In this document: positions 1 to 64,000 of the stretch, piece after piece
Numbering within the stretch: position 1 is the first letter of the stretch
Layout of the letters: the number at the start of each line of letters is the position of its first letter
Virus record (IMG/VR): IMGVR_UViG_3300049988_000286
Span: 352,001-416,000 of that record
From: a virus
Lineage: Duplodnaviria > Caudoviricetes
DNA length: 64,000 bases
Reading direction: 5' to 3' (one strand)
The notes under the pieces: model-generated
Databases searched by the model: none
What the model saw: the letters and a program-made list of their open reading frames with translations, nothing else
Told to the model about the DNA's origin: nothing
Made by a program: the position numbers and the translations under genes

Positions 1-1
1 G

Positions 2-376
2 GTAAATTCATCAGAAAATAATATTGGCGGCGGTGCTTATATCTTCTACATGACGGTCATGAGCGATCCTATAGCATTGGAAATGTCTGAAGGCTTTGTC
101 CTTGAGGTATTGTACATAGCATTGATAGAGTGGAAGGTTCCACTACCCTCGATTTCGAGGAGCCTTCCTGTGCATTCATCGTCAAAGTTCGACGGCGAGC
201 AGGAAGCACTTTGGCAGCAAATTATAATGGACCCTCGATTTAGCCAGTTGCTTTTCGCGAACGAACCAGTGGTTTCAATCAGCGCACGCAACATTGTAAT
301 GAGCAATGCGCAAATCGGTATAGAGCCGTTTATTAAGGCTTATGCTGATTATCTAGTAGTGGTCGGTTCTTCGTAG
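2..376 (+). CDS. hypothetical protein, 5'-truncated by the window edge
   Basis: Frame is open from nt 2 to TAG at 374-376; the other + frames hit stops early. Confidence 0.4.
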   Translation, partial: VNSSENNIGGGAYIFYMTVMSDPIALEMSEGFVLEVLYIALIEWKVPLPSISRSLPVHSSSKFDGEQEALWQQIIMDPRFSQLLFANEPVVSISARNIVMSNAQIGIEPFIKAYADYLVVVGSS

Positions 377-379
377 AGC

Positions 380-465
380 GCGGGCATGATGAAAAGGTAG
401 CCGTGGGGGACTTAAAATCCTCCGCTCGAAAGAGCGTCCCGGTTCGATTCCGGGTGCCCGCACCA
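380..465 (+). tRNA. tRNA-Leu(UAA)
   Basis: GCGGGCA/TGCCCGC acceptor stem, CTTAAAA anticodon loop, GCTC-GAAA-GAGC variable arm, GGTTCGATTCC T-arm, encoded CCA. Confidence 0.95.
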
Positions 466-1017
466 CTAAATCGCTTTGACGAACGATCCATCTGGCACCA
501 CGGCGGAGACGCTCCCCGCATCCTCGCCTTCATTGTCGTAGTAGCATCCCCGATCAGCCGTTCCCATGGCTTTCTGTTTGATCATCCAGCGATTGGCGTG
601 ATCGTCAGTAAGGGGATTATTGGGTTTGTTCTTCATCGCGCCGACGATGTGGTAACCTTGGATCGACGGTCGAGCAGTCAGGGCGACTTGTTCCCGGTTA
701 CTAAAGACGGCGCGCTCAAGGCCGTTCTCGGGCAGGAAATCTTCTACTGGGAGCCGCGCGTTGAACCCAGTGGCCCATCTTCCCAAGCGTTTGAGGGTCT
801 GGCTACCGGCGAGCATGGTCTTGCCATACTCGGAACCACCGTCCCAATCGTGACCATCGGCCCTTACGCCGATGCGTGCTTCGAGGGCTTCCCGTGCCGC
901 GTCCCGTGATCCGAGATGGAGGCCGTAATGGGAGCCGCGAAGATCACCCGATGGTGAGCCATGCCAGAACACGATCGGGACGGAGGCTTCGCAGATGAGG
1001 TCGATGAGGTAGCGCAT
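466..1017 (-). CDS. late gene with internal-protein-like N-terminus and possible ADP-ribosyltransferase-like core
   Basis: Starts MRYLIDLICEA, 4 nt after TAAATA; VFWHGS and LHLGS motifs. Confidence 0.7.
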   Translation of the reverse strand: MRYLIDLICEASVPIVFWHGSPSGDLRGSHYGLHLGSRDAAREALEARIGVRADGHDWDGGSEYGKTMLAGSQTLKRLGRWATGFNARLPVEDFLPENGLERAVFSNREQVALTARPSIQGYHIVGAMKNKPNNPLTDDHANRWMIKQKAMGTADRGCYYDNEGEDAGSVSAVVPDGSFVKAI

Positions 1018-1021
1018 CGGA

Positions 1022-1027
1022 TATTTA
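1022..1027 (-). promoter_or_regulatory. late promoter TAAATA
   Basis: TAAATA-4 nt-ATG(1017). Confidence 0.75.
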
Positions 1028-1031
1028 GCGC

Positions 1032-1060
1032 TTGACCGAACTCTGCTAATCAATTATAGC
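1032..1060 (+). promoter_or_regulatory. sigma70-type early promoter containing CGAACT
   Basis: TTGACC-17 nt-TATAGC. Confidence 0.7.
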
Positions 1061-1083
1061 GGTGGTCGAAACGGAGACACCCC

Positions 1084-1278
1084 ATGCTCGCAGTCAACGA
1101 TCTCGTCCACGCCACCATTATCGAGAACGGCTACTGGAAGGATTCCTGCAAGGGGAAGATCGTCGGCGAGACCGCCAACTTCTGGATTGTCGAGAGCCAT
1201 CACTGGCGCTTCAACAACAAGACCAAGCGTTTCGCCAAGGAGGGCGGCAACCTCTCCAAGCGCGAGCCGAAGGTTTAA
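1084..1278 (+). CDS. hypothetical protein
   Basis: GGAG SD, lies downstream of a promoter. Confidence 0.7.
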   Translation: MLAVNDLVHATIIENGYWKDSCKGKIVGETANFWIVESHHWRFNNKTKRFAKEGGNLSKREPKV

Positions 1279-1490
1279 CCCCTCCACGCCAGCCAATACA
1301 TCAGTGCGTCGGCTTCATCGCGAAACACTATTCTCCCCTCCGACACATGGACGAGCGACGAAGTATTGTCCGCGCACCATGCTATCGCCGCCCGCGCCTC
1401 TTGCGACCATCTACCGAAGGGGTGATCGACCTCGATCACCCACTCCTTGACGAGGGTCCGATACATCCGGGCAGCGCGAGGCGGGGTCAT
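1275..1490 (-). CDS. paralog family A small protein
   Basis: C-terminal IVFRDEADALMYWLAW. Confidence 0.7.
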   Translation of the reverse strand: MTPPRAARMYRTLVKEWVIEVDHPFGRWSQEARAAIAWCADNTSSLVHVSEGRIVFRDEADALMYWLAWRG

Positions 1491-1530
1491 GCGGGTTCGT
1501 TAGATCACGCGAGGTCGAGAAAGCAAATAG

Positions 1531-2721
1531 CTATTTCTTGATGCGCGTGAGGAACAGTTCCTCCCTCCATCCCTCGCGGGGCTCTCCTTGCTTCAAGGTC
1601 ACCTGATCGACAGGAACAAGAACCCACGAATCCGGTAGGTCCATCTTGCGCGCAGTCGAGACGCCTTCGATGCCCTTGTCCTCGAAGAAACCGGTCCACG
1701 AGAGGATTGACGATCGTGCGTTACCCTCGTTGGCGTATTTCTTCGCGGACTTGAACGTATCGACCATGCGGACATGATCCTTCCGATCCGTGTAGTCATA
1801 GTCGAACCCGGCGAAATACTTCCCGTCCTCGCCGTCGCGAAGGACATAGACGATCGACTCCGGTATCGAGATTGCCTCAACGGCATCCTCGATCTGTCGA
1901 TAAGAAAGAGTGAAGCCGTTCTGCCACCAAGGATTTTCGCCCCAATACTCCCACGAGGGAACACCCCTGCCACCCGATGAACCATCCGGACGCGTGTGCT
2001 TGATGTGATACTCGATCTGGCTCTCATCGAGATCGACGCGGATGGCGCGGCCGGAGTCCTTTTGCCGGTCCGCGCTGGTCTTCTTGTCCGACGATACAGT
2101 GAATTCGAGACCCGCCGGTACCGTGAAGATCGGCATCTCATGCGCGTGCTCATACGGGTTGTCGTAATTGTATGGCTTTCCCGCCGCGCGCCAAGCATCC
2201 GCCTCCGCGACGAGGCGATGATCACGCTCTGGATAGACCCACGCAGTAATGGTCACCGGCCGGGTAAAGCGCCAGCGCGAGCCCTTGACCATCTCCTTCA
2301 GCTTGGAAACCTTGGCCTCCTTTGCTACTGGCGGGTCGATCTTGGTTACGGCCCCGATGTGGGCAACCGATGATCCCCAGACGACGAACCGCAAGTCGCC
2401 GCCGAAGCGATCGATGACCCGCTGTTCAGCCGCCGCCGCTTCTGGGAACCGTTTTTTGATCGCACTCCATTGCCCATCGAACAGGCGGTAGCTCTCACCC
2501 CATGTCTTCCAAAGGTCATGCCCGGCGAGTTCTCGCAGCACCACATGCTCTTCTTCCGGGATGAGGTCTTCAAGCGAATGCGGTCTCGTGATCTGCGTGA
2601 CGCGCCCCTTTGTGGCGCGCTTCGAAGGCTGGCAGAACCGTTCCGAGAGCACAAACCCCGCCGAATAGATGGGGGTGCCCTTGGGTGCGCTCACGTAGTC
2701 GCCAATTTTGATATCGCTCAT
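1531..2721 (-). CDS. hypothetical protein
   Basis: Long ORF starting MSDIKIG, TTGACC promoter upstream. Confidence 0.8.
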   Translation of the reverse strand: MSDIKIGDYVSAPKGTPIYSAGFVLSERFCQPSKRATKGRVTQITRPHSLEDLIPEEEHVVLRELAGHDLWKTWGESYRLFDGQWSAIKKRFPEAAAAEQRVIDRFGGDLRFVVWGSSVAHIGAVTKIDPPVAKEAKVSKLKEMVKGSRWRFTRPVTITAWVYPERDHRLVAEADAWRAAGKPYNYDNPYEHAHEMPIFTVPAGLEFTVSSDKKTSADRQKDSGRAIRVDLDESQIEYHIKHTRPDGSSGGRGVPSWEYWGENPWWQNGFTLSYRQIEDAVEAISIPESIVYVLRDGEDGKYFAGFDYDYTDRKDHVRMVDTFKSAKKYANEGNARSSILSWTGFFEDKGIEGVSTARKMDLPDSWVLVPVDQVTLKQGEPREGWREELFLTRIKK

Positions 2722-2820
2722 GCCTAGATGGTAGCCTTCAACTCGCAAGCGGTCAACGGTTTATAGTTCGTGCTTGACTCACCCGTGATAATCGATTACC
2801 GACGCGGCGAGGAGATCACT

Positions 2821-3534
2821 ATGCCCCTGCCTGAAATCGAGCATTCGCCCCATGGCTACTGGATCGATCTCGACCGATCGATCCACCCGCTCGCAGAGCC
2901 GCAGTCTCACGCCCGGCATCCGATCCTCGATCGTTTCTCCGGCGAGGGCCTTGCCCGAATGCAAGCCGGGCTGGACGAGGGTCTCGTCGCGGTATCGATC
3001 TTCGACAACAGCTTCTCGGTTCGATCGCGCGCAGGGGCGGTTCCCGCACCCGTCATCGCTTCTCTTGCCAGAGTCGTCGCGCTTCACACGCCCGAGGCGA
3101 TCACTACGGATCATCACGGCGCTGGTCCCACCAAGACGATCATGCGCGGTCTTCGGTTGACGACTACTCGCACGGTTCCATCGTTCCCCGACAGTGAGCC
3201 GCAGTTCGCATCGCCGTGGGAGGAGATCGCGCATCTCAAGCTCGCTCTCTCCGTGGTGGAAGGTGAACGTGACGCCTATTCCGCCATGGCGTCACAGAGT
3301 GAGGCCCAGACGGCGCTCAAGCATTTCTTCAAGCGCTTCGACGACATCAGAGCGCAGCTTGACCTTGTTCGCCGTTACTACAAGAAGGGCGAGGATATCT
3401 CAATCGACTCATCGCTCGACGATAAGGCGAAGCTGGACAAGCTTGGCTTCTACATCTTCCATGAGATGAACCGTAGCCTGTGGTACGTGGGTGTGCTCGT
3501 CAAGGAGTTGTTCGCGACCAAGGCCGACGACTGA
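2821..3534 (+). CDS. hypothetical protein
   Basis: GAGGAG SD before ATG 2821. Confidence 0.75.
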   Translation: MPLPEIEHSPHGYWIDLDRSIHPLAEPQSHARHPILDRFSGEGLARMQAGLDEGLVAVSIFDNSFSVRSRAGAVPAPVIASLARVVALHTPEAITTDHHGAGPTKTIMRGLRLTTTRTVPSFPDSEPQFASPWEEIAHLKLALSVVEGERDAYSAMASQSEAQTALKHFFKRFDDIRAQLDLVRRYYKKGEDISIDSSLDDKAKLDKLGFYIFHEMNRSLWYVGVLVKELFATKADD

Positions 3535-4113
3535 TCACTCCCCTCCCGTTTCAACAACCCTCGCCTGTGCCGCCATCGTTTTGGACACGATCACCTCGTC
3601 GTCGTTACCACCGTCGAGGTAGAGGAGGATGTCGCGGAGCGGCAGGGTGAGTTCAACGATCCACCACGCTCCCTTGCGTTTCGGGAGGACATAACCGCGT
3701 GTCGCATGGGTGCCATCGTAGGTGGTGAAGGTCGCGCAACGATCCCGCCGGGCGGTGAACGATACCCAGTCGCGGTTCTGGCGGTCGATGTGCTGGGGGT
3801 CGTACACGCCTCCGCCGCCGCGCCAAAGCTTGATCGGTGTATCGAGGGCAGCTTCGAACATCTCCGGAGTGGCGAAGGGTGTGGCCCAATTCTGGACTTT
3901 CATGATTTCGTTTGCGAAGAAGACGATCCGGGATGAGGTCTGGAACTTGCGGTTCCTCGATGCCCGGTTGATGCACGTCACGGCGTTGCGGTTGATCCAT
4001 GGCAGCACGGCGTCGTGGAAGCGTAAGCGGGCTTCTTCCGCCTTGTAGTGATTGAGCAAATCCCAGATCGAGAGAAGGTCTTGGTCTTCGCAGAGGTTGA
4101 TCCACTCACGCAT
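3535..4113 (-). CDS. late gene with internal-protein-like N-terminus, R-S-E type ADP-ribosyltransferase-like
   Basis: MREWINLCED start; LWRG, WVSFT and DDEVIV motifs in ART order. Confidence 0.65.
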   Translation of the reverse strand: MREWINLCEDQDLLSIWDLLNHYKAEEARLRFHDAVLPWINRNAVTCINRASRNRKFQTSSRIVFFANEIMKVQNWATPFATPEMFEAALDTPIKLWRGGGGVYDPQHIDRQNRDWVSFTARRDRCATFTTYDGTHATRGYVLPKRKGAWWIVELTLPLRDILLYLDGGNDDEVIVSKTMAAQARVVETGGE

Positions 4114-4543
4114 GTTCGTCCCTCACGAAAATCCTCGATCTGTCTGCCTTAATCGCCAACATGCCGATGCGCTTCAATCCCGCGAAACGATCGGCGAGAC
4201 TTTCGAGGTGATCCCCGATCCCCATCACGAAGCATCCGCACCCTGCTGCATAGATGGTAGCGGCGCAAGTCCAGTCGGTTTCTTGTTCGATACCGGAGAT
4301 CGACGTGCCGATGATCATCGGGTAGCCGAGGTTGCCGAGATCACGGTGCGGGGCATCATCGGCGTTCCAGACTAGCAGATCATCAGAGTAGCCGCCCCGG
4401 AGCGTCTGATGCGGTGCTGCCTTGAGGGCGCGCATGATCTCTCTCGCAGAGGGGTTGCGGTAGAGCATGATTTCGCGACCCTTACTGATGGGGAAGACTT
4501 CCCGCTTCTCCATGAGGGCGATGGTATCGATGAGGTCTCGCAT
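4106..4543 (-). CDS. late gene with internal-protein-like N-terminus
   Basis: MRDLIDTIALME start; middle gene of a TAAATA-driven triplet. Confidence 0.75.
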   Translation of the reverse strand: MRDLIDTIALMEKREVFPISKGREIMLYRNPSAREIMRALKAAPHQTLRGGYSDDLLVWNADDAPHRDLGNLGYPMIIGTSISGIEQETDWTCAATIYAAGCGCFVMGIGDHLESLADRFAGLKRIGMLAIKADRSRIFVRDEHA

Positions 4544-4544
4544 A

Positions 4545-4982
4545 TTAGGCAAATTTCACGCGAAATTGTGTTGTATCATCGTCTTCGAAGTCGCCGAATG
4601 TGACTTGCCCATTATATTGTGCCGCGAGCTTCTTTGCTAGTTTCTCGTAGACGGACGCTCTGGCGGTATTGTCATGCCTCGGTGTGGTGAAATATATCTC
4701 CTTCGGAGAGAACTTATCGTGTAAGTCTTTGACGATGGTGATCACCGTAGCGAACACCGCAAACGGAGTTGCTTCATTAGTCGGTTTGAGGGAGAACTTG
4801 GTGCCCCCTACCATATTTCCAAATTGGATATCCCATACTTTGTTATGCGCGCGAGCGACGAAGGCGTATGGTTTATTCTTGATCTCGAATTTGGCCAAAG
4901 CGTATTCGTGATCGATGTCCTCCCAACGCCATACCTGCTGTGAATCAAAGGCTTCTCTGATGATGTTGATTAGGTCTCGCAT
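4545..4982 (-). CDS. late gene with internal-protein-like N-terminus, possibly GNAT-like; paralog of 14203-14748
   Basis: MRDLINIIREA 4 nt after TAAATA; FATVITIV and RASVYEKL motifs. Confidence 0.75.
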   Translation of the reverse strand: MRDLINIIREAFDSQQVWRWEDIDHEYALAKFEIKNKPYAFVARAHNKVWDIQFGNMVGGTKFSLKPTNEATPFAVFATVITIVKDLHDKFSPKEIYFTTPRHDNTARASVYEKLAKKLAAQYNGQVTFGDFEDDDTTQFRVKFA

Positions 4983-4986
4983 TGCG

Positions 4987-4992
4987 TATTTA
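4987..4992 (-). promoter_or_regulatory. late promoter TAAATA
   Basis: TAAATA-4 nt-ATG(4982). Confidence 0.75.
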
Positions 4993-5030
4993 GGCTTGCG
5001 AACCAGACTTGGACGAACTATAGCAGAGCG

Positions 5031-5255
5031 ATGGACCGCCGCAAATCTGCCCGCCTCTACTCCGCCTCCGCCCACGCTATCATGCGCGAGCGCGCCGAAG
5101 TGGCTCGAAAACGTGCAGAAATTTGGGGCGATCATCTCCCGCAGCACCTCGCCGTTGAGCGTCGTGAGACTTTCCTTCGCTGGCTTTGGATCGCTGTGTT
5201 GGTCGGGTGTCTGGTGCTCGGTGTGGGCTTCCTCGTTACCCAGACGGTGCAGTGA
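5031..5255 (+). CDS. small membrane protein, probably leaderless
   Basis: C-terminal hydrophobic helix; TTGCGA-17 nt-TATAGC ends 6 nt before the ATG. Confidence 0.65.
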   Translation: MDRRKSARLYSASAHAIMRERAEVARKRAEIWGDHLPQHLAVERRETFLRWLWIAVLVGCLVLGVGFLVTQTVQ

Positions 5256-5470
5256 TGGGCAAGCTTTCGCGCCATGATCTTCTCCGCCGCGAGTTGGAGA
5301 GTCGGCATTTCACCAAGGCGTCGCACCCCGATCGTGAGACCCTTGATGCAATGTGGAGTCATGCCGTCGATCACAACGGCGAAGCGTGGGACTGGAATAC
5401 GCAGGAGAAGCCGGGGATCACCACCGCATACGCTTTCCTCGTCTCGCTGCTCAAGCATCCGGTGCCATGA
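5255..5470 (+). CDS. hypothetical protein
   Basis: TGATG coupling to the upstream gene. Confidence 0.65.
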   Translation: MGKLSRHDLLRRELESRHFTKASHPDRETLDAMWSHAVDHNGEAWDWNTQEKPGITTAYAFLVSLLKHPVP

Positions 5471-5521
5471 GGTGTTGACAGTTCGGTAAATCAAACCCAT
5501 GGAGCGGAAAGGAGAACAATC

Positions 5522-5848
5522 ATGGACCTTTTTCGTATCGCGGCCCAGCGCGGCATCACGCTCCCGACCGCGAAGGTCGTCCCGCAGAAAAGAGCGACGA
5601 GTCAGCCAATCACCCGCAATCAGCCTGTAGAGGTTCGACTGCTGGTTCGCGGCGATCTACCGGTCCAATACACGCGAGCCGGCAAAGTGGCCAAGCGACA
5701 GCCAGCGCCGATGCTACCCGGTGAAACGGCTTGGGCGAAGCTGCGCTATACCGGTGAGGTGAACCTGTATCCATTCGAGATGGCGGGCGAGGGCTATGAA
5801 CTTGTCTCCGACGCCGAAGAGGGCGTGCATTACGAGTTCGTCGAATGA
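5522..5848 (+). CDS. hypothetical protein
   Basis: AAGGAG SD; TTGACA promoter at 5475. Confidence 0.75.
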   Translation: MDLFRIAAQRGITLPTAKVVPQKRATSQPITRNQPVEVRLLVRGDLPVQYTRAGKVAKRQPAPMLPGETAWAKLRYTGEVNLYPFEMAGEGYELVSDAEEGVHYEFVE

Positions 5849-6063
5849 AGACGCGTATCCTCTGTATCCTCACTATCACGGGCTTCTTCTGCTTCGCTTC
5901 AGCGCTCCTGATGACCCTCGTGCTCGACATGAGGAACTTCTTCGACGCCCTTCCTGCCGCGCGCCTCTATGTCTTAATGGTGGAGGGTGCGCTATTCTCC
6001 GCCACAATGACCAGTGCCTTCGCGGCTCGCTGGTATGTCTTGCGCTGGCGGTGCGATCTGTGA
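5845..6063 (+). CDS. small membrane protein
   Basis: ATGA overlap; two hydrophobic segments. Confidence 0.65.
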   Translation: MKTRILCILTITGFFCFASALLMTLVLDMRNFFDALPAARLYVLMVEGALFSATMTSAFAARWYVLRWRCDL

Positions 6064-6377
6064 AGAAAACCGTTTTGCGCATACAAGCGAAAGGCGGTCG
6101 AGCGCCCGTGGTGGCGATGATGGAGGCGATGATCCGGGCGGGCATCCCCTTCGTCATGGCGAACAGCGTCTCGCATCCCGGATCACGCGCTACCTTGCGC
6201 GATTGGGGCGAGAACTCCGACCTCCTCTTCGCTCTTGTTCGTGACAGTGATGTGGCGATGATCAGATTGATCAACACGGAATGCACGATCAGAGATAATA
6301 ATCACGTGTGGTGGAGCTACGCGTCGCGGCCGAAGACCGAATCGGACCGGCCCGCCATACGCTTGCGGCCTTGGTGA
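6060..6377 (+). CDS. paralog family B protein
   Basis: GTGA overlap; RAGIPF and LVRDSDVAMIRL motifs. Confidence 0.65.
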   Translation: MKKTVLRIQAKGGRAPVVAMMEAMIRAGIPFVMANSVSHPGSRATLRDWGENSDLLFALVRDSDVAMIRLINTECTIRDNNHVWWSYASRPKTESDRPAIRLRPW

Positions 6378-6381
6378 CGAC

Positions 6382-6387
6382 TAAATA
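6382..6387 (+). promoter_or_regulatory. late promoter TAAATA with SD-containing leader
   Basis: 21 nt to ATG 6409, AAGGAG in the leader. Confidence 0.7.
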
Positions 6388-6408
6388 GGGGAAAGGAGAC
6401 CTCCCCTC

Positions 6409-6903
6409 ATGCGCACCTACATCGACATCATCAACGAAGCACAGGAGCAACTCAACGAGTTGTTCGGCCTCTCCTCGAAGGAGAAGGCTGCGAAAAGCTT
6501 GGCTGCGACGGGTGACGAGATCAAGGCAGCTATGCAGATCAGACACACGATCGAGAGCGCGAAAGCCGTTGATGCTCTCGCAGTCAAGGCGCTGGGTCAA
6601 GGCGCTGATGCTGCGTTCTTCCAGAAGCTGGGTTTCGAATCGCGGATCAATCCACAGGAAGCACAGGGCACCTTCTATGTCCCCGATGTGTGGACCGATA
6701 TGAAGTCGGTGCATGAGTTCCAGACCGTCTACGGCGTTGAGCGCCTCGCTGGTCCGGTGAGTCAGCAGAACAAGATCGACGAATTCTCGATCGAGCGTCG
6801 CTACCCGGATCGCACCAACAAATGGGTGCCTCGTCGTGCATTTCAGGCGTGGATCAGCCGAGCGGACGGCAATCACGAGAAGCTGATCTTCCGCCTCAAA
6901 TAA
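6409..6903 (+). CDS. late gene with internal-protein-like N-terminus
   Basis: MRTYIDIINEA start. Confidence 0.8.
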   Translation: MRTYIDIINEAQEQLNELFGLSSKEKAAKSLAATGDEIKAAMQIRHTIESAKAVDALAVKALGQGADAAFFQKLGFESRINPQEAQGTFYVPDVWTDMKSVHEFQTVYGVERLAGPVSQQNKIDEFSIERRYPDRTNKWVPRRAFQAWISRADGNHEKLIFRLK

Positions 6904-6961
6904 AGAGTTCGTGCTTGACCCCTGCCGCTAATCGTTTATACACGCGGTTCAGGAGACGATC

Positions 6962-7492
6962 ATGACCCGCACTTACATCGGCCATTACAAGCGCTTCGGT
7001 CAGCCCAACCACCACATGGCGGTCTATCGTCTCGAAGATGGCCGCACGGTCAATGATCAGAATGTTGAGATCAGCCTCGACAAGCGCGTTCTGGTCAGCG
7101 GTCCCGAAGATGGCGGTGAGGTTTGCGGTTGCGCGTTGTGTCAGCGTAAGGCTCGCCTCGCTCCGCCCAAGGGTTTCGACGGTTGCACGTGCACCGAGTT
7201 CACCCTCCATTTCCATCTCTGCCAGTGCGGCGTGCGCCAGCGTGTCCTCGAAGCCGAGGCGGAAGCCATCGTCCCGATGCTATCGGACGAGCAAGTCTCC
7301 GCGATGGTTGAGGTCACTGGCGCGATCGAGCAGCGCAAGGCAGACAATCTCGGCTACGGCTTGAAGAAACTTCAGTTAAGCACGGGATGGTCGCGTAGCG
7401 GAGACAATGCGGTTATCTTGACCGATCTGGGTAAAATTGTTCAGGACCGGTTGCGCAAACATCTCGAAGTAGTCAAAGTCCTCTCGACGTAA
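6962..7492 (+). CDS. hypothetical Cys-rich protein, possibly zinc-binding
   Basis: AGGAG SD; CGCALC, CTC and CQC motifs. Confidence 0.7.
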   Translation: MTRTYIGHYKRFGQPNHHMAVYRLEDGRTVNDQNVEISLDKRVLVSGPEDGGEVCGCALCQRKARLAPPKGFDGCTCTEFTLHFHLCQCGVRQRVLEAEAEAIVPMLSDEQVSAMVEVTGAIEQRKADNLGYGLKKLQLSTGWSRSGDNAVILTDLGKIVQDRLRKHLEVVKVLST

Positions 7493-7609
7493 TCTTATAA
7501 TCTTTATTGTCCCTTGGTTGGAATGTTGCTATAGTTCGGCAACATTCCTGTCATGATTGACAGCGCGGATGATCGCGCTACCATCGTGGCACTATATAGG
7601 GAGTCAATC

Positions 7610-7738
7610 ATGAGCGACCTTCTCGCAGCCCTCCTCTTCCTCATGGGCCTTGGTCCCAATCCCGATCTTCCGCCCGATCCTGCGGTTCACACGTTGGGTG
7701 GTGGTATCCCGACGACGCCCCCGACGCGCGTGGACTAA
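7610..7738 (+). CDS. 42-aa peptide with hydrophobic N-terminus and Pro/Gly-rich tail
   Basis: GGAG SD; MSDLLAALLFLMGLG...GGGIPTTPPTRVD. Confidence 0.6.
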   Translation: MSDLLAALLFLMGLGPNPDLPPDPAVHTLGGGIPTTPPTRVD

Positions 7739-7740
7739 AG

Positions 7741-8232
7741 ATGCCGGTTGAGATACTCCTCTACGGAGTCTTGTGCTCGATCTCGGCACTGTGTGGCATC
7801 CCGGCTTTGATGAACCGTGATGATGGCGTCTACGCTCTTGTTGGCGGGATGATCATGTCGCTGTTCTGGTGCGCGAATGCCATGTTGTGGATGAGCAATG
7901 GCGTAGAGTTGTTCGCATTCGTCGATGGTGGTTTCTTTGTCGCTACGGTGATCCTGTGGTGGTTCACGCGACTACGTTGGGTGGGTTTACTCGCGCTGCT
8001 CTTCTTGGGCAACCTTGGCCTTGATGCTCTTTTCCTCAAGGCGTTCGGTATCAATGTCGGTATGACCTATCCGTGGTTCTCGCGAGCCTCCAACCTGTTG
8101 TTCATCAGTGAACTCGCCACGGTGGCTTGGGTAGGGTGGTCGCAGATGCAAGCAAGGATGAAGATCGCTACAGCGACGCTCGGTGGCACGATCACGGTCG
8201 CGCTGGGGTTGATCTCTTTCGGTATCTTCTAA
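7741..8232 (+). CDS. multi-pass membrane protein
   Basis: About 5-6 hydrophobic segments; begins 2 nt after the peptide gene. Confidence 0.75.
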   Translation: MPVEILLYGVLCSISALCGIPALMNRDDGVYALVGGMIMSLFWCANAMLWMSNGVELFAFVDGGFFVATVILWWFTRLRWVGLLALLFLGNLGLDALFLKAFGINVGMTYPWFSRASNLLFISELATVAWVGWSQMQARMKIATATLGGTITVALGLISFGIF

Positions 8233-8288
8233 AGAGGTGTTGACAGTTCGCTGATAATCGATTAGAGGTCGGTCCAAGGAGAAAACTG

Positions 8289-9215
8289 ATGCCCAAGGCC
8301 ACCTTCACGATCGACAACCCCCTCAACGCGAACCCGCCCGAGAGCAAGGTATGGTTCCACGTCACCGTGACGGACGGTCGGGTGACGGCGGTCGAGGAGC
8401 ACACCGGCTACGCGGGTGGCCCGATCACTGGAACGCTGGAGACGTTGAGCGAGCGTGTCGCTGCTCGCGGCGGCAGTCAGGATGCCCTTGCCGCGTTCCT
8501 GATGTCGCTCGGTGTCATGGGCACGGTGGATCGTTCGGGCTCGATGAGCAAGGAGATGCTGCGGGCGATCTCCGATGAGGTCAAAGGCATCATGGCCAAC
8601 ACCGACGCGCTCGATATGCTCGACTTCCAGATCGATGGCGTGCTCGTCCGCGAGACGAACCTCGACCAGTTCCTGACCGAAGTCGCGCTGCGGGACTGGC
8701 GTCGGCGAGTGGTTCAGGTTTGGGCCACGATCTCGGGCAAGCAGAACGAGTTCGATGACGATCGCCTCGACATGCTCGATCAACTCGACGATCTCATCGG
8801 CGAACGTATCACGGCTATGCGCCAAGCGGCGGAGGCCCGCATGATGTCGATCGCCCCGCGCCGTCTCGACATGGTGGTGGTGCAGCAGAACGATGACCGC
8901 GACGCGGTGATGAACTGGTCGATGGGCGGCATGAAGGTTTCGGAGATCGAGGGTTGCCTCGATGCATTCGAGCGCGCGGAGCAGATGACCTCGTTCGAAT
9001 TCGACGCCTACGAGACGTTTGGTCAGGCGGCGTGCAACGCGGAGGGCATCGAGACCCTGCACGATCTGTTCGGCACGCGCTTCGCCGAGGCGTTCTTCCT
9101 GCGCAAGAAGTTCCTCATCCTCGACGCAGATCGTCGTGATGCTGTCGTGGAAGTCGCGTTGGCGCAATTGCGCCTCGACCGCATCGAGGCAAAGATCACG
9201 GAGTTGATGGCATGA
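8289..9215 (+). CDS. hypothetical protein
   Basis: AAGGAG SD, strong GC3 bias, TTGACA promoter at 8240. Confidence 0.85.
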   Translation: MPKATFTIDNPLNANPPESKVWFHVTVTDGRVTAVEEHTGYAGGPITGTLETLSERVAARGGSQDALAAFLMSLGVMGTVDRSGSMSKEMLRAISDEVKGIMANTDALDMLDFQIDGVLVRETNLDQFLTEVALRDWRRRVVQVWATISGKQNEFDDDRLDMLDQLDDLIGERITAMRQAAEARMMSIAPRRLDMVVVQQNDDRDAVMNWSMGGMKVSEIEGCLDAFERAEQMTSFEFDAYETFGQAACNAEGIETLHDLFGTRFAEAFFLRKKFLILDADRRDAVVEVALAQLRLDRIEAKITELMA

Positions 9216-9394
9216 TCGCCATCGGGCTCGTCATCCTGTTCATCATCCTGACGGTGGTCTGCTTCTTCGCGTGGGTGGCTGCCATTCCCGGCACCACCGC
9301 CCCCACCCCCGAACTCACCGTCATTCGGATCGCCATCACCGCAGTCTGGATAGCGGGCACGGCGGGCCTGATCTTCGTCGAGACCTTGATCTAG
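9212..9394 (+). CDS. small membrane protein
   Basis: ATGA overlap, two hydrophobic helices. Confidence 0.7.
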   Translation: MIAIGLVILFIILTVVCFFAWVAAIPGTTAPTPELTVIRIAITAVWIAGTAGLIFVETLI

Positions 9395-9697
9395 GTGGCT
9401 CGCGGCATCACGCGCGTGCACATCTGCTTTCCCTGCCGGAAGGTGGGTAAGGGGCAGATGCGGCGGGGGCGACGGATCAAGCCCCGTTGTTCCGCGTGTC
9501 GCGCAGAGATGGTCCGCAATCCACAGAGCAGTAACACGCCGTCGCCGAACGATGACCGGGCATGGAAGGCGTTCGAACAGGATTGCGTGCGCCTCGTTAG
9601 AGACCTCGTAGAGCTATACAACGACTCTACCCTTCATCGTCACTGGCACGATTGGGCGAGAAGCCCTTGCGCTCCGGTGGCGCTACGCGATATCTGA
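9395..9697 (+). CDS. zinc-ribbon hypothetical protein
   Basis: CFPC and CSAC pairs; tight gene packing. Confidence 0.6.
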   Translation: MARGITRVHICFPCRKVGKGQMRRGRRIKPRCSACRAEMVRNPQSSNTPSPNDDRAWKAFEQDCVRLVRDLVELYNDSTLHRHWHDWARSPCAPVALRDI

Positions 9698-10359
9698 TGT
9701 CACGACGACAGGGGGAATTGTTGAAGAGCAGTCCGGTGGCGTGGGTCAATCATCTGTATGATCTTCCCGGCGACGCGCCTGTGCGCCTCTACAGCTATCA
9801 GGGCGAGGATGCATGGGCGCTCGCGGAGGAGCGCGGCTACTGGACCGGCAGTCCCCACATCTGGGACGAGGACGGCGACTACGGCTTTGGTCCCGCCTAT
9901 GATTGGATGCGCGATCAGATGCGCGCGAGGATCACTCATTTCTCCGGTGACTATCCGATGTGGGGCTGGATCAAGCGCCCCTCGACGAAGCCGAAGCCGC
10001 GCCGTTATCGCGGTCTTAGTGAACGGATCAGGCTCACCGTTGAGGTGCCGAGATCGCGCATCCTCTTCTCCGACTATGAGACGTGGCACTCGGTGCTCAA
10101 TCGTTCTCTCCTTGCACGCACAGAGGAAGAATGGGAGCAACACTGCGTGGCCTATCCCGAGCATTGGTCGATGCTCGATGCCGATTATACGGCACGCTAC
10201 CTCGCGTCGATCGAGCCAAGCTGGCACCGCTGTCTCGGATTCATCCATGACCCCGATCCCCTTGTGAGATACTGGCAGGGGCGGACTGACCGGTTCATCG
10301 TTCAAGCATGTGTGGACCGTTTTGAGTGGAGCGAGGTTAAGGCAGTGCGGCGGTTCTAG
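9697..10359 (+). CDS. DUF3841-family protein
   Basis: AYDWMRDQM, YPMWGW and ILFSDYETWHSVLN motifs. Confidence 0.75.
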   Translation: MSRRQGELLKSSPVAWVNHLYDLPGDAPVRLYSYQGEDAWALAEERGYWTGSPHIWDEDGDYGFGPAYDWMRDQMRARITHFSGDYPMWGWIKRPSTKPKPRRYRGLSERIRLTVEVPRSRILFSDYETWHSVLNRSLLARTEEEWEQHCVAYPEHWSMLDADYTARYLASIEPSWHRCLGFIHDPDPLVRYWQGRTDRFIVQACVDRFEWSEVKAVRRF

Positions 10360-10883
10360 TCGAACAGGTCCATGATTGATTTCATCGAAGTGGACTGTGC
10401 CTTCGTCACACTGGCGGAGCGTTCCGGCTTACGCAACGCCTCGATGGTGTGCTGTCTAACTATCTCGATCAATTCACCGCTAAGGTTGAAGTGATCATCA
10501 GTCAGGCGGGTGATCAGTTGATTGGGGATCATGACCTTCCTGTTGAGCAAGACGGCGTTGAAGGCCTCTGTGGCGCTGCTACCGTGCTGGATCAGCACCG
10601 CGATCATCAATGCGGCACTTCTACTCTGCCCCGCAAAACAATGGATAACAAGGCGATCATCATCGGTCATATCGCGGGTGTGATCAAACATACGGTGGAG
10701 ATCATCCATTGTCGCTGCCCCGTCTTGCTCGACATGGACATCAGCGATCGGAAGGATAAGATGATGAGACCCGCGCGCCTTGAGACCGATCTCCGGTGAA
10801 ACTGCGGAAACAATCTTTGTCGGCCAGTTGCGATCAAACTCCAATTCAGCCTCCGAGAGACCAAGAACCTTAAATCCAAACAT
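10356..10883 (-). CDS. dual-specificity/tyrosine phosphatase-family protein
   Basis: HCFAGQSRS CX5R P-loop. Confidence 0.85.
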   Translation of the reverse strand: MFGFKVLGLSEAELEFDRNWPTKIVSAVSPEIGLKARGSHHLILPIADVHVEQDGAATMDDLHRMFDHTRDMTDDDRLVIHCFAGQSRSAALMIAVLIQHGSSATEAFNAVLLNRKVMIPNQLITRLTDDHFNLSGELIEIVRQHTIEALRKPERSASVTKAQSTSMKSIMDLFD

Positions 10884-10927
10884 GCTTCTTTATAGCACAA
10901 TAGCGACCTTGTTGTTATAAACTACAA

Positions 10928-11377
10928 GTGATCTATTATATTGATACGGAGTTCAACTCTTTTGAGGGTGACCTCATCTCCATCGCGCTCATCCCGGAGA
11001 ACCATGACCATCCCTATTTCTATGGGGCGGTTCCGTGCAACGATCCCCATCCTTGGGTAGCCGAGCACGTCATGCCGGTGCTCCACATCACGCCCGAACC
11101 TCTGGCGCAGCTTCGTCAACGCCTAACCGCCTATCTGATCGCTGATTCCGATATCACGATCGTTGCGGATTGGCCCGAAGACATCCAGCATTTTACTCGC
11201 CTCCTCATTGTGGGACCGGGGCGCATGATCCCGATTGCGAGTATGAAGTTCGAGTATCGCAACTATCCGGAATTTAATAGTGCGAGGGTGAGCGCCATTC
11301 CCCATAATGCGGTCGCGGATGCTCGGGCGCTTCGCGATTACGCGATGCTGCACGAATTGCGAAAGGATGCGCGATGA
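10928..11377 (+). CDS. DEDDh 3'-5' exonuclease (RNase AS/Rv2179c-like)
   Basis: IDTEF, WPEDIQHF and PHNAVADA motifs. Confidence 0.8.
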   Translation: MIYYIDTEFNSFEGDLISIALIPENHDHPYFYGAVPCNDPHPWVAEHVMPVLHITPEPLAQLRQRLTAYLIADSDITIVADWPEDIQHFTRLLIVGPGRMIPIASMKFEYRNYPEFNSARVSAIPHNAVADARALRDYAMLHELRKDAR

Positions 11378-11772
11378 CTCTCAATATTGGACTGGCGGCG
11401 GAGATGCGGTGCCTCAACGTCGCGGCAGAGAAGAGACTAGAGCAAGAGGCGGAGGAAAGGCTCGTGCTCGCAAAGCAGAAAGCAGTTGAGGAACGAGAAC
11501 TCGCGACTGTATGGGCACTGTCCCAACTAAAGACGCTGGAAAGGGAGCTTCGTGCCAAAGCAGAGAAGGGTGCGAAGTATATGTTGTTCCCGATCGCGAC
11601 CTTCGAGAGCGAGCGAAGCCATACGACTGATCTGCGCGTCAACGCCTTGACGATCCTCTTGGAAGCAGAGGGCTTCGAGGTATTGGCCGAATATGATCGC
11701 GAGGAGCCTTGTGGTAGCGACTCTATGTTCCACCATACAGTTCACTCGACATCCGTGCGTATCTCGTGGTAG
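11374..11772 (+). CDS. hypothetical protein
   Basis: ATGA overlap. Confidence 0.65.
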   Translation: MTLNIGLAAEMRCLNVAAEKRLEQEAEERLVLAKQKAVEERELATVWALSQLKTLERELRAKAEKGAKYMLFPIATFESERSHTTDLRVNALTILLEAEGFEVLAEYDREEPCGSDSMFHHTVHSTSVRISW

Positions 11773-11781
11773 CGCTCGATC

Positions 11782-12039
11782 ATGCATCGGATTGACCCCC
11801 TGACCCACGCAGACCCTGCGTGCGAGAAAAGCATCCAGCAGTGTCGTCTGCTTGCTTCCATGGATGTGGACGGCGAGGATTTGGAATGGTTTATAGGCAA
11901 AGTCCTTCAATACCAAAACCATGGTGTGCGGCGTAGTCGAGAAGCGTTCCAGCGAGATCACGACTTCGCGGAATGGGACGAGACATGGACGCAGATGTGG
12001 CGCATCCATTCCGGATACCTCGTTGCTGCGGTGGATTGA
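11782..12039 (+). CDS. hypothetical protein
   Basis: ORF fits the operon spacing. Confidence 0.55.
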   Translation: MHRIDPLTHADPACEKSIQQCRLLASMDVDGEDLEWFIGKVLQYQNHGVRRSREAFQRDHDFAEWDETWTQMWRIHSGYLVAAVD

Positions 12040-12070
12040 CATAGTTCGGTCAATGCTCTAATAGAGCAAC

Positions 12071-12217
12071 ATGACCAAAGACGATCGCCGCTTCCTCGCT
12101 GACCAGTCCCGTATCTTGCGGGGTTGGGAGCAGTATGGCGACAAGTTTCCGCTCGATATCACCGTAGAGGATTTGCGACGCTTGATCTCGCTTGCCCAAG
12201 CGCGTGATGCCGCGTAG
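12071..12217 (+). CDS. hypothetical 48-aa protein
   Basis: MTKDDRRFL..., downstream of the TTGACA promoter at 12036. Confidence 0.6.
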   Translation: MTKDDRRFLADQSRILRGWEQYGDKFPLDITVEDLRRLISLAQARDAA

Positions 12218-12226
12218 ACGACGGGG

Positions 12227-12772
12227 ATGCGTAACATATCCGCTATGCGACTGCCCAACAGCGGCACCCGTACCCTCTCCGAATCTGTCATGTCTCCGGA
12301 GGTCAATCTCGCCATTAGGGATTGGGTTCGATCAGCAAATCCGAGCGGCGTTCTGATCGGTGGTCTTGCGTTGAGCTTCTACGCTCGACCTCGTTACACT
12401 CAAGATGTTGATATCCTCTACTTGACTGTAGAGGAAGTTCCCGAAACGGTGGAGGGGTTCAGGCGTCATCGCCAGCACGCCTTCGAGCATCGCCAGACCG
12501 GCGTCGAGATCGAGATCGTTACACCCGAGCATGTCGGCGTCCCCGTAGAGACGATTCAGACGATCATCTCTACGGCTGTCGAACGAGATGGCGTCAGGAT
12601 CGCCTCTCCTGTTGGACTGGTTGTGTCGAAGCTGTTCCGCTTCAATATGCGAGATCGAGCCGACATCATCGATCTGATGAAAAGCAGCGACATCGACGTG
12701 GGTGCTTTCCATCTTCCACCCCCGCAGCTTGAGCGCTACATCGTTGCGCTAGCCGATGCGGAGAACGAATGA
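12227..12772 (+). CDS. nucleotidyltransferase, AbiEii/DUF1814 (MenT-like) superfamily
   Basis: LIGGLAL, RPRYTQDVD, KL and RDRADI motifs; start may be 12245. Confidence 0.75.
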   Translation: MRNISAMRLPNSGTRTLSESVMSPEVNLAIRDWVRSANPSGVLIGGLALSFYARPRYTQDVDILYLTVEEVPETVEGFRRHRQHAFEHRQTGVEIEIVTPEHVGVPVETIQTIISTAVERDGVRIASPVGLVVSKLFRFNMRDRADIIDLMKSSDIDVGAFHLPPPQLERYIVALADAENE

Positions 12773-13089
12773 TGCGTAACTTGTCTCGATATCCGGTAAC
12801 CAAGCAGGAGATGCTCGACGCGATCGACGCTGCTGCACCCTCGCTCGATAGCGATCGGGTTGGCGACATCGCGCCTGTGGCGCTACAGCGGGTTAGGGAG
12901 ATCATCGAGGCCCGGCACGAGGGTACGCGTGAGACAATGACTCGTAATGAGCGCATTATTGAACTCCTTGAGCGACAGTCGGAGAAACTACTGGCGCAGG
13001 GGCCGGAAGCGTGTCGCGACTACCTGATCAGTCTCGGCATTTACGACGACAATGGTGACCTCACCCCTGAATATGGCGGCAAGTCATGA
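12769..13089 (+). CDS. hypothetical protein
   Basis: ATGA overlap. Confidence 0.65.
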   Translation: MMRNLSRYPVTKQEMLDAIDAAAPSLDSDRVGDIAPVALQRVREIIEARHEGTRETMTRNERIIELLERQSEKLLAQGPEACRDYLISLGIYDDNGDLTPEYGGKS

Positions 13090-13268
13090 TCGAAATCCTC
13101 GACCACCGCTTCGTCAATCATAAGTCCGTGGAAATGATTTGCTGGCAGTGCGGCTACGTGATTTGGCGCTGCAAGGACAGTGAAGAAGTCGATGAAGCAA
13201 TTCAGACATTGGCTGGCACAAGGCTGCGCTGCGGCAAGGCGTGGCACGTCACGATCCCTGTGCCTTGA
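13086..13268 (+). CDS. small Cys-containing protein
   Basis: ATGA overlap; CWQC motif. Confidence 0.6.
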   Translation: MIEILDHRFVNHKSVEMICWQCGYVIWRCKDSEEVDEAIQTLAGTRLRCGKAWHVTIPVP

Positions 13269-13534
13269 ACCATGTCATTCCCTTGGGTGAGCGGCCCAAC
13301 TCCTTCTGGCAGGAAGTGATTGAATGGTCGCGCGACAATGGCATTGCGGTGCTTTTCGTGCGCCGCTGTATGAGGATGTCAAGGCGGGCATTTTCCACTG
13401 CGACCCGTGATCTCACCGTGTTGCGGTTTGGTGGAATGACCCTTGGGAAGATCGTCGCCGCGAGTGTCATCATTCGTCAGCGCGACGTTGCGCTATTCCA
13501 TATCCGGTTCGGTATAGCCAACAGTAAGGGTTGA
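13241..13534 (+). CDS. paralog family B protein
   Basis: EWSRDNGIAV and IIRQRDVALF motifs; start may be TTG 13265. Confidence 0.6.
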   Translation: MARHDPCALNHVIPLGERPNSFWQEVIEWSRDNGIAVLFVRRCMRMSRRAFSTATRDLTVLRFGGMTLGKIVAASVIIRQRDVALFHIRFGIANSKG

Positions 13535-14170
13535 GGTCAATTCGCCATTGTCGAAGTGATCGTGGTAAAACTCTAGCTGGTAGTCGTAGCCTTGACGGTT
13601 CTCGGGATCAGGCACACCGAGATGGCAGATCGGAACCGCCTCGCCGATGCGATCGTCCATGCGGGGGCTGCTCGGATGGATGATCGGCACCGCACCGCTG
13701 ATGTCTAGGATGAGCGTCCAGCGACCATTGATGATGTCAACTCGCATCACCTTGTCGTGAATGCTGAACACGCGGCCATATAGATCACCATTGCCGAGAA
13801 TGAGGTGATCTCCCACACTGACTTCACCCACAGCGGTGGCGAAGATGGGTTGCTGGACTTCTACTGCTTTGTGCTTCACGGTAAAGGCGCGCACAGTTTT
13901 GCGCTCGACGATCTCCCGCTCTGTGATCTCTTCGTAGATGCGGATATCGCGGATGCCCTGATACTTGATCATGTCGCGGAGATAGCCGTGGCTGATTGCT
14001 TCTCTCGCCTGTTCGAAAGTCTTGTACGTGTCGGTGATCGTAGGCTTCCATTCGGTCCACGACCAACCCTCGTGTGGATACATTGGGCAATGCTGCTGAT
14101 CGCTATAGCCCTCGACGATCCAGACGGTCTTCGTCGTCGGGTAGCTGCGCTGGAATGATCCGGTCTTCAT
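13493..14170 (-). CDS. hypothetical protein
   Basis: Long ORF with phage-like codon bias. Confidence 0.75.
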   Translation of the reverse strand: MKTGSFQRSYPTTKTVWIVEGYSDQQHCPMYPHEGWSWTEWKPTITDTYKTFEQAREAISHGYLRDMIKYQGIRDIRIYEEITEREIVERKTVRAFTVKHKAVEVQQPIFATAVGEVSVGDHLILGNGDLYGRVFSIHDKVMRVDIINGRWTLILDISGAVPIIHPSSPRMDDRIGEAVPICHLGVPDPENRQGYDYQLEFYHDHFDNGELTSTLTVGYTEPDME

Positions 14171-14202
14171 CCCTCATCGTTAGCGAGCCGTGCTCCCGAG
14201 CG

Positions 14203-14748
14203 TCAATTTCTTTTCAGGTCAGCGAGCATCGCCTCGATGTCGTTCCACTCCTCGTCGGTCATCGGTGTAACGGGTTCGTTCGAGGAAGGGGCAGGGGTGG
14301 GCGCGACATAGGCCTTGGCGGGCCGTTCGAGGTCGTAGGTCGTGTAGGTGCGTGACTTCTTCGGCTCTCCCGCCATGTATTGAGGGAATTCCTGCATGAG
14401 GCGCATCATGAGCTTCGGGTATAGACGATTACGCGATCCCTCGTCGTTCTTGGCCGCGTAGGTGATCCAACGCGGCTCCTGCGCAGCGATGAACTCGCGA
14501 GTGATCTGCATCACAGTGGCGAGCACGGTGGCGGCGGAACCGGTGCCGGTGAGATCAAGCGTGCCGTTGCGATAGAAGGAGAGTTCCCACCGCTGGCGCT
14601 CGTAATACTTCTCCTTGAACAAGACTTTGAACAGACCGTCGCCGATCTGGAACTCTGCCATGATCTCTTGGGCAGTCTCATCCTCCCAATGTGTCCAGTG
14701 GAAGGGTTGAACTTGATTGAAGGCCTCCGTGATCTCGTGATATCTCAT
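14203..14748 (-). CDS. late gene with internal-protein-like N-terminus, possibly GNAT-like; paralog of 4545-4982
   Basis: MRYHEITEA start; LATVMQIT and RNRLYPKL motifs. Confidence 0.75.
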   Translation of the reverse strand: MRYHEITEAFNQVQPFHWTHWEDETAQEIMAEFQIGDGLFKVLFKEKYYERQRWELSFYRNGTLDLTGTGSAATVLATVMQITREFIAAQEPRWITYAAKNDEGSRNRLYPKLMMRLMQEFPQYMAGEPKKSRTYTTYDLERPAKAYVAPTPAPSSNEPVTPMTDEEWNDIEAMLADLKRN

Positions 14749-15551
14749 GTTGTCACCATAGGAGCGGAGGATTTGAAAGGATGTCCGGATGGCAGCGAGG
14801 CAGTAGTCCCCCAACGATGCGCGAGATAGCCCTCCAGCTTTTGCCTATCAGTCGTGCCGAGCAGATAGTCGAACAGTAATAGCTCTTGAAGCCCCTGAAC
14901 GGGCGGGTTCGGGGTGTAGTAGGGCATCTGCCCGATGGTGACTCGCGCTCCCGTTGGCGAGGATCGGAAGTTGTCCCCGCCATTGACACCATTGGCCCAC
15001 ACGCTTGTGACCTGCGCGCCGTCTTGCTGCACGGTGAAGCCAACGATCTGGGGGACTGCGACGGACGCTCCAGTGCCCTGAAAGCGTGATCCTCCAGCGA
15101 AGTCGATAGCGGCAGTACCGTTACGGATGACCAACGTGCGGACATCCTGTGTGGCATCGGTGGCGCGCCCAGTCGCGGCGACGATCGCTTCGCCGCCCGT
15201 GTTGTCGCGAGCGACTGCGAACATCGAACTAGAAAACGCTCCCTGATTGGTGGCGAGATCAATCGTTAGTGGGTTCGAACCCAACAGAATAGCGGGTTTG
15301 TTGTTGTCACTAGCACTGGTGCTTGATCTCGTTGGCTGCCCGGAATCCGTGGTAGTCTGTGCCTGACCGCCTTTGTAACCCTTGTTGGTCCATACGGCGT
15401 ATGAACTACGAAAGCCGCCCACCGTTGTGAATGACGATGCGTCCATTGCATCGAACCATCCTGCCGGGGGTTGAGCGAGGTTGGCTGGAGTCCAGAGGGT
15501 TTGAACCAGCGCCACAAGGGTTTGCGCCGCAACACTACCAAGGAGCATCAT
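14745..15551 (-). CDS. virion structural protein with a LamG-like beta domain
   Basis: WFDAMD and DRQKLEGYLAHRWG...LPSGHPFK motifs; G/S/T-rich; late operon. Confidence 0.7.
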   Translation of the reverse strand: MMLLGSVAAQTLVALVQTLWTPANLAQPPAGWFDAMDASSFTTVGGFRSSYAVWTNKGYKGGQAQTTTDSGQPTRSSTSASDNNKPAILLGSNPLTIDLATNQGAFSSSMFAVARDNTGGEAIVAATGRATDATQDVRTLVIRNGTAAIDFAGGSRFQGTGASVAVPQIVGFTVQQDGAQVTSVWANGVNGGDNFRSSPTGARVTIGQMPYYTPNPPVQGLQELLLFDYLLGTTDRQKLEGYLAHRWGTTASLPSGHPFKSSAPMVTT

Positions 15552-15955
15552 GCGACCAAAGCTCCCACGAGCGCCCACGTGTCAGTCGCGACCTTGACCA
15601 GCGTTGCCGCCGCATATTGCCCCTTCATCTTGACGTAAGCGGTATCGCTTTGAAGCGTCACGCCCGCAGCGGCGACGAAACTGGTTTGCCCCGCCCCAAC
15701 CTGCTGCACATCGATGCGTGTGCCGATCGCCAGCGCAACAGAGGCATTGGTGGGAACGGTGTAGGTGTTGGGAGTGGCGACATCCATGCGCACGAAGGCT
15801 TCCGCATCCCCGGCCGCGATTGTGGTCGATGCCGTGTAGGTGTTGACGACGGTCTTGCGCGGCAGCAGGGTGAGGACATTCGACAGAAGGGCATTGAGGG
15901 TATCGCGAACATCTTTGCCGGTCGAACCGTTGAGAATGCTGGTCAGGATGGTCAT
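15548..15955 (-). CDS. virion/tail-associated structural protein
   Basis: TVPTNASVALAIGTRI...QYAAATLVKVATDTWALVG; TAAATA 4 nt upstream. Confidence 0.75.
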   Translation of the reverse strand: MTILTSILNGSTGKDVRDTLNALLSNVLTLLPRKTVVNTYTASTTIAAGDAEAFVRMDVATPNTYTVPTNASVALAIGTRIDVQQVGAGQTSFVAAAGVTLQSDTAYVKMKGQYAAATLVKVATDTWALVGALVA

Positions 15956-15959
15956 GCCG

Positions 15960-15965
15960 TATTTA
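15960..15965 (-). promoter_or_regulatory. late promoter TAAATA
   Basis: TAAATA-4 nt-ATG(15955). Confidence 0.75.
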
Positions 15966-16003
15966 GCGTTGCGGAAAGGGCAGTTCCCCGCTACCTCACT
16001 GGT

Positions 16004-16291
16004 ATGAACGTGCGACACGAGGTCACTTTGACCTTCCCCCAACTAAAAGCGCTGATGGCGAGTGCTCGACGGAACAACATCCCCATTACGCAGACATTCG
16101 GAATATGTTGTTCGGATGGCGAAGGGGTTTACAGCGAATGGAAGGAGTATCGGGGTTCGCGTGTCTACACCAAGGCTCGCAATTGTGTTGATCCCCATAT
16201 CTATCCCTTCTACGAGGATGCGCGTGATCCTTGTCCCGCCACACTGCTCGTTCGTGACCGCGACTATGAACTCTTTCGATTGATGATCTGA
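16004..16291 (+). CDS. paralog family B protein
   Basis: RRNNIPI and LLVRDRDYELFRLMI motifs. Confidence 0.65.
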   Translation: MNVRHEVTLTFPQLKALMASARRNNIPITQTFGICCSDGEGVYSEWKEYRGSRVYTKARNCVDPHIYPFYEDARDPCPATLLVRDRDYELFRLMI

Positions 16292-16818
16292 TGCCATTGA
16301 CTGTCGATAACGTGATTGAAATGCGGGCGCGTGCCCGCGAAACAAAGCGCCTTGATCTGCGTGGCAATGCTGCGCGATACGGGGTCAGCCATCCCACGAT
16401 CTATCTCGCTATGACGGGGCGGACCTTCAAACTCGTTCCCGGTCCGTTGTCGAAGGATGAGTATGAGGTCACCAACGGGCGTACCCACAAGATGACCGCC
16501 GAGGACATCGCCGCAATCGTGGAGTTGCGCGAGAGCAACCCCGGTCTATGGACCTATGCGACGCTTGCCCAGCGGTGCAATCGGATGCATGGAATGCACT
16601 ACGGGCCGAGTAACGTTCAGCGATTGATCGAGAAGGCTGCGGGCAAGAGGATCAAGCGACCGATGAGCGACACGGCAACACCGCGTAAGAAACGCGAGAA
16701 GAAGCCCACGGTGGCCAAGCCGATCGCCGCCCCGGCGGGAATGAAGACGATTGATACCTCGTCGGCGGAGGCCCGTCGCGCTCTGGCGGCGAGGTTGATT
16801 GCGGGTCGTGGGAAATGA
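16291..16818 (+). CDS. helix-turn-helix DNA-binding protein
   Basis: AARYGVSHPTIYLAM HTH, a second HTH-like unit and a basic tail. Confidence 0.65.
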   Translation: MPLTVDNVIEMRARARETKRLDLRGNAARYGVSHPTIYLAMTGRTFKLVPGPLSKDEYEVTNGRTHKMTAEDIAAIVELRESNPGLWTYATLAQRCNRMHGMHYGPSNVQRLIEKAAGKRIKRPMSDTATPRKKREKKPTVAKPIAAPAGMKTIDTSSAEARRALAARLIAGRGK

Positions 16819-17030
16819 TCGAGGAACTGCTCCTCGATCAGCCCATTGGTGGTGAACCGCTCAACCTTGCCGATGACACCATCACGGAGGAGACGCTTCG
16901 CGCCGCGATGCGTCATGCCTTCAAGGAATCGCTCAACACCTTCATCTCGCCCGCTGCGGCGGGGCTGTTAGCTGATCGAGCCCGTGTCTACCAGAAGATG
17001 CTGCTCGACTTTGCGCAGAGCGGCGGTTGA
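16815..17030 (+). CDS. hypothetical protein
   Basis: ATGA overlap. Confidence 0.65.
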   Translation: MIEELLLDQPIGGEPLNLADDTITEETLRAAMRHAFKESLNTFISPAAAGLLADRARVYQKMLLDFAQSGG

Positions 17031-17287
17031 TGACGCGCTGTCGCATCAAGATGCCCGATGGAGAAACGCTACTCGCGAGCGTCATCTTGCTGCAATCTCA
17101 CCACCGCGTGCTGGCGCTCACCGATGTCGATGAAGAGAATTGGGCATGTGTGGTAATGGGAATACGCGAGGAGGGCGACCCCGCTGATCTATTCAGGGTT
17201 CGGACGAGGAGTGCCCTCTTCCCGATCGAGAGCCTCAAATTCGACGCCGATCACTTCCTCGACATGTGGGCGCTCGGAAAGAAATGA
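17027..17287 (+). CDS. hypothetical protein
   Basis: Stop/start overlap with neighbours. Confidence 0.6.
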   Translation: MMTRCRIKMPDGETLLASVILLQSHHRVLALTDVDEENWACVVMGIREEGDPADLFRVRTRSALFPIESLKFDADHFLDMWALGKK

Positions 17288-17730
17288 CTGACACCAGTGA
17301 TATCGTTTATCGTCTCCGCAAACGCGCGGAGATCAGGCGCAGCATTGTGACGCGGAAATCAGTTCAAGAAGGGCAGCCCGATCGGATAGCCCTTCTCCTC
17401 GACGAAGCCGCCGACGAGATCACCCGCCTTCGTGCCACGGTGGTGGAGAGTTGGCACATCCTCATCGATGACTGGGACGATGATCTCGTCTATGCGCGTG
17501 CTAAGTCGTTGAAGAACGAGGATAAAGCCGAATATGAGGCAGAGATTGCCCGCGATAAGTTTGACGGCATAGAGTTACTACGCGGCCTCATCCTGTGCAT
17601 GACACTTTGGAGTGATGAGCGCGTGACCTTCGAGACTATCCCACGTCGCGCCGAGGACATCCAGCGTAGTGAGTCACAGGCCGAGCAACTCTGCGCTCTG
17701 CTGGATCAGATACGCGATGACGAGGAATAG
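17284..17730 (+). CDS. hypothetical phage protein
   Basis: DIVYRLRKRAEIRR...DRIALLLDEAADEI motif recalled from phage proteins. Confidence 0.7.
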   Translation: MTDTSDIVYRLRKRAEIRRSIVTRKSVQEGQPDRIALLLDEAADEITRLRATVVESWHILIDDWDDDLVYARAKSLKNEDKAEYEAEIARDKFDGIELLRGLILCMTLWSDERVTFETIPRRAEDIQRSESQAEQLCALLDQIRDDEE

Positions 17731-18470
17731 AGGGCAACGATCTCGGGTTTGCTGATGCTCGGATTACCCGCCGTGTCGTGCTTGACGCCCTCGTAGTCGA
17801 GCGTCTCGAAGCGCTTCCTTACATCCTCGCCACCTCGAATGAAGTAGTGGCTCGCGTCCGCGATCTTGTCGCTGATTGTTTTTACCGCCCCGGCCCGAGC
17901 GCCCACGCGTTGCACAGCGAAGTCCCCTTCTCCGCGCTTCACGAACGCAAAATCGTCATGCTGGCTTGGTGCTGTGATCCGCAGTCGCTGGTAGTCGCGG
18001 CGTTCCCAAATCTGAAAGCAGCACGGCACATCGTAGGGCTGTCCCTCGAACACGAAGGAGAATGGCGCGAGCGTCTCGTCGCTGACAAGATGGTAGGCGG
18101 GGTCGAGACGATTGATCACGCTGGGCTTGCGAAAGGTTCGAGGCACGATCATGGCGATGATGCGCGCGCCCGCGCAGTGGTTGAAGAAACGGACTGCGAG
18201 ACTGGCATTCTTTCCGAAGGGAGGGTTTCCGACGACGACAAGATCACCCGCTGGGATAGATTGTTCAAGAAAGTTACCTTCAATGACCCCATGATGACGG
18301 GGGTCGAGATCAAAGCCTAGACGGCGGTCAGCGGGCATGAGGGAGAAGAACGCCCCCGTGCCAGCACTAGGTTCCAACCATGTCGTCATCTTGGTGTCGT
18401 AGCGAAGACAATACTGGAATAAGCGGGTAGCTACAGCATCGTGGGTGTAAAACTGATCTAGACTCTTCAC
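17706..18470 (-). CDS. SAM-dependent amino (N6-A/N4-C) DNA methyltransferase
   Basis: DQFYT, LEPSAGTGAF and GNPPF motifs. Confidence 0.85.
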   Translation of the reverse strand: MKSLDQFYTHDAVATRLFQYCLRYDTKMTTWLEPSAGTGAFFSLMPADRRLGFDLDPRHHGVIEGNFLEQSIPAGDLVVVGNPPFGKNASLAVRFFNHCAGARIIAMIVPRTFRKPSVINRLDPAYHLVSDETLAPFSFVFEGQPYDVPCCFQIWERRDYQRLRITAPSQHDDFAFVKRGEGDFAVQRVGARAGAVKTISDKIADASHYFIRGGEDVRKRFETLDYEGVKHDTAGNPSISKPEIVALYSSSSRI

Positions 18471-18554
18471 TCCCCGAGTATATCTTTACGATCAGCTTCG
18501 TGCCTTATTGATCGTTTTTGTTCTTGCGTGACCGACGAACTATGCTAGAACGGT

Positions 18555-18761
18555 GTGATGAAATTCTTTCTCGCCACCTTCCAGCTTGAGACGGTTCGTC
18601 GCGATGACGGTACCACGCACGAGCGGGTAACACGGCTCATCATCGTCGATGACGATCAGGATCAGGGCGACGCGAGGGACAAGCTCTATGCCACCTATCC
18701 GGAAGACTATTACTCCTACCACGACATCACCGAACTGGTGATCACGGAGGCGATCCAGTGA
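18555..18761 (+). CDS. hypothetical protein
   Basis: Directly downstream of a promoter. Confidence 0.7.
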   Translation: MMKFFLATFQLETVRRDDGTTHERVTRLIIVDDDQDQGDARDKLYATYPEDYYSYHDITELVITEAIQ

Positions 18762-19429
18762 AGATCATTCGTGGCCACGACTATTACGACTCGGCTGCCC
18801 AATACGGCATCGACGAGACGGTCAAGTTCGTGCGGGAAGCGCGAGACATGAAGGAGCGGTTCTTCCCGCCGCAGATTCGCGTTCCCAGCGAAGGTCGTAA
18901 CTGGCGTGCCCCCGAATATTCAATCATCTGGGTGGCGGTGGGACCGAGGCTCTATCGCGGCGTCAAATACCAGCCGGATGCGTGGACGGAAACGGAAAGC
19001 TATTGCTGGTCGGAAACCGCCTATCGTGCACTGCGCGCCAAGAACGGTAACCCGGTAGGCGAAGAAACGCGACGACGCTATTACGCTAAACGCGACGTGG
19101 CGGTCGAAACCGTGGAGGGATATTTCAAGGTCATCGACACCCCGAAGGACATGCTCGACTGCATGGTTCGGGAGGGCATGGCGATCCTCCGCTGGGAGCG
19201 CATCGGCGAGCGTGATTTCCTGACCGGTAATCCTGAAAATCTGCGCCGAAACGAGTTCTTCAAGGCACTCGATGCCTTCACGATCCATCAGGAGATCGAG
19301 ATGTTCGTCTCTGGAGTGTTGGCGGGTCAGAGTCCCGCCACGGTGGAAATCACAGACAACCGTGTCAAGATCGAGAAGCATGGCTTCGACTTCAAGACTT
19401 CTTTTAGAAAATCAAAGCAAGGGGAATAA
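18758..19429 (+). CDS. conserved phage hypothetical protein
   Basis: MKII..HDYYDS start; KIEKHGFD.KTSFR end. Confidence 0.8.
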   Translation: MKIIRGHDYYDSAAQYGIDETVKFVREARDMKERFFPPQIRVPSEGRNWRAPEYSIIWVAVGPRLYRGVKYQPDAWTETESYCWSETAYRALRAKNGNPVGEETRRRYYAKRDVAVETVEGYFKVIDTPKDMLDCMVREGMAILRWERIGERDFLTGNPENLRRNEFFKALDAFTIHQEIEMFVSGVLAGQSPATVEITDNRVKIEKHGFDFKTSFRKSKQGE

Positions 19430-20007
19430 TGATGGGCTACGCAATTGGAATTCTCATCGGTTTCGGCGTCCTCGCCGCCGCCGTGGTGTGGCTGATCTTG
19501 TCGGCAACGACGGCATCGCGAACGGTGCGCGCGACGGTCTCGCTCGCCGCGTTCCTGATCGTCGGTGCGCTGTCCTTCTGGATCGCGCGCCCGTGGGCGT
19601 TCATCGACAACTACGAACTCGGCTACGTGTATAATCGGGTCGATGGTAGGATCACTGTCGCGCCGCACACCGGCTACATCGCGCGCGTACCGTTCTTCGA
19701 GAACGTCCACATGATCGATCTGCGTCCGCGACAGGTCTGCATCAACGTCGGTGGCAACTCCAACGGCTCGTTCTCGATCAATCAGCGCGTCCTCAACTGC
19801 AAGCTGGTGTCCTTCAACCCGGCGGGTCTCAACACCTTCGTCGCGTGGCATGGTCGCAACGACTACGAAGGCGAGACGCTCAATGATCTGCTCAAGATTT
19901 ACGCCTATGATCCCGGCGGTCGCACCTTCCCGTTCCTCACCGTGAGCGACGAGACGCGAGCGGTAGCGACGGGTTCGACGCCGATCGGCGCGCCGGTGAC
20001 CCAGTGA
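19429..20007 (+). CDS. membrane protein with an SPFH/band-7-like N-terminal module
   Basis: Two TM helices followed by IDNYELG, TGY and IDLRP motifs. Confidence 0.65.
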   Translation: MMGYAIGILIGFGVLAAAVVWLILSATTASRTVRATVSLAAFLIVGALSFWIARPWAFIDNYELGYVYNRVDGRITVAPHTGYIARVPFFENVHMIDLRPRQVCINVGGNSNGSFSINQRVLNCKLVSFNPAGLNTFVAWHGRNDYEGETLNDLLKIYAYDPGGRTFPFLTVSDETRAVATGSTPIGAPVTQ

Positions 20008-20432
20008 GGGCGTGGATCGCAGGACTGGTCGTGGGAGGGTTGGCAATTCTCGCCCTCCTGCTGACCGTCAATCATGTCGAGCCCGGTGAGGCCGGGCTGG
20101 CGTGGAACCCGTTTCGTGGAACGGTCGTGGTGCAGACGCCGGGATATTACGTCACCCCGCCATGGGAGCGGGTGGCTTCGATCGACATCCGCCCACAGCG
20201 ACTGTGCCTCACCTCCTCCGCGCACGCGGCACCCAATTGCCGACTCGCGCAGTTCAGGATCGAGCGCGTCAACGACTTCATCGCGGTAGAGGGCTGGCGT
20301 TACTACTGGCTCGCCAATCGGCTATCGTTCAACTCCGGACACGCAGAAACGTATCGGGGCTGGCGTGATGTGATGCGCGGTTACGCGTTCGCGCACAAGC
20401 CGGTGTCATTCATCGACGTTCAGGAACAGTAA
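20004..20432 (+). CDS. membrane protein, tandem paralog of 19429-20007
   Basis: TM helix followed by VEPGEAG, PGYYVTPPW and IDIRP motifs. Confidence 0.65.
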   Translation: MRAWIAGLVVGGLAILALLLTVNHVEPGEAGLAWNPFRGTVVVQTPGYYVTPPWERVASIDIRPQRLCLTSSAHAAPNCRLAQFRIERVNDFIAVEGWRYYWLANRLSFNSGHAETYRGWRDVMRGYAFAHKPVSFIDVQEQ

Positions 20433-20966
20433 TTACTCTCCCGCCTCGCGAGCGACGATCATGACGTTCTCGGGGCGGAAGACCACGATCTGACCTCTGA
20501 TCTGGCTCGACGCGTCATAACCCCCTACGAAGTCCGTGTAGGCAAGGAAGCGATTGAAGTCGGTCATACGCTTCGCCATGTCGAGGAAGTCGTCATAGTC
20601 ATAGCGGCTGTTTGTGTCAGGACCGAAGGTGTCATCCATGAACAGGCAATGGCCCTCATAGGCGGCGCGCATCTTTGCTTCGCGGTCACCGAGATCGAGT
20701 AGCGGACCCTTCTTGATGTAGCAGGAAAGGACGAAGCCTTTGGACCTCGCCCATGTGTTGGCGAGCCATTTCACATCGGTGACATAGACGCCCTGACCGA
20801 GTTCATCATAGCCTCGTGTCTTCGGCAGCCGAAAACCAGTGAAGCGGCGGTTGGTGCCGTGGTAGAGGATACGGGTGGTATCGAAGCCTTGTGCCTCTGC
20901 TTCGGCTTGCATTTTGGGAGAGATCGTCTTCATGATCCGCTCGCAGAGAATTTCATCGAAACGCAT
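20433..20966 (-). CDS. late gene with internal-protein-like N-terminus, H-clade ADP-ribosyltransferase-like (ART-PolyVal-like)
   Basis: MRFDEILCE start; LYHGT, GQGVYVT and QIVVF motifs. Confidence 0.75.
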   Translation of the reverse strand: MRFDEILCERIMKTISPKMQAEAEAQGFDTTRILYHGTNRRFTGFRLPKTRGYDELGQGVYVTDVKWLANTWARSKGFVLSCYIKKGPLLDLGDREAKMRAAYEGHCLFMDDTFGPDTNSRYDYDDFLDMAKRMTDFNRFLAYTDFVGGYDASSQIRGQIVVFRPENVMIVAREAGE

Positions 20967-20970
20967 CCGC

Positions 20971-20976
20971 TATTTA
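20971..20976 (-). promoter_or_regulatory. late promoter TAAATA
   Basis: TAAATA-4 nt-ATG(20966). Confidence 0.75.
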
Positions 20977-21037
20977 ATCAAATAGTCCTTGACCGTTTGG
21001 CGAACTATGGTGTAGATGGTCGCCAAGGAGCAATGCT

Positions 21038-21259
21038 ATGCAGATCAAGACCCCCGTCGCCTACGCGGATCGTCGCGATGTCGTCCTCTCGAACGTCAAG
21101 GCGGGCTCCGTCGCGCGCGGACGCGAGAACATCCTCTACGCGCAGGTGCATGACCTCGATGGTGAACTCATCATGTCGGCGACGCTGGGGGATATCCTCG
21201 CCGCCGCTGCGGAGCGGGGCTACAACTTCGTCTCCCCGCGCTCGGATAACGCACGGTGA
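21038..21259 (+). CDS. hypothetical protein
   Basis: AAGGAG SD; TTGACC promoter at 20989. Confidence 0.75.
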   Translation: MQIKTPVAYADRRDVVLSNVKAGSVARGRENILYAQVHDLDGELIMSATLGDILAAAAERGYNFVSPRSDNAR

Positions 21260-21900
21260 CCCTCGTTGCCAAAGCGGAAAACCGCGTGGAGACTCTGACT
21301 GCCGAGGTCGCCGATCTCAAGGACGATATCTCTTGGGGGATGTACTCCAAGGACAATGAGGGCCAGCGCAAGCTGCGCGACAAACAGGAGGAGTTGCGTT
21401 CTGCCGAGCGTGCCCTCACCGCCGCGAAGTATGATAGCGCCGTCGCGCCCGGTATCTCGGTTGATCGTCTCGATCGTCTCGCCGCCGAGCGTCGGCACAT
21501 CTATGGCACGATCGAGGCGATGGCTCGCCGTATCGCCGTAATGCGGAACAAGTGCGTGCGGGGGTTCAACTTCAAGTCGGTCGAACGCCACGAGATCAAC
21601 GACTTCGATCGCGACGAGTGGGAATATCGGACCGACAAGGACTCGACCGAGGAATTCCTCCACGTCACCTTCATGCGCTACTACATGTGCGACGGCGAGT
21701 CGGCGGAGATCAGCTTCCCGCTCACCTACCTCGACGATCCCGACTGGGAGAAGACGGAGGCGGATGTGCTGCGCGCCAAGGAAGAGGCACGCCTCGAAGC
21801 CTTGACGGCTAGCTGTCGGTTGGGCGAGGAACAGCGCATCCTCGATGAGCGCGCCCAATACGAGCGCTTGTCCAAGATTTACGGACCGAAGCCGGACTGA
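21256..21900 (+). CDS. hypothetical coiled-coil protein
   Basis: GTGA overlap; charged heptad pattern. Confidence 0.75.
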   Translation: MTLVAKAENRVETLTAEVADLKDDISWGMYSKDNEGQRKLRDKQEELRSAERALTAAKYDSAVAPGISVDRLDRLAAERRHIYGTIEAMARRIAVMRNKCVRGFNFKSVERHEINDFDRDEWEYRTDKDSTEEFLHVTFMRYYMCDGESAEISFPLTYLDDPDWEKTEADVLRAKEEARLEALTASCRLGEEQRILDERAQYERLSKIYGPKPD

Positions 21901-22157
21901 TGCTAGTCGAGATTGAGTTTTACGGCACGGAAGCGCAGATCGCCGCCGATCTGAACGCACTGCGCCGCAATGGCGTCCCGTTCATCGGTGTTTCGCGGGA
22001 TCGTTCCGATCGGCTATATCATAGCTCTCGCACCATAATTGTGAATTTCAAGAACGACGGGTCTTTGCCGTACCATTGGGCCACGCATGTGCGTTCTCGT
22101 GACATCGATCTCGTGAAATTGATTACTCAACACGTCGTAGGTGTCTTGACAAGATAG
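21900..22157 (+). CDS. paralog family B protein
   Basis: RRNGVPF and VRSRDIDLVKL motifs. Confidence 0.65.
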   Translation: MLVEIEFYGTEAQIAADLNALRRNGVPFIGVSRDRSDRLYHSSRTIIVNFKNDGSLPYHWATHVRSRDIDLVKLITQHVVGVLTR

Positions 22158-22178
22158 TTCGGTGTGCTATTAGGGCGG
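22154..22178 (+). repeat. 25-bp promoter repeat, copy 1
   Basis: ATAGTTCGGTGTGCTATTAGGGCGG, identical to 22682-22706; downstream of TTGACA. Confidence 0.9.
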
Positions 22179-22197
22179 CTCGAAAGGACACCTGAAG

Positions 22198-22638
22198 ATG
22201 AAGATCGAAACCATCCGTTCGCAGATCGAAAACAGCGTGATTGAGACCATCGTGGTCGATGAGGCGATTGTTCGAGATTTTAACGGCATGATGCCGCTTC
22301 AATACAGTCGCTTGGATTTTCTCAAACTGATGCGCGGCAATGGCGAATCTGGAGTTTATCTCGAAAGGTGGGACACCTATCCCACGGGAGCAGCTATCCG
22401 ACCAACCATCGTCGGCGTCGGCGTTTACGGTTACAAGATTACGTTGAACAAGCACACCTTCGGTCTGACGCTGAACGAATTCACGGCTGGGGTTGGTCAC
22501 ACGGTTCAGCCCACAGCGTTGCTTGATGAGCTTGCACCGGGTGGTTGGACGACGTGGGGTGGCATCTTGTTCTTTACGGAATCCGTTGATGCCCAGCGTG
22601 TTCGAAATCACTTCAACACCGCTTCAAACGCGTTCTGA
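22198..22638 (+). CDS. hypothetical protein with family A-like C-terminus
   Basis: AAGGA SD; ILFFTESVDA motif. Confidence 0.7.
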   Translation: MKIETIRSQIENSVIETIVVDEAIVRDFNGMMPLQYSRLDFLKLMRGNGESGVYLERWDTYPTGAAIRPTIVGVGVYGYKITLNKHTFGLTLNEFTAGVGHTVQPTALLDELAPGGWTTWGGILFFTESVDAQRVRNHFNTASNAF

Positions 22639-22681
22639 TACTTCAGATTCCGTTCGCTTCATGTAAAAAGCACTTGACGAC

Positions 22682-22706
22682 ATAGTTCGGTGTGCTATTA
22701 GGGCGG
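22682..22706 (+). repeat. 25-bp promoter repeat, copy 2
   Basis: Identical to 22154-22178; downstream of TTGACG. Confidence 0.9.
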
Positions 22707-22719
22707 GGAGGAGAACACA

Positions 22720-23172
22720 ATGACTTACCCCGCTCTTACCGCTCACACGGACAATTTCACCTCGGTGCAGGTTTCGGTCCTGAACGTGAATGCGTCGGGG
22801 GTCGTCCTCATGGTCCACCAGTTGAGCGACGATACCGTCGTGGGCACCGCGATGCTGCCCGAGGAAGTGCTGGCGCGGACCGACTGGATCGTTCAGTCGT
22901 GCGTCCACCCGCTCGGTAGCGAAATTCCCGCAACGTCGTTCAACGATTCGCGCAAGCCCTTCAATGACTTGAAGGCCATCTCGGATGAGTTGGCGAGGCT
23001 TCGCGACGAGTATTGGATGAGCAACGGCGAGCGCTTCCGGGAACTCGACGGCCCGCATGGCTTGGTGCAACTCACCTCGCACCGCGTCACCTTGCTGCGA
23101 TTCATCGCGCTGGTGTCGTTCGTGGCAATGACGGGCATGTGGCCCAAAGATTTCGACCGTCTCGGACTTTGA
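22720..23172 (+). CDS. hypothetical protein
   Basis: GAGGAG SD. Confidence 0.75.
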   Translation: MTYPALTAHTDNFTSVQVSVLNVNASGVVLMVHQLSDDTVVGTAMLPEEVLARTDWIVQSCVHPLGSEIPATSFNDSRKPFNDLKAISDELARLRDEYWMSNGERFRELDGPHGLVQLTSHRVTLLRFIALVSFVAMTGMWPKDFDRLGL

Positions 23173-23180
23173 GGATAGAC

Positions 23181-23438
23181 ATGGCACAGCGTGATCGCAA
23201 GGACTACCAGATCATGGTAGAGGGCAAGGCCGTGAAACTCGTTGATGCAACGCGCGAGCAGATCGAACTTGCCCTCATGACGGCGCTCGATGTCGTGCAT
23301 GCCGTTGAGACCGATCTGCGTCGGCGACCATCGCTCTCCCTCTTGGACGCGTTCATCACGGGACGTGATACGGAAACGGAGAAGCTTTTGGAGAAGATCG
23401 ATGGTGAAGATGGTGAAGGGTGTGACGTTCGACTTTAA
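23181..23438 (+). CDS. hypothetical protein
   Basis: GAGGA SD before ATG 23181. Confidence 0.7.
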   Translation: MAQRDRKDYQIMVEGKAVKLVDATREQIELALMTALDVVHAVETDLRRRPSLSLLDAFITGRDTETEKLLEKIDGEDGEGCDVRL

Positions 23439-23919
23439 GTGTCGGGAGTGCGACCGCGAATTTGGTAGCAGAGAGGCCCTTGGTCAGCACGTGCGCGACA
23501 AGCACACGGAAGCAGCCGTGGAGGATGGGTTCGTCTCTGCCGAGCAGCGCGAGGTCTTTGAGGTAGATCGTAGCTACCTCCGCACCTCTCATGGCGTTCA
23601 GCGCCTTTCCGTGCTGATGACCTTCGACGCTGATACGGAAAAACTCTACCACCGCGATCTTCGCGTTGCCGCCGCCTATCTCCTCGACATTGCGACGCGG
23701 TATGAGGGTGCGTTTTTGGAGGAGCACTGGACCGGCTACGAGACGATGGAGATGCGCTTCGGTCTCTACCGTGAGGAAACCGACGAGGAATATCGTGATC
23801 GGCTCGAAACGGAAGCAGCACGCGAGGCAGAGCAGCGGTCCAAGATCGCGCGGGAGAGGGAGCGTGCGAACATCGACAAGGCTATCGCGGGTCTTCAGCA
23901 GAAGCGCGCTCGCCTCTAA
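23410..23919 (+). CDS. protein with an N-terminal C2H2 zinc finger
   Basis: CRECDREFGSREALGQHVRDKH. Confidence 0.7.
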   Translation: MVKGVTFDFKCRECDREFGSREALGQHVRDKHTEAAVEDGFVSAEQREVFEVDRSYLRTSHGVQRLSVLMTFDADTEKLYHRDLRVAAAYLLDIATRYEGAFLEEHWTGYETMEMRFGLYREETDEEYRDRLETEAAREAEQRSKIARERERANIDKAIAGLQQKRARL

Positions 23920-23922
23920 ATA
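23917..23922 (+). promoter_or_regulatory. late promoter TAAATA
   Basis: Overlaps the upstream stop; 4 nt to ATG 23927. Confidence 0.7.
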
Positions 23923-23926
23923 GATG

Positions 23927-24361
23927 ATGGATATCAAGCGGCTAATAGATGAGGCGGGGTTCGACGAATACGATCACGACACGGGGACTTCCGGCTTATG
24001 CGCGATGTTCGCACTTGCCCTATACCGCGTCGCGATCAAGGACCGTCCCCGCCTCATTCTATTAGGCTCAATCCGAGACGGTAAGCCCGCAATGGATCGC
24101 CGGGGCGGTATCTACTGGTCCCACGCTGCCGTAGAGATTGCGGGGCGCTTCTACGACATCGAAGGTGAGCAGCAGCGCGAGTGGATGATCGGCAATTACC
24201 TGTGGGGACTGCCACGAAATGCTACACCCGCCTTGCACGAATTGGCCCCGCCGGAATTCATTTCACAGATCAGGGGGACGCCCGCTGCGGTCGATTGGCC
24301 CTTCTACATTTCTTGCCGTGATCGTTTGATTAAAGCTGCGGGGACGATCTCCCAGCATTAA
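23927..24361 (+). CDS. late gene with internal-protein-like N-terminus and papain/transglutaminase-like Cys-His-Asp triad
   Basis: MDIKRLIDEA start; GLCAMFA, WSHAAV and FYDIEG motifs. Confidence 0.7.
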   Translation: MDIKRLIDEAGFDEYDHDTGTSGLCAMFALALYRVAIKDRPRLILLGSIRDGKPAMDRRGGIYWSHAAVEIAGRFYDIEGEQQREWMIGNYLWGLPRNATPALHELAPPEFISQIRGTPAAVDWPFYISCRDRLIKAAGTISQH

Positions 24362-24364
24362 ATA
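24359..24364 (+). promoter_or_regulatory. late promoter TAAATA
   Basis: 5 nt to ATG 24370. Confidence 0.7.
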
Positions 24365-24369
24365 CAGGT

Positions 24370-24609
24370 ATGACACAGCCTGTATCCATGGAAGAAATCA
24401 CCGCCCTCTACCGTGAACTCGAAGCGTGGTCCTACCTCCGCGACGGCATCTACGCCTTCGTCGATTTCGGTCTGATATCACAGCGTGCCGGGTTCGACTG
24501 TCTCGCCGATATGCAAACGATGATCACTCAAGGTTGGTCGGAACTGATCGATGAGCATCGTACCGCCGTTGAGGCGCTGCTAGCCCAGCATGGTCACCGA
24601 TTCTCCTGA
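24370..24609 (+). CDS. late hypothetical protein
   Basis: Follows TAAATA. Confidence 0.7.
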   Translation: MTQPVSMEEITALYRELEAWSYLRDGIYAFVDFGLISQRAGFDCLADMQTMITQGWSELIDEHRTAVEALLAQHGHRFS

Positions 24610-24797
24610 CGATCGTCGATCTCTGGTCTCTCGACGTTGAGTTTGATCAGGAAGAACAGCAGGATGGGCCAAAGCAGGATGCCGAACGCGAAGATGATCC
24701 CGAGATCAGCCTTTGCCTTGGTATCAACGGGGAGCCACCGGATCGTGTAAAGGGCTGCCATCACGGTGACGAGCGCACCAATGTCGTAATAGGTCAT
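24594..24797 (-). CDS. small membrane protein
   Basis: Two hydrophobic helices, LLWPILL motif. Confidence 0.65.
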   Translation of the reverse strand: MTYYDIGALVTVMAALYTIRWLPVDTKAKADLGIIFAFGILLWPILLFFLIKLNVERPEIDDRQENR

Positions 24798-24835
24798 TCA
24801 ACGATGATGCGCCCGGCGTTGCCCTCGGTGCAATA

Positions 24836-25363
24836 TTACAGATACATCGCTGACCGGTCGAAGCCCTTCTCTGCGGCGAGTTCGACCATCTCCTCCGCTG
24901 TCATCTTCTGACGCCCGACGACATATTCATTGGCGAGGCTTTTGTGCTCAATGACGCGACTGTAGACCGGTCGATAGCCGCGTTCACGCAGAAAGCGAGC
25001 AGCGGCGGGAGCAACGCCGGGAGCGGCCGAAACGGTGATGGTCCGGTTGTAGGGCACGTTGCCACCCAAGCGTCCGCGCGCCGTTTGTGGCCGCACGCCC
25101 GTCAGGCGAGCCCAGCGCAGGATCGTGGTCTCCCCCATGCCGTATTTCTTCGCCAGTTCGGTAGTGGTGGAGGTGCGCGCGGACTGAACAAAATCCTCCG
25201 GAGGGGGGAGGCTCTCGCGCTTCGGTTTGATCACCAGCCCGGCATTTTTCCGCATACGCTGCACCACTTTGCGCGAAAGCCCATAGCGATTTGCCAGTTG
25301 GTTATCGCTCTCGATCGGCGCGTATTGGGCAAAATCCTCTGGGATATCATCCGACTTCGACAT
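24836..25363 (-). CDS. tandem HTH DNA-binding protein
   Basis: Two PEDF...LAxxYG...RW/RM repeats; AAGGA SD. Confidence 0.7.
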   Translation of the reverse strand: MSKSDDIPEDFAQYAPIESDNQLANRYGLSRKVVQRMRKNAGLVIKPKRESLPPPEDFVQSARTSTTTELAKKYGMGETTILRWARLTGVRPQTARGRLGGNVPYNRTITVSAAPGVAPAAARFLRERGYRPVYSRVIEHKSLANEYVVGRQKMTAEEMVELAAEKGFDRSAMYL

Positions 25364-25520
25364 GCTGTTTCCTTCCTGCCCGCCGTGTGGCGGATTCCTT
25401 CCTTGATTGCAAGTTCGTGCTTGCGAATTCTTCGCCATTGAGGTAAACCATCATCTCTTCGTGACGAAGATGACTGCTCGGGGGCGGGGTCGAATTCACC
25501 CACAAGCAGGAGTTAGAGTT

Positions 25521-26051
25521 ATGAAGAAGATCAAGACTGTGTTCGCCATTGATCGTGCCACGCATCGCGCTACCGACGAGGTGATCGCGCAGTGGGTCAT
25601 GGATGGCGAGGGGGTGGCGACTATCAAGGTCGATGGCACATCCTGCGCAATCCGGGGTGGAAAGCTGTTTCGTCGCTACGATGCGAAGAACGGCAAGACG
25701 CCGCCGGAGGGCTGGGAGCCCTGTGAAGCCGCTCCCGATCCCCATACCGGCCATTGGCCGGGATGGCTGCCTGTCGAGGGTGACCCGGCGGGCAAGTACC
25801 ACCGGGAGGCGTTTGACGCCCTACTCCCCGATGGCACTTACGAGCTTGTCGGCCCCAAGGTTCAAGGAAACCGATACGGGCTCGACCGTCACGAACTTCG
25901 CCCGCATGGCGCGCAGATCGTAGAGGTTGCGAGGACTCGTGAGGCTCTCCTTGATTGGCTCACGAGCCATGAAGAGGAGGGACTGGTCTTTCACCGCGCA
26001 AATGGTGACATGGCCAAGCTTCGGCGCAAGGACTTCGGTCTGCGCTGGTGA
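25521..26051 (+). CDS. DUF5565 / RNA-ligase-like nucleotidyltransferase
   Basis: TIKVDGT (KxDG), GTYELVGPKVQGN, EGLVF and AKLRRKDF motifs. Confidence 0.75.
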   Translation: MKKIKTVFAIDRATHRATDEVIAQWVMDGEGVATIKVDGTSCAIRGGKLFRRYDAKNGKTPPEGWEPCEAAPDPHTGHWPGWLPVEGDPAGKYHREAFDALLPDGTYELVGPKVQGNRYGLDRHELRPHGAQIVEVARTREALLDWLTSHEEEGLVFHRANGDMAKLRRKDFGLRW

Positions 26052-26055
26052 CAGA

Positions 26056-26080
26056 GGAGAGGGGCGACCCTCTCCTTTTT
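26056..26080 (+). terminator. rho-independent terminator
   Basis: GGAGAGGG-GCGA-CCCTCTCC followed by TTTTT. Confidence 0.8.
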
Positions 26081-26129
26081 CATTTCCTCCTTCGAACTAT
26101 CGTGCTACGCCACGCAGGAGGAGACTGGG

Positions 26130-26525
26130 ATGACAATTTTCTATATCGACGAAGCCGCCGAGCAGGAACTCCGCGCCTTGGCGGAACGCGCTGCGGCAAA
26201 GGTCATCCCGCTGACCTCGCTCATACATGCCGTTGAGATGATGAAGGCGGGAACGCCGATCCGTCTCGTTCCCGCCGATCAAACCATCATGCTCCCCACC
26301 GGCTTCCTCGTCACCTATTCGGTTGAGGAGCAACCGGGCGGCAAGATGCGCCACCTCTCGATGTCCTCGCCCGCTAGCGGCAGGGCACCGATCGAGGCCG
26401 CGTGCGAGATGGTGATGGAGCATCTTGGGTTCCGGACGCGAATGCGATCCTGTCAGGTTTGGCTCGAAGACCTCCCTGACGGCGAGAAGGCCATCAACAT
26501 CCTTGGGCCGTGGCTGGTTCATTGA
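26130..26525 (+). CDS. hypothetical protein
   Basis: GGAG SD; MRHLSMS motif. Confidence 0.75.
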   Translation: MTIFYIDEAAEQELRALAERAAAKVIPLTSLIHAVEMMKAGTPIRLVPADQTIMLPTGFLVTYSVEEQPGGKMRHLSMSSPASGRAPIEAACEMVMEHLGFRTRMRSCQVWLEDLPDGEKAINILGPWLVH

Positions 26526-26872
26526 GCCGCCGTTACGCACTGTCGATACGCTTCTACGACATGGATGAATACGTGGATTGGATGAGGGATCAAGGGATGC
26601 CCTTCCTCTTGAAGCTCTCGCAACAGAATGCTTGGACGGTCTCCCGGCGCGTGAGCGTATTCAAGAAACCCTCACGCGTAGTCATAACAGCAGCGATTAA
26701 TCCAGAGGTGGTTGTTGATATCCGGATGCGCGAGAGCGATCACACGCTCTTGCGCCTTCGCCTTCAGCACGGCAGGTTCGTCTCGTCGCGTGTCAAGAAA
26801 CGCCCCTATCCGATCGGCAAGAGCCATGCTGCTGTTCACAAGTGGCTGTCCAAGAAAATAGTGCAGCCATGA
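26522..26872 (+). CDS. paralog family B protein
   Basis: WMRDQGMPF and IRMRESDHTLLRL motifs. Confidence 0.65.
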   Translation: MSRRYALSIRFYDMDEYVDWMRDQGMPFLLKLSQQNAWTVSRRVSVFKKPSRVVITAAINPEVVVDIRMRESDHTLLRLRLQHGRFVSSRVKKRPYPIGKSHAAVHKWLSKKIVQP

Positions 26873-26894
26873 TCCCGACGAGGTAAACACCCCC

Positions 26895-27191
26895 ATGCTC
26901 ACTCTTCCTCTCCTCTTTTATTGGTGGACCATCGCCCTCATTGGCGCGGGCCTCGGTATCTGGAACGCAATCCGCATCCCGAAGCGCCGCTGGGCTTGGT
27001 TGCTGTTCGGCTATCTCATCGTTGGCCTGTTCTCGCTCGCTTTGCCGATGAAAGCCGCACTACCTGCGACTAGCCTTGTCGGTGTCGTATTCCTGACACT
27101 CATCTGGCCATTCTGGTTCCTGCAATCACTCGGCTATAGCATTCCCGAACTATTGCCGCTATGGTTTCAGGCAATGCTCTTCAACGTATAA
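26895..27191 (+). CDS. membrane protein
   Basis: Three hydrophobic segments. Confidence 0.7.
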   Translation: MLTLPLLFYWWTIALIGAGLGIWNAIRIPKRRWAWLLFGYLIVGLFSLALPMKAALPATSLVGVVFLTLIWPFWFLQSLGYSIPELLPLWFQAMLFNV

Positions 27192-27199
27192 GAGGTCAC

Positions 27200-27511
27200 A
27201 TGTCCGCTTTCGATCAAGCCAAGCGTGTTGTCATTGTCGCGGCAATCCTTGTTCTCGCGCTCACCTTCGCGGCGTGCCTCTTCATGGCGGGGATCAACCT
27301 CATCGCCATGGTGTTCTCCGCCGTCTGGCTGTTCGTCAAGGCCACCCTTTGGTTGATCGCGGGCGCGGCGGCGATCGGGCTTGCGGCATGGCTGAACAAT
27401 TTGCTCCCACGCAAGCGGTATGAAGCACCGCCAAGCGTCGAGGTATTCGCCCCAGATGCCCCGCTACCGGTCCGCCGCCCTGCCTTCACGGTGGTGAGCA
27501 ACGATGAGTGA
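27200..27511 (+). CDS. membrane protein
   Basis: GAGG SD; long hydrophobic hairpin. Confidence 0.7.
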   Translation: MSAFDQAKRVVIVAAILVLALTFAACLFMAGINLIAMVFSAVWLFVKATLWLIAGAAAIGLAAWLNNLLPRKRYEAPPSVEVFAPDAPLPVRRPAFTVVSNDE

Positions 27512-27710
27512 ACCGAAGAAGGGCGAGCGCGACGGTCTGTGTAATCGTCGCGCCTGTCAGGCACCGCTTGCGGGCCAAGAGCAGTGGGTCATGGGACCGC
27601 CGTTCACCTCTGGGGAGAAACTCCATTATTGCGCGAAATGCGCCCAACAGTTTATCGAGGACGATCGCAAATTCGGTGACCCCATTCGGGTAACTTTGGT
27701 CGAAGACTGA
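27504..27710 (+). CDS. small zinc-binding protein
   Basis: GLCNRRAC and YCAKCA motifs. Confidence 0.7.
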   Translation: MSEPKKGERDGLCNRRACQAPLAGQEQWVMGPPFTSGEKLHYCAKCAQQFIEDDRKFGDPIRVTLVED

Positions 27711-27964
27711 TGTCGGTCCTAGTTCACGTTAACCGATCCCACATAGCGATGAACGCCAAGGATGGCGGCAATCGACCCGTCTATACTGTGAAGATGAAGG
27801 GGCGCACGCGTTACGCGCGTGAGGTGATCATCCATGGTCCTTCTCGGATGGTCTACGATGGCACGCAATTGAGTTGCGGGGCACGGGCTTGGTTGATCAG
27901 TGATGCAGAGGTCACGCTCGTGGATGAAATGTCTTTCCAAGAGGCCAGACTTGCCGTAGAGTAG
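27710..27964 (+). CDS. conserved phage hypothetical protein
   Basis: VHVNRSHI...GPSRMVY...LSCGARAW. Confidence 0.75.
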   Translation: MSVLVHVNRSHIAMNAKDGGNRPVYTVKMKGRTRYAREVIIHGPSRMVYDGTQLSCGARAWLISDAEVTLVDEMSFQEARLAVE

Positions 27965-27981
27965 TGGGGAAAGGTTCTCTG

Positions 27982-30717
27982 ATGGTTGATTATCGCCCCA
28001 CCGTGACTGTTCCGAAGACGCCGCTGCCCACGAAGGCGCGGATCGCCGATGAGCCTCGTCAGGTCGAGGCGTGGGCGGGTCTCCATGATCGCCTCGCTGC
28101 GAAGAACGAGGGTCGCCCAACTTACCTCCTCCACGACGGCCCCCCGTACGCGAACGGCAACATCCACATGGGGCACGCGCTCAACAAGGTGCTCAAGGAC
28201 GTGATCTGCCGGGGGCAGCGCGCTCTCGGCTTCGATGCTCGTCTGCACGCGGGGTGGGACTGTCGTGGTCTTCCAATCGAGTGGAAGGTCGAAGAGGATT
28301 GGCGCAAGCAGAAGCGTGACAAGAATGCCGAGCCGGAAGCATTTCGGCAGGATTGCCGCGACTATGCGGCACGGTGGGTGGATGTCCAGAAGGAGCAGTT
28401 CAAGCGGCTGGGGATCGTCGCCGACTGGGAGTCCGCGCCCTACGGTCATGGTTACCGCACGATGTCGCCCGAGATGTCGAGCCTGATCGTTTACCGCTTT
28501 CACCGCATGGTGGAGCGCGGCGATGTGTATTCGGCCAAGAAGCCGGTGTTGTGGAGTCATGTCGAGCGCACCGCTATGGCGGAGGCGGAGACCGTGGATC
28601 GCGAGCATCAGGTCGAACAGGCGTGGGTGACCTTCCGGATGTTCGCAGGGCCGCTCAAGGGCGACGATCTCCTTGTCTGGACCACCACGCCTTGGAGCCT
28701 TCCGAGCAATGTCGCGGTCGCGTACAACCCTGACATCGCCTACGGGCTTTACGAACAGCGCGGACGCCGGTTCGTGGTTGCCGACAGTTGTGTGGAACGC
28801 GCGCTGCAAAATGATTATCAGCGCCTCCGCGACATCGATCCGAAGACGGACTTCCCGCGCCATGCAGAGCATCCCCTGAACGATCTCGGCTACCCGGTTG
28901 GTGAGGACTGCGTGTCGCGGATCATGCCGGCATCCTTCGTCCGCGACAGTGCGGGAACGGGTCTTGTCCATGTCGCCCCCAGTCATTCCCGTGATGACTG
29001 GGAGGCTTGGAAGGCGCTCGATCACACGTTGACCTTCCCGACGACGATCAACGAGGATGGGCGCTACCACGACAGCCTTCCGCTGTTCGGCGGCACGGCG
29101 GTGGTCAAGGGCAAACGCCTCGGTCCCGCGAACGAGATGGTGCTCGATGCCATGGCGGAGCGTGGTACGCTCTACCGGCGCGAGACTGCTCCCCTGACCT
29201 TGCAGCACTCTTGGCGCAGCGACGCGGTTCTCCTCACGCTCGCCACTGATCAGTGGTTCATCCGCGTCACCGGGGAGGGCGGCGTGGTTGAACGTGTGCT
29301 TGCGGGATTGGCGGAGGTTGAGTTCTCCCCATCCAGCGGCGGCACGCGCATGGCCTCGATGCTGCGCGATCGTCCCGATTGGCTGGTGTCTCGTCAGCGC
29401 CTGTGGGGCACCCCCATGGCCATCTTGGCGCATCGTCGCACCGGCGAGCCCTGCCGTGATCCGGCCGTCTTGGGAGCGATCCATCAAGAGTTGATGGATC
29501 GTGGGGCGGATGCGTGGTGGAGCGAGTTCTCGGTTGAGGACATGTTCGCAGCGATCGGTCGCCCCGACGAGGCCAAGGACTGGCGGCGCGTCGATGACGT
29601 GCTCGATGTCTGGTTCGATTCTGCGTGTGTGCACGCCATCACTGGTGAGCGTGCCGATCTTGTCGTCGAGGGGAGTGATCAGAGCCGTGGCTGGTTCCAG
29701 AGCAGCGCTCTCGAAGGCATGGCCAACGATGGCGTGCTCCCGTACCGGGAAGTGCTCACCCACGGTTTCGTCCTTGACGGATCGGGGCGCAAGATGTCGA
29801 AGTCGGAGGGGAACGTCATTGATCCCATGACGGTGGTAGATCGTCTTGGCGCGGATGCGGTTCGTGTCTGGGTAGCTGCCACCGACGTTCGCGAAGACCT
29901 TCGTGTCAGTGATGCGGTGTTAGCCACCCATGCCGAGACGGTTCGCAAGGTCCGTATCACGCTTCGCTACCTCGTCGCGGCGCTGGCGGGTGTTACCGTT
30001 ACGCACGATCGGGTGATCGTCGATCCCCTCAACCGCTATGTGCTCAATCGTGTCGCGCATACCAGTGACGCGTTGTTCGCCATGCTGGCGGAGAAGGACT
30101 TCACCCGCTACGTGGCGACGATCGCGAATTTCTGCGCCAATGATCTCTCCGCCCTGCTGTTCGATGCCCGCAAGGACATCCTCTACTGCGACGGGCCGAG
30201 TGCGCGACGGGATGATTATCTCGCAACGCTCTCGGAGGTGTTTGAGCATCTGGTTCGCTGGGCGGCTCCCGTGATGGTTTTCGCGGCGGAGGAGATGTGG
30301 CAAGCCCTCCATCCAGAATCGAGCGTGCACGAGCAAGACTGGCTCCATCCCCACTGGTTGTGGAACGACGAGCGGTTGATGGAACGGTGGGCGAAGGTGC
30401 TCGATTATCGCTCGGAGATGTTGGGCAAGATTGAGGAAGTGCGTGCGGCGGGTGCGGTGAAGTCTAGCCTTGAATGCCATCTCACTGTCTTCGCCGATCC
30501 AGCGGCACGCCAGCACATGCTTGGGATCGATATGGCGGAACTCACCCTCACGGCTGGGGTGGATATCCGCTCCTTGGAGGGGCGCTTTACCGCACCGACC
30601 AACACTGTGGTGGAGCGTGTCACCACGCCGCGCTGTGACCGGTGCTGGCGGCACGTCGAGGTCGAGGCTGTCGAGGACTCGCATCTCTGTGATCGGTGCG
30701 CGGAGGTTGTGGCGTGA
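27982..30717 (+). CDS. ileS: isoleucyl-tRNA synthetase, type 1
   Basis: PYANGNIHMGH, WTTTPW and GTGLVH editing motifs, SRQR, KMSKS, C-terminal CDRC..CDRC zinc finger. Confidence 0.95.
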   Translation: MVDYRPTVTVPKTPLPTKARIADEPRQVEAWAGLHDRLAAKNEGRPTYLLHDGPPYANGNIHMGHALNKVLKDVICRGQRALGFDARLHAGWDCRGLPIEWKVEEDWRKQKRDKNAEPEAFRQDCRDYAARWVDVQKEQFKRLGIVADWESAPYGHGYRTMSPEMSSLIVYRFHRMVERGDVYSAKKPVLWSHVERTAMAEAETVDREHQVEQAWVTFRMFAGPLKGDDLLVWTTTPWSLPSNVAVAYNPDIAYGLYEQRGRRFVVADSCVERALQNDYQRLRDIDPKTDFPRHAEHPLNDLGYPVGEDCVSRIMPASFVRDSAGTGLVHVAPSHSRDDWEAWKALDHTLTFPTTINEDGRYHDSLPLFGGTAVVKGKRLGPANEMVLDAMAERGTLYRRETAPLTLQHSWRSDAVLLTLATDQWFIRVTGEGGVVERVLAGLAEVEFSPSSGGTRMASMLRDRPDWLVSRQRLWGTPMAILAHRRTGEPCRDPAVLGAIHQELMDRGADAWWSEFSVEDMFAAIGRPDEAKDWRRVDDVLDVWFDSACVHAITGERADLVVEGSDQSRGWFQSSALEGMANDGVLPYREVLTHGFVLDGSGRKMSKSEGNVIDPMTVVDRLGADAVRVWVAATDVREDLRVSDAVLATHAETVRKVRITLRYLVAALAGVTVTHDRVIVDPLNRYVLNRVAHTSDALFAMLAEKDFTRYVATIANFCANDLSALLFDARKDILYCDGPSARRDDYLATLSEVFEHLVRWAAPVMVFAAEEMWQALHPESSVHEQDWLHPHWLWNDERLMERWAKVLDYRSEMLGKIEEVRAAGAVKSSLECHLTVFADPAARQHMLGIDMAELTLTAGVDIRSLEGRFTAPTNTVVERVTTPRCDRCWRHVEVEAVEDSHLCDRCAEVVA

Positions 30718-30905
30718 GCCGCATCCTCCCCGAACCCACAGCGGAAGAGGTCCGCGCAATGCGAGATCAGAATGGGTGGGGGCTTGCCGAGTGTAAATCG
30801 ATTTTACTCAAGCTGCGAGCCAAGTCTCATGTCGCCATCCTGCGTGAGCACGACGATCGCGAGGTGCTCGCTGATGTGCTCGACTATCTAATCTCTCGCC
30901 GATAA
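30714..30905 (+). CDS. small protein resembling the EF-Ts N-terminal UBA-like domain
   Basis: TAEEVRAMRDQNGWGLAECKSIL versus EF-Ts TAxxVKELRExTGAGMMDCKKAL; GTGA overlap with ileS. Confidence 0.55.
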   Translation: MSRILPEPTAEEVRAMRDQNGWGLAECKSILLKLRAKSHVAILREHDDREVLADVLDYLISRR

Positions 30906-31159
30906 GGATACGCCATGCTCGGTGAAGCGCGGGGCGAGGACGCCCGCCGGGTGTTGGTCGGGCTCTATCCCCCGCATCGGTGATGTGGTAAAATCGGGTG
31001 TGCGACGGATCGTCGATCAGGACGCTGATCACGGATTATCCGAAGTGCGACGGGGCCTTGTCGATGGGCCTTCTCGCTTGCGAGGAAACGATCGAACGGC
31101 GGCAGGGCGTCGGAGTTGGGTCGGTCGAGAGGCCGAAACAGCCCGGTCCCAGCACAGGA

Positions 31160-31195
31160 AGAGCCGGTGACTCGTGTCACCGGCTCTCTTTGTTT
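31160..31195 (+). terminator. hairpin terminator between convergent units
   Basis: AGAGCCGGTGAC-TCGT-GTCACCGGCTCT followed by a T-rich tail. Confidence 0.75.
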
Positions 31196-31425
31196 CACGC
31201 GTAGGTGAACGACGTGTTCGCGAGTGCGTCAAGGATGGCCTGACGCTTTTTGTTGGGACGAGAGTGACCCCGACGATATGTCTGGATCATGTCAGGGGAG
31301 ACCCCGAGCGACCGCGCGATACGGCTGGTGGTCATCGCGGACCGATCGCAGAAGAGATCGAACTCCCGGCCGAAAGCGGGATAGCGGGGCGGTCGTGCAC
31401 CACCGGGGACGAAATGAATGCTCAT
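31195..31425 (-). CDS. XRE-like HTH protein
   Basis: SRIARSLGVSPDMIQTYRRGHSRP. Confidence 0.75.
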   Translation of the reverse strand: MSIHFVPGGARPPRYPAFGREFDLFCDRSAMTTSRIARSLGVSPDMIQTYRRGHSRPNKKRQAILDALANTSFTYA

Positions 31426-31754
31426 CGAGCGTTCCTCCGAAGGATGGTGACATAGCCCAGCTTGCGCAACGCGGCGACGTGCTCGCGAGCGGCAGCGGAG
31501 ACTTCCTTGTCGTTCTTCGGCTCGTCGAGCGTGAACTGCACCTTGAGCAAACGCTCCAGCGCGATAGCATTCGTGGTGGTGGGACGCGCAAAGCCGCGTC
31601 GGTAACCGCGAACAACTTCGTGGCTGACCTTCATCTCGCGCGCGATGTCGGAGATGGTGAGCGGGCTTGCGTCGAACGCTTCCGCGCACTCGCGACCAAA
31701 GGTCGGCCAAACGCAGCGGTGATGGAGAGGGTCGAATGGTTCCAACGGTCTCAT
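31422..31754 (-). CDS. XRE-like HTH protein, tandem paralog
   Basis: SDIAREMKVSHEVVRGYRRGFARP. Confidence 0.75.
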   Translation of the reverse strand: MRPLEPFDPLHHRCVWPTFGRECAEAFDASPLTISDIAREMKVSHEVVRGYRRGFARPTTTNAIALERLLKVQFTLDEPKNDKEVSAAAREHVAALRKLGYVTILRRNAR

Positions 31755-31811
31755 CGAGTTTCCTTTCAGGAAAGCGCCTTGGGATGATCCCCGTGGCGTG
31801 GCTCCTATCTA

Positions 31812-31853
31812 GAAACTCATGAAACTCTTGTCAAACAGGAAACTCATGAAACT
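31812..31853. promoter_or_regulatory. two identical 15-bp operator-like repeats flanking a -35 box
   Basis: GAAACTCATGAAACT at 31812-31826 and 31839-31853; minus-strand TTGACA(31834-31829)-17 nt-TAGATA. Confidence 0.7.
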
Positions 31854-32028
31854 AGCAGATTGCGAACTGCGGGACGTGCAGAGCGATCATCGCCTCGATC
31901 GCGCAAGGGCGGCAATATGGGGACCGCTTGGCCCCCACGTCCTCTTTGCGGCAATTCCTACACTGGAACAGATACCAGCCGGGTGCCCACCCGAACGGAG
32001 ACAAGAAACCGCTTGCCCTGTCGGGCAT
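31852..32028 (-). CDS. small zinc-finger protein
   Basis: GWAPGWYLFQCRNC...KRSPYCRPCA. Confidence 0.65.
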   Translation of the reverse strand: MPDRASGFLSPFGWAPGWYLFQCRNCRKEDVGAKRSPYCRPCAIEAMIALHVPQFAIC

Positions 32029-32032
32029 GGGT

Positions 32033-32218
32033 TTATTCGTCGGAATCTTCACTGCTCGCTCCGAGAAGAAGCGCGATGAGGAGGATGCCGCCAACGAGCG
32101 TCATGTACGATCCTCCCTCGCGCAAACCGAAATCTTGCAGGAAGCCACCACCGATCAGCAGCGCGGCTCCCGCGACAAAGATTTTCCCCATGGCGCGGTG
32201 ACGGGCCGAATCAGGCAT
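32033..32218 (-). CDS. small membrane protein
   Basis: Two hydrophobic helices; the true start may be internal. Confidence 0.55.
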   Translation of the reverse strand: MPDSARHRAMGKIFVAGAALLIGGGFLQDFGLREGGSYMTLVGGILLIALLLGASSEDSDE

Positions 32219-32444
32219 CGGGCGTGACCTTGACGCTGCTCGCGGGCACCCAACGACCGTTGACCTGTAGCTGGCACGAGTAAGTCACCCATGTATCGGT
32301 TCCATTGGCGACTACCCGCCACTGAAAGCCGCTCTCGCCCCAATCAGTCCGACAGGCGGCAGCCGCCCGCTTCCTTGAGTATTCGATCTCCTCCTTTGTC
32401 AGAGAACACCCCGAGAGGAGGAGGAGCGTGAGGAGATACCTCAC
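32211..32444 (-). CDS. putative lipoprotein
   Basis: MRYLLTLLLLSGC lipobox. Confidence 0.7.
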   Translation of the reverse strand: MRYLLTLLLLSGCSLTKEEIEYSRKRAAAACRTDWGESGFQWRVVANGTDTWVTYSCQLQVNGRWVPASSVKVTPDA

Positions 32445-34582
32445 GCCACCCCTTCCTCGATCAGGACTGCGGCATCGGCGAGATCGAATACACGATCCGC
32501 CTCTTCCCGCGTCCCCACCACCTCACCGCGCGCCCGCGCATGGAGCATCGCGACATCATAGGCGGTGGGCTTTCGCTCATTGAGCGTCATCACCGCCTCC
32601 GTGATGGCTTTCTGCTTCTCGTTCTGACCCACCACCGCACCGTAGCGCGAGGTGCCGCCCGAGATGTCGGCGAAGATCACCTTTCGCTCCACGAGGTCGA
32701 AGAACAGCGGCATGTGAGCCGTCACCGGGGCGTTGACCTCAAACTTGAGAGCAACGCTCTCCGGCTCATAGGTCTTGCCCGACGCCACCGCGTCACGCTC
32801 CATGAATCCTGCGTGGCAGGGGAAAGTGCTGAACTTCTGTCCCGTGAAGGAATTGATGTTCATCGCCACATAGCGGGCCGTCGATTTCAGCTTGCCGAGA
32901 TCGATATCGATGAACTCCGACGCCCCGTTGGGGGCATCCTGAATATCACCCGAGTGGACAACGGCACGATCACCCGAATACAGGTTAGTGTAGGCGACAT
33001 GGCCGCGCGGCGCGAACTCCTCATCCAAGTACACAGCCGAGAGATCGACATCGACGCGACCCGCCCCGCCATTCTCCCAGTAGATGAACAGGCGCACGAC
33101 ATCACCCGAGAAGGCGAAACGCGATCCCTTGTTGACCATCACGGATGCCGAAGAGTCGCCGCGACGGTTGAAGGGCAGGATGATGTCCTTGAGCGCGGGA
33201 TCGACGAATACGCGACCCAATGCCTCGCGATCACGGACACGGGACTGCAACTCCTCGTCGATGGTGACGAGAAGACGAACCTTCGCATCGGTGGGCAGCG
33301 GCGGACGCGTCTCCGCAACGATCTGCGCTTTGTTGACCTGACCCTTGGGGAAGAACACGCGCTGCTTGAGGGCGTCGCGCGATTCGAGATACTTGCGAAG
33401 CTCGAACAACATCTTCTCGGTAAGGCGCGGGGCCACCTGCTTGAACCCCGTGGTGACGATGCGGGAATCGTCCGCGCTGCGGAGCATGAAGTCCAGCTTG
33501 CGCGCAAATTCACCGGGGCGCTCCGCCATCAGGCGAACGAAATCGAAATCGATCGCGCGGGCACGAATCCCCTCCTCCATCTGACGCGTGAACGTCACGA
33601 TGTTCTTGGGATCGTTGCGCAGACGATCGAAGGCACGCGCCACATTGGGGAACGCCTTGCGGTTCTTCGCCGTGCCGGGATTGAGACGCTCACCAAGGCG
33701 CAGCCAGCGCTCGCGGCTGCGCATCATGTCTTCGGCGAGATTGGCGAGCGGCTCCAAGAGCGTGAGCATTCCACGACGCTGCGAGGTCGAAAGCTTGAAC
33801 TTGACGTTCGCCTTCAACGACAGATCGGCCTTGTCATCGCTCAAGAAGGTAGCGATGCGCATGACATCGGTGGCTCCGGAGAGACCATCCCGCACCGCGT
33901 CTGCGCCGAACAACTGGTAGGCGAACGGCAGCGTCTCCTTGAAAAGCGGACCCTCGAAGCGCAGCGCGACCTTGCGCGATACAAGATCACGCAGAACTGC
34001 CTTCTCGTCCTCGGACAACGATGACTGGCGTGCCAGCATCGCGTTGCCCTCCGTAGCGAAACCATCGCGCGACAGGCCAAGCGGCTTGAGCGGCGTCACC
34101 GCCGAGAAAGCCACACGCTCGGTCTCCGGCGAACCCAGTTCGGGCACCGCGCGCTGACAGATCGGGCACGCACCGAAATCCGACACATCGAAGAGCGCGG
34201 AGTCGATCACGTGGCCGCACGACAATGCCGTGAGTGTGTTGCCGCCAAGACGGATGTCGAGCGCCGATGCCATCCAGCCGATCACGCGCTTCTCCATGTA
34301 GTCGCGCTGATCCGGGGTATCGTAGGGGAAGCCGTTGAACAGCTTGGTGCGCTTCTTATCCGCGCCAGAGATGACCGAGAGATCGGAGACGATCTGGTCG
34401 CGCAGCGCGCGAAAACCGTTATTCCCCAGTCCACGCATGGCGTCGAGTAGCGGCGCGTCGGGGGCATAGCCCAACATGGCGACTTCGAGTGTGAAAGCGC
34501 TAACCAGACGCTCATCGGTCTTGGCTTCGATCGCGGGCTGCGTGACTGCAACCTTACCGTAAAGCTTGAGCGTCTCGATCAT
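32441..34582 (-). CDS. large TerD-domain stress-response protein
   Basis: C-terminal VDVDLSAV...HSGDIQDAPNGASEFIDIDL TerD motifs after a helical region. Confidence 0.8.
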   Translation of the reverse strand: MIETLKLYGKVAVTQPAIEAKTDERLVSAFTLEVAMLGYAPDAPLLDAMRGLGNNGFRALRDQIVSDLSVISGADKKRTKLFNGFPYDTPDQRDYMEKRVIGWMASALDIRLGGNTLTALSCGHVIDSALFDVSDFGACPICQRAVPELGSPETERVAFSAVTPLKPLGLSRDGFATEGNAMLARQSSLSEDEKAVLRDLVSRKVALRFEGPLFKETLPFAYQLFGADAVRDGLSGATDVMRIATFLSDDKADLSLKANVKFKLSTSQRRGMLTLLEPLANLAEDMMRSRERWLRLGERLNPGTAKNRKAFPNVARAFDRLRNDPKNIVTFTRQMEEGIRARAIDFDFVRLMAERPGEFARKLDFMLRSADDSRIVTTGFKQVAPRLTEKMLFELRKYLESRDALKQRVFFPKGQVNKAQIVAETRPPLPTDAKVRLLVTIDEELQSRVRDREALGRVFVDPALKDIILPFNRRGDSSASVMVNKGSRFAFSGDVVRLFIYWENGGAGRVDVDLSAVYLDEEFAPRGHVAYTNLYSGDRAVVHSGDIQDAPNGASEFIDIDLGKLKSTARYVAMNINSFTGQKFSTFPCHAGFMERDAVASGKTYEPESVALKFEVNAPVTAHMPLFFDLVERKVIFADISGGTSRYGAVVGQNEKQKAITEAVMTLNERKPTAYDVAMLHARARGEVVGTREEADRVFDLADAAVLIEEGVA

Positions 34583-34603
34583 TGCTGTTCCCCAAATAAA
34601 GGC

Positions 34604-34666
34604 GTCGGGCAAATCCGGCAGCTATTCAGTGCAGAGAAGAGAAGGAAGCGCACCGATGCGCCCGAC
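34604..34666 (-). promoter_or_regulatory. structured 5' leader of the TerD-domain gene
   Basis: Outer stem GTCGGGC/GCCCGAC; inner stem TCGGTGCG/TGCACTGA closing a 15-nt all-pyrimidine loop; TTGACG-17 nt-TAGAGA just upstream. Confidence 0.55.
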
Positions 34667-34698
34667 AGTTGTGTCTCTAGCCCGAGTTCGCTCTGGCG

Positions 34699-34953
34699 TC
34701 AATTGAATTCCGCAAGTCGCTCGCGCAGGAATGCCACGGATTCCCGCGTAGGCACGGTGGCTCGAATCACACCGGGGTGGTGGATGGCGAAATGCACCAC
34801 ATCACCGAAGATGCGGATGATACCATGGCCGGGAAATCTCCCCCGCCCTGCGATCCTGTTATTCCAACGGTTTCGCCGCCCCCATGGGAAGGGCTGTCCC
34901 TCATGCTGGGTGCCCAGCAACGCGGCAAATTCCGCGTAAAGATCATTTTCCAT
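34699..34953 (-). CDS. hypothetical protein
   Basis: RWNNRIAGRGRFPGHGIIR motif. Confidence 0.65.
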   Translation of the reverse strand: MENDLYAEFAALLGTQHEGQPFPWGRRNRWNNRIAGRGRFPGHGIIRIFGDVVHFAIHHPGVIRATVPTRESVAFLRERLAEFN

Positions 34954-35042
34954 ATCGGGAGATTGTAGCGTAGTTCACTTTCACTTGTCCACCCCTGTGA
35001 GGATTATTGTCCCGAGCAGTTAGTTGCAAGTATTCTTGAGTA

Positions 35043-35777
35043 ATGTTCAACCAATCCATTCAAGAATTCGTCGAAGCAGTCAGTCCCCAGATGAATATCT
35101 GGCACAACACTACACGGAAGGGTGATACCGGCGCGGGACATACCTGTGAGACAATTATCTTCGGGAAGGAAGAAGACAACAAATCTCTCGCGGACTTCAT
35201 GGGTTTCGAGTGCAAGTCGGTCCTCGCCACATCGAAGAACGCGCGAGTCCGATTGCTCAATTTCGCAGGAGGGGCGGAGGCAGAATTGTGTAAGCGTTTT
35301 GGGAAGGTGAGCCCCACGCGAGGTTACAATTCCTTTACCCGCCAACTACGATGCAACAAGCCGATCCGGGCGAACGGCTCCTCGATTGCCCTCGTCATCG
35401 AAGATAATGAACTCTCCCTACTCGTCGATGGACAAGAGCGCGTCGGAGAATGGCTTGTTGATGCGCCGGGGCGCAGTATTGCAACCAAGGTCGCTGACAA
35501 GATCGCCGATATGGCGCTGATCCGCTACGAGAAGCGCATCCAAGATGGTTTGCAGCAATATCGCTATACGGGGGTGGACTTCCACACCGGTTTGTCTCTT
35601 CCGCGCCTCATCACCGCTTTCGGCGCACAACACATTGCGGTAGAATTCCGCTACACGGACAAGAAGGACTATGGCACGAGTTTCAACATGTCCATGCGCC
35701 ACATGGAGGGATACTGGCCCCATCATACGACGGTAACGTGGGGCGATGGTCCGCCGAGACTCACTGCTAGGCGATAA
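35043..35777 (+). CDS. MvaI/BcnI-family endonuclease-like protein
   Basis: GAGHTCE...EDN...ADFMGFECKS (PD-D/ExK type). Confidence 0.7.
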   Translation: MFNQSIQEFVEAVSPQMNIWHNTTRKGDTGAGHTCETIIFGKEEDNKSLADFMGFECKSVLATSKNARVRLLNFAGGAEAELCKRFGKVSPTRGYNSFTRQLRCNKPIRANGSSIALVIEDNELSLLVDGQERVGEWLVDAPGRSIATKVADKIADMALIRYEKRIQDGLQQYRYTGVDFHTGLSLPRLITAFGAQHIAVEFRYTDKKDYGTSFNMSMRHMEGYWPHHTTVTWGDGPPRLTARR

Positions 35778-35780
35778 ATA
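35775..35780 (+). promoter_or_regulatory. late promoter TAAATA
   Basis: 5 nt to ATG 35786. Confidence 0.7.
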
Positions 35781-35785
35781 GCAGT

Positions 35786-36421
35786 ATGAGCACCGTCGAG
35801 TTTCGCAAGATCATCTTTCGCCAAGGGCCTACCCTCGACCTTCCCGGCGAGCCGTTGCGCCTCCTCCCGGCGATCTACCATTCACCGCTCGACATCGCCG
35901 AGATCGCTTTTGGAAATGATCAGGGCCGCATCTTTATCGGCCCTGATCTCTCCGCCAAGTTACCGCAAAGCGTTCGTGTTGCCTTTCCCTACCAGAACAT
36001 CGAGATCGTGGGTGAAAACAGCCGCGACGCCTTCGCCAACATGCACGGCGATCGTTTGCGCGAGGACGATGCGCGCGACCATTACGCCGCCGTCCTCGAT
36101 CCGAGCGCCAGCCTTGCGCCGGTGCTGGTCAACATGAACCCGTACGTGATCCCGGTTGCTCACACATGGAGTCAAATCGATTATCTGATCACTGATGAGA
36201 AACGCGTTGCACTTCGACAAGGACGTCTCACCGTGGTGCGAACCCCTGTCGCCACCACTGTCACGGACAATGCCCGGTTACCACGCGGAGCCGGAACGCT
36301 ACCCACGACGGCGTTCGCCGAGTATCGACTGACCGTCAACAACTCCGGCATGTTGGTCTATCGGAGCCTTGGCCTCAAGCCCGTCCTGCTGTGGTTCCGG
36401 CGATCGTCAGGCAAGCGCTAG
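35786..36421 (+). CDS. late protein, probably structural
   Basis: RKIIFRQG...LPGE...D...IFIG N-terminus; TAAATA promoter. Confidence 0.7.
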   Translation: MSTVEFRKIIFRQGPTLDLPGEPLRLLPAIYHSPLDIAEIAFGNDQGRIFIGPDLSAKLPQSVRVAFPYQNIEIVGENSRDAFANMHGDRLREDDARDHYAAVLDPSASLAPVLVNMNPYVIPVAHTWSQIDYLITDEKRVALRQGRLTVVRTPVATTVTDNARLPRGAGTLPTTAFAEYRLTVNNSGMLVYRSLGLKPVLLWFRRSSGKR

Positions 36422-37071
36422 ATCGCGTAGTAGCGGATACGGTCGCTGTCATGGGCGAGGCGAATCATCATGGCCTCAACCTCATCCTCGAAGAACGTCC
36501 AGCCCGGCGCGCCCATAACGGACATAATAGGCTCCTCGTTGTGGAAGCCAAGTTTTAGCGGATAGAAAGAGCCGCGCTGGAGCTTCGGTAACCCGCACAT
36601 CACCGCCCGGTATTTGTCATCGAAGAACTCGCGCGAATAATAGGCGAGACGCTCCTCGATCGGTGCGACGCAGAGCGCGGGTAAACCGGCACGCTTGAGC
36701 GCCTCTCCGGTAAGATGCATGGCACCACCGGGTTCAGGACGCAGCATCGTGGTCTGGAAACCATGGATATCGTGAAGACCGAGATGGATGCGGATGGTGT
36801 TAAAATCGGCTTCCCCGATCTCCCTCGATCCTGCCTTCTTCAACATCCCTGCTACCTGACTACGGGGCGGCAGCGGACGATGAATGATTTCGCCCCCATA
36901 GTTGAGCGCGATCTCGATGTTCAATGACCTCGGGAGAGGTGTAGCTTCGCTCAAGAAACACGCCGCTCCGCGACGATAGGTTGAGAGCAGTGGGGAGCGG
37001 CGAGGATCACTCCGTCGCTGTGCCATCTGTCCAGAGACAAACACAGACATGATCTTCTCGGCTTTTTCCAT
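36418..37071 (-). CDS. hypothetical protein with family A C-terminus
   Basis: WTFFEDEVEAMMIRLAHD. Confidence 0.7.
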   Translation of the reverse strand: MEKAEKIMSVFVSGQMAQRRSDPRRSPLLSTYRRGAACFLSEATPLPRSLNIEIALNYGGEIIHRPLPPRSQVAGMLKKAGSREIGEADFNTIRIHLGLHDIHGFQTTMLRPEPGGAMHLTGEALKRAGLPALCVAPIEERLAYYSREFFDDKYRAVMCGLPKLQRGSFYPLKLGFHNEEPIMSVMGAPGWTFFEDEVEAMMIRLAHDSDRIRYYAI

Positions 37072-37124
37072 TCCCTCCCCCTATTCGATTAAGCCACAGG
37101 AGTCAATCAAAACCCCAGAGTGAC

Positions 37125-37130
37125 TAAATA
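37125..37130 (+). promoter_or_regulatory. late promoter TAAATA with SD-containing leader
   Basis: 30 nt to ATG 37161; GAGG SD. Confidence 0.65.
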
Positions 37131-37160
37131 GCAGGTAATCTTTTATCGAGGTCGTTCAAC

Positions 37161-37538
37161 ATGCATCCCATTAACAAGAAGAATTTCGGCGCTGGCAAGA
37201 TCAAGGTCTGGTTCCACAACGGTACCGCTCTGGTCACGGGCTACATCGTGAAGCAGCTTGGCGTGTCGAAGTATGTTGTCACGGATGGCGCTGTCACCAA
37301 GACGCTCACCCTCGCTCCGACTGCGGCGCTGGCCGACATCCTCACCGGTGTTCAGGCGATCGACGCCACCCACACTGTTGCGATGATCGCCGATTATTGC
37401 ACCACCACCGTTACGGTTGGTGCGACCGCCCACTACGCGAAGCGCATCTTGAGCAAGACCGTGATCACCGTTGGTGGCACCACCTTCTCTTGGACGCTCG
37501 GTACGCCCGCTGGTACCGTGTACGCCATCGCGAAGTAA
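37161..37538 (+). CDS. late virion structural protein
   Basis: T/A/G/V-rich, highly biased codons, own promoter and terminator. Confidence 0.8.
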   Translation: MHPINKKNFGAGKIKVWFHNGTALVTGYIVKQLGVSKYVVTDGAVTKTLTLAPTAALADILTGVQAIDATHTVAMIADYCTTTVTVGATAHYAKRILSKTVITVGGTTFSWTLGTPAGTVYAIAK

Positions 37539-37561
37539 GACGACCCGAACGACTTATTGGA

Positions 37562-37591
37562 GGGGTCTGGCCGCAGGGTCAGGCCCCTTTT
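37562..37591 (+). terminator. rho-independent terminator
   Basis: GGGGTCTGGCC-GCAG-GGTCAGGCCCC followed by TTTT. Confidence 0.8.
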
Positions 37592-38089
37592 CTACATGGC
37601 GAGCGTGAAGAGCGTCCGGTCATGTTCGGTCTCGAACATGAGATCGATATCATCTTCTACCATCCAAGATTTATCAGTGGGCCGTTGGTTGATACCCAGT
37701 ATGTCCTCGACACCGGCGGCTTCCATAATATCGATGGTGACCAGAGATGGTACGATCGGGGTGAACGTCGCATCAAACTGGAACGGCGCAGAGTGGAAGT
37801 TGCCGTAACCCAAGGCACGATCCACCTTGAGGGCGTATCCCCGCGTGATCGGGAAGTGCACTGAACCTGTCGCGCAGAACAGCACACGCTCGCAGCTACG
37901 TGTCCCGGTCGTTCGAGCGATCATCAATGCCTCCCAGCAGCGCTCCATTTCTCGCAGCACGTTAGTGGTCACCCAAGGATCAACCTCGACATAGTAGAAG
38001 CGGTTCTCCGCTTTGACGCGCTTGAGCGGCAGCCCCTTCATCGGACCGTCGTGGTGAAGACGCCGCAAGTCATTGATGGAAAACTTCAT
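37592..38089 (-). CDS. paralog family A protein (extended)
   Basis: LMFETEHDRTLFTLAM. Confidence 0.7.
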   Translation of the reverse strand: MKFSINDLRRLHHDGPMKGLPLKRVKAENRFYYVEVDPWVTTNVLREMERCWEALMIARTTGTRSCERVLFCATGSVHFPITRGYALKVDRALGYGNFHSAPFQFDATFTPIVPSLVTIDIMEAAGVEDILGINQRPTDKSWMVEDDIDLMFETEHDRTLFTLAM

Positions 38090-38352
38090 GCGTGAGCCAG
38101 TAGGAACATGGTGAGATCATGTCGAGTAAGGAAATAGACCTCGAATCCGTAGGCCCCCAAGGGATTGCAGAAGTAATTTCTCGTGCAGTTGGTTGCCAAC
38201 CATTCTTCGACGCGAGCGGGATCGGGTCGCACCGAGTCCGACAGGTACGGTAGTTCGGCTACGTTGAGCAACATCGTGGCAAAAATGTTAGTACCACGAA
38301 TCGATTGCCAATCATCATTGGAGAGGCCGAGCCGATGAACGAACCCACTCAT
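38086..38352 (-). CDS. paralog family A protein
   Basis: EWLATNC and VYFLTRHDLTMFLLA motifs. Confidence 0.7.
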   Translation of the reverse strand: MSGFVHRLGLSNDDWQSIRGTNIFATMLLNVAELPYLSDSVRPDPARVEEWLATNCTRNYFCNPLGAYGFEVYFLTRHDLTMFLLAHA

Positions 38353-38693
38353 AGCCGCAGGAACTTGATATCACGGGGATGGATGGCGCGAATCGCCGAC
38401 ATCTCTTGGTTGAAGTCCTTCACTGACGTGAACGCTCCATTATCGAGGCTGGGATCGGCCTCGAAGATGATGTACCGAAGAACACCTTGCTGGTCGCAGT
38501 GCTCGAAATACACGCTACCCGTCTTGGCATCGATCACGACGGGGCTGTAGACTTCGTTGTCGATGTCGAAAAGGAGGTAACCCTCCTGCTGCATGGCGAT
38601 CATCCGATGCGCGACGCGGTGTGCGTTGCGGAGCCGCGCCTGATAGAGGCGCTCGCCTACATGGGGCATTTTCTCACCTTTGGGCATTATCAT
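38349..38693 (-). CDS. hypothetical protein
   Basis: ATGA overlaps on both sides. Confidence 0.7.
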   Translation of the reverse strand: MIMPKGEKMPHVGERLYQARLRNAHRVAHRMIAMQQEGYLLFDIDNEVYSPVVIDAKTGSVYFEHCDQQGVLRYIIFEADPSLDNGAFTSVKDFNQEMSAIRAIHPRDIKFLRL

Positions 38694-38899
38694 CGTCCCG
38701 CAAAAATAAGGAAGAATTCGAGCGAGGATTGCTCATCCGGAAAGCCGTAGCGCCCGCCTTTGAACGCACAATTCAGCATGGTGGGATCACCGAAATACAG
38801 CCCAAGTTCAGCGACGTTGCGCGCCATCTCCGAGAAGGAGAGGCAGACGATCCACTCGCCGGGTGGATCATCCACCTCACCACCGGGGCGGCGTGTCAC
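38690..38899 (-). CDS. paralog family A protein
   Basis: YGFPDEQSSLEFFLIF. Confidence 0.6.
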   Translation of the reverse strand: MTRRPGGEVDDPPGEWIVCLSFSEMARNVAELGLYFGDPTMLNCAFKGGRYGFPDEQSSLEFFLIFAGR

Positions 38900-39384
38900 G
38901 CGTAATAGCGCCGCGTCTCGAAACCTTCGGCTTCCATCATCCAGTGCCGCGCGGCGGTATCGAGCAACTGATGTGCGCGTTTGCCACCCTCGATATCGCC
39001 CTTGAGGAAGAGAACGGCGATCTTATGATGATCCACCGCATCCTCCTTATAGGTTCGGCTCAACTCCCCCTCCCCCTCATCGGCGCATTGGCTGCTCTCT
39101 TCGAGGAGGGTGTCGCGCGCCTTCTCGGCAAATCGCGCAAGTTCTTCGGCCGTATAGGGGATGGGCGGCGCACGCTGCACGTCGAACGCCCACGTGAAGA
39201 AGCGCTCGAACTTGTCGAGATCGGTGCCGCCGGTGGAGACGGTCCTGTCCTCGTTGATCTTGCGCGCCAGTACCGTCGTGAACACCGACATGAAGGCGGC
39301 GGGATGCGGGGCGTTGTCGCCTTGGAGCACCGCGAGCATTTCGAGCGCATTGTCACGCTCCAAGATTTCCTTCTCGTCTCGCAT
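38896..39384 (-). CDS. hypothetical protein
   Basis: GGAG SD; promoter at about 39405-39432. Confidence 0.75.
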   Translation of the reverse strand: MRDEKEILERDNALEMLAVLQGDNAPHPAAFMSVFTTVLARKINEDRTVSTGGTDLDKFERFFTWAFDVQRAPPIPYTAEELARFAEKARDTLLEESSQCADEGEGELSRTYKEDAVDHHKIAVLFLKGDIEGGKRAHQLLDTAARHWMMEAEGFETRRYYA

Positions 39385-39432
39385 CGCTAATCTCCTCCGC
39401 GCCTCAATAGCACAGTTCGATCACCGATCAAG

Positions 39433-39438
39433 TAAATA
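39433..39438 (+). promoter_or_regulatory. late promoter TAAATA
   Basis: 4 nt to ATG 39443. Confidence 0.75.
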
Positions 39439-39442
39439 TCGA

Positions 39443-39691
39443 ATGCGAGACTTCATCGACATCATCGAGAACATGGCGCAGAGCGAGCGTGGTCCCTACT
39501 TCGACCGCGTATGGTCCGCGTATGAGAAAGTGCGCGACCGCTCGCAACCTGATGCGGTGGCGCTCCTAGACCCCAAGACGATCGAGCACGTTCGCCGTCG
39601 CCATCACATCAGCTCGAACCAGCGTCAGCGCGCCCGTTTGAAGACCGATACCGATACGGATAATTCGGTCTTCGATGGCGGACAGGATTAG
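39443..39691 (+). CDS. late gene with internal-protein-like N-terminus
   Basis: MRDFIDIIEN start. Confidence 0.75.
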   Translation: MRDFIDIIENMAQSERGPYFDRVWSAYEKVRDRSQPDAVALLDPKTIEHVRRRHHISSNQRQRARLKTDTDTDNSVFDGGQD

Positions 39692-39957
39692 AGCCAGACC
39701 TTCCGCCCCCGGCAATCCGCGCTATGCTCCACCGCTGCGATCTTGAACAAGGCGGCGTTGCCGTCGTCGCGGAAGTATAACAAGGCGGCGTTATTACGAT
39801 CAACGACGTGCCTCATATACTGGTCTTCGGGCACGTTCTCTTCACACCATGCCAATACAGCCTCGATCTTCTCCGCGATATTGTCTGGATAGCGGAGCCG
39901 GTGGAAGACGAATTTGGTCCACTCCTCGCCGGTGAGGAGTTCCCGTCGATACCTCAC
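39688..39957 (-). CDS. paralog family A protein
   Basis: AWCEENV and LYFRDDGNAALFKI motifs. Confidence 0.7.
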   Translation of the reverse strand: MRYRRELLTGEEWTKFVFHRLRYPDNIAEKIEAVLAWCEENVPEDQYMRHVVDRNNAALLYFRDDGNAALFKIAAVEHSADCRGRKVWL

Positions 39958-40532
39958 GTCAGGGTCCGCAAACCCGTGACATCCTCGTCGAGATCGATCT
40001 CGTGAACGGGACCAAGACCAAGACAGGTGATCGTCGGCTTCGGGCTGCCGTCATCGTTCTTGAAGACCGTCAGACCCGCGTCCTTGACCAACGAGACGCC
40101 GCAACGCTCGCGATACTTGGCTTCCAAGGCGATCAACTCCGCCTCCGTGGGGACCACCAGCGTGATCTTGAAGGCGCGCTGACTACCCCGATACGAGGCT
40201 GCCACGAGGGGGAAACGCAGAAGGCTGTCCCAATACGCATGGACGTACCCGTGCCCCCCTTGCGTGATCATCTTGCCCCGCACCCCCTTCATCTGGTCCA
40301 AGGCTTCTTTGGAAAAGATGCAATATTGCTTCAGTTTGACGCCCCGATAGCGAGCCATCCACGCCCGTTGCAGCCGCCAGCGATCCATTCCATAGTAGAG
40401 GACGCCCCCTACGGCGAGCAGAATACCACCGAGATGGGAGAAATTGTCCCCGACGAGCGCGCCGGTGATGACGAGGCCAAGTAGCCACACCTGACCGCGC
40501 TTGCGCTGTTCCTGAAATTCACCTGCCATCAT
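39954..40532 (-). CDS. peptidyl-tRNA hydrolase type 2 with an N-terminal membrane segment
   Basis: GKMITQGGHG, FKITL, DAGLT and TCLGLGP Pth2 motifs. Confidence 0.8.
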   Translation of the reverse strand: MMAGEFQEQRKRGQVWLLGLVITGALVGDNFSHLGGILLAVGGVLYYGMDRWRLQRAWMARYRGVKLKQYCIFSKEALDQMKGVRGKMITQGGHGYVHAYWDSLLRFPLVAASYRGSQRAFKITLVVPTEAELIALEAKYRERCGVSLVKDAGLTVFKNDDGSPKPTITCLGLGPVHEIDLDEDVTGLRTLT

Positions 40533-40536
40533 CGCC

Positions 40537-41019
40537 CTACCTTGTGAAATTTAGATCAAAGAGCACCCGGTCGCCATCATCGGCGAAGGAGAACATCTCC
40601 GCGACGATCCACCTACCCGATATCTGCTCGCAGCACCACCAATAAGCGTCGATGCAACGCTGATCGAAATAGTGGATAAAGTCGCTCGTGAACCAAGTGC
40701 CGGTCTTGAGATGCGAGTCGAAGTGCTCGGGATCGTAGAGGCCCATGCGGTCCAGCAGTGCACGGCTTGAACGATCTTGCTGCGCCTCGCTGAACCCGCG
40801 CCGCCATTCTTCATTATTGAGTCGCGTCGCCGCGCAGTAGCGGACCCAATCAGGGTCGGTGATACGTCCCGGCTGTTGCACATAGGGTCCGCCGGGATTG
40901 TAGTCCTTGGTCCATTTCTCGCCAGTCTTGTAGCCCTGCTCCCAGCTTTGCCGAGCCGTCACCTTGTAGCGACGGAACGGCGCATCCCGCGAGATCATGT
41001 TGGGCGACTTCAATGGCAT
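40537..41019 (-). CDS. paralog family A protein (extended)
   Basis: WCCEQISGRW and FSFADDGDRVLFDLNF motifs. Confidence 0.7.
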   Translation of the reverse strand: MPLKSPNMISRDAPFRRYKVTARQSWEQGYKTGEKWTKDYNPGGPYVQQPGRITDPDWVRYCAATRLNNEEWRRGFSEAQQDRSSRALLDRMGLYDPEHFDSHLKTGTWFTSDFIHYFDQRCIDAYWWCCEQISGRWIVAEMFSFADDGDRVLFDLNFTR

Positions 41020-41054
41020 TCGGGGGAGGTATCATCGATAGTTCGATGAGTCAA

Positions 41055-41149
41055 TGGTACGCCCGGAGGGATTCGAACCCCCAACCGTTCCGCGATCTGC
41101 GGATCATGAGGTATAAGCTCACCGCTCTAACCAATTGAGCTACGGGCGC
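41055..41149 (-). tRNA. tRNA-Ile(UAU) with a long variable region (95 nt)
   Basis: GCGCCCG/CGGGCGT acceptor, canonical D-arm, GTGAG-CTTATAC-CTCAT anticodon arm, 23-nt variable region, TTCGAAT T-loop, CCA. Confidence 0.85.
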
Positions 41150-41206
41150 ACGAGAGCCTTGTGGCTCGATCGTCGTCGTAGCTTCATATCAACTGGTGCA
41201 TGTCTC

Positions 41207-41212
41207 TATTTA
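41207..41212 (-). promoter_or_regulatory. late promoter TAAATA upstream of tRNA-Ile(UAU)
   Basis: Overlaps the upstream stop codon; 57 nt before the tRNA 5' end. Confidence 0.6.
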
Positions 41213-41572
41213 GCGCAACGCCGCGTGGCGCGCAATAAGGATCGAGGGTAACCCCCGGCCGCGCTGCTGGCATGACCAATCCCCATACCCATCATAAGTG
41301 AGCGCGGGTTCGAGAAGTTGCAGCAAGGGTACATCGCTCTCGTCAGCGACGAACGCGAGGAAATGATTGTGCTCGACGCCGTAGCGGAACATCGCCTCTT
41401 CGCTATTCAGCCGAAGCCAAGTATCTACCTTCTCGGCCATCAGGTAGAAGGGCGGCATATCGGCGACGCTCACCGTCTTCTTTTCGTTCCAGCCCCGAAT
41501 GTAGTAGGACAAACGATGCCAACTCCGGTTGATCAACCGAGTATAGGAAAAGCGTGTCGTATCTCGGTTCAT
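41210..41572 (-). CDS. paralog family A-like protein
   Basis: DTWLRLN and AFVADESDVPLL motifs; ATGA overlap. Confidence 0.65.
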   Translation of the reverse strand: MNRDTTRFSYTRLINRSWHRLSYYIRGWNEKKTVSVADMPPFYLMAEKVDTWLRLNSEEAMFRYGVEHNHFLAFVADESDVPLLQLLEPALTYDGYGDWSCQQRGRGLPSILIARHAALR

Positions 41573-41781
41573 GCAAAACGCATGTAGCACAGACGAGCGT
41601 CATCTTCACGCAGGAATTTGGCATCATGAGCACCGACCATGAAGTCCGTGCCATAACTCCCCTCTACGTTGTCGCGCATCCAATATTCGATCGTGCGAGC
41701 AAATGCTGGATCATCGATTAACATCTCGGTGAAGATCACTCGCCATTCAGTCCAAAACTGCCCGACAGCGATTGCCCTCAT
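41569..41781 (-). CDS. paralog family A protein
   Basis: WMRDNVEG and FLREDDARLCYMRFA motifs. Confidence 0.7.
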   Translation of the reverse strand: MRAIAVGQFWTEWRVIFTEMLIDDPAFARTIEYWMRDNVEGSYGTDFMVGAHDAKFLREDDARLCYMRFA

Positions 41782-41963
41782 GAAGCCAAGATGCACAGTT
41801 GAGCATCCCCCTCCTGTGAGAAGTGAACAAACCTCGCACCGTTGGATGTTGACCGCAAGTCGATATCGGCACCGTTAGCCTCTGACCAACAACGCACCCA
41901 ATCCTCCTCATACCCTGATCGTAATCGCAGATAAGTGCGGCCTTTTCTCTTCTCTATCTTCAT
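41778..41963 (-). CDS. paralog family A protein
   Basis: VHFSQEGDAQLCILA. Confidence 0.7.
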   Translation of the reverse strand: MKIEKRKGRTYLRLRSGYEEDWVRCWSEANGADIDLRSTSNGARFVHFSQEGDAQLCILAS

Positions 41964-42166
41964 CTGTGAGCCATATAGCAGAGGTCGGCGTCGATACGGT
42001 CTTGAAAGACGATCATATCCTGTGTGCGGATGATCCGCCAGCCTGATTGACAATTTTCCGCCAGCCACTGGGTAAGGACGCGACGATCTCGCGAATAGAG
42101 GATGAAGGAAGCATCGAAAGTCAATTGCCATCCATCCACCCCCGCTTCCATTGCGGAGACCTTCAT
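41960..42166 (-). CDS. paralog family A protein
   Basis: WLAENCQSGW and IVFQDRIDADLCYMAHR motifs. Confidence 0.7.
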   Translation of the reverse strand: MKVSAMEAGVDGWQLTFDASFILYSRDRRVLTQWLAENCQSGWRIIRTQDMIVFQDRIDADLCYMAHR

Positions 42167-42393
42167 CGATGCGCCATGTAGGCGAGCAGCGCATCGCCTT
42201 CTTGCTCGAACATCACAACAGTGAAACGGAGCAATCGCTCTTCCACGAACCCTCCTGCCATGTTGGCGTGCAGCCACTCCGAGAATGCTCGACTAGCCCT
42301 CGTGGGCCATCCACCTTCTATCGGTGTCACGAAGCTGACACGCCAGCGGTATCGATCGAGGAATTGACCTTCGTCAATCCGCCGTGCCTTCAA
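42163..42393 (-). CDS. paralog family A protein
   Basis: EWLHANMAG and MFEQEGDALLAYMAHR motifs. Confidence 0.7.
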   Translation of the reverse strand: MKARRIDEGQFLDRYRWRVSFVTPIEGGWPTRASRAFSEWLHANMAGGFVEERLLRFTVVMFEQEGDALLAYMAHR

Positions 42394-42541
42394 CCGCGAT
42401 CGGTATCAAGTCCGCCTCCGAGCGCGAGCACGAACAGGGCGGGGACGATGAGCGCCATCGAGAGCGCCAATTTAATTCTCTCCATACGATCCTCCACGAA
42501 TATGAGGTATCGTAGCCGTGCCGATCGTCTTTGTGCAATAT

Positions 42542-42829
42542 CTATGAGAAGGCTAGATAGCAGAGTTCCGCATCGACGGGATCGGCGAAGCAAAGTAGAT
42601 TATGCGATCTGCCGTGTTGCCGCCAAAGCCCCGAATTGCTCGCACACCACTCGTGCACGCGCGTCGGCATACCGTCAAAGAGCACCTGTGTCCAAACCGT
42701 ATGCCCGGCGTGGACGCGTTGCGGTATGACTGCCAAGGCCTTGTATGTTCTTGGCTGGAGGAGGTCGATAGGACGCCACCCCCTCATTGCCGCTTTCGAT
42801 AGCCACGGCAACGGCATCAACTTCGTCAC
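42542..42829 (-). CDS. paralog family A protein
   Basis: EWCASNSGLW and CFADPVDAELCYLAF motifs. Confidence 0.7.
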   Translation of the reverse strand: MTKLMPLPWLSKAAMRGWRPIDLLQPRTYKALAVIPQRVHAGHTVWTQVLFDGMPTRVHEWCASNSGLWRQHGRSHNLLCFADPVDAELCYLAFS

Positions 42830-43032
42830 GAAACCGAAACCGTCTCCATGAAGACACGGAGCGCCGCATCGTAACTGTCCGCGTCCATCACGGCGAGACG
42901 CATCTCGGTGATGTCCTGCTGGCTCACCCCACCGCGCCTCATCGCTTCCGCGACCCTCCCCATCAGCGCGCCGGTGTTGCCGCTCGTGCCGGAGAGTTGC
43001 ACCTCAATGTCAGGGAAGCGGGGTTCCTTCAT
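42826..43032 (-). CDS. conserved small phage protein
   Basis: VQLSGTSGNTGALMGRV...SYDAALRVFMETVSV. Confidence 0.7.
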   Translation of the reverse strand: MKEPRFPDIEVQLSGTSGNTGALMGRVAEAMRRGGVSQQDITEMRLAVMDADSYDAALRVFMETVSVS

Positions 43033-43385
43033 AGTCTCCACTCTCGCTCAAAAGCCTTGTTCTTGATCTGGTTGCGCCGATTCCCGGATCGCGTCAATGC
43101 TATTCCAAGCAACCCGGCGAGCAATCCCACAACGCCGATAATGTAGATGCGATCATGATGCACCCCGTAGCGATAGGCCGCGTATGCCATCATCGCGGCT
43201 GCCCCGAAGCCATAGAGCATCAGGACAAAGCCTAGCATCGTCAGGGGATGAGCGCCCGTGTTGCGCCGACGAGCAACATCATAGACGCTCTTCGCCTCCC
43301 AACCGCGCTGGAAGCTCTGCTGATCAACGGTAGCGTCGTTGAGACGCTCGTAGGCGCGCTGCAAGGCTTGCTGTTCGATGCTCAT
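43029..43385 (-). CDS. membrane protein
   Basis: Two C-terminal TM helices; start MSIEQQ. Confidence 0.65.
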   Translation of the reverse strand: MSIEQQALQRAYERLNDATVDQQSFQRGWEAKSVYDVARRRNTGAHPLTMLGFVLMLYGFGAAAMMAYAAYRYGVHHDRIYIIGVVGLLAGLLGIALTRSGNRRNQIKNKAFEREWRL

Positions 43386-43389
43386 GTGA

Positions 43390-43917
43390 TCACCCCACCG
43401 CGAATTGAAGTTCATCGTGAAGGCCGTCCTGTAGCTGCCGTGTCGATATCGTTCCTTCAGCCCACGGCTGAATCGATCCCGTCCATAGCGGCTGTTGCTG
43501 TACGTAGACACGATGATCGTACGTCAATTGTGTGAGCAATATTTTAAGCGTATCCCGATTTGTAATGCTGACAAACTCAACACGGTTCGACTCACCGTTA
43601 GAGACTAGGGACCATATCGAAAATGCTTTGATTGCGTCCTTGTGCCAGAATGGGAACCGCAGGGTCGCTACCAGCTTGAACGGTGGCTTCTTTGGTTTCT
43701 CTGGCTTCCGCCGCGATTGCGCGTCTCGTTGCAGCCGATCGTTCTTCAACTTATAGCGGCGCGCGATCTGGAGCAGCACCTCGCGCTCGTACTTTACCGT
43801 GGGATCAGGGAAGAGACGGTTGAGCACCCAGTCTGCGATACGGTCCCAGCGCGTCAACTGCACTGCGATCTCCTCGCCCGCCTCTGGTGCTGAACCGAAT
43901 TTTCCAAACGACATCAT
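43390..43917 (-). CDS. hypothetical protein
   Basis: AGGAG SD before MMSFGKFG. Confidence 0.65.
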   Translation of the reverse strand: MMSFGKFGSAPEAGEEIAVQLTRWDRIADWVLNRLFPDPTVKYEREVLLQIARRYKLKNDRLQRDAQSRRKPEKPKKPPFKLVATLRFPFWHKDAIKAFSIWSLVSNGESNRVEFVSITNRDTLKILLTQLTYDHRVYVQQQPLWTGSIQPWAEGTISTRQLQDGLHDELQFAVG

Positions 43918-43966
43918 GCCTGATCTCCTATCACGCCAGTGCCATAGTTCGCTATAAGCTGCAAGG

Positions 43967-44293
43967 CTATAACCAACCCACGCTCTGTTTCCAGAAGTAC
44001 CCCCACCCCTTCGTGAGACCGCCATGCTGGATGGCTGCGAGAACGAAGTCGCTTTCGCGCATCAACAACGCGTGCCTGATCTCGCGACCACGTAGTTGCG
44101 ATGCTGCCAAGGATTCGCAGATCGCGAGCATCGATCTGGAACCTCGACGCTCCACCACGGCGAGTTCACACGAGGCTGTCATATCGAGTTCACAACGCAC
44201 GACAGGTATGCGTTGATCTCTAGTCCAAAGGAGGAATTCACGACAATGGCGAAAATCGCGATGCAGGGCAGTGACCCCAATGGAGCCCCTCAT
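43967..44293 (-). CDS. paralog family B protein
   Basis: WTRDQRIPV and LLMRESDFVL motifs. Confidence 0.65.
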   Translation of the reverse strand: MRGSIGVTALHRDFRHCREFLLWTRDQRIPVVRCELDMTASCELAVVERRGSRSMLAICESLAASQLRGREIRHALLMRESDFVLAAIQHGGLTKGWGYFWKQSVGWL

Positions 44294-44463
44294 CGATCCG
44301 CTGTTGCTGATAGCTCAATTTGGCGGCGACCTTCCTTAATCTCCCGCGCCACCATTTCGGCGAATAGTTGTTTCAGGTGAATGCCACGGAAACGGGCGAT
44401 CTCCCGCAAGGCACGATTGTCGTCGCCGGAGACATAGAACTGCTTGGAGACGATCTCGCTCAT
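44290..44463 (-). CDS. 57-aa ribbon-helix-helix-like protein (not in the supplied ORF track)
   Basis: MSEIVSKQFYVSGDDNRALREIARFRGIHLKQLFAEMVAREI; ATGA overlaps at both ends. Confidence 0.6.
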   Translation of the reverse strand: MSEIVSKQFYVSGDDNRALREIARFRGIHLKQLFAEMVAREIKEGRRQIELSATADR

Positions 44464-44957
44464 CGGGGCATCTCCGCAAATACCCGGTCACATGCCCGCA
44501 ACAGCGCGTTGACGCGGCGGAACGGCACATCGGGGTTGATGATGTCGGCACAGGGACTTGGACGATACGCCGCCATCGAGGCGCGGCTGATCTCCTCGTT
44601 ACAGAGGCGTCGAAGACCATCAACGGCGTCGCGCAGCCCGGTTTGCTCCGACCGGTTGATCTCCTCGATCTTCTTCGCAATTCCCCGCATGAGGATCATG
44701 CAATCCATTGCGGGATCAAGGGCTCCGATCTCTACGTTGTGCTCACCCTCTTTGGTGATGCTCGTCATCACTCGCGCGAGGATCGCTGTGACCTCATGCG
44801 CGGGCGTCCCCACTGGTGTTATGCAGAGCGATCGGTCTTCGCTGCTCCGCGTCAGCGCCTCTGCGCTTTCGGCCTCTACCTCCTGATCGGCGATAACGCC
44901 ATAGTGGTTCGCAGTGATGTGCCGCAGCCGCATGATCTTCTCCTCGCGCCCGTCCAT
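44460..44957 (-). CDS. hypothetical protein
   Basis: Start uncertain within a longer ORF. Confidence 0.5.
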   Translation of the reverse strand: MDGREEKIMRLRHITANHYGVIADQEVEAESAEALTRSSEDRSLCITPVGTPAHEVTAILARVMTSITKEGEHNVEIGALDPAMDCMILMRGIAKKIEEINRSEQTGLRDAVDGLRRLCNEEISRASMAAYRPSPCADIINPDVPFRRVNALLRACDRVFAEMPR

Positions 44958-45282
44958 GAAGGCAAAGCGGATTTTGGTCAACCCGCGCTTGACTCCATAG
45001 TCAATCGGCGGTAGCTCTACTGTATTCCGCCACCGAGCCGTTCCCGCGATGGGGAGTCTCCGGCAACGAAGCGGATACAAGATAGATGAGACAGGGGGAG
45101 AGACACCCTGACGCCAAGAAGACTTGGAGTGTTTCATCAGGGCTTTGCGGGGTATGCAGAACCCCGGCGGCATTCTAAAGCCGTGCGCAAGCCATTGGGG
45201 TTGGATTCCCCGGCCTGTGTTCTTGGGTACCACAGTGGGGTGGCGAATAGAGGCATGACCTCAACCTCGCCGCCCCACAGTA

Positions 45283-45495
45283 TTAACCCGCGTGAGCAAG
45301 ATAGCAGAGTTGCGCATCCTCGACGCTGGTAAAATAGATATAGCGGGTGAAGCTATAAATCGGCGCGAGCGAGTGATCGTGCGCCCACGCGAGCACTGCC
45401 TCGAAGTTATCCGCAACCGTTACATGAGCTTTGACGGCTACCCGGCCATGACCGATCGTGTTTAACTCACGTTCTTCGATGTAGAGGCGTGTCAT
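45283..45495 (-). CDS. paralog family A protein
   Basis: IYFTSVEDAQLCYLAH. Confidence 0.7.
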   Translation of the reverse strand: MTRLYIEERELNTIGHGRVAVKAHVTVADNFEAVLAWAHDHSLAPIYSFTRYIYFTSVEDAQLCYLAHAG

Positions 45496-45515
45496 AGAAT
45501 AAGGACGAGGCCTAT

Positions 45516-45544
45516 AAAAGAGGCCCGGAATTGCTTCCGGGCCT
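45516..45544 (-). terminator. rho-independent terminator
   Basis: AGGCCCGGAA-GCAA-TTCCGGGCCT followed by CTTTT. Confidence 0.8.
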
Positions 45545-45550
45545 AGCTGG

Positions 45551-45670
45551 TTATTCGGCGGGCCGGGGCTGCGGGGCGATCCTCGACGCCTCGGTGACGG
45601 GCAGACCCGCCTCCGTGGGGACGTAGATCAGCGTCGCCTTGCTGTTCTCGATCGCCTGAATCTCGCTCCA
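45551..45670 (-). pseudogene. C-terminal remnant of an SPFH/membrane-protease-subunit-like gene
   Basis: Start-less 39-codon frame ...AIENSKATLIYVPTEAGLPVTEASR behind an in-frame TAG. Confidence 0.45.
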
Positions 45671-45741
45671 CTAGCCCTCGTCTCTTTGGATATCGACCAT
45701 GAACCAGTTGATCTCCAAACAATCACCGCACAGACGATCGC

Positions 45742-46107
45742 TTAATCGTCCATCAGCGACATGCCAAGTCCGAGTAGCCCCACCGTCGTCGCGGTCCCGA
45801 GGACCGTTCCCGCCGCACCGGCGAAGAGATCATCGGTGGTGCCCCGTGATGGCTGCTGCATGATCTGGATGGCAGCCAACACCGCGTAGGGATTGTGGGG
45901 CGCGGGTTCACCACGCTGGGCTCGCTTCTCCTCCTCGATGAGCCGCCGCCCCCATGCGATGAGCTTCTCGTTCTGGATGCGGCGTTCCTCGTCGGTCATC
46001 GGCACCGGTTCGGGTCGGGGTTCGACTTTCGGCGAACGCAGACCGAAGTAGAGCATGACGCCAACGCAACCGAGAAACGCGAGTGTGAACCAGTGTAGAA
46101 GGGACAT
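45742..46107 (-). CDS. membrane-anchored hypothetical protein
   Basis: AGGAG SD; N-terminal TM helix. Confidence 0.7.
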   Translation of the reverse strand: MSLLHWFTLAFLGCVGVMLYFGLRSPKVEPRPEPVPMTDEERRIQNEKLIAWGRRLIEEEKRAQRGEPAPHNPYAVLAAIQIMQQPSRGTTDDLFAGAAGTVLGTATTVGLLGLGMSLMDD

Positions 46108-46150
46108 AATCTTCTCCTTTACGTCCCTTTACACCATCGTTATAGTTCGG

Positions 46151-46408
46151 TCAACGCCAATCGCCCATGTCGAACACGCGACCGAGATAGATACGGACAA
46201 TCTCGTAATCACGCTCACGGATGATCACGCAATAAAGACCGGGCGCGTTTCCGAGATCATCATCCCGAAGCTTTCCTAGAATCGCACGACTGCCCTTGAG
46301 CCAAGATGGTAGACCGCCTTTCCACAACATCCCAACATCGTTGGCGCGGCACCATCGGGCGAACGGGACGATCCCCGCCTTGATCATGATTCTTCGGTTC
46401 ACACGCAC
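46151..46408 (-). CDS. paralog family B protein
   Basis: RWCRANDV and IIRERDYEIVRIYLG motifs. Confidence 0.7.
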   Translation of the reverse strand: MRVNRRIMIKAGIVPFARWCRANDVGMLWKGGLPSWLKGSRAILGKLRDDDLGNAPGLYCVIIRERDYEIVRIYLGRVFDMGDWR

Positions 46409-46638
46409 ACCAGATTGCCACCAAGGTATTCCCGCACGGCTTTGAGGTCACGATCCCGGATGATATAAGCACGGATGAGCAACACGTGACCCGCAAATTC
46501 GTAACCGTGCCAGCGACGCGATCCTACGCGGGTCACCACGAACGGATCAAGGGTTTTATATTCCCAGAGGATTGGTATGCGCATCGCCCGGCACCAAACC
46601 ATCAAGGACGGTGGCCGCGCTTGCGTGATGACCCTCAT
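46399..46638 (-). CDS. paralog family B protein
   Basis: VWCRAMRIPI and IIRDRDLKAVREYLG motifs. Confidence 0.7.
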   Translation of the reverse strand: MRVITQARPPSLMVWCRAMRIPILWEYKTLDPFVVTRVGSRRWHGYEFAGHVLLIRAYIIRDRDLKAVREYLGGNLVCV

Positions 46639-46665
46639 CGAAGCACCCTCAAATTACACAGATAG

Positions 46666-46758
46666 AGGGTAAGGAGGTCGATCCGTGATTGCCTTGAATT
46701 ATATTGCACCGAAGAGGAGGATGCGGCACTGATCAAGCTGGCTTTCGAGGGTATGTAA
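46666..46758 (+). pseudogene. start-less family A C-terminal remnant
   Basis: ...ELYCTEEEDAALIKLAFEGM* after an in-frame TAG. Confidence 0.4.
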
Positions 46759-46858
46759 TGTTCTGGGTTCTTTGCGAGAACGACGACGATCAGGACGACC
46801 CGAACGTCGTGTTCGACACAGATGGCAGTTTGGCTGTCTTTACAGATGCGGAGGCCTG

Positions 46859-46996
46859 ATGAAGCTATGTTGGATGGGGATTCATCGCTACATGACATGG
46901 TGGCCCCCATATCTAGATCATAAGGTTGTTCAGCAGCCACAATGGACTTCATGTCGTTATTGCGGCAAATGGAAAAGACGCTACACGGTAAAGTGA
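46859..46996 (+). CDS. 45-aa Cys/His zinc-binding peptide
   Basis: MKLCWMGIH...CRYCGK; GGAGG SD. Confidence 0.55.
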   Translation: MKLCWMGIHRYMTWWPPYLDHKVVQQPQWTSCRYCGKWKRRYTVK

Positions 46997-47178
46997 ACGG
47001 CATGGCGTCAAAGCCGTCCCCACCACCGCCCTCCTTTGTCATGCGATTGTTCTGTGAATACGCGAAAAATCTCCATTGATGTGCTGTCCCGCTCGCACAA
47101 TCATGCAGATGGGAACTGCATTACGCCGCCCCCATTCGAGCACATCTATGAGCGAACAATCGACTTCGATGATCCGGT

Positions 47179-47430
47179 TCATCGCACCACCTCCACTGAT
47201 CCCACATACAGGGTAAGTAGGTCGAAGTCACGATCGCGGACGATGATCCGGTAGGAACGTGATATCCGCGAGAACTTACTATAGCGAGCGAGGATGCGCC
47301 GCGACCCAATCGTCTTCAATTCCGGATTATAATTTAGACGCGGCACATAGAGCAATGCCGGAACGCCAGCGCTGCGGCACCATTCCATCAGGGTGACGAG
47401 GGGAGCGTGGACCTTGATGAGACGGTTCAT
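47179..47430 (-). CDS. paralog family B protein
   Basis: EWCRSAGVPA and IIVRDRDFDLLTLYVG motifs. Confidence 0.7.
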   Translation of the reverse strand: MNRLIKVHAPLVTLMEWCRSAGVPALLYVPRLNYNPELKTIGSRRILARYSKFSRISRSYRIIVRDRDFDLLTLYVGSVEVVR

Positions 47431-47666
47431 CCATCCATCCCGTTCAACCGTAGAGCGACCTCCTCCGGGGTTCCCAACACGTTGTAGTCCTCCCCCACCT
47501 CCATGACGATCTGGGTAACGCCCGCATCGTATTCCAAGATGGATACGACATGCCGGGGATTGACCCAAACGTTGCCCACGCCCTGCCACGCACCCCACTG
47601 CGCACCGGCCTGCGGCAGTGTAGTGGGGAGACGCTGACGAGCGGCTCGTATGAACGGTATGAACAT
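47427..47666 (-). CDS. small FlbD-like protein
   Basis: WVNPRHVVSI...TQIVM..GEDYNV..TPEEV. Confidence 0.55.
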   Translation of the reverse strand: MFIPFIRAARQRLPTTLPQAGAQWGAWQGVGNVWVNPRHVVSILEYDAGVTQIVMEVGEDYNVLGTPEEVALRLNGMDG

Positions 47667-47735
47667 CCCCCGTGTATGCGCGCGCGGAGACGGGGGTGCA
47701 ATAAAGGCTTCCGGGGATCGATAGTTTGGGGAGGG

Positions 47736-47811
47736 TGGTGCCCACTGACCGACTTGCACGGTCCATCTCCGGGTTACAAATCCGGCACAGCGCTATCTCT
47801 GTTTAGCGGGC
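47736..47811 (-). tRNA. tRNA-Thr(UGU), atypical elbow
   Basis: GCCCGCT/AGTGGGC acceptor, TTTGTAA loop, T-loop TGCAAGT, D-loop lacks GG, CCA. Confidence 0.8.
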
Positions 47812-47819
47812 AGAAGCAA

Positions 47820-47907
47820 TGGCGGGCGAGGTGGGATTCGAACCCACGGAACCTTGCGGTTCGTCACGTTAGCAGTGTGGTGGTTTCGGCCTCTCACCCA
47901 CTCGCCC
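47820..47907 (-). tRNA. tRNA-Ser(GCU)
   Basis: CTGCTAA loop, long variable arm, TTCGAAT T-loop, CCA; weak anticodon stem. Confidence 0.85.
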
Positions 47908-47922
47908 GTATTCTATAGCTGA

Positions 47923-48010
47923 TGGTGGAATCGGTGGGATTCGAACCCACGGAACCTTGCGGTTCACTCGCTTTCCAAGCGAGCCCGATCGGCCACTCTG
48001 GCACGATTCC
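47923..48010 (-). tRNA. tRNA-Ser(GGA)
   Basis: CTCGC-TTGGAAA-GCGAG anticodon arm, long variable arm, CCA. Confidence 0.95.
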
Positions 48011-48023
48011 ATATCAGAAACTC

Positions 48024-48113
48024 TGGAGGAGCCGACCCGATTCGAACGGGTGAGACCTTGCGGTCTGCTCGTTTTCAAGACGAGTGCGTTAAACCGGGCT
48101 CCGCCACGGCTCC
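48024..48113 (-). tRNA. tRNA-Ser(UGA)
   Basis: CTCGT-CTTGAAA-ACGAG anticodon arm, long variable arm, CCA. Confidence 0.95.
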
Positions 48114-48114
48114 T

Positions 48115-48483
48115 TTATGTCAGACCAAGTTCCTGCATGTCAACCGAAGGAACGGTCCAATTCTTTATCCTTTTACCCCAGATGGCCTTCATCCTCGGTA
48201 AAGTGAGGGGCTCGATCCGAAGAGCGCCGCAATCAGCACCCAAGTAGTCCGCAAGAAACTCATCTCGCGACTGGCGTAATCCTCGTGCATCACCGAAAAC
48301 ATCCTCGCCGAACATGACACCAACATGTCGCGGAACAGTGTCCCAAACATCGTCGAAGATTCCTACTAGGGTTCCGCCATGAAGATCGTGCAGCGTCGCC
48401 GCCATCACCATGCATTCACCGCGTTGATAACGCTCTAGCGCCGACCTGTCATCATCGAAAGCGTCGATCTCAAAAATTCGCAT
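48115..48483 (-). CDS. late gene with papain/transglutaminase-like triad; paralog of 23927-24361
   Basis: MRIFEI start; GECMVMA, PRHVGV and FGDARG motifs. Confidence 0.7.
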   Translation of the reverse strand: MRIFEIDAFDDDRSALERYQRGECMVMAATLHDLHGGTLVGIFDDVWDTVPRHVGVMFGEDVFGDARGLRQSRDEFLADYLGADCGALRIEPLTLPRMKAIWGKRIKNWTVPSVDMQELGLT

Positions 48484-48487
48484 CTGG

Positions 48488-48493
48488 TATTTA
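48488..48493 (-). promoter_or_regulatory. late promoter TAAATA
   Basis: 4 nt to ATG 48483. Confidence 0.75.
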
Positions 48494-48582
48494 GTGGTGC
48501 CCTCGGAAGGAATCAAACCTTACGTTTCCGACGTACCAAGTCGGCGTTCTATCATTGAACTACGAGGGCGTAGTTGTTAAAC

Positions 48583-48741
48583 CTATAAATCGATTGAAGG
48601 GTCGATCGTCCCCGCACGGGCGAGCAGATCATCTACCCACCGTCGCTCCTCAATCTCACGCTTGATCTCTTCGATCGCTACGCGTGCGGTCTCGGCATCC
48701 ATGTCGCCGACATCGATGTAATGGATTGTGCGCTCGGTCAC
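48583..48741 (-). CDS. 52-aa protein (not in the supplied ORF track)
   Basis: GTG start overlaps the upstream stop; MTERTIHYIDVGDMDAETA... Confidence 0.55.
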   Translation of the reverse strand: MTERTIHYIDVGDMDAETARVAIEEIKREIEERRWVDDLLARAGTIDPSIDL

Positions 48742-48941
48742 GGGTTCTTCTTCAACTGGCGCTGCAACTGTTCGCCGATGCCGCGAATGGTATCCGCGCC
48801 GGAATAGAGGATCGTCGTCTGCTCACCATTGCTGTGCAGCCAAGTCACCAGTGTAGAGTCCTCGGTGACGAAGTTGGCGTTCTCGATGTAGGCGTCTTCC
48901 AGCGCCTCGAAGACGGTCTTGGTAGGGGCGATATTTGTCAT
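48738..48941 (-). CDS. hypothetical protein
   Basis: AAGGGGG SD. Confidence 0.65.
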   Translation of the reverse strand: MTNIAPTKTVFEALEDAYIENANFVTEDSTLVTWLHSNGEQTTILYSGADTIRGIGEQLQRQLKKNP

Positions 48942-48978
48942 CCCCCCTTATACCTCGACGGGTCGCCGCGCGGCAATA

Positions 48979-49281
48979 TTAAGCCGTGGTGCGACCAGCG
49001 AACATCGTTGAGCAGAGGACGAAACCGGTCTCGTCATCCAGCATAACGGCGATGCGATCATGCTCAACCACAACGACCGAGTGGAAGATCGCATTCTCGT
49101 GGCACCACCGCTCCATCTCTACGGAGAGGGGCGTGGCACCATCGCCAGTAAGGCCGATCATCAGGCGCTCCGCGTTGAACGTGATCTCGACCGACAGAGG
49201 AGTGTAGAAAGCCCTTGCCGACAACATCTTGTTGATCACCGCATCGACGCTTTGATTCCAGAGATGCGCTTTCGATTTCAT
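48979..49281 (-). CDS. paralog family A-like protein
   Basis: RWCHEN and VMLDDETGFVLCSTMF motifs; TTGACA promoter. Confidence 0.65.
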   Translation of the reverse strand: MKSKAHLWNQSVDAVINKMLSARAFYTPLSVEITFNAERLMIGLTGDGATPLSVEMERWCHENAIFHSVVVVEHDRIAVMLDDETGFVLCSTMFAGRTTA

Positions 49282-49305
49282 CCCCGGTTGGTAATCATGC
49301 GCGAA

Positions 49306-49803
49306 CTATTTGTCAAGGTTTTTCCGGCGGTGCCAATGCTCCTCCATGTGGCAAGTTGGACAAAGGAATTCGAGGTTTGCCATTTCATCAGAACCACCCT
49401 TCGATCGCTCTACAATGTGGTGAACCTGAACAATCTCCGGAATCTTCTCATAGGAACAACGTTCGCATCGTTCCGCACCTTTGAACTCAATCAGCCTAGA
49501 CCTTATTGAGGCGTGTTTTACAACGGCGCTCTTCAGGGGTTTACCTGTCTGTTTATAGTTTATACCGGCACGATGTTTGTTTGAACAGCGTTTGGAGCAG
49601 GTGACACGACTAGCCGCCCCCATGAAGGTCTCTTGGCACACAGGGCAGAGTTTTGGCTTTGAACAGTGTTGTCCAAAGCACGCTCGACTACAGAATACAC
49701 CCACTTTGTCGGTGCCCATACGAGATGGTCGGCGATAAATCGCTTTGCTGCAAACAGAACATTCCGTGTTTGGTGGCGATATGTAACCGGGCTTACTAGG
49801 CAT
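49306..49803 (-). CDS. HNH homing endonuclease
   Basis: CERC...VHHI...GG...NL..LCPTCH plus N-terminal CxxC/CSxxC repeats. Confidence 0.85.
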   Translation of the reverse strand: MPSKPGYISPPNTECSVCSKAIYRRPSRMGTDKVGVFCSRACFGQHCSKPKLCPVCQETFMGAASRVTCSKRCSNKHRAGINYKQTGKPLKSAVVKHASIRSRLIEFKGAERCERCSYEKIPEIVQVHHIVERSKGGSDEMANLEFLCPTCHMEEHWHRRKNLDK

Positions 49804-49851
49804 ACTCTGCAAGGTATGCTAATTTCGCCCGGCAGAGCGATATTAAAATGA

Positions 49852-49941
49852 TGGCGGAGGGCCGAGGACATGCTCCCCACACGATTGCCCGTGCGTTCGG
49901 TTTTCGAGGCCGACCCAGCGCGCTTGTCTGGTTGACCCTCC
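49852..49941 (-). tRNA. tRNA-Ser(CGA), atypical elbow
   Basis: GGAGGGT/GCCCTCC acceptor, CTCGAAA loop, long variable arm, T-loop AGCATGT, CCA. Confidence 0.75.
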
Positions 49942-49954
49942 GTAACTGTAATCT

Positions 49955-50305
49955 CTATGCCATATTCGGCAAGTTAGGCGCAATCGGGCACCGCGATATC
50001 CTTACCAGAAAGTATCGCGCAGCCACCAAAGCTTTGAGCCGAACCTTGATCGGGACATCCGTCTTCTTGGCGACGCGGAGGCATCGAGCCACGAAATGAA
50101 TATCGGCGATATGTTGGCGACGACGCTTGTCCGCTGCATCGCCGCGATAACTCTTGTCATACTCGCAGTCATGCTTGAAGCACGCTTTGTCGAGTTCATC
50201 GATGGGAGCGCCGCCGCAATTACCCGGCCCGCAATAGTTGCCATGGAAGCGGATGAAGCGCTTCGTTGGTGCTAATGGGGCTTCGAACAGATGGCGGCTG
50301 CGCAT
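49955..50305 (-). CDS. phospholipase A2-like late protein with internal-protein-like N-terminus
   Basis: MRSRHLFEA start; YCGPGN Ca-loop, DKACFKHDCEY (HD) and ADIHF motifs. Confidence 0.8.
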   Translation of the reverse strand: MRSRHLFEAPLAPTKRFIRFHGNYCGPGNCGGAPIDELDKACFKHDCEYDKSYRGDAADKRRRQHIADIHFVARCLRVAKKTDVPIKVRLKALVAARYFLVRISRCPIAPNLPNMA

Positions 50306-50309
50306 CTGT

Positions 50310-50315
50310 TATTTA
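50310..50315 (-). promoter_or_regulatory. late promoter TAAATA
   Basis: 4 nt to ATG 50305. Confidence 0.75.
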
Positions 50316-50413
50316 CACTGGCTTGACGGAGTTTGCACCGCAAGGTGTTGGCGTACCGTGGCACCCAGATCGTCGTGAAGAGACCTCCTCTTACCGGAGC
50401 CGACGATCAACCA

Positions 50414-50590
50414 TTACATTTCGTATAGGACTACCGTCCAATCTCGATCATCGAAGTGGTAGCGGCGGTAGTGGACTTGTCCGAAGAGTCCATCGATCCC
50501 GTCGATGTAATCACCGCTATTGGGAACGGTGGGCATGTCGCGCTCACCAAGTATGCGATTGTCGGCATCGCGGAAGATGACGCGGTTCAA
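50414..50590 (-). CDS. 58-aa protein coupled to rpsU (not in the supplied ORF track)
   Basis: TTG start overlaps the rpsU TGA; MNRVIFRDADNRILG... Confidence 0.55.
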   Translation of the reverse strand: MNRVIFRDADNRILGERDMPTVPNSGDYIDGIDGLFGQVHYRRYHFDDRDWTVVLYEM

Positions 50591-50787
50591 CGATCGCGTT
50601 CCGCTCGCTGACGATCGGCTTTCCTCGATCGCTTGACCGCAGCGGCGCGAGCCTTGGCCTTAACTTCGCTGGGCTTCATGTAGTGGGCGCGCTGTTTCAT
50701 TTCACGCAGGATGCCCTCGCGCTGCATCTTGCGCTTCAAGACCTTCAAGGCCTTGTCCATATTCCCGTCCTGAACCGCTACCCGCAT
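50587..50787 (-). CDS. rpsU: ribosomal protein bS21
   Basis: DKALKVLKRKMQREGILREMKQRAHYMKPSE matches alphaproteobacterial bS21; AAGGA SD. Confidence 0.9.
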   Translation of the reverse strand: MRVAVQDGNMDKALKVLKRKMQREGILREMKQRAHYMKPSEVKAKARAAAVKRSRKADRQRAERDR

Positions 50788-50844
50788 TGTGTGATCCTTT
50801 CGGAGACGGGCTAGCTGGGAGTTCGGACGAGGGCAAGAGGGAAG

Positions 50845-50920
50845 TGGAGCCCGAGGTCGGGATTGAACCGACGACCTGTCCCTTACGAGGGGACTGCAAC
50901 TACCACTGTGCTACTCGGGC
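50845..50920 (-). tRNA. tRNA-Thr(CGU)
   Basis: GTCCC-CTCGTAA-GGGAC anticodon arm, TTCAAT T-loop, CCA. Confidence 0.9.
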
Positions 50921-50969
50921 GTGTGAAGGGTTGACAGGGGCTATGCCCCTAGAAGAAAAAATCGGTGAC

Positions 50970-51045
50970 TGGCAGGAGCGCCGAGACTCGAACTCGGAAC
51001 CTACGGGATTGGAAGCCGGTGCTCTACCAATTGAGCTACACTCCT
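50970..51045 (-). tRNA. tRNA-Trp(CCA)
   Basis: A1-U72 and G73 identity elements, TTCCAAT loop; anticodon stem has only 3 pairs. Confidence 0.75.
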
Positions 51046-51052
51046 ACAGTCA

Positions 51053-51126
51053 TGGTTGGCACGGGTGGTAATGCTCCACCGTCTCGGCTTTATCAGAACC
51101 TTGCTCTACTTTTGAGCTACGCGCCA
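51053..51126 (-). tRNA. tRNA-Ile(GAU), atypical elbow
   Basis: CTGATAA loop, T-loop AGCATTA, D-loop AAAAGTA, CCA. Confidence 0.8.
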
Positions 51127-51156
51127 TCAGTGACAGACAACCGGTCTGTCAGCGGG

Positions 51157-51232
51157 TGGTGGTGACGGCTGGGCTCGAACCAGCGACATACGCGTCATCA
51201 ACACGTCGTTCTTCCAACTGAACTACGCCACC
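51157..51232 (-). tRNA. tRNA-Ile(GAU) with G37
   Basis: ACGTG-TTGATGA-CGCGT anticodon arm, canonical D and T arms, CCA. Confidence 0.85.
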
Positions 51233-51237
51233 ACATT

Positions 51238-51525
51238 GAGCGTCGCCCGAGACTCATCGACGATGTGCGCACCGCTCCCGTGGGATGTGCGATCTCGTCG
51301 GGTCGTACGTCGGGCGACGACTCCAAACTATCAATCCGGGGAAGCTGCTTCCAAGCGCGTGCTTCATGTCAAAGAGCCCCTGTGGAGGGCGCTTCGGCAG
51401 ATGTTGCTTGGAGAAGGGGACTTCAGGTGTCCCGAACCTCAACCAATACCCGCCTAGAACGGGTATGGCAAACCACCCCGCTCACCCGAAGGTGATCGAC
51501 CAACTAATCGTGGTTGAGGAGGTTG
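51238..51525 (-). ncRNA. candidate multi-domain structured RNA at the head of the tRNA operon
   Basis: Three nested inverted-repeat domains and a cUUCGg tetraloop on the minus strand; no credible ORF. Confidence 0.55.
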
Positions 51526-51540
51526 TCGTGTTCATGCTTT

Positions 51541-51572
51541 TATTTATACCGAAGGGGTCGCCGGGCTGTCAA
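51541..51572 (-). promoter_or_regulatory. overlapping sigma70 (TTGACA...TATAAA) and T4-type late (TATAAATA) promoter
   Basis: TTGACA at 51572-51567; TATAAATA at 51548-51541. Confidence 0.75.
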
Positions 51573-51576
51573 CACC

Positions 51577-51582
51577 TAAATA
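51577..51582 (+). promoter_or_regulatory. late promoter TAAATA
   Basis: 4 nt to ATG 51587. Confidence 0.75.
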
Positions 51583-51586
51583 CAGC

Positions 51587-52909
51587 ATGGCTAGAAAAAT
51601 CACCGACCTTCCGCAGTCTACCCTTTCGGCGACCGATCTCGGTGCTGCCTCCATCCCCGTTTCCAATGTGGGCAGCAACGCCTCGGTGCTGGAACGCGTG
51701 TTGGCGCGCGACTTCATGTCGTTGCTCGGTGGGAGCTATCGCGGCACGTGGAGCGCGTCGCCTTCGCGGCCGTATAACTTCGGCGACATCGTGACTGTCC
51801 TCTCAATCATCACTCCAATCTACTATGTCTGCCTTATCGCGGGCACTACCTCCAATCCCTCTGCGAACACGGGCTGGCAACTGATCAATTCCGTGGTGCG
51901 TGGTACCGATGCTGGACCACCTACAGTCGGGGTAGATGGCCAATTGATCATTCAGGATGGCTTGCTGTATTTCAATAGCAACGGCGCGCGTATTCCGCTG
52001 CTTCGTGGCGACGCCCCGCTATTGTCGAACCAGATCGCGCGTGAGCCGGGGACGATCAACATTCTGGATGATCCAACCTTCGCCAGTGGAAGCACATGGA
52101 CGGTGGTGGGTTTCAATCGGGTGGCGTCAACTAATGACTTCGGTAACGGTTTTGCCTATCAGACTAGCGGCACGGGCAGTTTCAGCCTCAAGTCGAAAAT
52201 GACCATCCCTTACACAAGCGGAGAGCAACAGTACGTACGTTATTTTATAACGAAGACCGCTGATTTCGCGGGTACGATCTCGCTCACGTACATAAAGGCT
52301 AATAAAGACGGCAGCAATGCATCAGCGCAGACGGCTGCCACGATCAACCCGACAACGCTTAATACTTTTAGCTTCGGGCTAGATACTAACTTTTCCAACT
52401 TTGGAAGTGGTAACATTACTGCTTTCGGTGTAGAGGCGACGGTTACGGCAGGATCGATCACCGTATTGAGGCTAGAATATTACAAACCTCTAAATCTCCG
52501 GTATCTACCTACGACGACATCCACGTCGGTGTTCTACTACGGTAACAGCACTTTGCTTACGCCACCGGACACGCTGATCAACGCCAGTAAACCCACTGAT
52601 ATGGGTAGTCTTTCTGGCAACATCACGCTCAACTTCTATGCCTATCGAAGTGCAAATTTCACGCTCACTGGCAACAGCACATTGGTCAATCCATCTGGCG
52701 TCGCGTTCTCCGGTTTCGGTGGACGCATCCGCATTACTCAAGACCCTGCTAACTCTGGCGCGCCTTACACTCTAGCCTATGGGTCGGCGTGGAAGTTTCC
52801 CGGCGGCGCGCCGACGCTCTCTACGACACCGGGGGCGGTTGATCTCTTGGTCTATTTCGTCAACACCGACCTGACCTTTGAGTGCACGCTCGTCAAGGAT
52901 GTGAAGTAA
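51587..52909 (+). CDS. tail fibre / receptor-binding-type structural protein
   Basis: ARKITDLP N-terminus; C-terminal FTLTGNSTLVNP...ITQD...WKFPGG.PTLSTTPGAVDLL module. Confidence 0.75.
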   Translation: MARKITDLPQSTLSATDLGAASIPVSNVGSNASVLERVLARDFMSLLGGSYRGTWSASPSRPYNFGDIVTVLSIITPIYYVCLIAGTTSNPSANTGWQLINSVVRGTDAGPPTVGVDGQLIIQDGLLYFNSNGARIPLLRGDAPLLSNQIAREPGTINILDDPTFASGSTWTVVGFNRVASTNDFGNGFAYQTSGTGSFSLKSKMTIPYTSGEQQYVRYFITKTADFAGTISLTYIKANKDGSNASAQTAATINPTTLNTFSFGLDTNFSNFGSGNITAFGVEATVTAGSITVLRLEYYKPLNLRYLPTTTSTSVFYYGNSTLLTPPDTLINASKPTDMGSLSGNITLNFYAYRSANFTLTGNSTLVNPSGVAFSGFGGRIRITQDPANSGAPYTLAYGSAWKFPGGAPTLSTTPGAVDLLVYFVNTDLTFECTLVKDVK

Positions 52910-53427
52910 TGTTCTTCGTCCATCCTTTGTTTGGGAAAGGCGGGGTGTCGCTCAATCCAATTGTGAGCCCCACCGTTGTCGAATCCTCCAATAGTTGGAT
53001 AAACCCCGGCAACGGTCTTTCGCCCAACGGAACCTACACCACCTATAATAGCAATGGCGGGACTACCAATTATTCGGCGGGTAGCTTCCCTGCGACGATT
53101 GTTCCCACTGGAAGTGCCATTAAGGGTATTGAGTTGTACGTTACTGGATACTCAAGCACAGCGAATGTCTGGACGACCGGTCAAATCTATCTTGGTAAAA
53201 CACCGGGAACACGCACAGGGAACAACAAGGGTGATAATGGTTCGGGAGGCAACTTCTGGTCCACGACACCCGAGACGAAAATATTCGGTGGCCCGACCGA
53301 TCTTTGGGGAGAGACGTGGACCGTGGCGGAAGTTCGGGCGCTTTCCATATTTACCGCACCCTCGAACTACCCGTTCGTCAGCGCAACTTTCTACCTCGAT
53401 GGTTACGCGGTTCGCGTTTATACATGA
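52909..53427 (+). CDS. tail-fibre-associated protein
   Basis: TAATG coupling; FGGPTDLWG.TWT motif. Confidence 0.7.
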   Translation: MFFVHPLFGKGGVSLNPIVSPTVVESSNSWINPGNGLSPNGTYTTYNSNGGTTNYSAGSFPATIVPTGSAIKGIELYVTGYSSTANVWTTGQIYLGKTPGTRTGNNKGDNGSGGNFWSTTPETKIFGGPTDLWGETWTVAEVRALSIFTAPSNYPFVSATFYLDGYAVRVYT

Positions 53428-53457
53428 TTGTGCTCGATTGCTGTCGATCAACTAATC

Positions 53458-53463
53458 TAAATA
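53458..53463 (+). promoter_or_regulatory. late promoter TAAATA
   Basis: 4 nt to ATG 53468. Confidence 0.75.
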
Positions 53464-53467
53464 CCGT

Positions 53468-54163
53468 ATGATCTACGCGCGCAAAATTGACGACCAATGG
53501 GTCGAACTCTACGGTGGCTTCGAAGCTGATCGCGACTACGAGGTTGAGGTCGAGTACGAGAACGAAGACGGTCGTCCAATGACGCGCACGGAGACGCGCC
53601 GCGACACCTTCCAATATCCCGCCAACTGGTGCGAGGCTGCGACAGAGGAAGAGCGTACCGCACTCGGCATCTTCCCCGTCGTGGACGCCCCCTATCCCAC
53701 GGGGCGCTACGCCTCGATCGTGCCCGCACTCGACGATACGGCCGATCGTCCCCTCCGCATCTACACGACGATGCCCTATAGCGCAGAAGAAGCAGCGGAG
53801 ATGGTGTGGCGCGAGATCAAGCAGCATCGCCTCGTAGTTCTTGCGATCGGTGCCCCTACCCCGAGCGGGCTCGCGGATTGCGACGATGCTGCGCGTATCA
53901 ACGTCGCGGGTGGTGTCCAGATGGCCACGATTGCCAAGATGAACCAGCAACCCTTCGAAGTGCCGTGGACGATGCGCGACAATTCAGTAGTGATGCTGAC
54001 CGCCGACGCCATGATCGCCATGGGGTTGGCGGTAGGGCAGCACACCTCACGGGTGTTCGGCTATTCGCAGTATCTCCGCAACGCCGTGGCCGATCTGGTA
54101 GCAGATGGTGCGAGCAGCGAAGCCATCTTCGCTCTCGACATCAAGCAGGGCTGGCCCTCATAA
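53468..54163 (+). CDS. DUF4376-like tail-fibre assembly protein
   Basis: WTMRDNSVVMLTADAMIAMG...GWP C-terminus. Confidence 0.7.
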   Translation: MIYARKIDDQWVELYGGFEADRDYEVEVEYENEDGRPMTRTETRRDTFQYPANWCEAATEEERTALGIFPVVDAPYPTGRYASIVPALDDTADRPLRIYTTMPYSAEEAAEMVWREIKQHRLVVLAIGAPTPSGLADCDDAARINVAGGVQMATIAKMNQQPFEVPWTMRDNSVVMLTADAMIAMGLAVGQHTSRVFGYSQYLRNAVADLVADGASSEAIFALDIKQGWPS

Positions 54164-54898
54164 CAGATAGGGGATGCGCTGCTTGAAGCCGTTAACCCTC
54201 CGGGTATCGGCGATGTAATCGTACAGGGTGTCGAGCAGCACCGGATCATGGGCGCTTGGCCGGATTGTCGAGCGGAGGATTTGGTCGATGACCTCGATGT
54301 TCGCGGACGCGATCTCGTCCCGGCCGCAGAGACAGTCGGGGAGACGCGCGTTCTCGACCGCGATTTCCGGGACACCCAGATGCTCGCATAGCGCGATGAT
54401 CTCTGATTTCCAGAAGGTCTGGACGAGTTGAACGCTCACCGCATTGGCGAGCATCGAGTAGGTGCCGAGTGCCTTCTCGGTCGCATTGACGGTGCCACAC
54501 AGCCAGTAGTTCTCACCCTCTGCGTAGAGGGGGCCGGGCTTGCCATCGATGATCGGGTGCAGGGCTCGCGTATGGAGATCGCCCCAGCGCTGCTGATCGT
54601 TGTTGCCACCAAGGGCAGACTCGACAAGGATCGTCGCGGAGGGGGCGGCAGCGCGCAGCCACGGGATCATATGCTCTTCGAACCAACCTTTGCGGCGGCG
54701 CTCTGGATGGACATAGTGAATGCCCAGCAGACGATCGGCCATGCCCATCTTGGCCAACGCCGCCTTGGTGAGCAAGAAGGCCACGGTGGAATCGGTGCCG
54801 CTCAACCCCATGATGAAGCCCGGCACCCTCGCCTGTGACAATCCCATCTTGGCGACGAGGCGGTCCACGGTCGAATTGAATTTGCTCTCGATAGCCAC
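54158..54898 (-). CDS. NadE-like ATP pyrophosphatase
   Basis: IMGLSGTDS PP-loop; GTVNATEKALGTYS and WKSEI motifs. Confidence 0.7.
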   Translation of the reverse strand: MAIESKFNSTVDRLVAKMGLSQARVPGFIMGLSGTDSTVAFLLTKAALAKMGMADRLLGIHYVHPERRRKGWFEEHMIPWLRAAAPSATILVESALGGNNDQQRWGDLHTRALHPIIDGKPGPLYAEGENYWLCGTVNATEKALGTYSMLANAVSVQLVQTFWKSEIIALCEHLGVPEIAVENARLPDCLCGRDEIASANIEVIDQILRSTIRPSAHDPVLLDTLYDYIADTRRVNGFKQRIPYLL

Positions 54899-54986
54899 AC
54901 TGCTTTCCCTTCACCCATCCCTCTAGCGACATCGGGATAGAAAGACAACGATTGACTTGCCGAACTACTCTCCATATAGGCCGGGC

Positions 54987-55412
54987 ATGAAAGACACCCT
55001 CGTAGATTATGTCCGTGATGCCATCGCTGACGGCAAGCTGGATTCCTCGATCGATTTTTTGATCAGCGAGCGCGACAGTATGCGCGACATCGAGCCCCGC
55101 TATGGCGAGGAAGCCGATCAATCGCGAGAGTTGATCCGCGTCTGGCGAGAAGAACGTGCGCGTCGCGTGGCGGAAGGACCGTCCTTTGAGGTGGGCCAGC
55201 GCGTTAAGGTGATCGAGGTGGTGCCGATGGGCTACCGGGGTATCGCCGAACCTGAACTCGGGACCACCGGCGTCGTAGTCGGTGACGGACACGAGGACGG
55301 CCTTCTCATGGTGCAAATCCACATGCATGATCTGGGCTACGATGCCGATCCCGCTGATGAGGATGATGTTCGTGCCCTACCGCTGTTCAACTACGCCTTG
55401 GAAGCCTTGTGA
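54987..55412 (+). CDS. hypothetical protein, probably leaderless
   Basis: TTGACT-17 nt-TATAGG ends 6 nt before the ATG; FEVGQRVKV motif. Confidence 0.7.
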   Translation: MKDTLVDYVRDAIADGKLDSSIDFLISERDSMRDIEPRYGEEADQSRELIRVWREERARRVAEGPSFEVGQRVKVIEVVPMGYRGIAEPELGTTGVVVGDGHEDGLLMVQIHMHDLGYDADPADEDDVRALPLFNYALEAL

Positions 55413-55672
55413 TCTTCTACACCATCATCGTAGCCCTGATCATCGATGCGGCCCTCCTGCTTGGTGATCGATCCGTGCTCCTCACCATCATGGGTGTGGT
55501 CGCCGGATCGGCAGTCGTCGTAGGAACCATCGTCGCGATGTGGTTGTCGCGCGCTCTCGGGGGCAAGTTGCAGTGGACGGAATGGTTTACCGTCACGGTC
55601 CTATCCCTCCTCGGAGGCTCTACCATCTATCTGGCGCTTACCCACTCGCCGGTGGAACTAATTATCAGATAA
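55409..55672 (+). CDS. membrane protein
   Basis: Three hydrophobic helices; GTGA overlap. Confidence 0.7.
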   Translation: MIFYTIIVALIIDAALLLGDRSVLLTIMGVVAGSAVVVGTIVAMWLSRALGGKLQWTEWFTVTVLSLLGGSTIYLALTHSPVELIIR

Positions 55673-55740
55673 CGCCGTCGAATTAAGATTGACACGTCTG
55701 ACCGAACTCGCTCTACAGAGTTCGATTGAAGGAAGAGCTT

Positions 55741-55920
55741 ATGACGACTTGGCTTTGCATCATCTTTACGCTCATGGTGGGCGATGGCGGCTATGCGTTG
55801 GATGGGGTATCTTCGTCCACCGTCGTCACCGTGAAGACCCGCGCGGATTGCATCCGTGTCATGCGTCAGGTGACGGCTGTCAAGTATGTGAAGGCCCGTT
55901 GCGTCGAGGTTAGCCGGTGA
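55741..55920 (+). CDS. small secreted or membrane peptide
   Basis: AAGGA SD; hydrophobic N-terminus, C..C pair. Confidence 0.6.
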   Translation: MTTWLCIIFTLMVGDGGYALDGVSSSTVVTVKTRADCIRVMRQVTAVKYVKARCVEVSR

Positions 55921-56417
55921 GCGTTTACGAACGGACGCGCTCGGAAGACGGGCGGCTGTTCGCGACGCTCTGCTACATGTTCGCTCCGCAGATATTCGCA
56001 GAGTGGGAGAGCAATGGCGAGTACGTCTATGACGCTTCATTCCAGCATGATGATGCCCCGCACGTCACTGCGGTGTTGCAAGTCGAAGGAGCGAGAGCGC
56101 AAATCGCTTTCGAGATCAACCACCCCGATGGTAAATGGGAGTTGGGCGGTCGTGTCCTGATGAATAAGGATCGCGATGCAGACGAGGGTATTCGCTTCCT
56201 CATTCGCGAGCAGGGGTTCGGCCTCCTCGCCGAATACTGCACCTACATGGAGGAGCAGGACTTCGATCGTTACGGCGAGGCCGCTCTTGAGGACGATGCC
56301 GCGTTCGATCGCGCCTATGATGAATGGGAACGCGACGATGCAGCTAGGCAGGTTCGCCTTGCTGCATGGATGAAACAAATCGACGAGGCGGGTGTCCTTG
56401 CTCGCCTCGCCATATAG
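55917..56417 (+). CDS. hypothetical protein
   Basis: GTGA overlap. Confidence 0.7.
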   Translation: MSVYERTRSEDGRLFATLCYMFAPQIFAEWESNGEYVYDASFQHDDAPHVTAVLQVEGARAQIAFEINHPDGKWELGGRVLMNKDRDADEGIRFLIREQGFGLLAEYCTYMEEQDFDRYGEAALEDDAAFDRAYDEWERDDAARQVRLAAWMKQIDEAGVLARLAI

Positions 56418-56426
56418 GAGAATAGC

Positions 56427-57098
56427 ATGAAGCACTTTTCGTTCGACTTCTGGAACACGATCGGCAAGCCCAACAAGGATTACGCGCGCGGTCGCGCCGC
56501 TTTGCTTGCCGATGTTTTCGGCACCGATACCGCCACCGCGAAGGCACGCTACACTTCGGTCAAGAACGCGCTCGATCATGCCGCCGAAACGGAGGGTTGC
56601 GACCATGGTCGCGACTACAATCTGGCTCGTCTCTGCGAAGCGTTCGAACGCGAGGACGATCGCGACTTCCGGGATACGCTGGGGCGGCATCTCGACGATC
56701 TGTTCGCCGAGCATCCGCCGATGATCGACCCTGCGCTCCGGGAGCAGCTTCACCGCGCGCATGATCAGGGCATCACGCTCTCGATCGGCTCCAACACCAA
56801 TTTCATCACCGGTCGTGTCATCATGGAGCACGCGATTGGTCGGCTTCCCTTTGCCTTCACGGTGTTCTCTGATGAAGTCGCGTCCTCGAAGCCCAATCCG
56901 GCGTTCTTCGCGATCATCGCGGAGAAGGCACGCGCGGCAAACCCACTCGTCATGGAGAATACCGATATCGTCCATATCGGCGATAGCCGCGCGTGCGACA
57001 TCGCGGGCGGGGCGCGCGCGGGGATGCAGGTCCACTACACCACGAACGCGGACGCTACTGCGGCAGAAGTCGCGGTGTTGCTCGGAGGGCAAGTCTGA
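56427..57098 (+). CDS. HAD-superfamily hydrolase
   Basis: FDFWNTI, GSNTN, KPNP and HIGDS..CD motifs. Confidence 0.85.
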   Translation: MKHFSFDFWNTIGKPNKDYARGRAALLADVFGTDTATAKARYTSVKNALDHAAETEGCDHGRDYNLARLCEAFEREDDRDFRDTLGRHLDDLFAEHPPMIDPALREQLHRAHDQGITLSIGSNTNFITGRVIMEHAIGRLPFAFTVFSDEVASSKPNPAFFAIIAEKARAANPLVMENTDIVHIGDSRACDIAGGARAGMQVHYTTNADATAAEVAVLLGGQV

Positions 57099-57298
57099 TG
57101 GCTGACGAAACACCCCTCGCCGACTCCCTCGATCTGTTTCTCGGCAAGACGATCAAGAAGATGGACGCTAGTGCGTGCAACAACATCGTCTTCCTGTTCA
57201 CCGATGGCAGCAAGGTGGCACTCCACATCGAGATGGATGCCATCGGGCTGCCGGATGTCCTCGCTTGCACACATTGTGCGGAGATCACCAATGATTGA
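57098..57298 (+). CDS. hypothetical protein
   Basis: TGATG coupling. Confidence 0.7.
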   Translation: MADETPLADSLDLFLGKTIKKMDASACNNIVFLFTDGSKVALHIEMDAIGLPDVLACTHCAEITND

Positions 57299-58127
57299 CC
57301 ACGCCATCATCACCGCCAAGCACTGCTTCACCGCGCAGGACTTCGACGATCGTCGTCTGCCCTTCGAGCCTAACGAATACGCCCGGCTCAAATACGGTGA
57401 CGACAGCATCGCGCGCAAGTTCGGCTTCGAACTCGCGGATCACTTCTTCGCGCAGCACCACGGTGCGCTGCTCGTGGAATCGGTGGTGGTCATTCCCTCG
57501 CCGTACAACTACGTCGAGAACGCCGCGACGATCATGAGCCGTCATTTCGTGCGGCGGCTCAACCATCTGCTCGTCGGCGCATCGGGGCTTCACGTCGATT
57601 TCGCTACCATCCAGCGCAAGGTCAACTACACCGGTGACTTCGGCCTCCTCGACGCAAAGGCGCGTCGCGAGTTGATCGGCGGCGATGTCTTCTACGTCCA
57701 CGAGGGATATTTCGAGGGCAGGACGATGCTGTTCCTCGACGACATTCGCATCACCGGCGCGCACGAGCATCGCCTCATGGGGCTGATGGCGGAGCGGCCC
57801 AAGCTCGCAGGGGCGAACATCCATTTCCTCTACTATGGGCAGCTTTGCGGGGACGAGACGCGAAGCGACGTGGAGGCCTACCTCAACTCGGCAGAGATGA
57901 CGCTCGATCAATATCTCGGCATGTTGCGCGATTCCGATAACCATGTCATTGTCCGCCCGATCAAGTGGCTGATGCGGATGGCTCCGGAGGAGTTCGAACG
58001 CTTCCTCCGGGAAGCGGACTATCGCTCCATCTGGCGTCTCTACGATGGCTGCCTCGGCGAGGGCTATTACAAGGTTCCCGATTATCTCGTGAACTTCCTC
58101 GCCTTGAAGAAGAAAATCGACGGCTGA
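57291..58127 (+). CDS. phosphoribosyltransferase, ComF-related Ter-associated type (PRTase_3-like)
   Basis: YARLKYGD, SPY and LFLDDIRITGAHE PRPP-loop motifs. Confidence 0.75.
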   Translation: MIDHAIITAKHCFTAQDFDDRRLPFEPNEYARLKYGDDSIARKFGFELADHFFAQHHGALLVESVVVIPSPYNYVENAATIMSRHFVRRLNHLLVGASGLHVDFATIQRKVNYTGDFGLLDAKARRELIGGDVFYVHEGYFEGRTMLFLDDIRITGAHEHRLMGLMAERPKLAGANIHFLYYGQLCGDETRSDVEAYLNSAEMTLDQYLGMLRDSDNHVIVRPIKWLMRMAPEEFERFLREADYRSIWRLYDGCLGEGYYKVPDYLVNFLALKKKIDG

Positions 58128-58153
58128 ACAGCGGGAGTGCTAGCACAGTGGAT

Positions 58154-58951
58154 ATGAAAGTAGTCTTTGCTAGCGACCTCCACGCTGATTTCAACCAACC
58201 CAAGATTGAGTGGCCCGCCGGTGATGTATGTGTCATCGGCGGCGACACAGGTAATTCCATCGGCACCGAGTTGAAGGTCTTGGGTAAGCTGGCGAAGAAG
58301 TATCGCCACGTCGTCACCACGGATGGCAACCACACCCATTACTCCAATGCGCCACAGAAGCGGACCGTCGAGGAGACGATTCGTCGCATCCGTGCGCAGC
58401 TTCCGGCAAACGTCCATTTCCTCGGTCACGGCAATCCCTCTGTGGAGATCGAGGGTGTGTGGTTCGTCGGTTGCATGGGCTGGTATAGCTTCGATGTTGT
58501 TGGCGATGTGGAGACCAACAAACAGCGCTGGCGGCGCGTCATGAACGATTGTCGCTGGATCGGTTTCGACGAGATCGAGCAGCGCCAGCCGTGGGATCGT
58601 GCCCGTGATGATGCCGATTTGGTGCGTGACACGCTCCGAGACATCAAGGCGAAGGCTGGTGCAACCTTGCCGCCCATCGTCGTTATGACCCACACCGCCC
58701 CGCATCGCGACATGATCACGTGGAAGGACCACGATCCCGAGTGGAACGCCAGCAACCCCTTCTACGTCAACTCCCATATGCAAGCCGTGCTGGAAAGCCC
58801 GGATGCTCAAGGCGTGACGATCTGGGTCAACGGCCACACCCACCACCGGCGCGAGAAGATGATCAATGGCATCTACTGTATCTGCAATCCTCGCGGCTAT
58901 CCGAGCGAGAATCCCGGTTGGGAGCCGGTCGTTCTTCCAGTCATTCTTTGA
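58154..58951 (+). CDS. calcineurin-like metallophosphoesterase
   Basis: SDLH, GGD, GNH, TH.AP, GHTH and NPRGY motifs. Confidence 0.9.
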   Translation: MKVVFASDLHADFNQPKIEWPAGDVCVIGGDTGNSIGTELKVLGKLAKKYRHVVTTDGNHTHYSNAPQKRTVEETIRRIRAQLPANVHFLGHGNPSVEIEGVWFVGCMGWYSFDVVGDVETNKQRWRRVMNDCRWIGFDEIEQRQPWDRARDDADLVRDTLRDIKAKAGATLPPIVVMTHTAPHRDMITWKDHDPEWNASNPFYVNSHMQAVLESPDAQGVTIWVNGHTHHRREKMINGIYCICNPRGYPSENPGWEPVVLPVIL

Positions 58952-58961
58952 AGGATCAGAC

Positions 58962-59285
58962 ATGAACCGCATCACCATCAATGGCGTGACAATCGAGGGC
59001 GGACGCGATATCCGCGTCGTTGGACGAAGCGTGCTCATCGACGGGCAGAAAATCGATATCGGCTCGATCGAGGGCTCAACACTCCGCGTCGTCGTAGAGG
59101 GCGATCTCGCCTCACTGACCTGTGATGGATCGGCAGAAGTCACGGGCGGGGTTCAGGGGAGCGTCTCGGCTGGTGGGAGTGTCAAGTGCGGTGACATCAC
59201 GGGCGCGGTTAATGCGGGAGGCTCGGTCAAAGGCGCGGCGATCTCCGGACCCGTTAATGCCGGGGGATCAGTCAAGTTGCGTTGA
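58962..59285 (+). CDS. beta-helix repeat protein
   Basis: Repeated GxVxAGGSV units. Confidence 0.75.
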   Translation: MNRITINGVTIEGGRDIRVVGRSVLIDGQKIDIGSIEGSTLRVVVEGDLASLTCDGSAEVTGGVQGSVSAGGSVKCGDITGAVNAGGSVKGAAISGPVNAGGSVKLR

Positions 59286-59316
59286 CGCCTTGGTAGAGTT
59301 CGGATAGATGTAGGGG

Positions 59317-59895
59317 ATGATCGATACTTCGTTCTCCACCATAGCCGGGCTGGCGCTTCGCGTCATGGCCGATTACGCGGAGCAACCGGGTATGAGCGGC
59401 GCGACCGGATACACGTTGCACCAAGCGTTATTCAAGGTGTGCGAGACCCGCGAGAGCATCACTTCGGCGAGTGACAACTACCCCTCCTATATCTGGTGGT
59501 ACCTTGGCACCGACGAACACGGTGAGGTCATTCCCATTCTCGATCTTGGCAAGCTGGCGTGCGTGCCCTTGCGCGATCAACCCCGCCGCCATCGCTATGT
59601 ATGGCCGCGTGAGATCAATGATGATGATGGTCCATGGGCGGTTGCTGTTTCAGAACCACCGTGGTCTATCCTCTATCCCAGTGCCACCTATGCGATGATG
59701 ACCATGGGGATCAGCATTGGCACGCGCGTCTGCACGAGGCTTGTAGCGGAGCATTACCGGTGCAGTTACGAGTATGACGACTGGGACACCCGCATCGAGC
59801 ACGAGATAGTCTTCATCGATCGCAGCCCGGTGATCGATGTTCCGCTCACGTTCGAGAACCGAGGTCCAGAATTCCGAGGATTGCGTTTTGAATAA
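59317..59895 (+). CDS. hypothetical protein
   Basis: TTGACG-17 nt-TAGATG promoter upstream. Confidence 0.65.
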   Translation: MIDTSFSTIAGLALRVMADYAEQPGMSGATGYTLHQALFKVCETRESITSASDNYPSYIWWYLGTDEHGEVIPILDLGKLACVPLRDQPRRHRYVWPREINDDDGPWAVAVSEPPWSILYPSATYAMMTMGISIGTRVCTRLVAEHYRCSYEYDDWDTRIEHEIVFIDRSPVIDVPLTFENRGPEFRGLRFE

Positions 59896-60385
59896 GATCG
59901 TGTCGCACCTTGATGGTGATACCTTCCGGATCGAGGTTCCGGAGGATTTCCTCGTGCTCAAAGGCATCGATTGCGAGGTGGGCAAATATACGGGGTCACC
60001 GAGAACAACTACGCCGACTTATCAGTTGTCGGCGTTCATGGAGGACTATCTCCGGACTCTACTCAATCACATACCTCCGATGAGCTTCGACAAGGGTGCG
60101 ATCTCTAGCGACGCCACGACGGTGGAGGCATTGTTGGAGATCATGGGCTACAACCATACGGTGCGAGTCAAGGCGCGCCCGAGCGACGACGATCTCGGGG
60201 AGATCGGTGATGACGTAGAGATGCTCTGGCCGCACATGAACCAATTCGTGCTTAAATGTCGATCAGAGGAGACCGCCATGTTGCTCGCGGTGCGCTTCGA
60301 TATGATTGATGGCGGGGCGGCTCGTCGCAGCGTCAACGATATGATCGAACTCGCCGCAGAGATACACCGGGCACGGAGCCGTTAG
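59888..60385 (+). CDS. hypothetical protein with family A-like motif
   Basis: LKCRSEETAMLLAVRF. Confidence 0.6.
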   Translation: MNKIVSHLDGDTFRIEVPEDFLVLKGIDCEVGKYTGSPRTTTPTYQLSAFMEDYLRTLLNHIPPMSFDKGAISSDATTVEALLEIMGYNHTVRVKARPSDDDLGEIGDDVEMLWPHMNQFVLKCRSEETAMLLAVRFDMIDGGAARRSVNDMIELAAEIHRARSR

Positions 60386-61143
60386 CCGGAGCGATCGAGA
60401 CTATTGAGGTAATCGCAGTAGAGAGCGTCGAGTGACTTATCGCTGCGAAGATGCTTTGAACCGTTTGCCTTACGATCGATGATCCGAAGGTTCGTCCAAT
60501 GTCCTACAAGGCTGGCTGGAAGAGAGAGACGCCATCCGTCGTAAACACTGAAAATGTGGTCGATCGGTGTTTCAGCAGAACGTGTCTGATTCGGTGCAAA
60601 TATATGGCCGTGCTCGCGATAGTTTCGTAGTGTATATCTCATAACATCGGCTCGATAGCGCCGCATCGCCGACCGATCTCTTCCGTCAACGTTCAGTTTG
60701 GCATCCCAAGTAGCTTTGATCTTGGCGTGCCACTCCAAGCTTCGTTTATAACCTCGTTGTGGCGCGGCATTTCGCTTTTCGGCAATTTGTGCACGAACCT
60801 CTGGGTTGCTTGACCAGTGACCAAGGTGTCCAGTCCTATCCTCGTACGTCTTTTGCATCCTCATTTGTACCTCGGGGCATCGACGCTGCGCAGATAAGGA
60901 CGAGTAAGTAAGGTAACGATTCTCAAACCATCGGACCGGAACATGGTCAACTGGGCATTGAGGAACAGACCACACATCGTTCAAAATATGCCAGCATCGT
61001 TGCTTCGGAACGGCATCGGAGGGGAGAAAAGAAGTAGCCGACACAATGTCAGCCCACAGTGATGGCTCACGGTTACATAGCCACCGGCAGTTGTTCCTTG
61101 GATCGGGATATCGCTGAAGGTATTCTTGAAGGAGAGTTTTCAT
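60382..61143 (-). CDS. HNH-type homing endonuclease-like protein
   Basis: IDHIFS...NLRII...NGSK; AT-richer than its flanks; TAAATA 4 nt upstream. Confidence 0.7.
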   Translation of the reverse strand: MKTLLQEYLQRYPDPRNNCRWLCNREPSLWADIVSATSFLPSDAVPKQRCWHILNDVWSVPQCPVDHVPVRWFENRYLTYSSLSAQRRCPEVQMRMQKTYEDRTGHLGHWSSNPEVRAQIAEKRNAAPQRGYKRSLEWHAKIKATWDAKLNVDGRDRSAMRRYRADVMRYTLRNYREHGHIFAPNQTRSAETPIDHIFSVYDGWRLSLPASLVGHWTNLRIIDRKANGSKHLRSDKSLDALYCDYLNSLDRSG

Positions 61144-61147
61144 CTCC

Positions 61148-61153
61148 TATTTA
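61148..61153 (-). promoter_or_regulatory. late promoter TAAATA
   Basis: 4 nt to ATG 61143. Confidence 0.7.
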
Positions 61154-61175
61154 GCTAGCCAATACTAAAGCCGAA

Positions 61176-61952
61176 TCAACCGATACAGAATCCTAGTCCC
61201 ATCGAGGCTTCAACACCGTCCTTCAATTCCTGCAACAGCTTCTCGATCTCGGTAGCGGCTTCCTGCTTCAACTCTGCGCCGTTAAGGGTGACACCACCCT
61301 GCGGACCAGCCAATGCGGAGAACTTGCCGCGACCCTGACCGAGCATCTGCTTGCACTGCGCGGTGGCCATCTCCTCGATCCACGGGCGAGCGTAGGGATC
61401 GATGCAGAGGCTTTCCTCGGAGCGCGCAACATAGACGTGGAGGCCGATCTCCTCACCGCCTATGAACCGACGATGGAAGGTGATGCGCTTGGTCGCGGGA
61501 TCGAAGGTGAACTGGATATCGCGACCGAACATGCGCCCAGTCAGCTTCTGAAAGCCCATGGCGAGATCGTAGGTGGCAAGGGTGCCCACACCGCTACCAG
61601 AGAGACCGCTACCGCCGGTGTTCTGGAGCATGAAGATGTTGTTGGTGAACGACATCGAGAAGGGGTCGATGCCGCCGCCGCCCAACCCCGTGCTTGACAT
61701 GCTCTGCCGATATACGGCGCGCACTTCCTGAACCTCTTGCGGGAGCGAGTAGGTGGGAACATCGGCCTGAACCTCCAAGAAGGCGAAGCCTTCGAGTTGC
61801 GCGTTGGTGGAACGCTGACGATAGTAGCGCACAGCGATATTGACGGCAGCCGAATAATGCTCGGGATCGAGTTCGACATCGACCATTCCGTAGCCGAGAC
61901 GAAGCTTGATCTCGTCGATCATCTCGGCGCGATGGGTGGTCACGTCGCTCAT
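61176..61952 (-). CDS. neck / head-completion protein, T4 gp13-like
   Basis: IKLRLG..MVDVEL...AV.YY...YSLP.EV; GGVTLNG..L..EA..EI..L. Confidence 0.8.
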   Translation of the reverse strand: MSDVTTHRAEMIDEIKLRLGYGMVDVELDPEHYSAAVNIAVRYYRQRSTNAQLEGFAFLEVQADVPTYSLPQEVQEVRAVYRQSMSSTGLGGGGIDPFSMSFTNNIFMLQNTGGSGLSGSGVGTLATYDLAMGFQKLTGRMFGRDIQFTFDPATKRITFHRRFIGGEEIGLHVYVARSEESLCIDPYARPWIEEMATAQCKQMLGQGRGKFSALAGPQGGVTLNGAELKQEAATEIEKLLQELKDGVEASMGLGFCIG

Positions 61953-62302
61953 TTCATGTTCACCGCTTTCTTAGCTTGCGCCGTTGCCTTGTCGCTGATC
62001 TTCTTCTCTTGCTTCTCCTTGGTCTCGGGGTTTGATTTACTCGTCATCGCAGCAGCAACGTTGAGGTAAATCTTGTCCCCCTCGACTTTCTTGATCAGCT
62101 TCATTTTCGTGGGATCGAGGATTTGCATGATGAGTCCACGGTCAACCGACAGGCCGGTGCGATAGCTGCGCACCGCCTGTTCGATATCCTGAATCGGCAC
62201 GGAGTCCTGATCCCGAGAAACCATCGGGGTCAAATAATCCATGATCTGCTGACGCAGATCATCGATCATGTCTCCGGAACCGAACAACTCACACAGCAAC
62301 AT
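61949..62302 (-). CDS. conserved late hypothetical protein
   Basis: In the head-morphogenesis operon; ATGA overlap. Confidence 0.75.
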   Translation of the reverse strand: MLLCELFGSGDMIDDLRQQIMDYLTPMVSRDQDSVPIQDIEQAVRSYRTGLSVDRGLIMQILDPTKMKLIKKVEGDKIYLNVAAAMTSKSNPETKEKQEKKISDKATAQAKKAVNMK

Positions 62303-62306
62303 CGTC

Positions 62307-62984
62307 TTACTTCTTCTGCGAGGTAACGATATCGATGAGGGTGTCGAGCGAGAGGCCGTAGGTCTCCGTCAAGGCCGTGGCGGCAACCAGCGGCAGTGCG
62401 CCTTCGCGGATCATGCGGACATACTCACCAGCGATGATACGGTCAGGATCGAAGCCTTCCAGCATCGGTTTGCGAATCTCGACACTTTCCTTGCGAGCGC
62501 GGCCAGCCGCCTTCGTGTCAGCGTCGCCCATCTGATCGGCATCAAAGCGCGGGGCGGGAGCAGCAGGGGCCTCGGTGGGCTCCTCGTCAGCCGCAGGAGC
62601 ATCAAGGTTGAGGTCGGGCATATTCTCGCCATCGCTGCCCTCACTGGCGTCGAGAGCATCGTCGTCCATGGTAGCGAGATCGTTGGTGGGCGTTCCGTCC
62701 AACTCACCCTGCATACGGGCGATCTCATCGCTGATCGCGTTCTTCGTCGCGCTCAAAGTGGCGGTGAGTTCGCGCAGCTTGCCCGCGACCGCTTCCGCAA
62801 AGGCAGCGGCGGCATCAGGACCGAAGTGCTCACGGATCGGATCGTTGAGCGGCATCACGTCCTCTGCTTCCATCTTAGCGGCAGTCTCTGCCATCTTCTG
62901 AATAGCGTCGGTGATCGACTTGGCGGCAAGAACGACTTCTGCCTTCTCCAACTCACCCTCGATCAAGTATGAAAGACCCTTCAT
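62307..62984 (-). CDS. conserved late protein, scaffold/core-like
   Basis: LIEGELEKAEVVLAAK; acidic A/P/D-rich linker ending in KES. Confidence 0.75.
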   Translation of the reverse strand: MKGLSYLIEGELEKAEVVLAAKSITDAIQKMAETAAKMEAEDVMPLNDPIREHFGPDAAAAFAEAVAGKLRELTATLSATKNAISDEIARMQGELDGTPTNDLATMDDDALDASEGSDGENMPDLNLDAPAADEEPTEAPAAPAPRFDADQMGDADTKAAGRARKESVEIRKPMLEGFDPDRIIAGEYVRMIREGALPLVAATALTETYGLSLDTLIDIVTSQKK

Positions 62985-63244
62985 TGTACTCCCTTCTTCT
63001 TTTTGGTTCGCTTCGGAGCAATCTCACGAAGGATCATCAACGCAGCTTCTGAAATCAGATAAGCTTTGTTGTATTGCAGAGATGACGACATGACGCTCTC
63101 ACCGAGATGCTGACGCAGGTTCTTCTGCTGCGCGCGATAGTGCTCAACGACGGCGCGCAGATGCTCATGATCCAACGACCCTTCGAGCAAGTCGATGTCG
63201 TAACGATCAATCAGTATCTGGTTCAGTTGTTGGTATGATTTCAT
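62981..63244 (-). CDS. conserved late hypothetical protein
   Basis: AAGGA SD; follows TAAATA. Confidence 0.75.
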   Translation of the reverse strand: MKSYQQLNQILIDRYDIDLLEGSLDHEHLRAVVEHYRAQQKNLRQHLGESVMSSSLQYNKAYLISEAALMILREIAPKRTKKKKGVQ

Positions 63245-63271
63245 GTCTTGCCGTATCCTTACACGCAAGAC

Positions 63272-63277
63272 TATTTA
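63272..63277 (-). promoter_or_regulatory. late promoter TAAATA with SD-containing leader
   Basis: 27 nt to ATG 63244. Confidence 0.65.
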
Positions 63278-63283
63278 GTCAAC

Positions 63284-63862
63284 CTAGAAGAGATCATTCA
63301 CAGCGTTGAGGGCCTTCTTCGCCTGAATGGCTTTACGCTTGGCTTCGGAGTAGCGCGCCTCGGCGATATCGCGCTGTGCACCCTCCGTCATCTTGACGCG
63401 AGCCGCGAACCCCACCGCGTCGGTGAGCGCACGGGCATAGTCGCCCTCGATGTTGAGGATCGTCTTCACCTTCATCGACGTGATCCCCTGACCTTCGTTC
63501 AAGGCATTGACCAAGGTCAGTGCCGCCTCATAGAGGCGGAGGTCGGAAGCGATCGGTTCGTTGGTCAACGCGTGCACGACATCGTAGAACTTGCCCGCGC
63601 CATCGACATCTCGTAGGTCGATCTTCCACGAACCAACGCGCGTCCCCGTCGAAGTCACCTCGGTGACCAGCGCTTTCTTCAATTCCGGGTAGGCATCTGT
63701 GTGAGAGACCAAATCCTCCGACATCGAGGAGAAGGCCTCCATGATCTTCGACATCGATCCAGTGTCGGCGGTCTTCGGTGCCACGGGCACCGCACCAGCA
63801 ACACCCTCGTTGAACAGCGACATGATGTCGCCCATTGCTTGTCCCTGCTCCGGCGTGATCAT
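63284..63862 (-). CDS. conserved late hypothetical protein
   Basis: FYDVV...IASDLRLYEAA..LV..LN motif. Confidence 0.8.
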   Translation of the reverse strand: MITPEQGQAMGDIMSLFNEGVAGAVPVAPKTADTGSMSKIMEAFSSMSEDLVSHTDAYPELKKALVTEVTSTGTRVGSWKIDLRDVDGAGKFYDVVHALTNEPIASDLRLYEAALTLVNALNEGQGITSMKVKTILNIEGDYARALTDAVGFAARVKMTEGAQRDIAEARYSEAKRKAIQAKKALNAVNDLF

Positions 63863-63864
63863 GA

Positions 63865-64000
63865 TCAATCTCTCTCAAGTTTCTGTTTGTTAAGCCGGAA
63901 GAAGACCTTCTTCTCGGCATCAGTGCGTCTGACGAGCAAACCTCGCGTTACCATCTGGCGAGCCACTTCCTGATCCCGTTCGTCCAGCGTAGACCGATAC
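63865..64000 (-). CDS. hypothetical protein, 5'-truncated by the window edge
   Basis: ...LDERDQEVARQMVTRGLL...LERD*. Confidence 0.65.
   Translation of the reverse strand, partial: YRSTLDERDQEVARQMVTRGLLVRRTDAEKKVFFRLNKQKLERD

Follow-up and report, generated by a model that had tools for sequence, protein, structure and literature searches.

Are the three tRNA-like genes between positions 47,736 and 51,126 of the window, by which we mean the whole 64,000 nt stretch of phage DNA analysed here, real tRNAs with an elbow made from bases other than G18 and U55, and did this elbow arise in this phage? In the normal elbow G18 lies between T-loop bases 57 and 58 and touches psi55, G19 pairs with C56, and the outer face of the G19-C56 pair is a stacking platform for RNase P, the L1 stalk and T-boxes (PMC4810234). 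Reviews of tRNA, PMC4810234 among them, take G18 and psi55 as universal. Our literature searches for natural A18/G55 tRNAs found no published description and gave engineered mutants only. The three genes are located inside a tRNA operon:

47736..47811, minus strand: tRNA-Thr(UGU) of the A18/G55 type, with cloverleaf fold and encoded CCA
49852..49941, minus strand: tRNA-Ser(CGA) of the A18/G55 type with A54-U58, with cloverleaf fold and encoded CCA
51053..51126, minus strand: tRNA-Ile(GAU) of the A18/G55 type with A54-U58, with cloverleaf fold and encoded CCA, scored by Rfam at 45.5 bits and member of an aligned family

An earlier note on this DNA had read the T-loops as UGCAAGU (Thr), AGCAUGU (Ser) and AGCAUUA (Ile), each together with AG in the D-loop, and this is what is found at these ends on the minus strand. 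All three genes share with canonical elongator tRNAs (RF00005) the 7/4/5/5-bp stems, a 7-nt T-loop, a 7-nt anticodon loop with U33 and a purine at position 37, G19-C56, a discriminator base followed by the 3' CCA, and the placement in a tRNA operon. In each case the cloverleaf is the minimum-free-energy fold. The canonical set of elbow bases (G18, G19, U54, U55, C56, A58) is complete in none of them: they differ from RF00005 by A18 and G55 in all three and by A54-U58 in two. In Thr-UGU, positions 8-9 are AA, the D stem is ACAG/CUGU with the D-loop AGAUAGCG, the anticodon loop is UUUGUAA, and the T arm GACCG-UGCAAGU-CGGUC is followed by discriminator A and CCA; A8, G21 and an A31-C39 mismatch are unusual. 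Ser-CGA has a 3-nt spacer (CAA) ahead of the D stem, the D arm CCAG-ACAAGCGCG-CUGG, the anticodon loop CUCGAAA, a long variable arm, the T arm UGGGG-AGCAUGU-CCUCG, discriminator G (G73) and CCA. Its oddities are the short spacer, a C31-A39 mismatch and a weak 49-65 pair. The Ile-GAU gene combines the D arm GCUC-AAAAGUA-GAGC with the anticodon loop CUGAUAA, a 4-nt variable loop AGAC, the T arm GGUGG-AGCAUUA-CCACC, discriminator A (A73) and CCA.

Standard searches see little of this. ARAGORN with default settings found none of the three genes. The Rfam tRNA model (RF00005; gathering threshold 29 bits) scored Ile-GAU at 45.5 bits and gave no match to Thr-UGU or Ser-CGA even at E<=1. A covariance model of our own, built from 24 G55 tRNAs, left Thr-UGU and Ser-CGA undetected, and its search of the phage genome yielded no additional G55 tRNA. 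A scan for cloverleaf plus CCA returned 30 matches in the phage genome versus 1 in the reversed sequence, and a chance origin of the cloverleaves is excluded. When the region was compared with cultured phages by BLAST, canonical Ser tRNAs were the sole matches, and relatives of the phage sought via the neighbouring 440-aa protein and the S21 protein gave only distant or unrelated loci. A cultured Microcystis phage carries an unannotated homologue of such tRNA genes; annotation can miss A18/G55 genes. Some candidates had to be discarded. The tRNA-Ile of Synechococcus phage S-PM2, a BLAST match to an Ile tRNA of the family, is canonical (GG/UUCGA) and matched by its anticodon arm alone, and about 87 of 120 pattern matches in genome contigs, as well as most matches to the Thr pattern, were chance hits without a cloverleaf.

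The phage has a genome of 500 kb and is leaf-associated. Throughout this genome A18 goes with G55: it occurs in 6 of 6 G55 tRNAs and in 0 of about 40 U55 tRNAs (Fisher 1e-7). The count of three given before is correct within the window; the genome holds six, since Val-GAC, Ala-GGC and a Tyr-GUA of this type are found elsewhere. Two Ala paralogues show the exchange directly. Ala-UGC and Ala-GGC have the same D arm save for G18 replaced by A18; the first has the T-loop UUCGAAC and the second GGCAGAA, and both keep G3-U70. The G55 design is used by only 6 of about 47 phage tRNAs, so that function in this host does not require it. A search of the phage genome gave no match to TruB or Schlafen (SLFN_AlbA_2).

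The same coupling was found in viral contigs, which we scanned for cloverleaves by structure alone, with the D- and T-loop sequences unconstrained (reversed control, 0 matches). A first sample of non-seed tRNAs contained 199 GG/UC, 17 AG/GC and no crossed combination (Fisher p = 1e-25), and a second one 606 GG/UC, 36 AG/GC and a single AG/UC (p = 3e-58). The pairing of A18 with G55 proposed earlier is thereby borne out by near-perfect covariation in the genome and in two independent viral-contig samples, in which the design is seen with more than 20 different anticodons. The replacement of U54-A58 by A54-U58 in Ser and Ile, claimed likewise, holds and has a wider frame, as the families covary at 54-58 between U-A, A-U and G-G (UA 28, GG 11 and AU 5 of 53 in the G55 class; UA in 205 of 211 in the U55 class).

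Each of the three genes has its own relatives. For Ile, selection by the T-loop alone gave 79 unique viral cloverleaves, 78 of which have A18-G19; in their alignment 98.1% of cells are paired, both sides have changed in 19 of 21 pairs, and the covariation score is 0.873 compared with 0.21 after shuffling and at most 0.14 in slid controls, the loop bases being invariant. In a related strain the Ile gene differs solely by A57->G and A16->G. Selection by the D arm alone yielded 33 unique viral Ser tRNAs with G55 in 32, compensated stems, a Ser anticodon in every case and U-A (15), A-U (10) or G-G (7) at 54-58. The Thr family has compensated stems, too, and keeps G1-C72 and C2-G71; a homologue in the viral contig L436 has A8, the D-loop AGACAGCG and the T-loop UGCAAGU in common with our gene, and its stems differ and are compensated. 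A contig of run X2 holds an identical copy of Thr-UGU. Contigs of runs X2 and X3 leave out 49757-50119, which includes Ser-CGA, a gap to which we attach no meaning. Covariation across phage homologues, which had been suggested as a check, is thus present at 18/55, at 54/58 and in the stems. The massive compensatory variation of the stems (96-99% paired in the families) around fixed loops shows the changes to be compensatory rather than degenerate, as had been supposed, and speaks against pseudogenes. The homologues cannot be assembly copies of one sequence because their stems are divergent. We conclude that Thr-UGU, Ser-CGA and Ile-GAU are real, conserved tRNAs with A18-G55 in place of G18-U55. 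What did not stand is the idea that three unrelated tRNAs were remodelled locally: each comes from an A18/G55 tRNA family that already existed and is widespread among phages and, in part, bacteria, and no remodelling took place in this phage.

The surroundings of the genes are those of a tRNA operon with further members:

51482..51535, minus strand: leader mini-ORF MNTTTSSTTISWSITFG at the operon head
51157..51232, minus strand: tRNA-Ile(GAU) with canonical elbow (GG, UUCGAGC) and G37 in the anticodon loop UUGAUGA
50970..51045, minus strand: tRNA-Trp (CCA anticodon) with canonical elbow and weak anticodon stem, given a 4-base anticodon by ARAGORN
50845..50920, minus strand: tRNA-Thr(CGU) with canonical elbow, found by ARAGORN and Rfam
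48495..48569, minus strand: tRNA-Thr(GGU) with A19 (D-loop AAUGAUA) and U56 (T-loop UUUGAUU)
47820..48113, minus strand: three Ser tRNAs (UGA, GGA, GCU) with canonical elbow, directly upstream of Thr-UGU

Thr-GGU carries another compensated elbow change, A19 with U56. The Thr, Ser, Ile and Trp codons of the leader mini-ORF (ACG, ACA, ACC, UCC, UCA, AUU, AGU, UGG, UCG, AUC) fit the anticodons of the operon tRNAs, including ACA for Thr-UGU and UCG for Ser-CGA. The Thr and Ser anticodon sets of the phage are complete only if the hidden G55 genes are counted. When positions 47000-52000 were scanned for promoters and terminators, such sites were no more numerous than in shuffled sequence. Contigs of the metatranscriptome run X5 cover operon ORFs at 48972-49150 and 49547-49719 and none of the tRNAs; since such libraries may contain DNA, this coverage is no evidence on expression in either direction.

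From these sequence features, the three genes probably encode functional elongator tRNAs that read the codons ACA (Thr), UCG (Ser) and AUC/AUU (Ile) and use an alternative corner. In this corner A18 would be the intercalating base and G55 its partner, G19-C56 would be kept, and U-A, A-U or G-G would close the loop at 54-58, an arrangement as in the generic T-loop/receptor modules of the FMN and cobalamin riboswitches. The T-loops of these riboswitches follow YGNRA, mostly UGNAA; an almost invariant adenosine is inserted between positions 4 and 5 opposite G2, and the base at position 3 is joined to the receptor by a Watson-Crick pair (bioRxiv 10.1101/2022.12.26.521914). The UGCAA of Thr-UGU fits YGNRA exactly. 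The AGCAU of Ser and Ile agrees in G2, N3 and R4, but its 1-5 pair is reversed and, as A-U, outside the consensus. The GGCAG loops of the phage Val and Ala tRNAs have a parallel in the rRNA T-loop GGAAG (bioRxiv 10.1101/2022.12.26.521914). Riboswitch modules are intramolecular contacts in non-tRNA molecules. The partners A18 and G19-C56 are present in our sequences and covary; the geometry suggested for the A18/G55 elbow is taken from those modules and not from any tRNA structure. The tRNAs would presumably be charged by host synthetases and used on the ribosome. Bases that act as synthetase identity elements in E. coli are conserved: A73 (Ile), G73 together with the long arm (Ser), G1-C72 together with C2-G71 (Thr) and G3-U70 (Ala).

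Other natural tRNAs depart from the elbow rules in different ways. The staphylococcal non-proteinogenic tRNA-Gly, without canonical D/T-loop bases and with U19, is likewise a natural bacterial tRNA without G18 and U55, but it also lacks G19 and C56, carries glycine only and serves cell-wall synthesis (PMC4574755). Our genes have the anticodons UGU, CGA and GAU and keep G19 and C56. Metazoan mitochondrial tRNAs that lack a D/T-loop interaction, like tRNA-Pyl (PMC7609411), deviate from G18, G19 and T-psi-C as well; there contacts are lost or loops shrunk, whereas the phage G55 tRNAs have loops of normal size. Given these loop sizes and the strict covariation of the exchanged bases, the elbow contact seems rebuilt rather than lost. 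The earlier note had further proposed that the changes remove TrmA and TruB targets as well as elbow-reading host factors. For the enzymes this is right in part: psi55 is precluded in all three and m5U54 in Ser and Ile; Thr keeps U54. Evasion of RNase P, the L1 stalk or T-boxes is unlikely because the outer G19-C56 face, on which they stack, is kept.

How do other explanations compare? Decaying pseudogenes or chance cloverleaves would account for the low or absent detector scores of Thr and Ser, but with loop bases invariant over many contigs, compensated stem changes, strict 18/55 covariation and 0 or 1 match in the reversed-sequence controls we regard this as extremely improbable. It is also improbable, if somewhat less so, that we are dealing with tRNA-like RNAs outside translation, such as decoys for tRNA-binding defence proteins or non-ribosomal amino-acid donors. 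The staphylococcal tRNA-Gly, too, lacks the canonical D/T-loop bases (PMC4574755), and standard detectors miss two of the three tRNAs. However, these have G19-C56 where tRNA-Gly has U19, their anticodon loops are standard (U33, R37), and more than 20 different anticodons carry the design. The identity-type bases of E. coli are kept in Ile, Ser, Thr and Ala, and the phage's anticodon sets for Thr and Ser become complete through these genes, whose codons the leader uses.

Another reading is a refinement of that as decoder tRNAs and compatible with it: G55 might be kept to escape enzymes reading U54-U55, for instance the Schlafen-type Cash, with TruB and TrmA not needed. CbCash cuts tRNAs within the UUC motif, on the 5' side of U55, and a single substitution of U54 or of U55 abolishes the cleavage; the study that describes it does not decide whether it also attacks phage tRNAs (PMC13462974). 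G55 eliminates the UUC motif in all three tRNAs, the adjacent Ile-GAU genes deviate at different nuclease-prone loops (G37 and G55, respectively), and some phage contigs, such as L436, contain tRNA arrays that are almost wholly G55. Phage tRNAs that escape tRNA-cutting defences similarly deviate at positions read by host nucleases. To our knowledge, the published cases of such escape, including Azam et al. 2024 (cited in PMC13462974), concern anticodon loops and not the elbow. On the other hand, the phage would remain exposed, as no more than 6 of its about 47 tRNAs have G55; its G55 tRNAs, except Ile-GAU, fill anticodon gaps rather than duplicate canonical tRNAs; and the G55 Ile tRNA is the sole G55 tRNA seen in 74 of 95 viral loci. 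That A18/G55 is a second, interchangeable design, kept and traded by phages as uncuttable by Cash- or Schlafen-type T-loop nucleases and independent of TruB/TrmA, is a tentative suggestion which we consider rather doubtful. If true, the G55 tRNAs of this phage would be nuclease-proof spares, and the Ile-GAU pair with G37 and G55 would present two escape solutions side by side.

For the preferred reading as decoder tRNAs, a widespread natural A18-G55 class would mean that the tRNA elbow has a second workable solution, that of the riboswitches. Such tRNAs would be natural substrates for studying how RNase P, the CCA-adding enzyme, EF-Tu, the ribosome, TruB/TrmA and defence nucleases read the T-loop, and they could serve as orthogonal tRNA scaffolds.

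Three tRNA genes with an unusual elbow are located within one minus-strand tRNA operon of a phage whose source record (IMG/VR, 499,572 bp, of which the window covers bases 352001-416000) is rated complete. The best DNA match to this phage is a leaf metagenome, and phyllosphere runs hold related strains.

Features of the window (all on the minus strand)
47736-47811: tRNA-Thr(UGU), D-loop AGAUAGCG, T-loop UGCAAGU
49306-49812: HNH endonuclease gene (Pfam), in the operon directly downstream of Ser-CGA
49852-49941: tRNA-Ser(CGA), D-loop ACAAGCGCG, T-loop AGCAUGU
49955-50305: phospholipase-A2-like ORF (Pfam), in the operon directly upstream of Ser-CGA
50587-50787: ribosomal protein bS21 gene (Pfam), among the tRNAs of the operon
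50970-51045: Trp-type tRNA (CCA anticodon) with two mismatches in the anticodon stem; read by ARAGORN with an 8-nt loop and the 4-base anticodon UCCA
51053-51126: tRNA-Ile(GAU), G55 type, D-loop AAAAGUA, T-loop AGCAUUA
51157-51232: tRNA-Ile(GAU) with canonical elbow, directly upstream of the G55 type
51482-51535: leader mini-ORF MNTTTSSTTISWSITFG, 17 codons, at the operon start behind a TTGACA...TATAAA-like promoter

Thr-UGU, Ser-CGA and the G55-type Ile-GAU each adopt a cloverleaf as minimum-energy fold and, like the remaining tRNAs of the operon, encode CCA after the discriminator. All three D-loops have AG at the site where GG is expected. The positions, T-loops and D-loops reported in the earlier note were confirmed on the minus-strand sequence. 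These genes possess the architecture of a tRNA, but the canonical elbow feature is absent. ARAGORN finds nine tRNAs in the window, none of them one of these three. Rfam contributes a single tRNA beyond these, the G55-type Ile (51056-51126), and Thr-UGU and Ser-CGA were missed by every detector applied.

Our own scan for cloverleaves, which considered only stems, U33, R37 and CCA, yielded 30 instances in the phage genome, including the three genes of the window, and one in the reversed sequence. The A18/G55 class, in which A18-G19 and G55-C56 stand in place of the canonical G18-G19 and U55-C56, has members elsewhere in the genome as well.

Other A18/G55 tRNAs of the phage (genome coordinates)
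25982-26057: Val-GAC, T-loop GGCAGAA (own scan)
29033-29108: Ala-GGC, T-loop GGCAGAA (own scan)
443301-443384: Tyr-GUA, T-loop with UGCAA

G55-C56 is present in 6 of the 47 tabulated phage tRNA genes, and all six have A18-G19; A18 occurs in none of the approximately 40 U55 tRNAs (Fisher 1e-7 versus the G55 set). The count of three therefore applies to the window; in the whole genome six tRNAs carry A18/G55. The clearest case of the elbow swap is the paralogous pair Ala-UGC and Ala-GGC. Their D arms differ at G18->A18 only, the variable loops are identical, both have G3-U70, and the T-loop is UUCGAAC in the one and GGCAGAA in the other. The phage genome also holds a tmRNA and two CUA (amber-reading) tRNAs (15556-15913, 102238-102314, 106351-106425) and encodes a CCA-adding-type nucleotidyltransferase (98857-99225). 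Six phage tRNAs have A8 instead of U8, and several normally class I tRNAs (Arg, Asn, Gln, Glu, Met, Cys) have a variable region with an additional hairpin (for instance 26983-27073, 27717-27803, 68172-68259, 453376-453545, 25686-25776 and 52274-52364).

The same association was found in viral contigs. With a D arm containing AG as seed, 1.03 Mb were retrieved and searched by a structural cloverleaf finder that leaves the D- and T-loop sequences unconstrained; it returned 274 hits, and none when the sequence was reversed. With the seed tRNAs excluded, there were 199 GG/U55-C56, 17 AG/G55-C56 and no crossed combinations (Fisher p 1e-25). Of the 79 unique good cloverleaves obtained with the reciprocal seed (Ile anticodon loop, RGCRUUA and CCA), 78 carry A18-G19, and GG is absent from all of them; among the neighbours of these Ile tRNAs GG/UC was counted 606 times, AG/GC 36 times, AG/UC once and GG/GC never (Fisher p 3e-58). 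This covariation bears out the proposal that A18-G55 replaces G18-U55 in all three tRNAs. A seed from the D arm of the Ser family (CCRG-ACAAGCGYG-CYGG) retrieved 33 unique cloverleaves, all with Ser anticodon, long variable arm and G73-CCA, and 32 of them with G55. The Thr-UGU/UGCAA seed led to 10 good cloverleaves, nine with AG. On a 207-kb phage contig (L436), a Thr tRNA matches Thr-UGU of the window in A8, the G21-type D-loop AGACAGCG and the T-loop UGCAAGU, and differs from it in every stem; the tRNA array of this contig is almost wholly G55 and contains a Ser tRNA with the D arm of Ser-CGA. A18 combined with U55 is a rare intermediate state, seen in 4 of about 900 structural hits. One A18/U55 intermediate is an unannotated Ser-type tRNA in the cultured Microcystis phage Mwe-JY26 (L557:3001-3090, PP438418.1 98917-99006), with the D arm AAA-CCGG-ACAAGCGCG-CCGG as in the Ser family and the T-loop AUCAAGA.

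The pair 54-58 varies as well.

Composition of pair 54-58
G55 class (n=53): U-A 28, A-U 5, G-G 11, other 9
U55 class (n=211): U-A 205, A-U 4, G-G 0, other 2
Ser family (n=33): U-A 15, A-U 10, G-G 7, other 1

Near-identical genes of the Ser family differ by UGCAAGU versus AGCAUGU alone (for instance locus L495 versus Ser-CGA of the window). Therefore, together with these counts, the suggested exchange of U54-A58 for A54-U58 in two of the tRNAs holds. The phage tRNA-Asn(GUU) (genome 27717-27803, plus strand; T-loop AUCGUAC) has A54-U58 with U55 and GG unchanged, so the 54-58 swap is possible without the 18-55 swap. In tRNA-Thr(GGU) (window 48495-48569, minus strand; D-loop AAUGAUA, T-loop UUUGAUU) and tRNA-Arg(ACG) (genome 27082-27158, plus strand; D-loop AACUGAAUA, T-loop UUUGACU), A19 and U56 replace G19-C56. 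This is a different compensated elbow change; the class G18-A19/U55-U56 occurs 15 times in the viral samples.

In an alignment of 71 Ile sequences, the window gene included, 98.1% of the stem cells are paired and 19 of 21 pairs vary at both positions. Covariation scored 0.873, whereas shuffling gave 0.21 and slid controls no more than 0.14. Invariant loop bases are A14, A15, A18, G19, the anticodon loop, G53, G55, C56, U58, U59, A60 and A73. The Ser and Thr families show the same pattern of compensated stems and fixed loops. Hence, the view that the changes are compensatory and not degenerate stood up to the covariation check, and the G55 Ile, Ser and Thr tRNAs are RNAs under selection. A related strain's Ile gene (contig of run X3) differs from the window gene only at A57->G and A16->G, the former giving AGCGUUA, the majority T-loop of the family. 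A73, U12-A23 and mostly C4-G69 are kept in the Ile family, G73, G2-C71 and the long arm in the Ser family, G1-C72 and C2-G71 in the Thr family and G3-U70 in the Ala tRNAs; these bases act as synthetase identity elements in E. coli. Within the Ser family (L479-L555 and 49852-49941), pair 49-65, with which the T stem begins, is mostly U-U, U-C or U-G, and pair 27-43 mostly A-A; of the three spacer nucleotides preceding the D stem, the first varies freely and AA follows.

The Thr, Ser, Ile and Trp codons of the leader match, one for one, the anticodons present in the operon and include ACA (Thr-UGU) and UCG (Ser-CGA), whose matching anticodons are here on G55 tRNAs. Once the G55 genes are counted, Thr isoacceptors of the phage number three (GGU, CGU, UGU) and Ser isoacceptors four (UGA, GGA, CGA, GCU). 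Leader codons and isoacceptor sets give circumstantial support that Thr-UGU and Ser-CGA are meant to decode. The canonical-elbow Ile-GAU has G37 (loop UUGAUGA) and is therefore without the A37 that t6A needs.

Residue 18 of a canonical elbow is inserted between 57 and 58, where a single hydrogen bond links it to psi55, and G19-C56 forms a flat outer face, the stacking surface for RNase P, the L1 stalk and T-boxes (PMC4810234). T-loops of FMN and cobalamin riboswitches read YGNRA, mostly UGNAA; adenosine is the intercalator between positions 4 and 5 in 99.96% of cases and faces G at position 2, and position 3 forms a Watson-Crick pair, other groupings being tRNA-type UUCRA and rRNA-type GGAAG (bioRxiv 10.1101/2022.12.26.521914). 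The A18/G55 tRNAs agree base for base with this riboswitch module (UGCAA or GGCAG, A18, G19-C56). From this agreement we infer that they would share its geometry, the normal elbow fold locked in another way, its outer face unaltered.

The earlier note also assumed that the changes remove TruB and TrmA targets or elbow-reading host factors. Indeed, psi55 is impossible in all three window tRNAs and m5U54 in Ser and Ile, Thr still having U54, but the outer face G19-C56 is kept. That the G55 design is kept as an escape from T-loop readers is a possible, though rather doubtful, explanation. CbCash, an anti-phage Schlafen nuclease, cleaves tRNAs 5' of U55 at UUC; cleavage needs U54 and U55, single changes at either block it, and phage tRNAs were left as an open question by the authors (PMC13462974). 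Of the two neighbouring Ile-GAU genes, one departs from the norm in the anticodon loop (G37) and the other in the T-loop (G55). However, G55 is found in just 6 of about 47 phage tRNAs, the G55 tRNAs except Ile-GAU supply anticodons that the canonical genes lack, and the Ile tRNA is the sole G55 gene at 74 of the 95 viral loci. The phage genome gave no match to TruB or Schlafen.

The Ile family extends to bacterial assemblies, mostly Verrucomicrobiota (L253-L354). Here the tRNAs neighbouring the Ile-family genes are A18/G55 in 112 cases versus 17 canonical, and the Ile genes, common in Verrucomicrobiota assemblies, lie in clusters of further A18/G55 tRNAs that reach 11 in 8 kb (L274). The staphylococcal non-proteinogenic tRNA-Gly also loses G19 and C56 (PMC4574755), whereas the A18/G55 tRNAs keep both; in tRNA-Pyl and mitochondrial tRNAs the contact is lost (PMC7609411), whereas here it is rebuilt. 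A full-text literature search returned engineered U55G mutants only and no natural A18/G55 tRNAs. A18/G55 is a real and conserved form of the tRNA elbow that has apparently not been described before, with three members in the window.

Follow-up and report, generated by a model that had tools for sequence, protein, structure and literature searches.

The A at position 37, with its t6A modification, ranks among the best-conserved features of tRNAs that decode ANN codons, and in bacteria it aids the recognition of tRNA-Ile by isoleucyl-tRNA synthetase (IleRS). What, then, should be made of a phage tRNA-Ile(GAU) gene in which position 37 is G? An intact natural tRNA-Ile without A37, in a phage that bears its own IleRS, is a test case for whether t6A is dispensable for charging and decoding, and the same gene is a test case for whether phages evade HepS and other defences that cut tRNAs by altering the bases flanking the anticodon. 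We judge that the gene encodes a working tRNA-Ile isodecoder without a t6A site, and we suggest, at a probability of roughly 40%, that G37 has been retained since it frees the tRNA from an activity directed at U36-t6A37.

The gene comes from a single 499,572-bp IMG/VR virus record, that of a T4-like phage with 57% GC and a CheckV completeness of 100%. ARAGORN finds 41 tRNAs and a tmRNA in this genome, and nine of those tRNAs lie in the window, by which we mean the whole stretch of 64,000 nucleotides that was analysed; positions are those of the window unless given as genome positions (Table 1). The tmRNA (genome 15556-15913) and two tRNAs with the amber-reading anticodon CUA, with A33 and C33 (genome 102238-102314 and 106351-106425), lie outside the window.

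Table 1. Features of the window that bear on the G37 tRNA gene.
Feature	Position	Strand	Basis
Promoter-like element, TTGACA (51572-51567), 18-nt spacer and TATAAA (51548-51543), with leader ORF	51482..51572	minus	read by eye
Leader ORF, 18 codons, MNTTTSSTTISWSITFG, rich in Thr, Ser, Ile and Trp codons, contains ATT and ATC	51535-51482	minus	read directly
tRNA-Ile(GAU), G37, CCA encoded	51157..51232	minus	ARAGORN; Rfam RF00005, 62.4 bits; read directly; cloverleaf is the minimum-free-energy fold
Second tRNA(GAU), loop CUGAUAA (A37), C4-G69, A73, CCA	51053..51126	minus	Rfam RF00005, 45.5 bits; fold z -3.2
tRNA-Trp(CCA)-like, weak 3-bp anticodon stem	50970..51045	minus	ARAGORN, Infernal; ~80% identity to phage tRNA-Trp genes
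tRNA-Thr(CGU), A37, same operon as the G37 tRNA	50845..50920	minus	ARAGORN, Infernal
Gene for ribosomal protein bS21, located downstream of all four tRNAs	50587..50787	minus	PF01165, 65 bits
Phospholipase-A2-like ORF, inside the tRNA region	49955-50305	minus	PF08398, 31 bits
HNH endonuclease ORF, inside the tRNA region	49306-49812	minus	
tRNA-Ile(UAU), A37, long extra arm	41055-41149		
IleRS, bacterial type	27964..30717	plus	TIGR00392, 624 bits; tRNA-synt_1, Anticodon_1 and C-terminal zf-FPG_IleRS

Read directly, the anticodon loop of the G37 tRNA is UUGAUGA, seven nucleotides that place U32 and U33 before the anticodon (G34 at 51199, A35 at 51198, U36 at 51197) and G37 (51196, a C on the plus strand) and A38 behind it. 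The gene thus has the anticodon, the 7-nt loop and the U33 of a tRNA-Ile(GAU), and at 51196 it has G in place of the A37 that serves as t6A site and IleRS determinant. The remainder is regular throughout, with a 7-bp acceptor stem that includes one G-U pair, U8 and A14, a D stem GUUC/GAAC with G18 and G19 in its arm, a 5-bp anticodon stem ACGUG/CGCGU, a variable loop of 5 nt, a T arm GCUGG-UUCGAGC-CCAGC, A73 and an encoded CCA. The Infernal match covers positions 1-71 of the 71 in the RF00005 model (E 7.8e-12), well above the gathering score of 29 bits that sets membership of the family, and scores highest of all tRNAs in the 13 kb searched. The initial annotation had described a UU-GAU-GA loop on an otherwise textbook cloverleaf, and the ARAGORN call, the RF00005 score and the direct reading all confirm this. 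In the predicted fold U32-A38 and U33-G37 pair, leaving the three anticodon bases as the loop; an unmodified A37 version of the tRNA would close its loop likewise in the thermodynamic fold.

A single-base deviation at a nearly invariant site is also what one would expect of a dead gene, or of an assembly or sequencing error. We consider such an explanation very unlikely, since the cloverleaf is intact and high-scoring, the same variant occurs in unrelated phages (see below), and two assemblies agree: the Logan assembly of run SRR35533295, which possibly derives from the same source sample, has 100% identity to the locus across 7,852 bp that include base 51196, making an error at that base unlikely. 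The comparison with related phage genomes that the initial annotation had proposed yielded no orthologue of the locus in IMG/VR, either with the neighbouring proteins and the IleRS as queries or with the exact tRNA pattern; a lineage-specific tRNA pattern had 0 matches in genome contigs and, in metagenome contigs, retrieved two unrelated A37 arrays and no orthologue. Homologues of the bS21 protein (55-72% identity) adjoin other tRNAs rather than an orthologue of the G37 gene, and the sole hint of a host comes from P0002, a protein fragment of 72% identity on a 1.1-kb contig binned in an Oxalobacteraceae MAG.

Descent points to isoleucine. With the anticodon loop masked, the body of the G37 tRNA was compared, ungapped, with a collection of 2,164 different class I tRNAs, and phage tRNA-Ile(GAU) made up 16 of the 30 nearest vs 277 of the whole collection (p ~1e-7), at 67-74% identity and with a T arm the same as that of locus L232. 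A tRNA of other identity with a switched anticodon, for which a roseophage tRNA-Asn matching at 82% might speak, was rejected because the body is nearest Ile(GAU) and carries A73. Judged from the masked-body neighbours, A73 and U12-A23, isoleucine appears to be the only reasonable identity. The G37 tRNA shares with canonical bacterial and phage tRNA-Ile(GAU) the anticodon, A38, A73, U12-A23, the class I size and its nearest body, and departs from them at position 37, where G stands for A and the t6A site is lost. Two stem pairs differ as well from those of E. coli tRNA-Ile, whose identity set is reportedly that of Nureki et al. 1994: G4-C69 stands in place of C4-G69, and G29-C41 in place of C29-G41.

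The consequence for modification follows directly, since A37 and U36 are strict determinants of t6A (PMC4615747) and bacterial TsaBD requires 36-UAA-38 (PMC13276492); because its position 37 is G, the phage tRNA cannot receive t6A37. Recognition by bacterial-type IleRS depends strongly on t6A37 (PMC9976931), and three premises of the initial annotation are borne out, namely that t6A37 needs A37, that A37 matters for recognition by IleRS, and that G37 removes the modification site. Formation of m1G37 by a phage enzyme was also considered.

It is ruled out by the lack of a TrmD or Trm5 gene in the phage genome, and bacterial TrmD needs G36, so that the G37 of the phage tRNA is probably unmodified. 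Neither RtcB nor t6A machinery (TsaC) is encoded by the phage, which does encode an Rnl1-type RNA ligase. The same substitution is known from human mitochondrial tRNA-Ile, where m.4295A>G (A37G) is pathogenic and the resulting G37 is methylated by TRMT5 (PMC7826259); the phage has no such enzyme of its own.

If bacterial-type IleRS relies on t6A37, how would a G37 tRNA be charged? The IleRS gene of the phage lies about 20 kb from the G37 tRNA in the same genome, and the initial annotation had proposed that the tRNA needs this synthetase. One could go further and suppose that the phage IleRS has evolved to prefer the t6A-less G37 tRNA-Ile, the two forming an orthogonal pair with a private supply of Ile-tRNA, for which both the proximity of the genes and the importance of t6A37 to enzymes of this type would argue. 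We regard this as a long shot: the phage enzyme has an ordinary bacterial architecture, both the tRNA-Ile(UAU) and the second GAU tRNA of the same phage retain A37, and IleRS was found in none of five huge-phage or fragment records searched. A 340-kb, 99%-complete phage (L016), whose 59 tRNAs include a single GAU tRNA, one with G37, has no match to PF00133, in a search that matched 14 of 14 control genomes. A G37 tRNA thus does not, as a general rule, require a synthetase from the phage, and only the part of the earlier proposal that concerns the presence of an IleRS in this phage stands.

How often such genes occur was examined with a pattern consisting of GTAGYTCA, a D-loop, GARC, six bases, YTGAT, the test base, and GTTCRA at T-loop distance. 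In IMG/VR it gave nine matches with G37, all called Ile(GAU) by ARAGORN and spread over a GC range of 25-63%; after merging of loci that are 99-100% identical (L009/L010 and L012/L013/L017), these represent six lineages other than the present one, each known from 99-100% identical contigs alone. Three matches had a pyrimidine at position 37, and two of these three loci also contain a canonical GAU copy. At least 118 had A37, and their total is estimated at about 2,000 (range 700-9,000) from the sub-pattern CTGATAT, which has 48 matches, 3 of them among the 118 listed. G37 thus accounts for about 0.5% (~1 in 200) of the phage GAU genes that fit the pattern. Among 185,579 prokaryote species, taken as one genome each, the pattern found G37 14 times, at least six of these in accessory arrays of 7-18 tRNA genes, and an A37 GAU copy is present elsewhere in all five of the genomes checked, including the array hosts L141, L144, L147 and L151. 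In the decaying genome of Candidatus Phlomobacter fragariae (a MAG), two rRNA-operon copies of tRNA-Ile(GAU) carry G37 and a further stem change (L145 and L146), and the third copy is canonical. G37 in GAU tRNAs is real, recurrent and rare; so rare a state is not a strategy that phages generally apply to their GAU tRNAs, which limits the claim.

Nor does the GAU class stand out among its relatives. In phage tRNAs that had played no part in selecting the loci, A37 is nearly invariant in ANN decoders, with G37 in 0 of 118 tRNA-Thr, 0 of 56 tRNA-Ser-GCU, 0 of 85 tRNA-Arg-YCU, 1 of 126 tRNA-Asn, 4 of 170 tRNA-Lys, 2 of 178 CAU tRNAs and 5 of 37 tRNA-Ile(UAU), and the rate of G37 in GAU tRNAs is no higher than that of non-A37 in the other phage ANN decoders, Ile(UAU) excepted. 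The excess over G at 37 in other ANN decoders for tRNA-Ile(UAU) has a Fisher p of 7e-4 (loci L040, L065, L085, L091 and L276), and two of these genes (L065 and L276) have a long extra arm, as does the tRNA-Ile(UAU) of the phage itself. The excess of G over pyrimidines at position 37 could come from transition bias.

These frequencies suit a simpler account, which is that a single A-to-G transition was fixed in one of two redundant GAU genes and tolerated, G37 having no function of its own. The tRNA would then work somewhat worse, or matter little, and its A37 neighbour and the host tRNA-Ile would carry the load. We take this to be quite possible, if short of probable. The variant is one base off the canonical sequence and rare (~0.5%), within the non-A37 background of other ANN decoders; a GAU tRNA with A37 is adjacent; a canonical GAU copy accompanies two of the three pyrimidine-37 genes, just as one canonical copy accompanies the two rRNA-operon G37 genes of Ca. 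Phlomobacter fragariae; and the phage deviates at position 37 in other families, with A37 in Pro-GGG, U37 in Pro-CGG and A37 in Leu-CAG. Against such drift stand the lack of any other accumulated defect in the G37 gene, its place at the head of its operon, the very unusual elbow of the supposedly good A37 copy, and the 340-kb phage whose sole GAU tRNA has G37. Furthermore, non-A37 variants are found together in certain genomes and not scattered: one phage (L015) has G37 in its Ile, Met and Lys tRNAs, and the 340-kb phage has G37 in Ile along with Thr and Asn copies bearing U37 beside copies with A37.

In that 340-kb phage a sub-array at about 116-121 kb (L157-L174) contains U37 in Thr-GGU, Asn-GUU and Asp-GUC and G37 in Ile-GAU, as well as two 8-nt loops and loops with C33 or G33, and canonical Thr and Asn copies lie outside the sub-array. 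In the present genome, all 11 other U36 tRNAs in the ARAGORN set have A37. The departures from the usual position-37 rules that lie outside the window (genome 350697-351435, 26072-26144 and 443601-443674) comprise the three proline and leucine tRNAs named above, for which bacteria have G37, and one of the two His-GUG copies, which has G37. Across phage loci, A37 was seen in 20 of 93 Pro-UGG tRNAs and G37 in 52 of 92 Phe-GAA tRNAs.

The setting of the gene bears on whether it is likely to be used. The G37 tRNA heads a tRNA operon on the minus strand, in which the promoter-like element is followed by the 18-codon ORF, a leader of about 250 nt, the G37 tRNA, the second GAU tRNA, the Trp-like and Thr(CGU) tRNAs, and bS21. 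A simple consensus promoter scan listed nothing here, as it demands a T at the end of the -10 hexamer and so missed TATAAA. A gene for a protein of 440 aa (51587-52909) neighbours the operon. The second GAU tRNA, 30 nt downstream of the first, is not called by ARAGORN and has an odd elbow, with a T-loop AGCAUUA and a D-loop AAAAGUA that lacks GG. The Trp-like tRNA can be read in two registers, one (ARAGORN) with an 8-nt loop and a four-base anticodon UCCA, the other (Infernal) with a 7-nt loop that holds CCA and is closed by a C-C mismatch, which leaves three stem pairs. In 179 long ORFs of the phage, isoleucine is encoded by ATC at 43 per 1000 codons, by ATT at 9.7 and by ATA at 3.3; the codon served by a GAU tRNA is thus in heavy use.

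The reading that we prefer is that the gene would be expressed as a phage tRNA-Ile(GAU) isodecoder that reads AUC and AUU without t6A37, a working copy that would neither depend on the U36-t6A37 of host tRNA-Ile nor be recognised through it. Such a tRNA would maintain the supply of Ile-tRNA when an activity directed at the anticodon loop disables ordinary tRNA-Ile, and this activity might be a HepS-like host nuclease or one made by the phage. Charging would fall to IleRS, probably including the enzyme of the phage itself, and the adjacent GAU gene, which keeps A37 and has a remodelled elbow, would be another copy altered in its own way. We count in favor of retention under selection the intact gene (score, stems, elbow bases and CCA), its first place in the operon, the high demand for ATC, its Ile ancestry, the recurrence in six lineages, the accessory arrays, its role as sole copy in the 340-kb phage, the clustering of non-A37 decoders, and the RNA ligase. 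Counted against it are the rarity of G37, its background-level rate, the possible transition bias, A37 in all other ANN decoders, the redundant A37 copy 30 nt off, the t6A37-reliant bacterial type of the IleRS, and the harm done by mitochondrial A37G (PMC7826259).

A second unusual class of tRNA-Ile came to light in a control scan. Matches lacking U33 had been meant as a noise baseline for position 37 and proved unusable for it, since at least 111 phage tRNA-Ile(GAU) genes turned out to have C33 in place of the universal U33 (IMG/VR loci L225-L344, e.g. L273, L274 and L280). Their loops are CCGAUAA in at least 89 and UCGAUAA in at least 20, and apart from C33 their cloverleaves are normal and carry CCA; about 4% of other phage tRNAs have C33 too, and no description of phage tRNA-Ile with C33 was found in the literature searched. 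It is tempting to see G37, the C33 of these more than 100 other phages and the remodelled elbows as so many disguises that hide Ile decoders from defence nucleases directed at the anticodon loop, with a co-evolved IleRS in the present phage charging the t6A-less tRNA and completing a natural orthogonal pair, an idea that we hold to be improbable as a whole.

The closest parallels to our preferred reading, in which G37 would shield the tRNA, come from tRNA-cutting systems. Van den Berg et al. 2023 (PMC10264068) predicted that substitutions in the anticodon loop let phage tRNAs withstand the anticodon nucleases of the host, and the G37 tRNA resembles such tRNAs in that the anticodon is kept, a flanking loop base is changed, and the phage is rich in tRNAs and encodes an RNA ligase. 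It differs from them in that their substitutions fall on the sites at which known nucleases of the host (VapC, PrrC and colicins) cut, and that study mentions neither Ile nor position 37. Toxins that cut tRNA-Ile do exist, among them CdiA toxins (PMC9424206, PMC11724271) and HepS, a prophage-encoded HEPN anticodon nuclease that cuts tRNA-Thr, tRNA-Ile(GAU) and tRNA-Ser(GCU) (PMC13043305). The proposal in the initial annotation that G37 is a nuclease-escape variant gains plausibility from HepS and loses some through the rarity of G37 and the adjacent A37 copy. HepS is a Salmonella system, and no dependence on position 37 is reported in the text of PMC13043305 that was consulted. The three types of tRNA given there as targets of HepS are the very types that the operon led by the G37 tRNA and the cluster downstream of it supply.

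Follow-up and report, generated by a model that had tools for sequence, protein, structure and literature searches.

A folded leader with a codon-matched mini-ORF heads a phage tRNA operon and may sense decoding speed

The systems closest to the locus described here are the ribosome-mediated attenuators of enterobacteria. In thrL (Thr/Ile-rich), ilvL and trpL, a short ORF lies just after the promoter and is enriched in the codons that are sensed, its stop codon stands beside two mutually exclusive hairpins, and the position of the ribosome picks the fold. T-box riboswitches are leaders of about 300 nt with several stem domains that tune translation-related genes by tRNA status via terminator and antiterminator folds. 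Their ligand is uncharged tRNA, bound directly, and they lack an ORF. The usual view of phage tRNA genes is that they assist constitutively with codon usage or stand in for host tRNAs that defence nucleases have cut. In a full-text search of the literature, we found no description of a leader peptide or attenuator linked to phage tRNA genes.

The leader that we describe resembles the enterobacterial attenuators in having a short ORF just after the promoter, enriched in the codons that would be sensed, and a stop codon beside two mutually exclusive hairpins between which the position of the ribosome is predicted to choose. Its Trp codon, five codons before the stop, stands at the same place as the regulatory codons of trpL. 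It differs from these attenuators in that the ORF is predicted to be leaderless, that there is no U-tract terminator, that it is phage-encoded, and that it is about twice as long, with two extra conserved domains. Whereas the enterobacterial attenuators control biosynthetic enzymes, the genes behind this leader are tRNAs, so that a sensor here would feed back on the very molecules that it reads. With the T-box riboswitches the leader shares its length and its several stem domains, but it has an ORF, and a GGGUGG-like stretch of the leader, relevant to the comparison with the T-box, is not conserved in either of its orthologues. No Rfam model for Thr_leader, Trp_leader, His_leader, Leu_leader or T-box matches within 51100-51650.

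The window, that is, the whole stretch of 64,000 nt that was analyzed, corresponds to bases 352001-416000 of a 499,572-bp IMG/VR virus record (57% G+C). The record harbors a tmRNA gene and more than 45 tRNA genes, which are mostly grouped by amino acid. The leader and its tRNA run are encoded on the minus strand, with a divergently transcribed gene on one flank (51587-52909), whose 440-aa product belongs to no known family, and the tRNA genes on the other. For a tail-fibre-like neighbour protein, relatives share the C-terminal domain only and there is no synteny. Coordinates of minus-strand features are given below in the direction of transcription. A sigma70-like promoter, strong and close to consensus, can be read directly at 51572-51542 (TTGACA at 51572-51567, an 18-nt spacer, and TATAAAT at 51548-51542). 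The pattern TTGAC-N16-19-[TC]ATAA[AT] fits only seven sites in the 499,572-bp genome, at least six of which head stable-RNA genes (tmRNA and tRNA clusters), and the promoter together with the first 10 nt of the transcript is found again at two other tRNA clusters of the genome. Between this promoter and tRNA-Ile(GAU) (51232-51157) lies the leader of 303 nt (51535-51233). The first tRNA is followed by a second tRNA resembling Ile(GAU), whose T-loop is aberrant (51126-51056), by the only tRNA-Trp of the phage, tRNA-Trp(CCA) (51045-50970), and by tRNA-Thr(CGU) (50920-50845), as detected with ARAGORN and Rfam. In order of transcription there then come, still on the minus strand, the gene for a phage ribosomal protein bS21 (50787-50587), several ORFs, tRNA-Thr(GGU) (48569-48495) and three tRNA-Ser genes with anticodons UGA, GGA and GCU (48113-47820). 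The stretch 51238-51525 has no promoter or terminator belonging to itself. It is the conserved, folded 5' leader of a phage tRNA operon, situated between a sigma70-like promoter and tRNA-Ile.

The 5' end of the leader contains an ORF of 17 codons followed by a TGA stop, MNTTTSSTTISWSITFG (51535-51482, read from the sequence). As a Shine-Dalgarno sequence is absent and the start codon lies 6 nt past the TAAAT of the promoter, the mRNA is predicted to be leaderless, and the same spacing suggests that transcription starts at or beside the AUG at 51535. After Met-Asn-Thr, a start common to three other leaders in the genome, 12 of the 14 remaining codons specify Thr, Ser, Ile or Trp. By shuffling, the probability of such a count is P = 1e-5 (mononucleotide) or P = 5e-5 (dinucleotide), and the other two frames of the region, with 2/13 and 0/13 codons of this set, show no enrichment. 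The tRNAs behind the leader are those for Ile (two), Trp and Thr, and then for Thr and Ser (three), i.e., for the same four amino acids. The codons ACG, ACC, AUU, AUC, UGG, UCC, UCA, UCG and AGU of the mini-ORF, which represent several isoacceptor families, are read by the downstream anticodons. The Thr codon ACA is without a cognate among the phage tRNAs detected, which counts against the ORF being a codon sensor. The transcript thus opens with a short ORF, 5' of the genes that would be controlled, and this ORF is enriched in codons matching what the operon supplies, as in a ribosome-mediated attenuator. An earlier, sequence-only reading of 51238-51525 had seen no convincing ORF in this region, a statement that does not hold, as the ORF of 17 codons starts at 51535.

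Orthologues of the leader were obtained by scanning metagenome contigs for the promoter together with the ORF start; two of the eight matches, L020 and L026, proved to be true relatives. Over the leader, L020, the alignable one, shares 64% identity with the window; it continues into tRNA-Ile(GAU) and tRNA-Trp(CCA). L026 is a short contig with the same start, in which other large clamped structures follow the ORF. The ORF of L020, MNTNSSITTTISWSSTIR, differs from that of the window by a frame-preserving 3-nt indel and has 13 of 15 codons in the Thr/Ser/Ile/Trp set, and that of L026, MNTISTISTTSWSSTIS, has 14 of 14. The start, the frame, the length of 17 to 18 codons and the composition are kept in all three leaders, as is the Trp codon five codons ahead of the stop. 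Two observations count against a sensor at this point: the tRNAs behind the L020 leader, within the available contig sequence, are only those for Ile and Trp, and in L026 none of the canonical type occurs within 440 nt, although both ORFs are Thr/Ser-rich.

The same design recurs at other tRNA clusters of the genome. The leader peptides are MNTNTTFVAGRGVVANRANRG at the Met/Gly/Val/Arg/Asn/Ala cluster, MNTQSHHTYYHYHA at the Tyr/His cluster, MNTTYTLMERERSIG at the Glu cluster, ...RKRKRL at the Lys cluster, ...QRQQR at the Gln cluster, ...LPLLPLLPLPLL... at the Pro/Leu cluster, and MHQLI, with AUA as its last codon, at the Ile(UAU) cluster. When eight leader ORFs were assigned to eight tRNA clusters, the true assignment was the best of all 40,320 permutations (P = 2.5e-5). 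The Gly/Arg/Val/Asn/Ala, Glu and Tyr/His leaders share with the leader described here the type of promoter and the Met-Asn-Thr start; each has a codon-matched ORF, and hairpins comparable to the alternating pair described below follow its stop codon, as they do here. Unlike the Pro/Leu leader, which has a canonical terminator, and the Glu leader, which has a terminator-like one, this leader is without a recognizable terminator. At 303 nt it is among the longest of the set, being exceeded only by the 25k and Pro/Leu leaders, and it carries two conserved domains, modules 2 and 3, the latter a hairpin of 30 pairs ahead of the first tRNA.

The 303-nt leader is predicted to fold with a free energy of -122.3 kcal/mol, as against -105.9 +/- 5.0 kcal/mol for 100 dinucleotide shuffles (z -3.3), none of which was as stable; the orthologous leaders give z -6.9 (L020) and z -9.2 (L026). 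The sequence-only reading had placed a structured RNA with long stems at the head of the tRNA operon, and in this it was right, as all of the stems that it named are found on the minus strand. RNAalifold on the window and L020 gave 71 consensus pairs, 13 of which are compensatory with both sides changed; with three orthologues only (window, L020 and L026), such covariation has little statistical power. Conservation is uneven overall, and pairing is kept via compensatory changes in module 3, the linker hairpin, the GCCCU hairpin and the stop-codon hairpin.

A small hairpin, S (51495-51482, -6.6 kcal/mol), UCACC-UUCG-GGUGA, contains the final codons of the mini-ORF together with its stop; it can be read directly on the minus strand just downstream of the TTGACA promoter, as had been claimed. 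In L020 the equivalent hairpin is UACC/GGUA around UAA (4/5 pairs kept, one of them compensatory), and in L026 it is CAACU/AGUUG around UGA. The 5' strand of hairpin A (51483-51457, -15.7 kcal/mol, 11 pairs) begins inside the stop codon; 8 of its pairs are unchanged in L020 and 2 are kept by one-sided changes. Hairpin B (51469-51442, -14.3 kcal/mol, 12 pairs) contains the previously noticed AUACCCG/CGGGUAU and is followed by UUGAGGUU. Because one strand serves as the 3' side of A and as the 5' side of B, the two are mutually exclusive, and hairpin A would act as an anti-B, or antiterminator-like, element. Their energies in kcal/mol (A/B) are -15.7/-14.3 in the window, -15.6/-16.9 in L020 and -16.0/-22.1 in L026, and they are also close in the paralogous Glu leader. 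The leader therefore has the pair of mutually exclusive hairpins, the first within reach of a ribosome at the stop codon, that characterizes ribosome-mediated attenuators. The loop of B in the window, the only T-loop-like one of the leader, reads UUCUAGG, so that the earlier statement that there is no TTC T-loop is literally incorrect; it holds in substance, since the loop differs in the orthologues and there is no T-arm.

The 9-bp closing stem that had been proposed for module 1, with the hairpins inside it, is present with 9/9 pairs (51519-51511 with 51445-51437), and its 5' strand consists of codons 6-9 of the mini-ORF. It is the least supported helix of the leader, 7/9 pairs being kept in L020 and none of them compensatory. 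The duplex energy is -15.2 kcal/mol in the window and -11.8 kcal/mol in L020, and in L026 there is only a weak duplex of -6.8 kcal/mol between the ORF and the bases after B.

Further along, the linker hairpin that had been recognized at 51417-51433 is present and conserved as the core, GGGAC/GUCCC (51433-51417), of a hairpin of 9 pairs, C (51440-51411). All 9 pairs are kept in L020, 2 of them through compensatory changes, and L026 has a hairpin at the same place. Hairpin C is enclosed by a long-range helix, P (about 51454-51436 with about 51414-51395), whose 5' side is formed by the 3' strand of B and the bases that follow it. The P duplex has an energy of -18.2 kcal/mol in the window, -20.4 kcal/mol in L020 and -13.1 kcal/mol in L026. 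In the state with hairpin A, the freed 3' strand of B would pair in this way with bases 30 to 50 nt farther on. The 5' strand of the module 2 closing stem is then occupied, and by this occupancy the choice between A and B would be passed into module 2.

Module 2 (51411-51340) comprises a closing stem, a hairpin T2 and a small hairpin D. The stem and the inner hairpin claimed earlier are both found, the former as 6 contiguous pairs (51411-51406 with 51356-51351), 4 of which are kept in L020 with 1 compensatory change. Hairpin T2, GCCCU/GGGGC (51396-51370, 10 pairs), has 8/10 pairs kept with 1 compensatory change and is followed by the invariant CUCUUUGACAUG. Hairpin D (51352-51340) competes with the closing stem. 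RNAalifold offers an alternative in which the bases past CUCUUUGACAUG pair with the 3' strand of D through 3 compensatory pairs. In L026, module 2 is strongly different from that of the window. Two candidate elements within module 2 were rejected: an internal promoter at a TTGACA that is without a -10 element at a usable distance, and a second ORF starting from a conserved GACAUG, the peptide and frame of which differ between the window and L020.

Between modules 2 and 3 lies a conserved block, GGAUUGAUAG (51337-51328), which is unpaired in the folds. It is identical in the window and L020, and the 16 alignment columns around it, at 81% identity, are the most conserved of any segment; the block could be an RNase E site. 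Module 3 (51323-51238), the last of the stems reported earlier, is an irregular hairpin of 30 pairs with an energy of -46.0 kcal/mol in the window and -43.3 kcal/mol in L020. It ends 5 nt before the 5' end of tRNA-Ile(GAU), the RNase P site, in the window and 4 nt before it in L020. At its base, 10 pairs persist in L020, 1 through a compensatory and 1 through a one-sided change; of all 30 pairs, 15 are unchanged, 2 have one-sided changes, 4 are compensatory and 9, in the unalignable tip, are broken, so that 21/30 are kept. Module 3 is present in every predicted state, and as its competitors are only mostly G-U-rich alternatives of 5 to 7 pairs, against a hairpin of -46 kcal/mol, we treat it as constitutive. 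RNase III processing hairpins occur in rRNA operons and in the early transcripts of phage T7. Like them, module 3 is long, irregular, more than two helical turns in length and adjacent to a stable-RNA gene, a likeness in predicted structure; there is no sequence family with which it could be compared. On this model, module 3 is probably an RNase III-type processing or insulating hairpin that sets the translated leader apart from the first tRNA.

Folds were also computed with an imposed ribosome footprint for the window leader, L020 and the paralogous Glu leader. In L020 and the Glu leader, hairpin A forms with the ribosome six codons before the stop and hairpin B with the ribosome at the stop. 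For the window leader at full length, the minimum-energy fold contains A if there is no ribosome or a stalled one, and B once the ribosome occupies the stop; B is present in every fold whose footprint covers the stop codon. Helix P is part of the full-length minimum-energy fold both without a ribosome and with a stalled one. When only the first 125 nt of the window leader are folded, B forms in all ribosome states and A wins only at full length, which counts against the sensor and suggests that the switch rests partly on the order of folding. A fold without a ribosome was also obtained in which the module 1 closing stem, pairing codons 6-9 with 51445-51437, and hairpin B occur together, and this resembles the no-translation state of classical attenuators.

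Taken with the codon match, these predictions make it reasonably probable, in our judgment, that the leader is a ribosome-read sensor of decoding speed for the phage tRNA operon, i.e., that leader-peptide attenuation is applied here to tRNA genes. Host RNA polymerase would start at or near the AUG at 51535, and ribosomes would translate the leaderless ORF of 17 mostly Thr, Ser, Ile and Trp codons. If decoding were slow, the ribosome would pause at codons 4-13 and hairpin A could fold behind it; in this state the 3' strand of B would be captured by the long-range helix P, giving the read-through form. If decoding were fast, the ribosome would reach the last codons or the stop, melt hairpin S and cover the 5' strand of A, upon which B would form and module 2 would close, giving the attenuated form. 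The phage would then probably make these tRNAs according to the slowness with which their codons are decoded. The conserved modules 2 and 3 count against this reading in that they span about 180 nt, more than a classical attenuator needs. Module 1 and part of module 2 are better understood as belonging to a translated regulatory leader, and module 3 as a hairpin beside the first tRNA, than as separate RNAs.

No canonical intrinsic terminator is found in the leader, which counts against an attenuator, and there is no terminator-like site in 50400-51800. Hairpin B is followed by UUGAGGUU in the window and by UUGAAGG and UUAGAAG in the orthologues; these tails have no U-tract and are purine-rich in the orthologues, so that the second hairpin of the pair lacks the combination of a G+C-rich stem and a U-tract that makes an intrinsic terminator in an attenuator. 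Such terminators do occur elsewhere in the genome, e.g., in the Pro/Leu leader, and the 3' strand of B with its tail aligns in position with the terminator-like hairpin of the tRNA-Glu leader, the tail of which is U-richer. Most of the tRNA clusters of the phage are without a canonical terminator after them. The most probable output of the choice between A and B, we infer, is weak intrinsic termination or a pause after B; altered processing or Rho access is less likely.

The sequence-only reading had taken the three modules for one novel noncoding RNA or three tRNA-sized RNAs, possibly decoys or Y-RNA-like. RNase P cleavage in tRNA maturation releases an upstream leader as a separate molecule, and the tRNA cluster of phage T4 includes stable RNAs of unknown function, with which such an RNA would be comparable. 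Modules 2 and 3 or the whole leader might thus be excised by RNase P, along with RNase E or III, and survive as a decoy, a protein sponge or a Y-RNA-like molecule that has its own function. Cleavage at tRNA-Ile must free the leader in any case; the predicted folds are of high stability (z -3.3 to -9.2), compensatory changes preserve the structure of modules 2 and 3, which exceed the needs of a classical attenuator, and L026 bears further large clamped structures past the same ORF. YrlA and other bacterial Y RNAs are likewise structured RNAs near phage tRNA genes with long closing stems. However, the YrlA model (RF02553) gave no match to the leader; its best matches in the genome lie elsewhere and below threshold, the nearest, at genome positions 403101-403190, overlapping tRNA genes and scoring 19 bits against a gathering score of 69. 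No Ro60/TROVE gene is present in the 499,572-bp record, ARAGORN and the Rfam tRNA model (RF00005) find nothing within 51238-51525, and there is no conserved T-loop. At gathering threshold, Rfam reports only tRNAs in the window, and as had been left to be checked, no known family such as tmRNA or RNase P RNA matches the leader; when 51100-51650 was compared with all 4227 families by cmscan (E <= 10), the sole match to the leader was the Pseudomonas sRNA P9, at chance level (14 bits against a gathering score of 43). Further, the 5' third of such an RNA is an ORF under a constraint on composition, module 2 is strongly changed in L026, and neither a separate promoter nor a separate terminator exists. 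Given the codon match of the ORF and the lack of a T-arm, of Ro60 and of a promoter or terminator of its own, we have dropped the reading as tRNA-sized or Y-like RNAs, and we regard a stable noncoding RNA of any kind at this locus as unlikely.

A leader that serves processing or stability passively, its hairpins only guiding RNase III, E or P or protecting the precursor while the mini-ORF is untranslated or without regulatory effect, would account well for module 3, which is constitutive, has about 30 pairs and lies 5 nt from the RNase P site. It would also be consistent with the absence of a canonical terminator and with the formation of B in all ribosome states of the short window construct. 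It fails, however, to predict the composition of the ORF (P <= 5e-5), its in-frame conservation or the match of the leader ORFs to their own clusters (P = 2.5e-5), and in all three orthologues the stop codon adjoins hairpins A and B, which exclude each other. We therefore consider a passive leader improbable.

Least probable, and quite doubtful in our view, is the same sensor with a Rho-dependent output. As in the tna operon, where a stalled ribosome masks a Rho loading site, the C-rich, G-poor 5' half of the ORF would load Rho once the ribosome is released, and the long structured leader would allow Rho to catch up with the polymerase. About 12 C and 2 G do occur in bases 4-30 of the ORF, the orthologues are similar, no canonical intrinsic terminator is present and the sign of regulation would fit. 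Against this output, the stretch is rather short to load Rho; other leaders with this design are G-rich, e.g., the Gly/Arg/Val/Ala leader, so that this cannot be the general mechanism; and the conserved alternation of A and B is left unexplained.

If the leader is indeed a sensor of decoding speed, the phage measures this speed and makes the matching tRNAs on demand, with the logic of attenuation turned onto tRNA genes. The recurrence of the design raises the wider possibility, for and against which we see equal weight, that giant phages gate each tRNA operon by a leaderless "test" ORF composed of codons for its own tRNAs, and that in this operon the signal is relayed via A/B, helix P and module 2 without a canonical terminator, so that the output may be of a new kind, such as regulated processing or noncanonical termination of a tRNA precursor; a depletion of host tRNAs, e.g., by anticodon nucleases, could then be answered on demand. 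This copy is useful in several respects: as a multivalent element (Thr, Ser, Ile and Trp), through its diverged orthologues, which reveal which helices are under selection, and because, having no canonical terminator, it may show how the signal is relayed where simple termination is not the output. It would also offer a small, testable device (about 300 nt) with which to sense tRNA supply.

Relatives of the leader were sought more widely. A blastn search of the leader against 50,697 phage records gave no match. Scans of IMG/VR for the promoter plus ORF start, for the ORF start plus the conserved AGTTGGTCG, and for the conserved block plus the base of module 3 returned chance matches in unrelated contigs, and a scan of genome contigs gave a single AT-rich chance match in a Methanobrevibacter MAG. 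Among the public runs listed as containing the stretch, none is an RNA run. Contigs of four DNA runs yielded relatives that are about 92% identical over the leader, which were left out of the covariation. These carry 46 further differences beyond those listed; among the differences listed, the codon changes are Ile to Ser, Phe to Ile and Gly to Arg, and the ORF stays open.

A scan of the 500 kb phage genome with the strict pattern TTGAC-N16-19-[TC]ATAA[AT] returned only seven sites, six of which lie immediately upstream of the tmRNA gene or of tRNA clusters (genome positions 15527, 25168, 350240, 400143, 403572, and 453710). Consensus-like host-type promoters of the phage therefore appear to be reserved for stable-RNA genes. 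In the tRNA operon headed by the structured leader RNA, tRNA-Thr(CGU) is directly followed by a phage gene for ribosomal protein bS21 (window 50587-50787, minus strand; Pfam Ribosomal_S21, E = 3.9e-18), which probably shares one transcription unit with the leader. Also on the minus strand, window 49955-50305 encodes a protein of 116 amino acids that contains a domain resembling phospholipase A2 (PF08398, E = 3.5e-7) and the motif CFKHDCEYD.

The phage has a single tRNA-Trp gene, tRNA-Trp(CCA), found by ARAGORN at window 50970-51045 (minus strand). Its acceptor A1-U72 and G73 are consistent with a bacterial tRNA-Trp. Two anticodon-stem pairs are mismatched (C27-U43 and C31-C39), and ARAGORN consequently calls an 8-base loop with the "anticodon tcca." Directly 3' of this gene, at window 50925-50969 on the same strand, AUUUUUUCUUCU is followed by a GGGGC/GCCCC hairpin, which together may act as a partial stop separating tRNA-Trp from tRNA-Thr(CGU). 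The second tRNA-Ile(GAU)-like gene (window 51056-51126, minus strand) is recognized by Rfam at 45.5 bits but is not called by standard ARAGORN; its T-loop, AGCAUUA, has no UUC, and its anticodon stem contains one mismatch. Elsewhere in the genome, tRNA-Val(GAC), at 25982, and tRNA-Ala(GGC), at 29033, have another odd T-loop in common, GGCAGAA.

In L026, a short metagenomic contig with an orthologous leader, a structure of approximately 140 nt lies 3' of the leader ORF (L026:1340-1480, plus strand) and is followed by a second TTGACA/TATAAAT promoter. Four hairpins are enclosed by a 23-pair clamp, and one arm resembles a T-arm with the loop UUCGAUU. The structure gave no Rfam match to YrlA, the bacterial Y RNA family, at E <= 0.1; it may represent a permuted tRNA-like RNA.

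Many phage tRNAs that are normally class I are 84 to 95 nt long (Ile-UAU, 95 nt; Met, Arg, and Cys, 91 nt; Asn, 87 to 89 nt; Gln, 88 nt; Glu, 84 to 85 nt), including one in the window at 41055-41149 (minus strand), and these appear to carry long variable arms. Outside the window, two CUA-anticodon tRNAs (amber suppressors), labeled "Pyl" by ARAGORN, are located at genome 102238-102314 (plus strand) and 106351-106425 (minus strand), and TAG recoding is possible in some portion of this phage.
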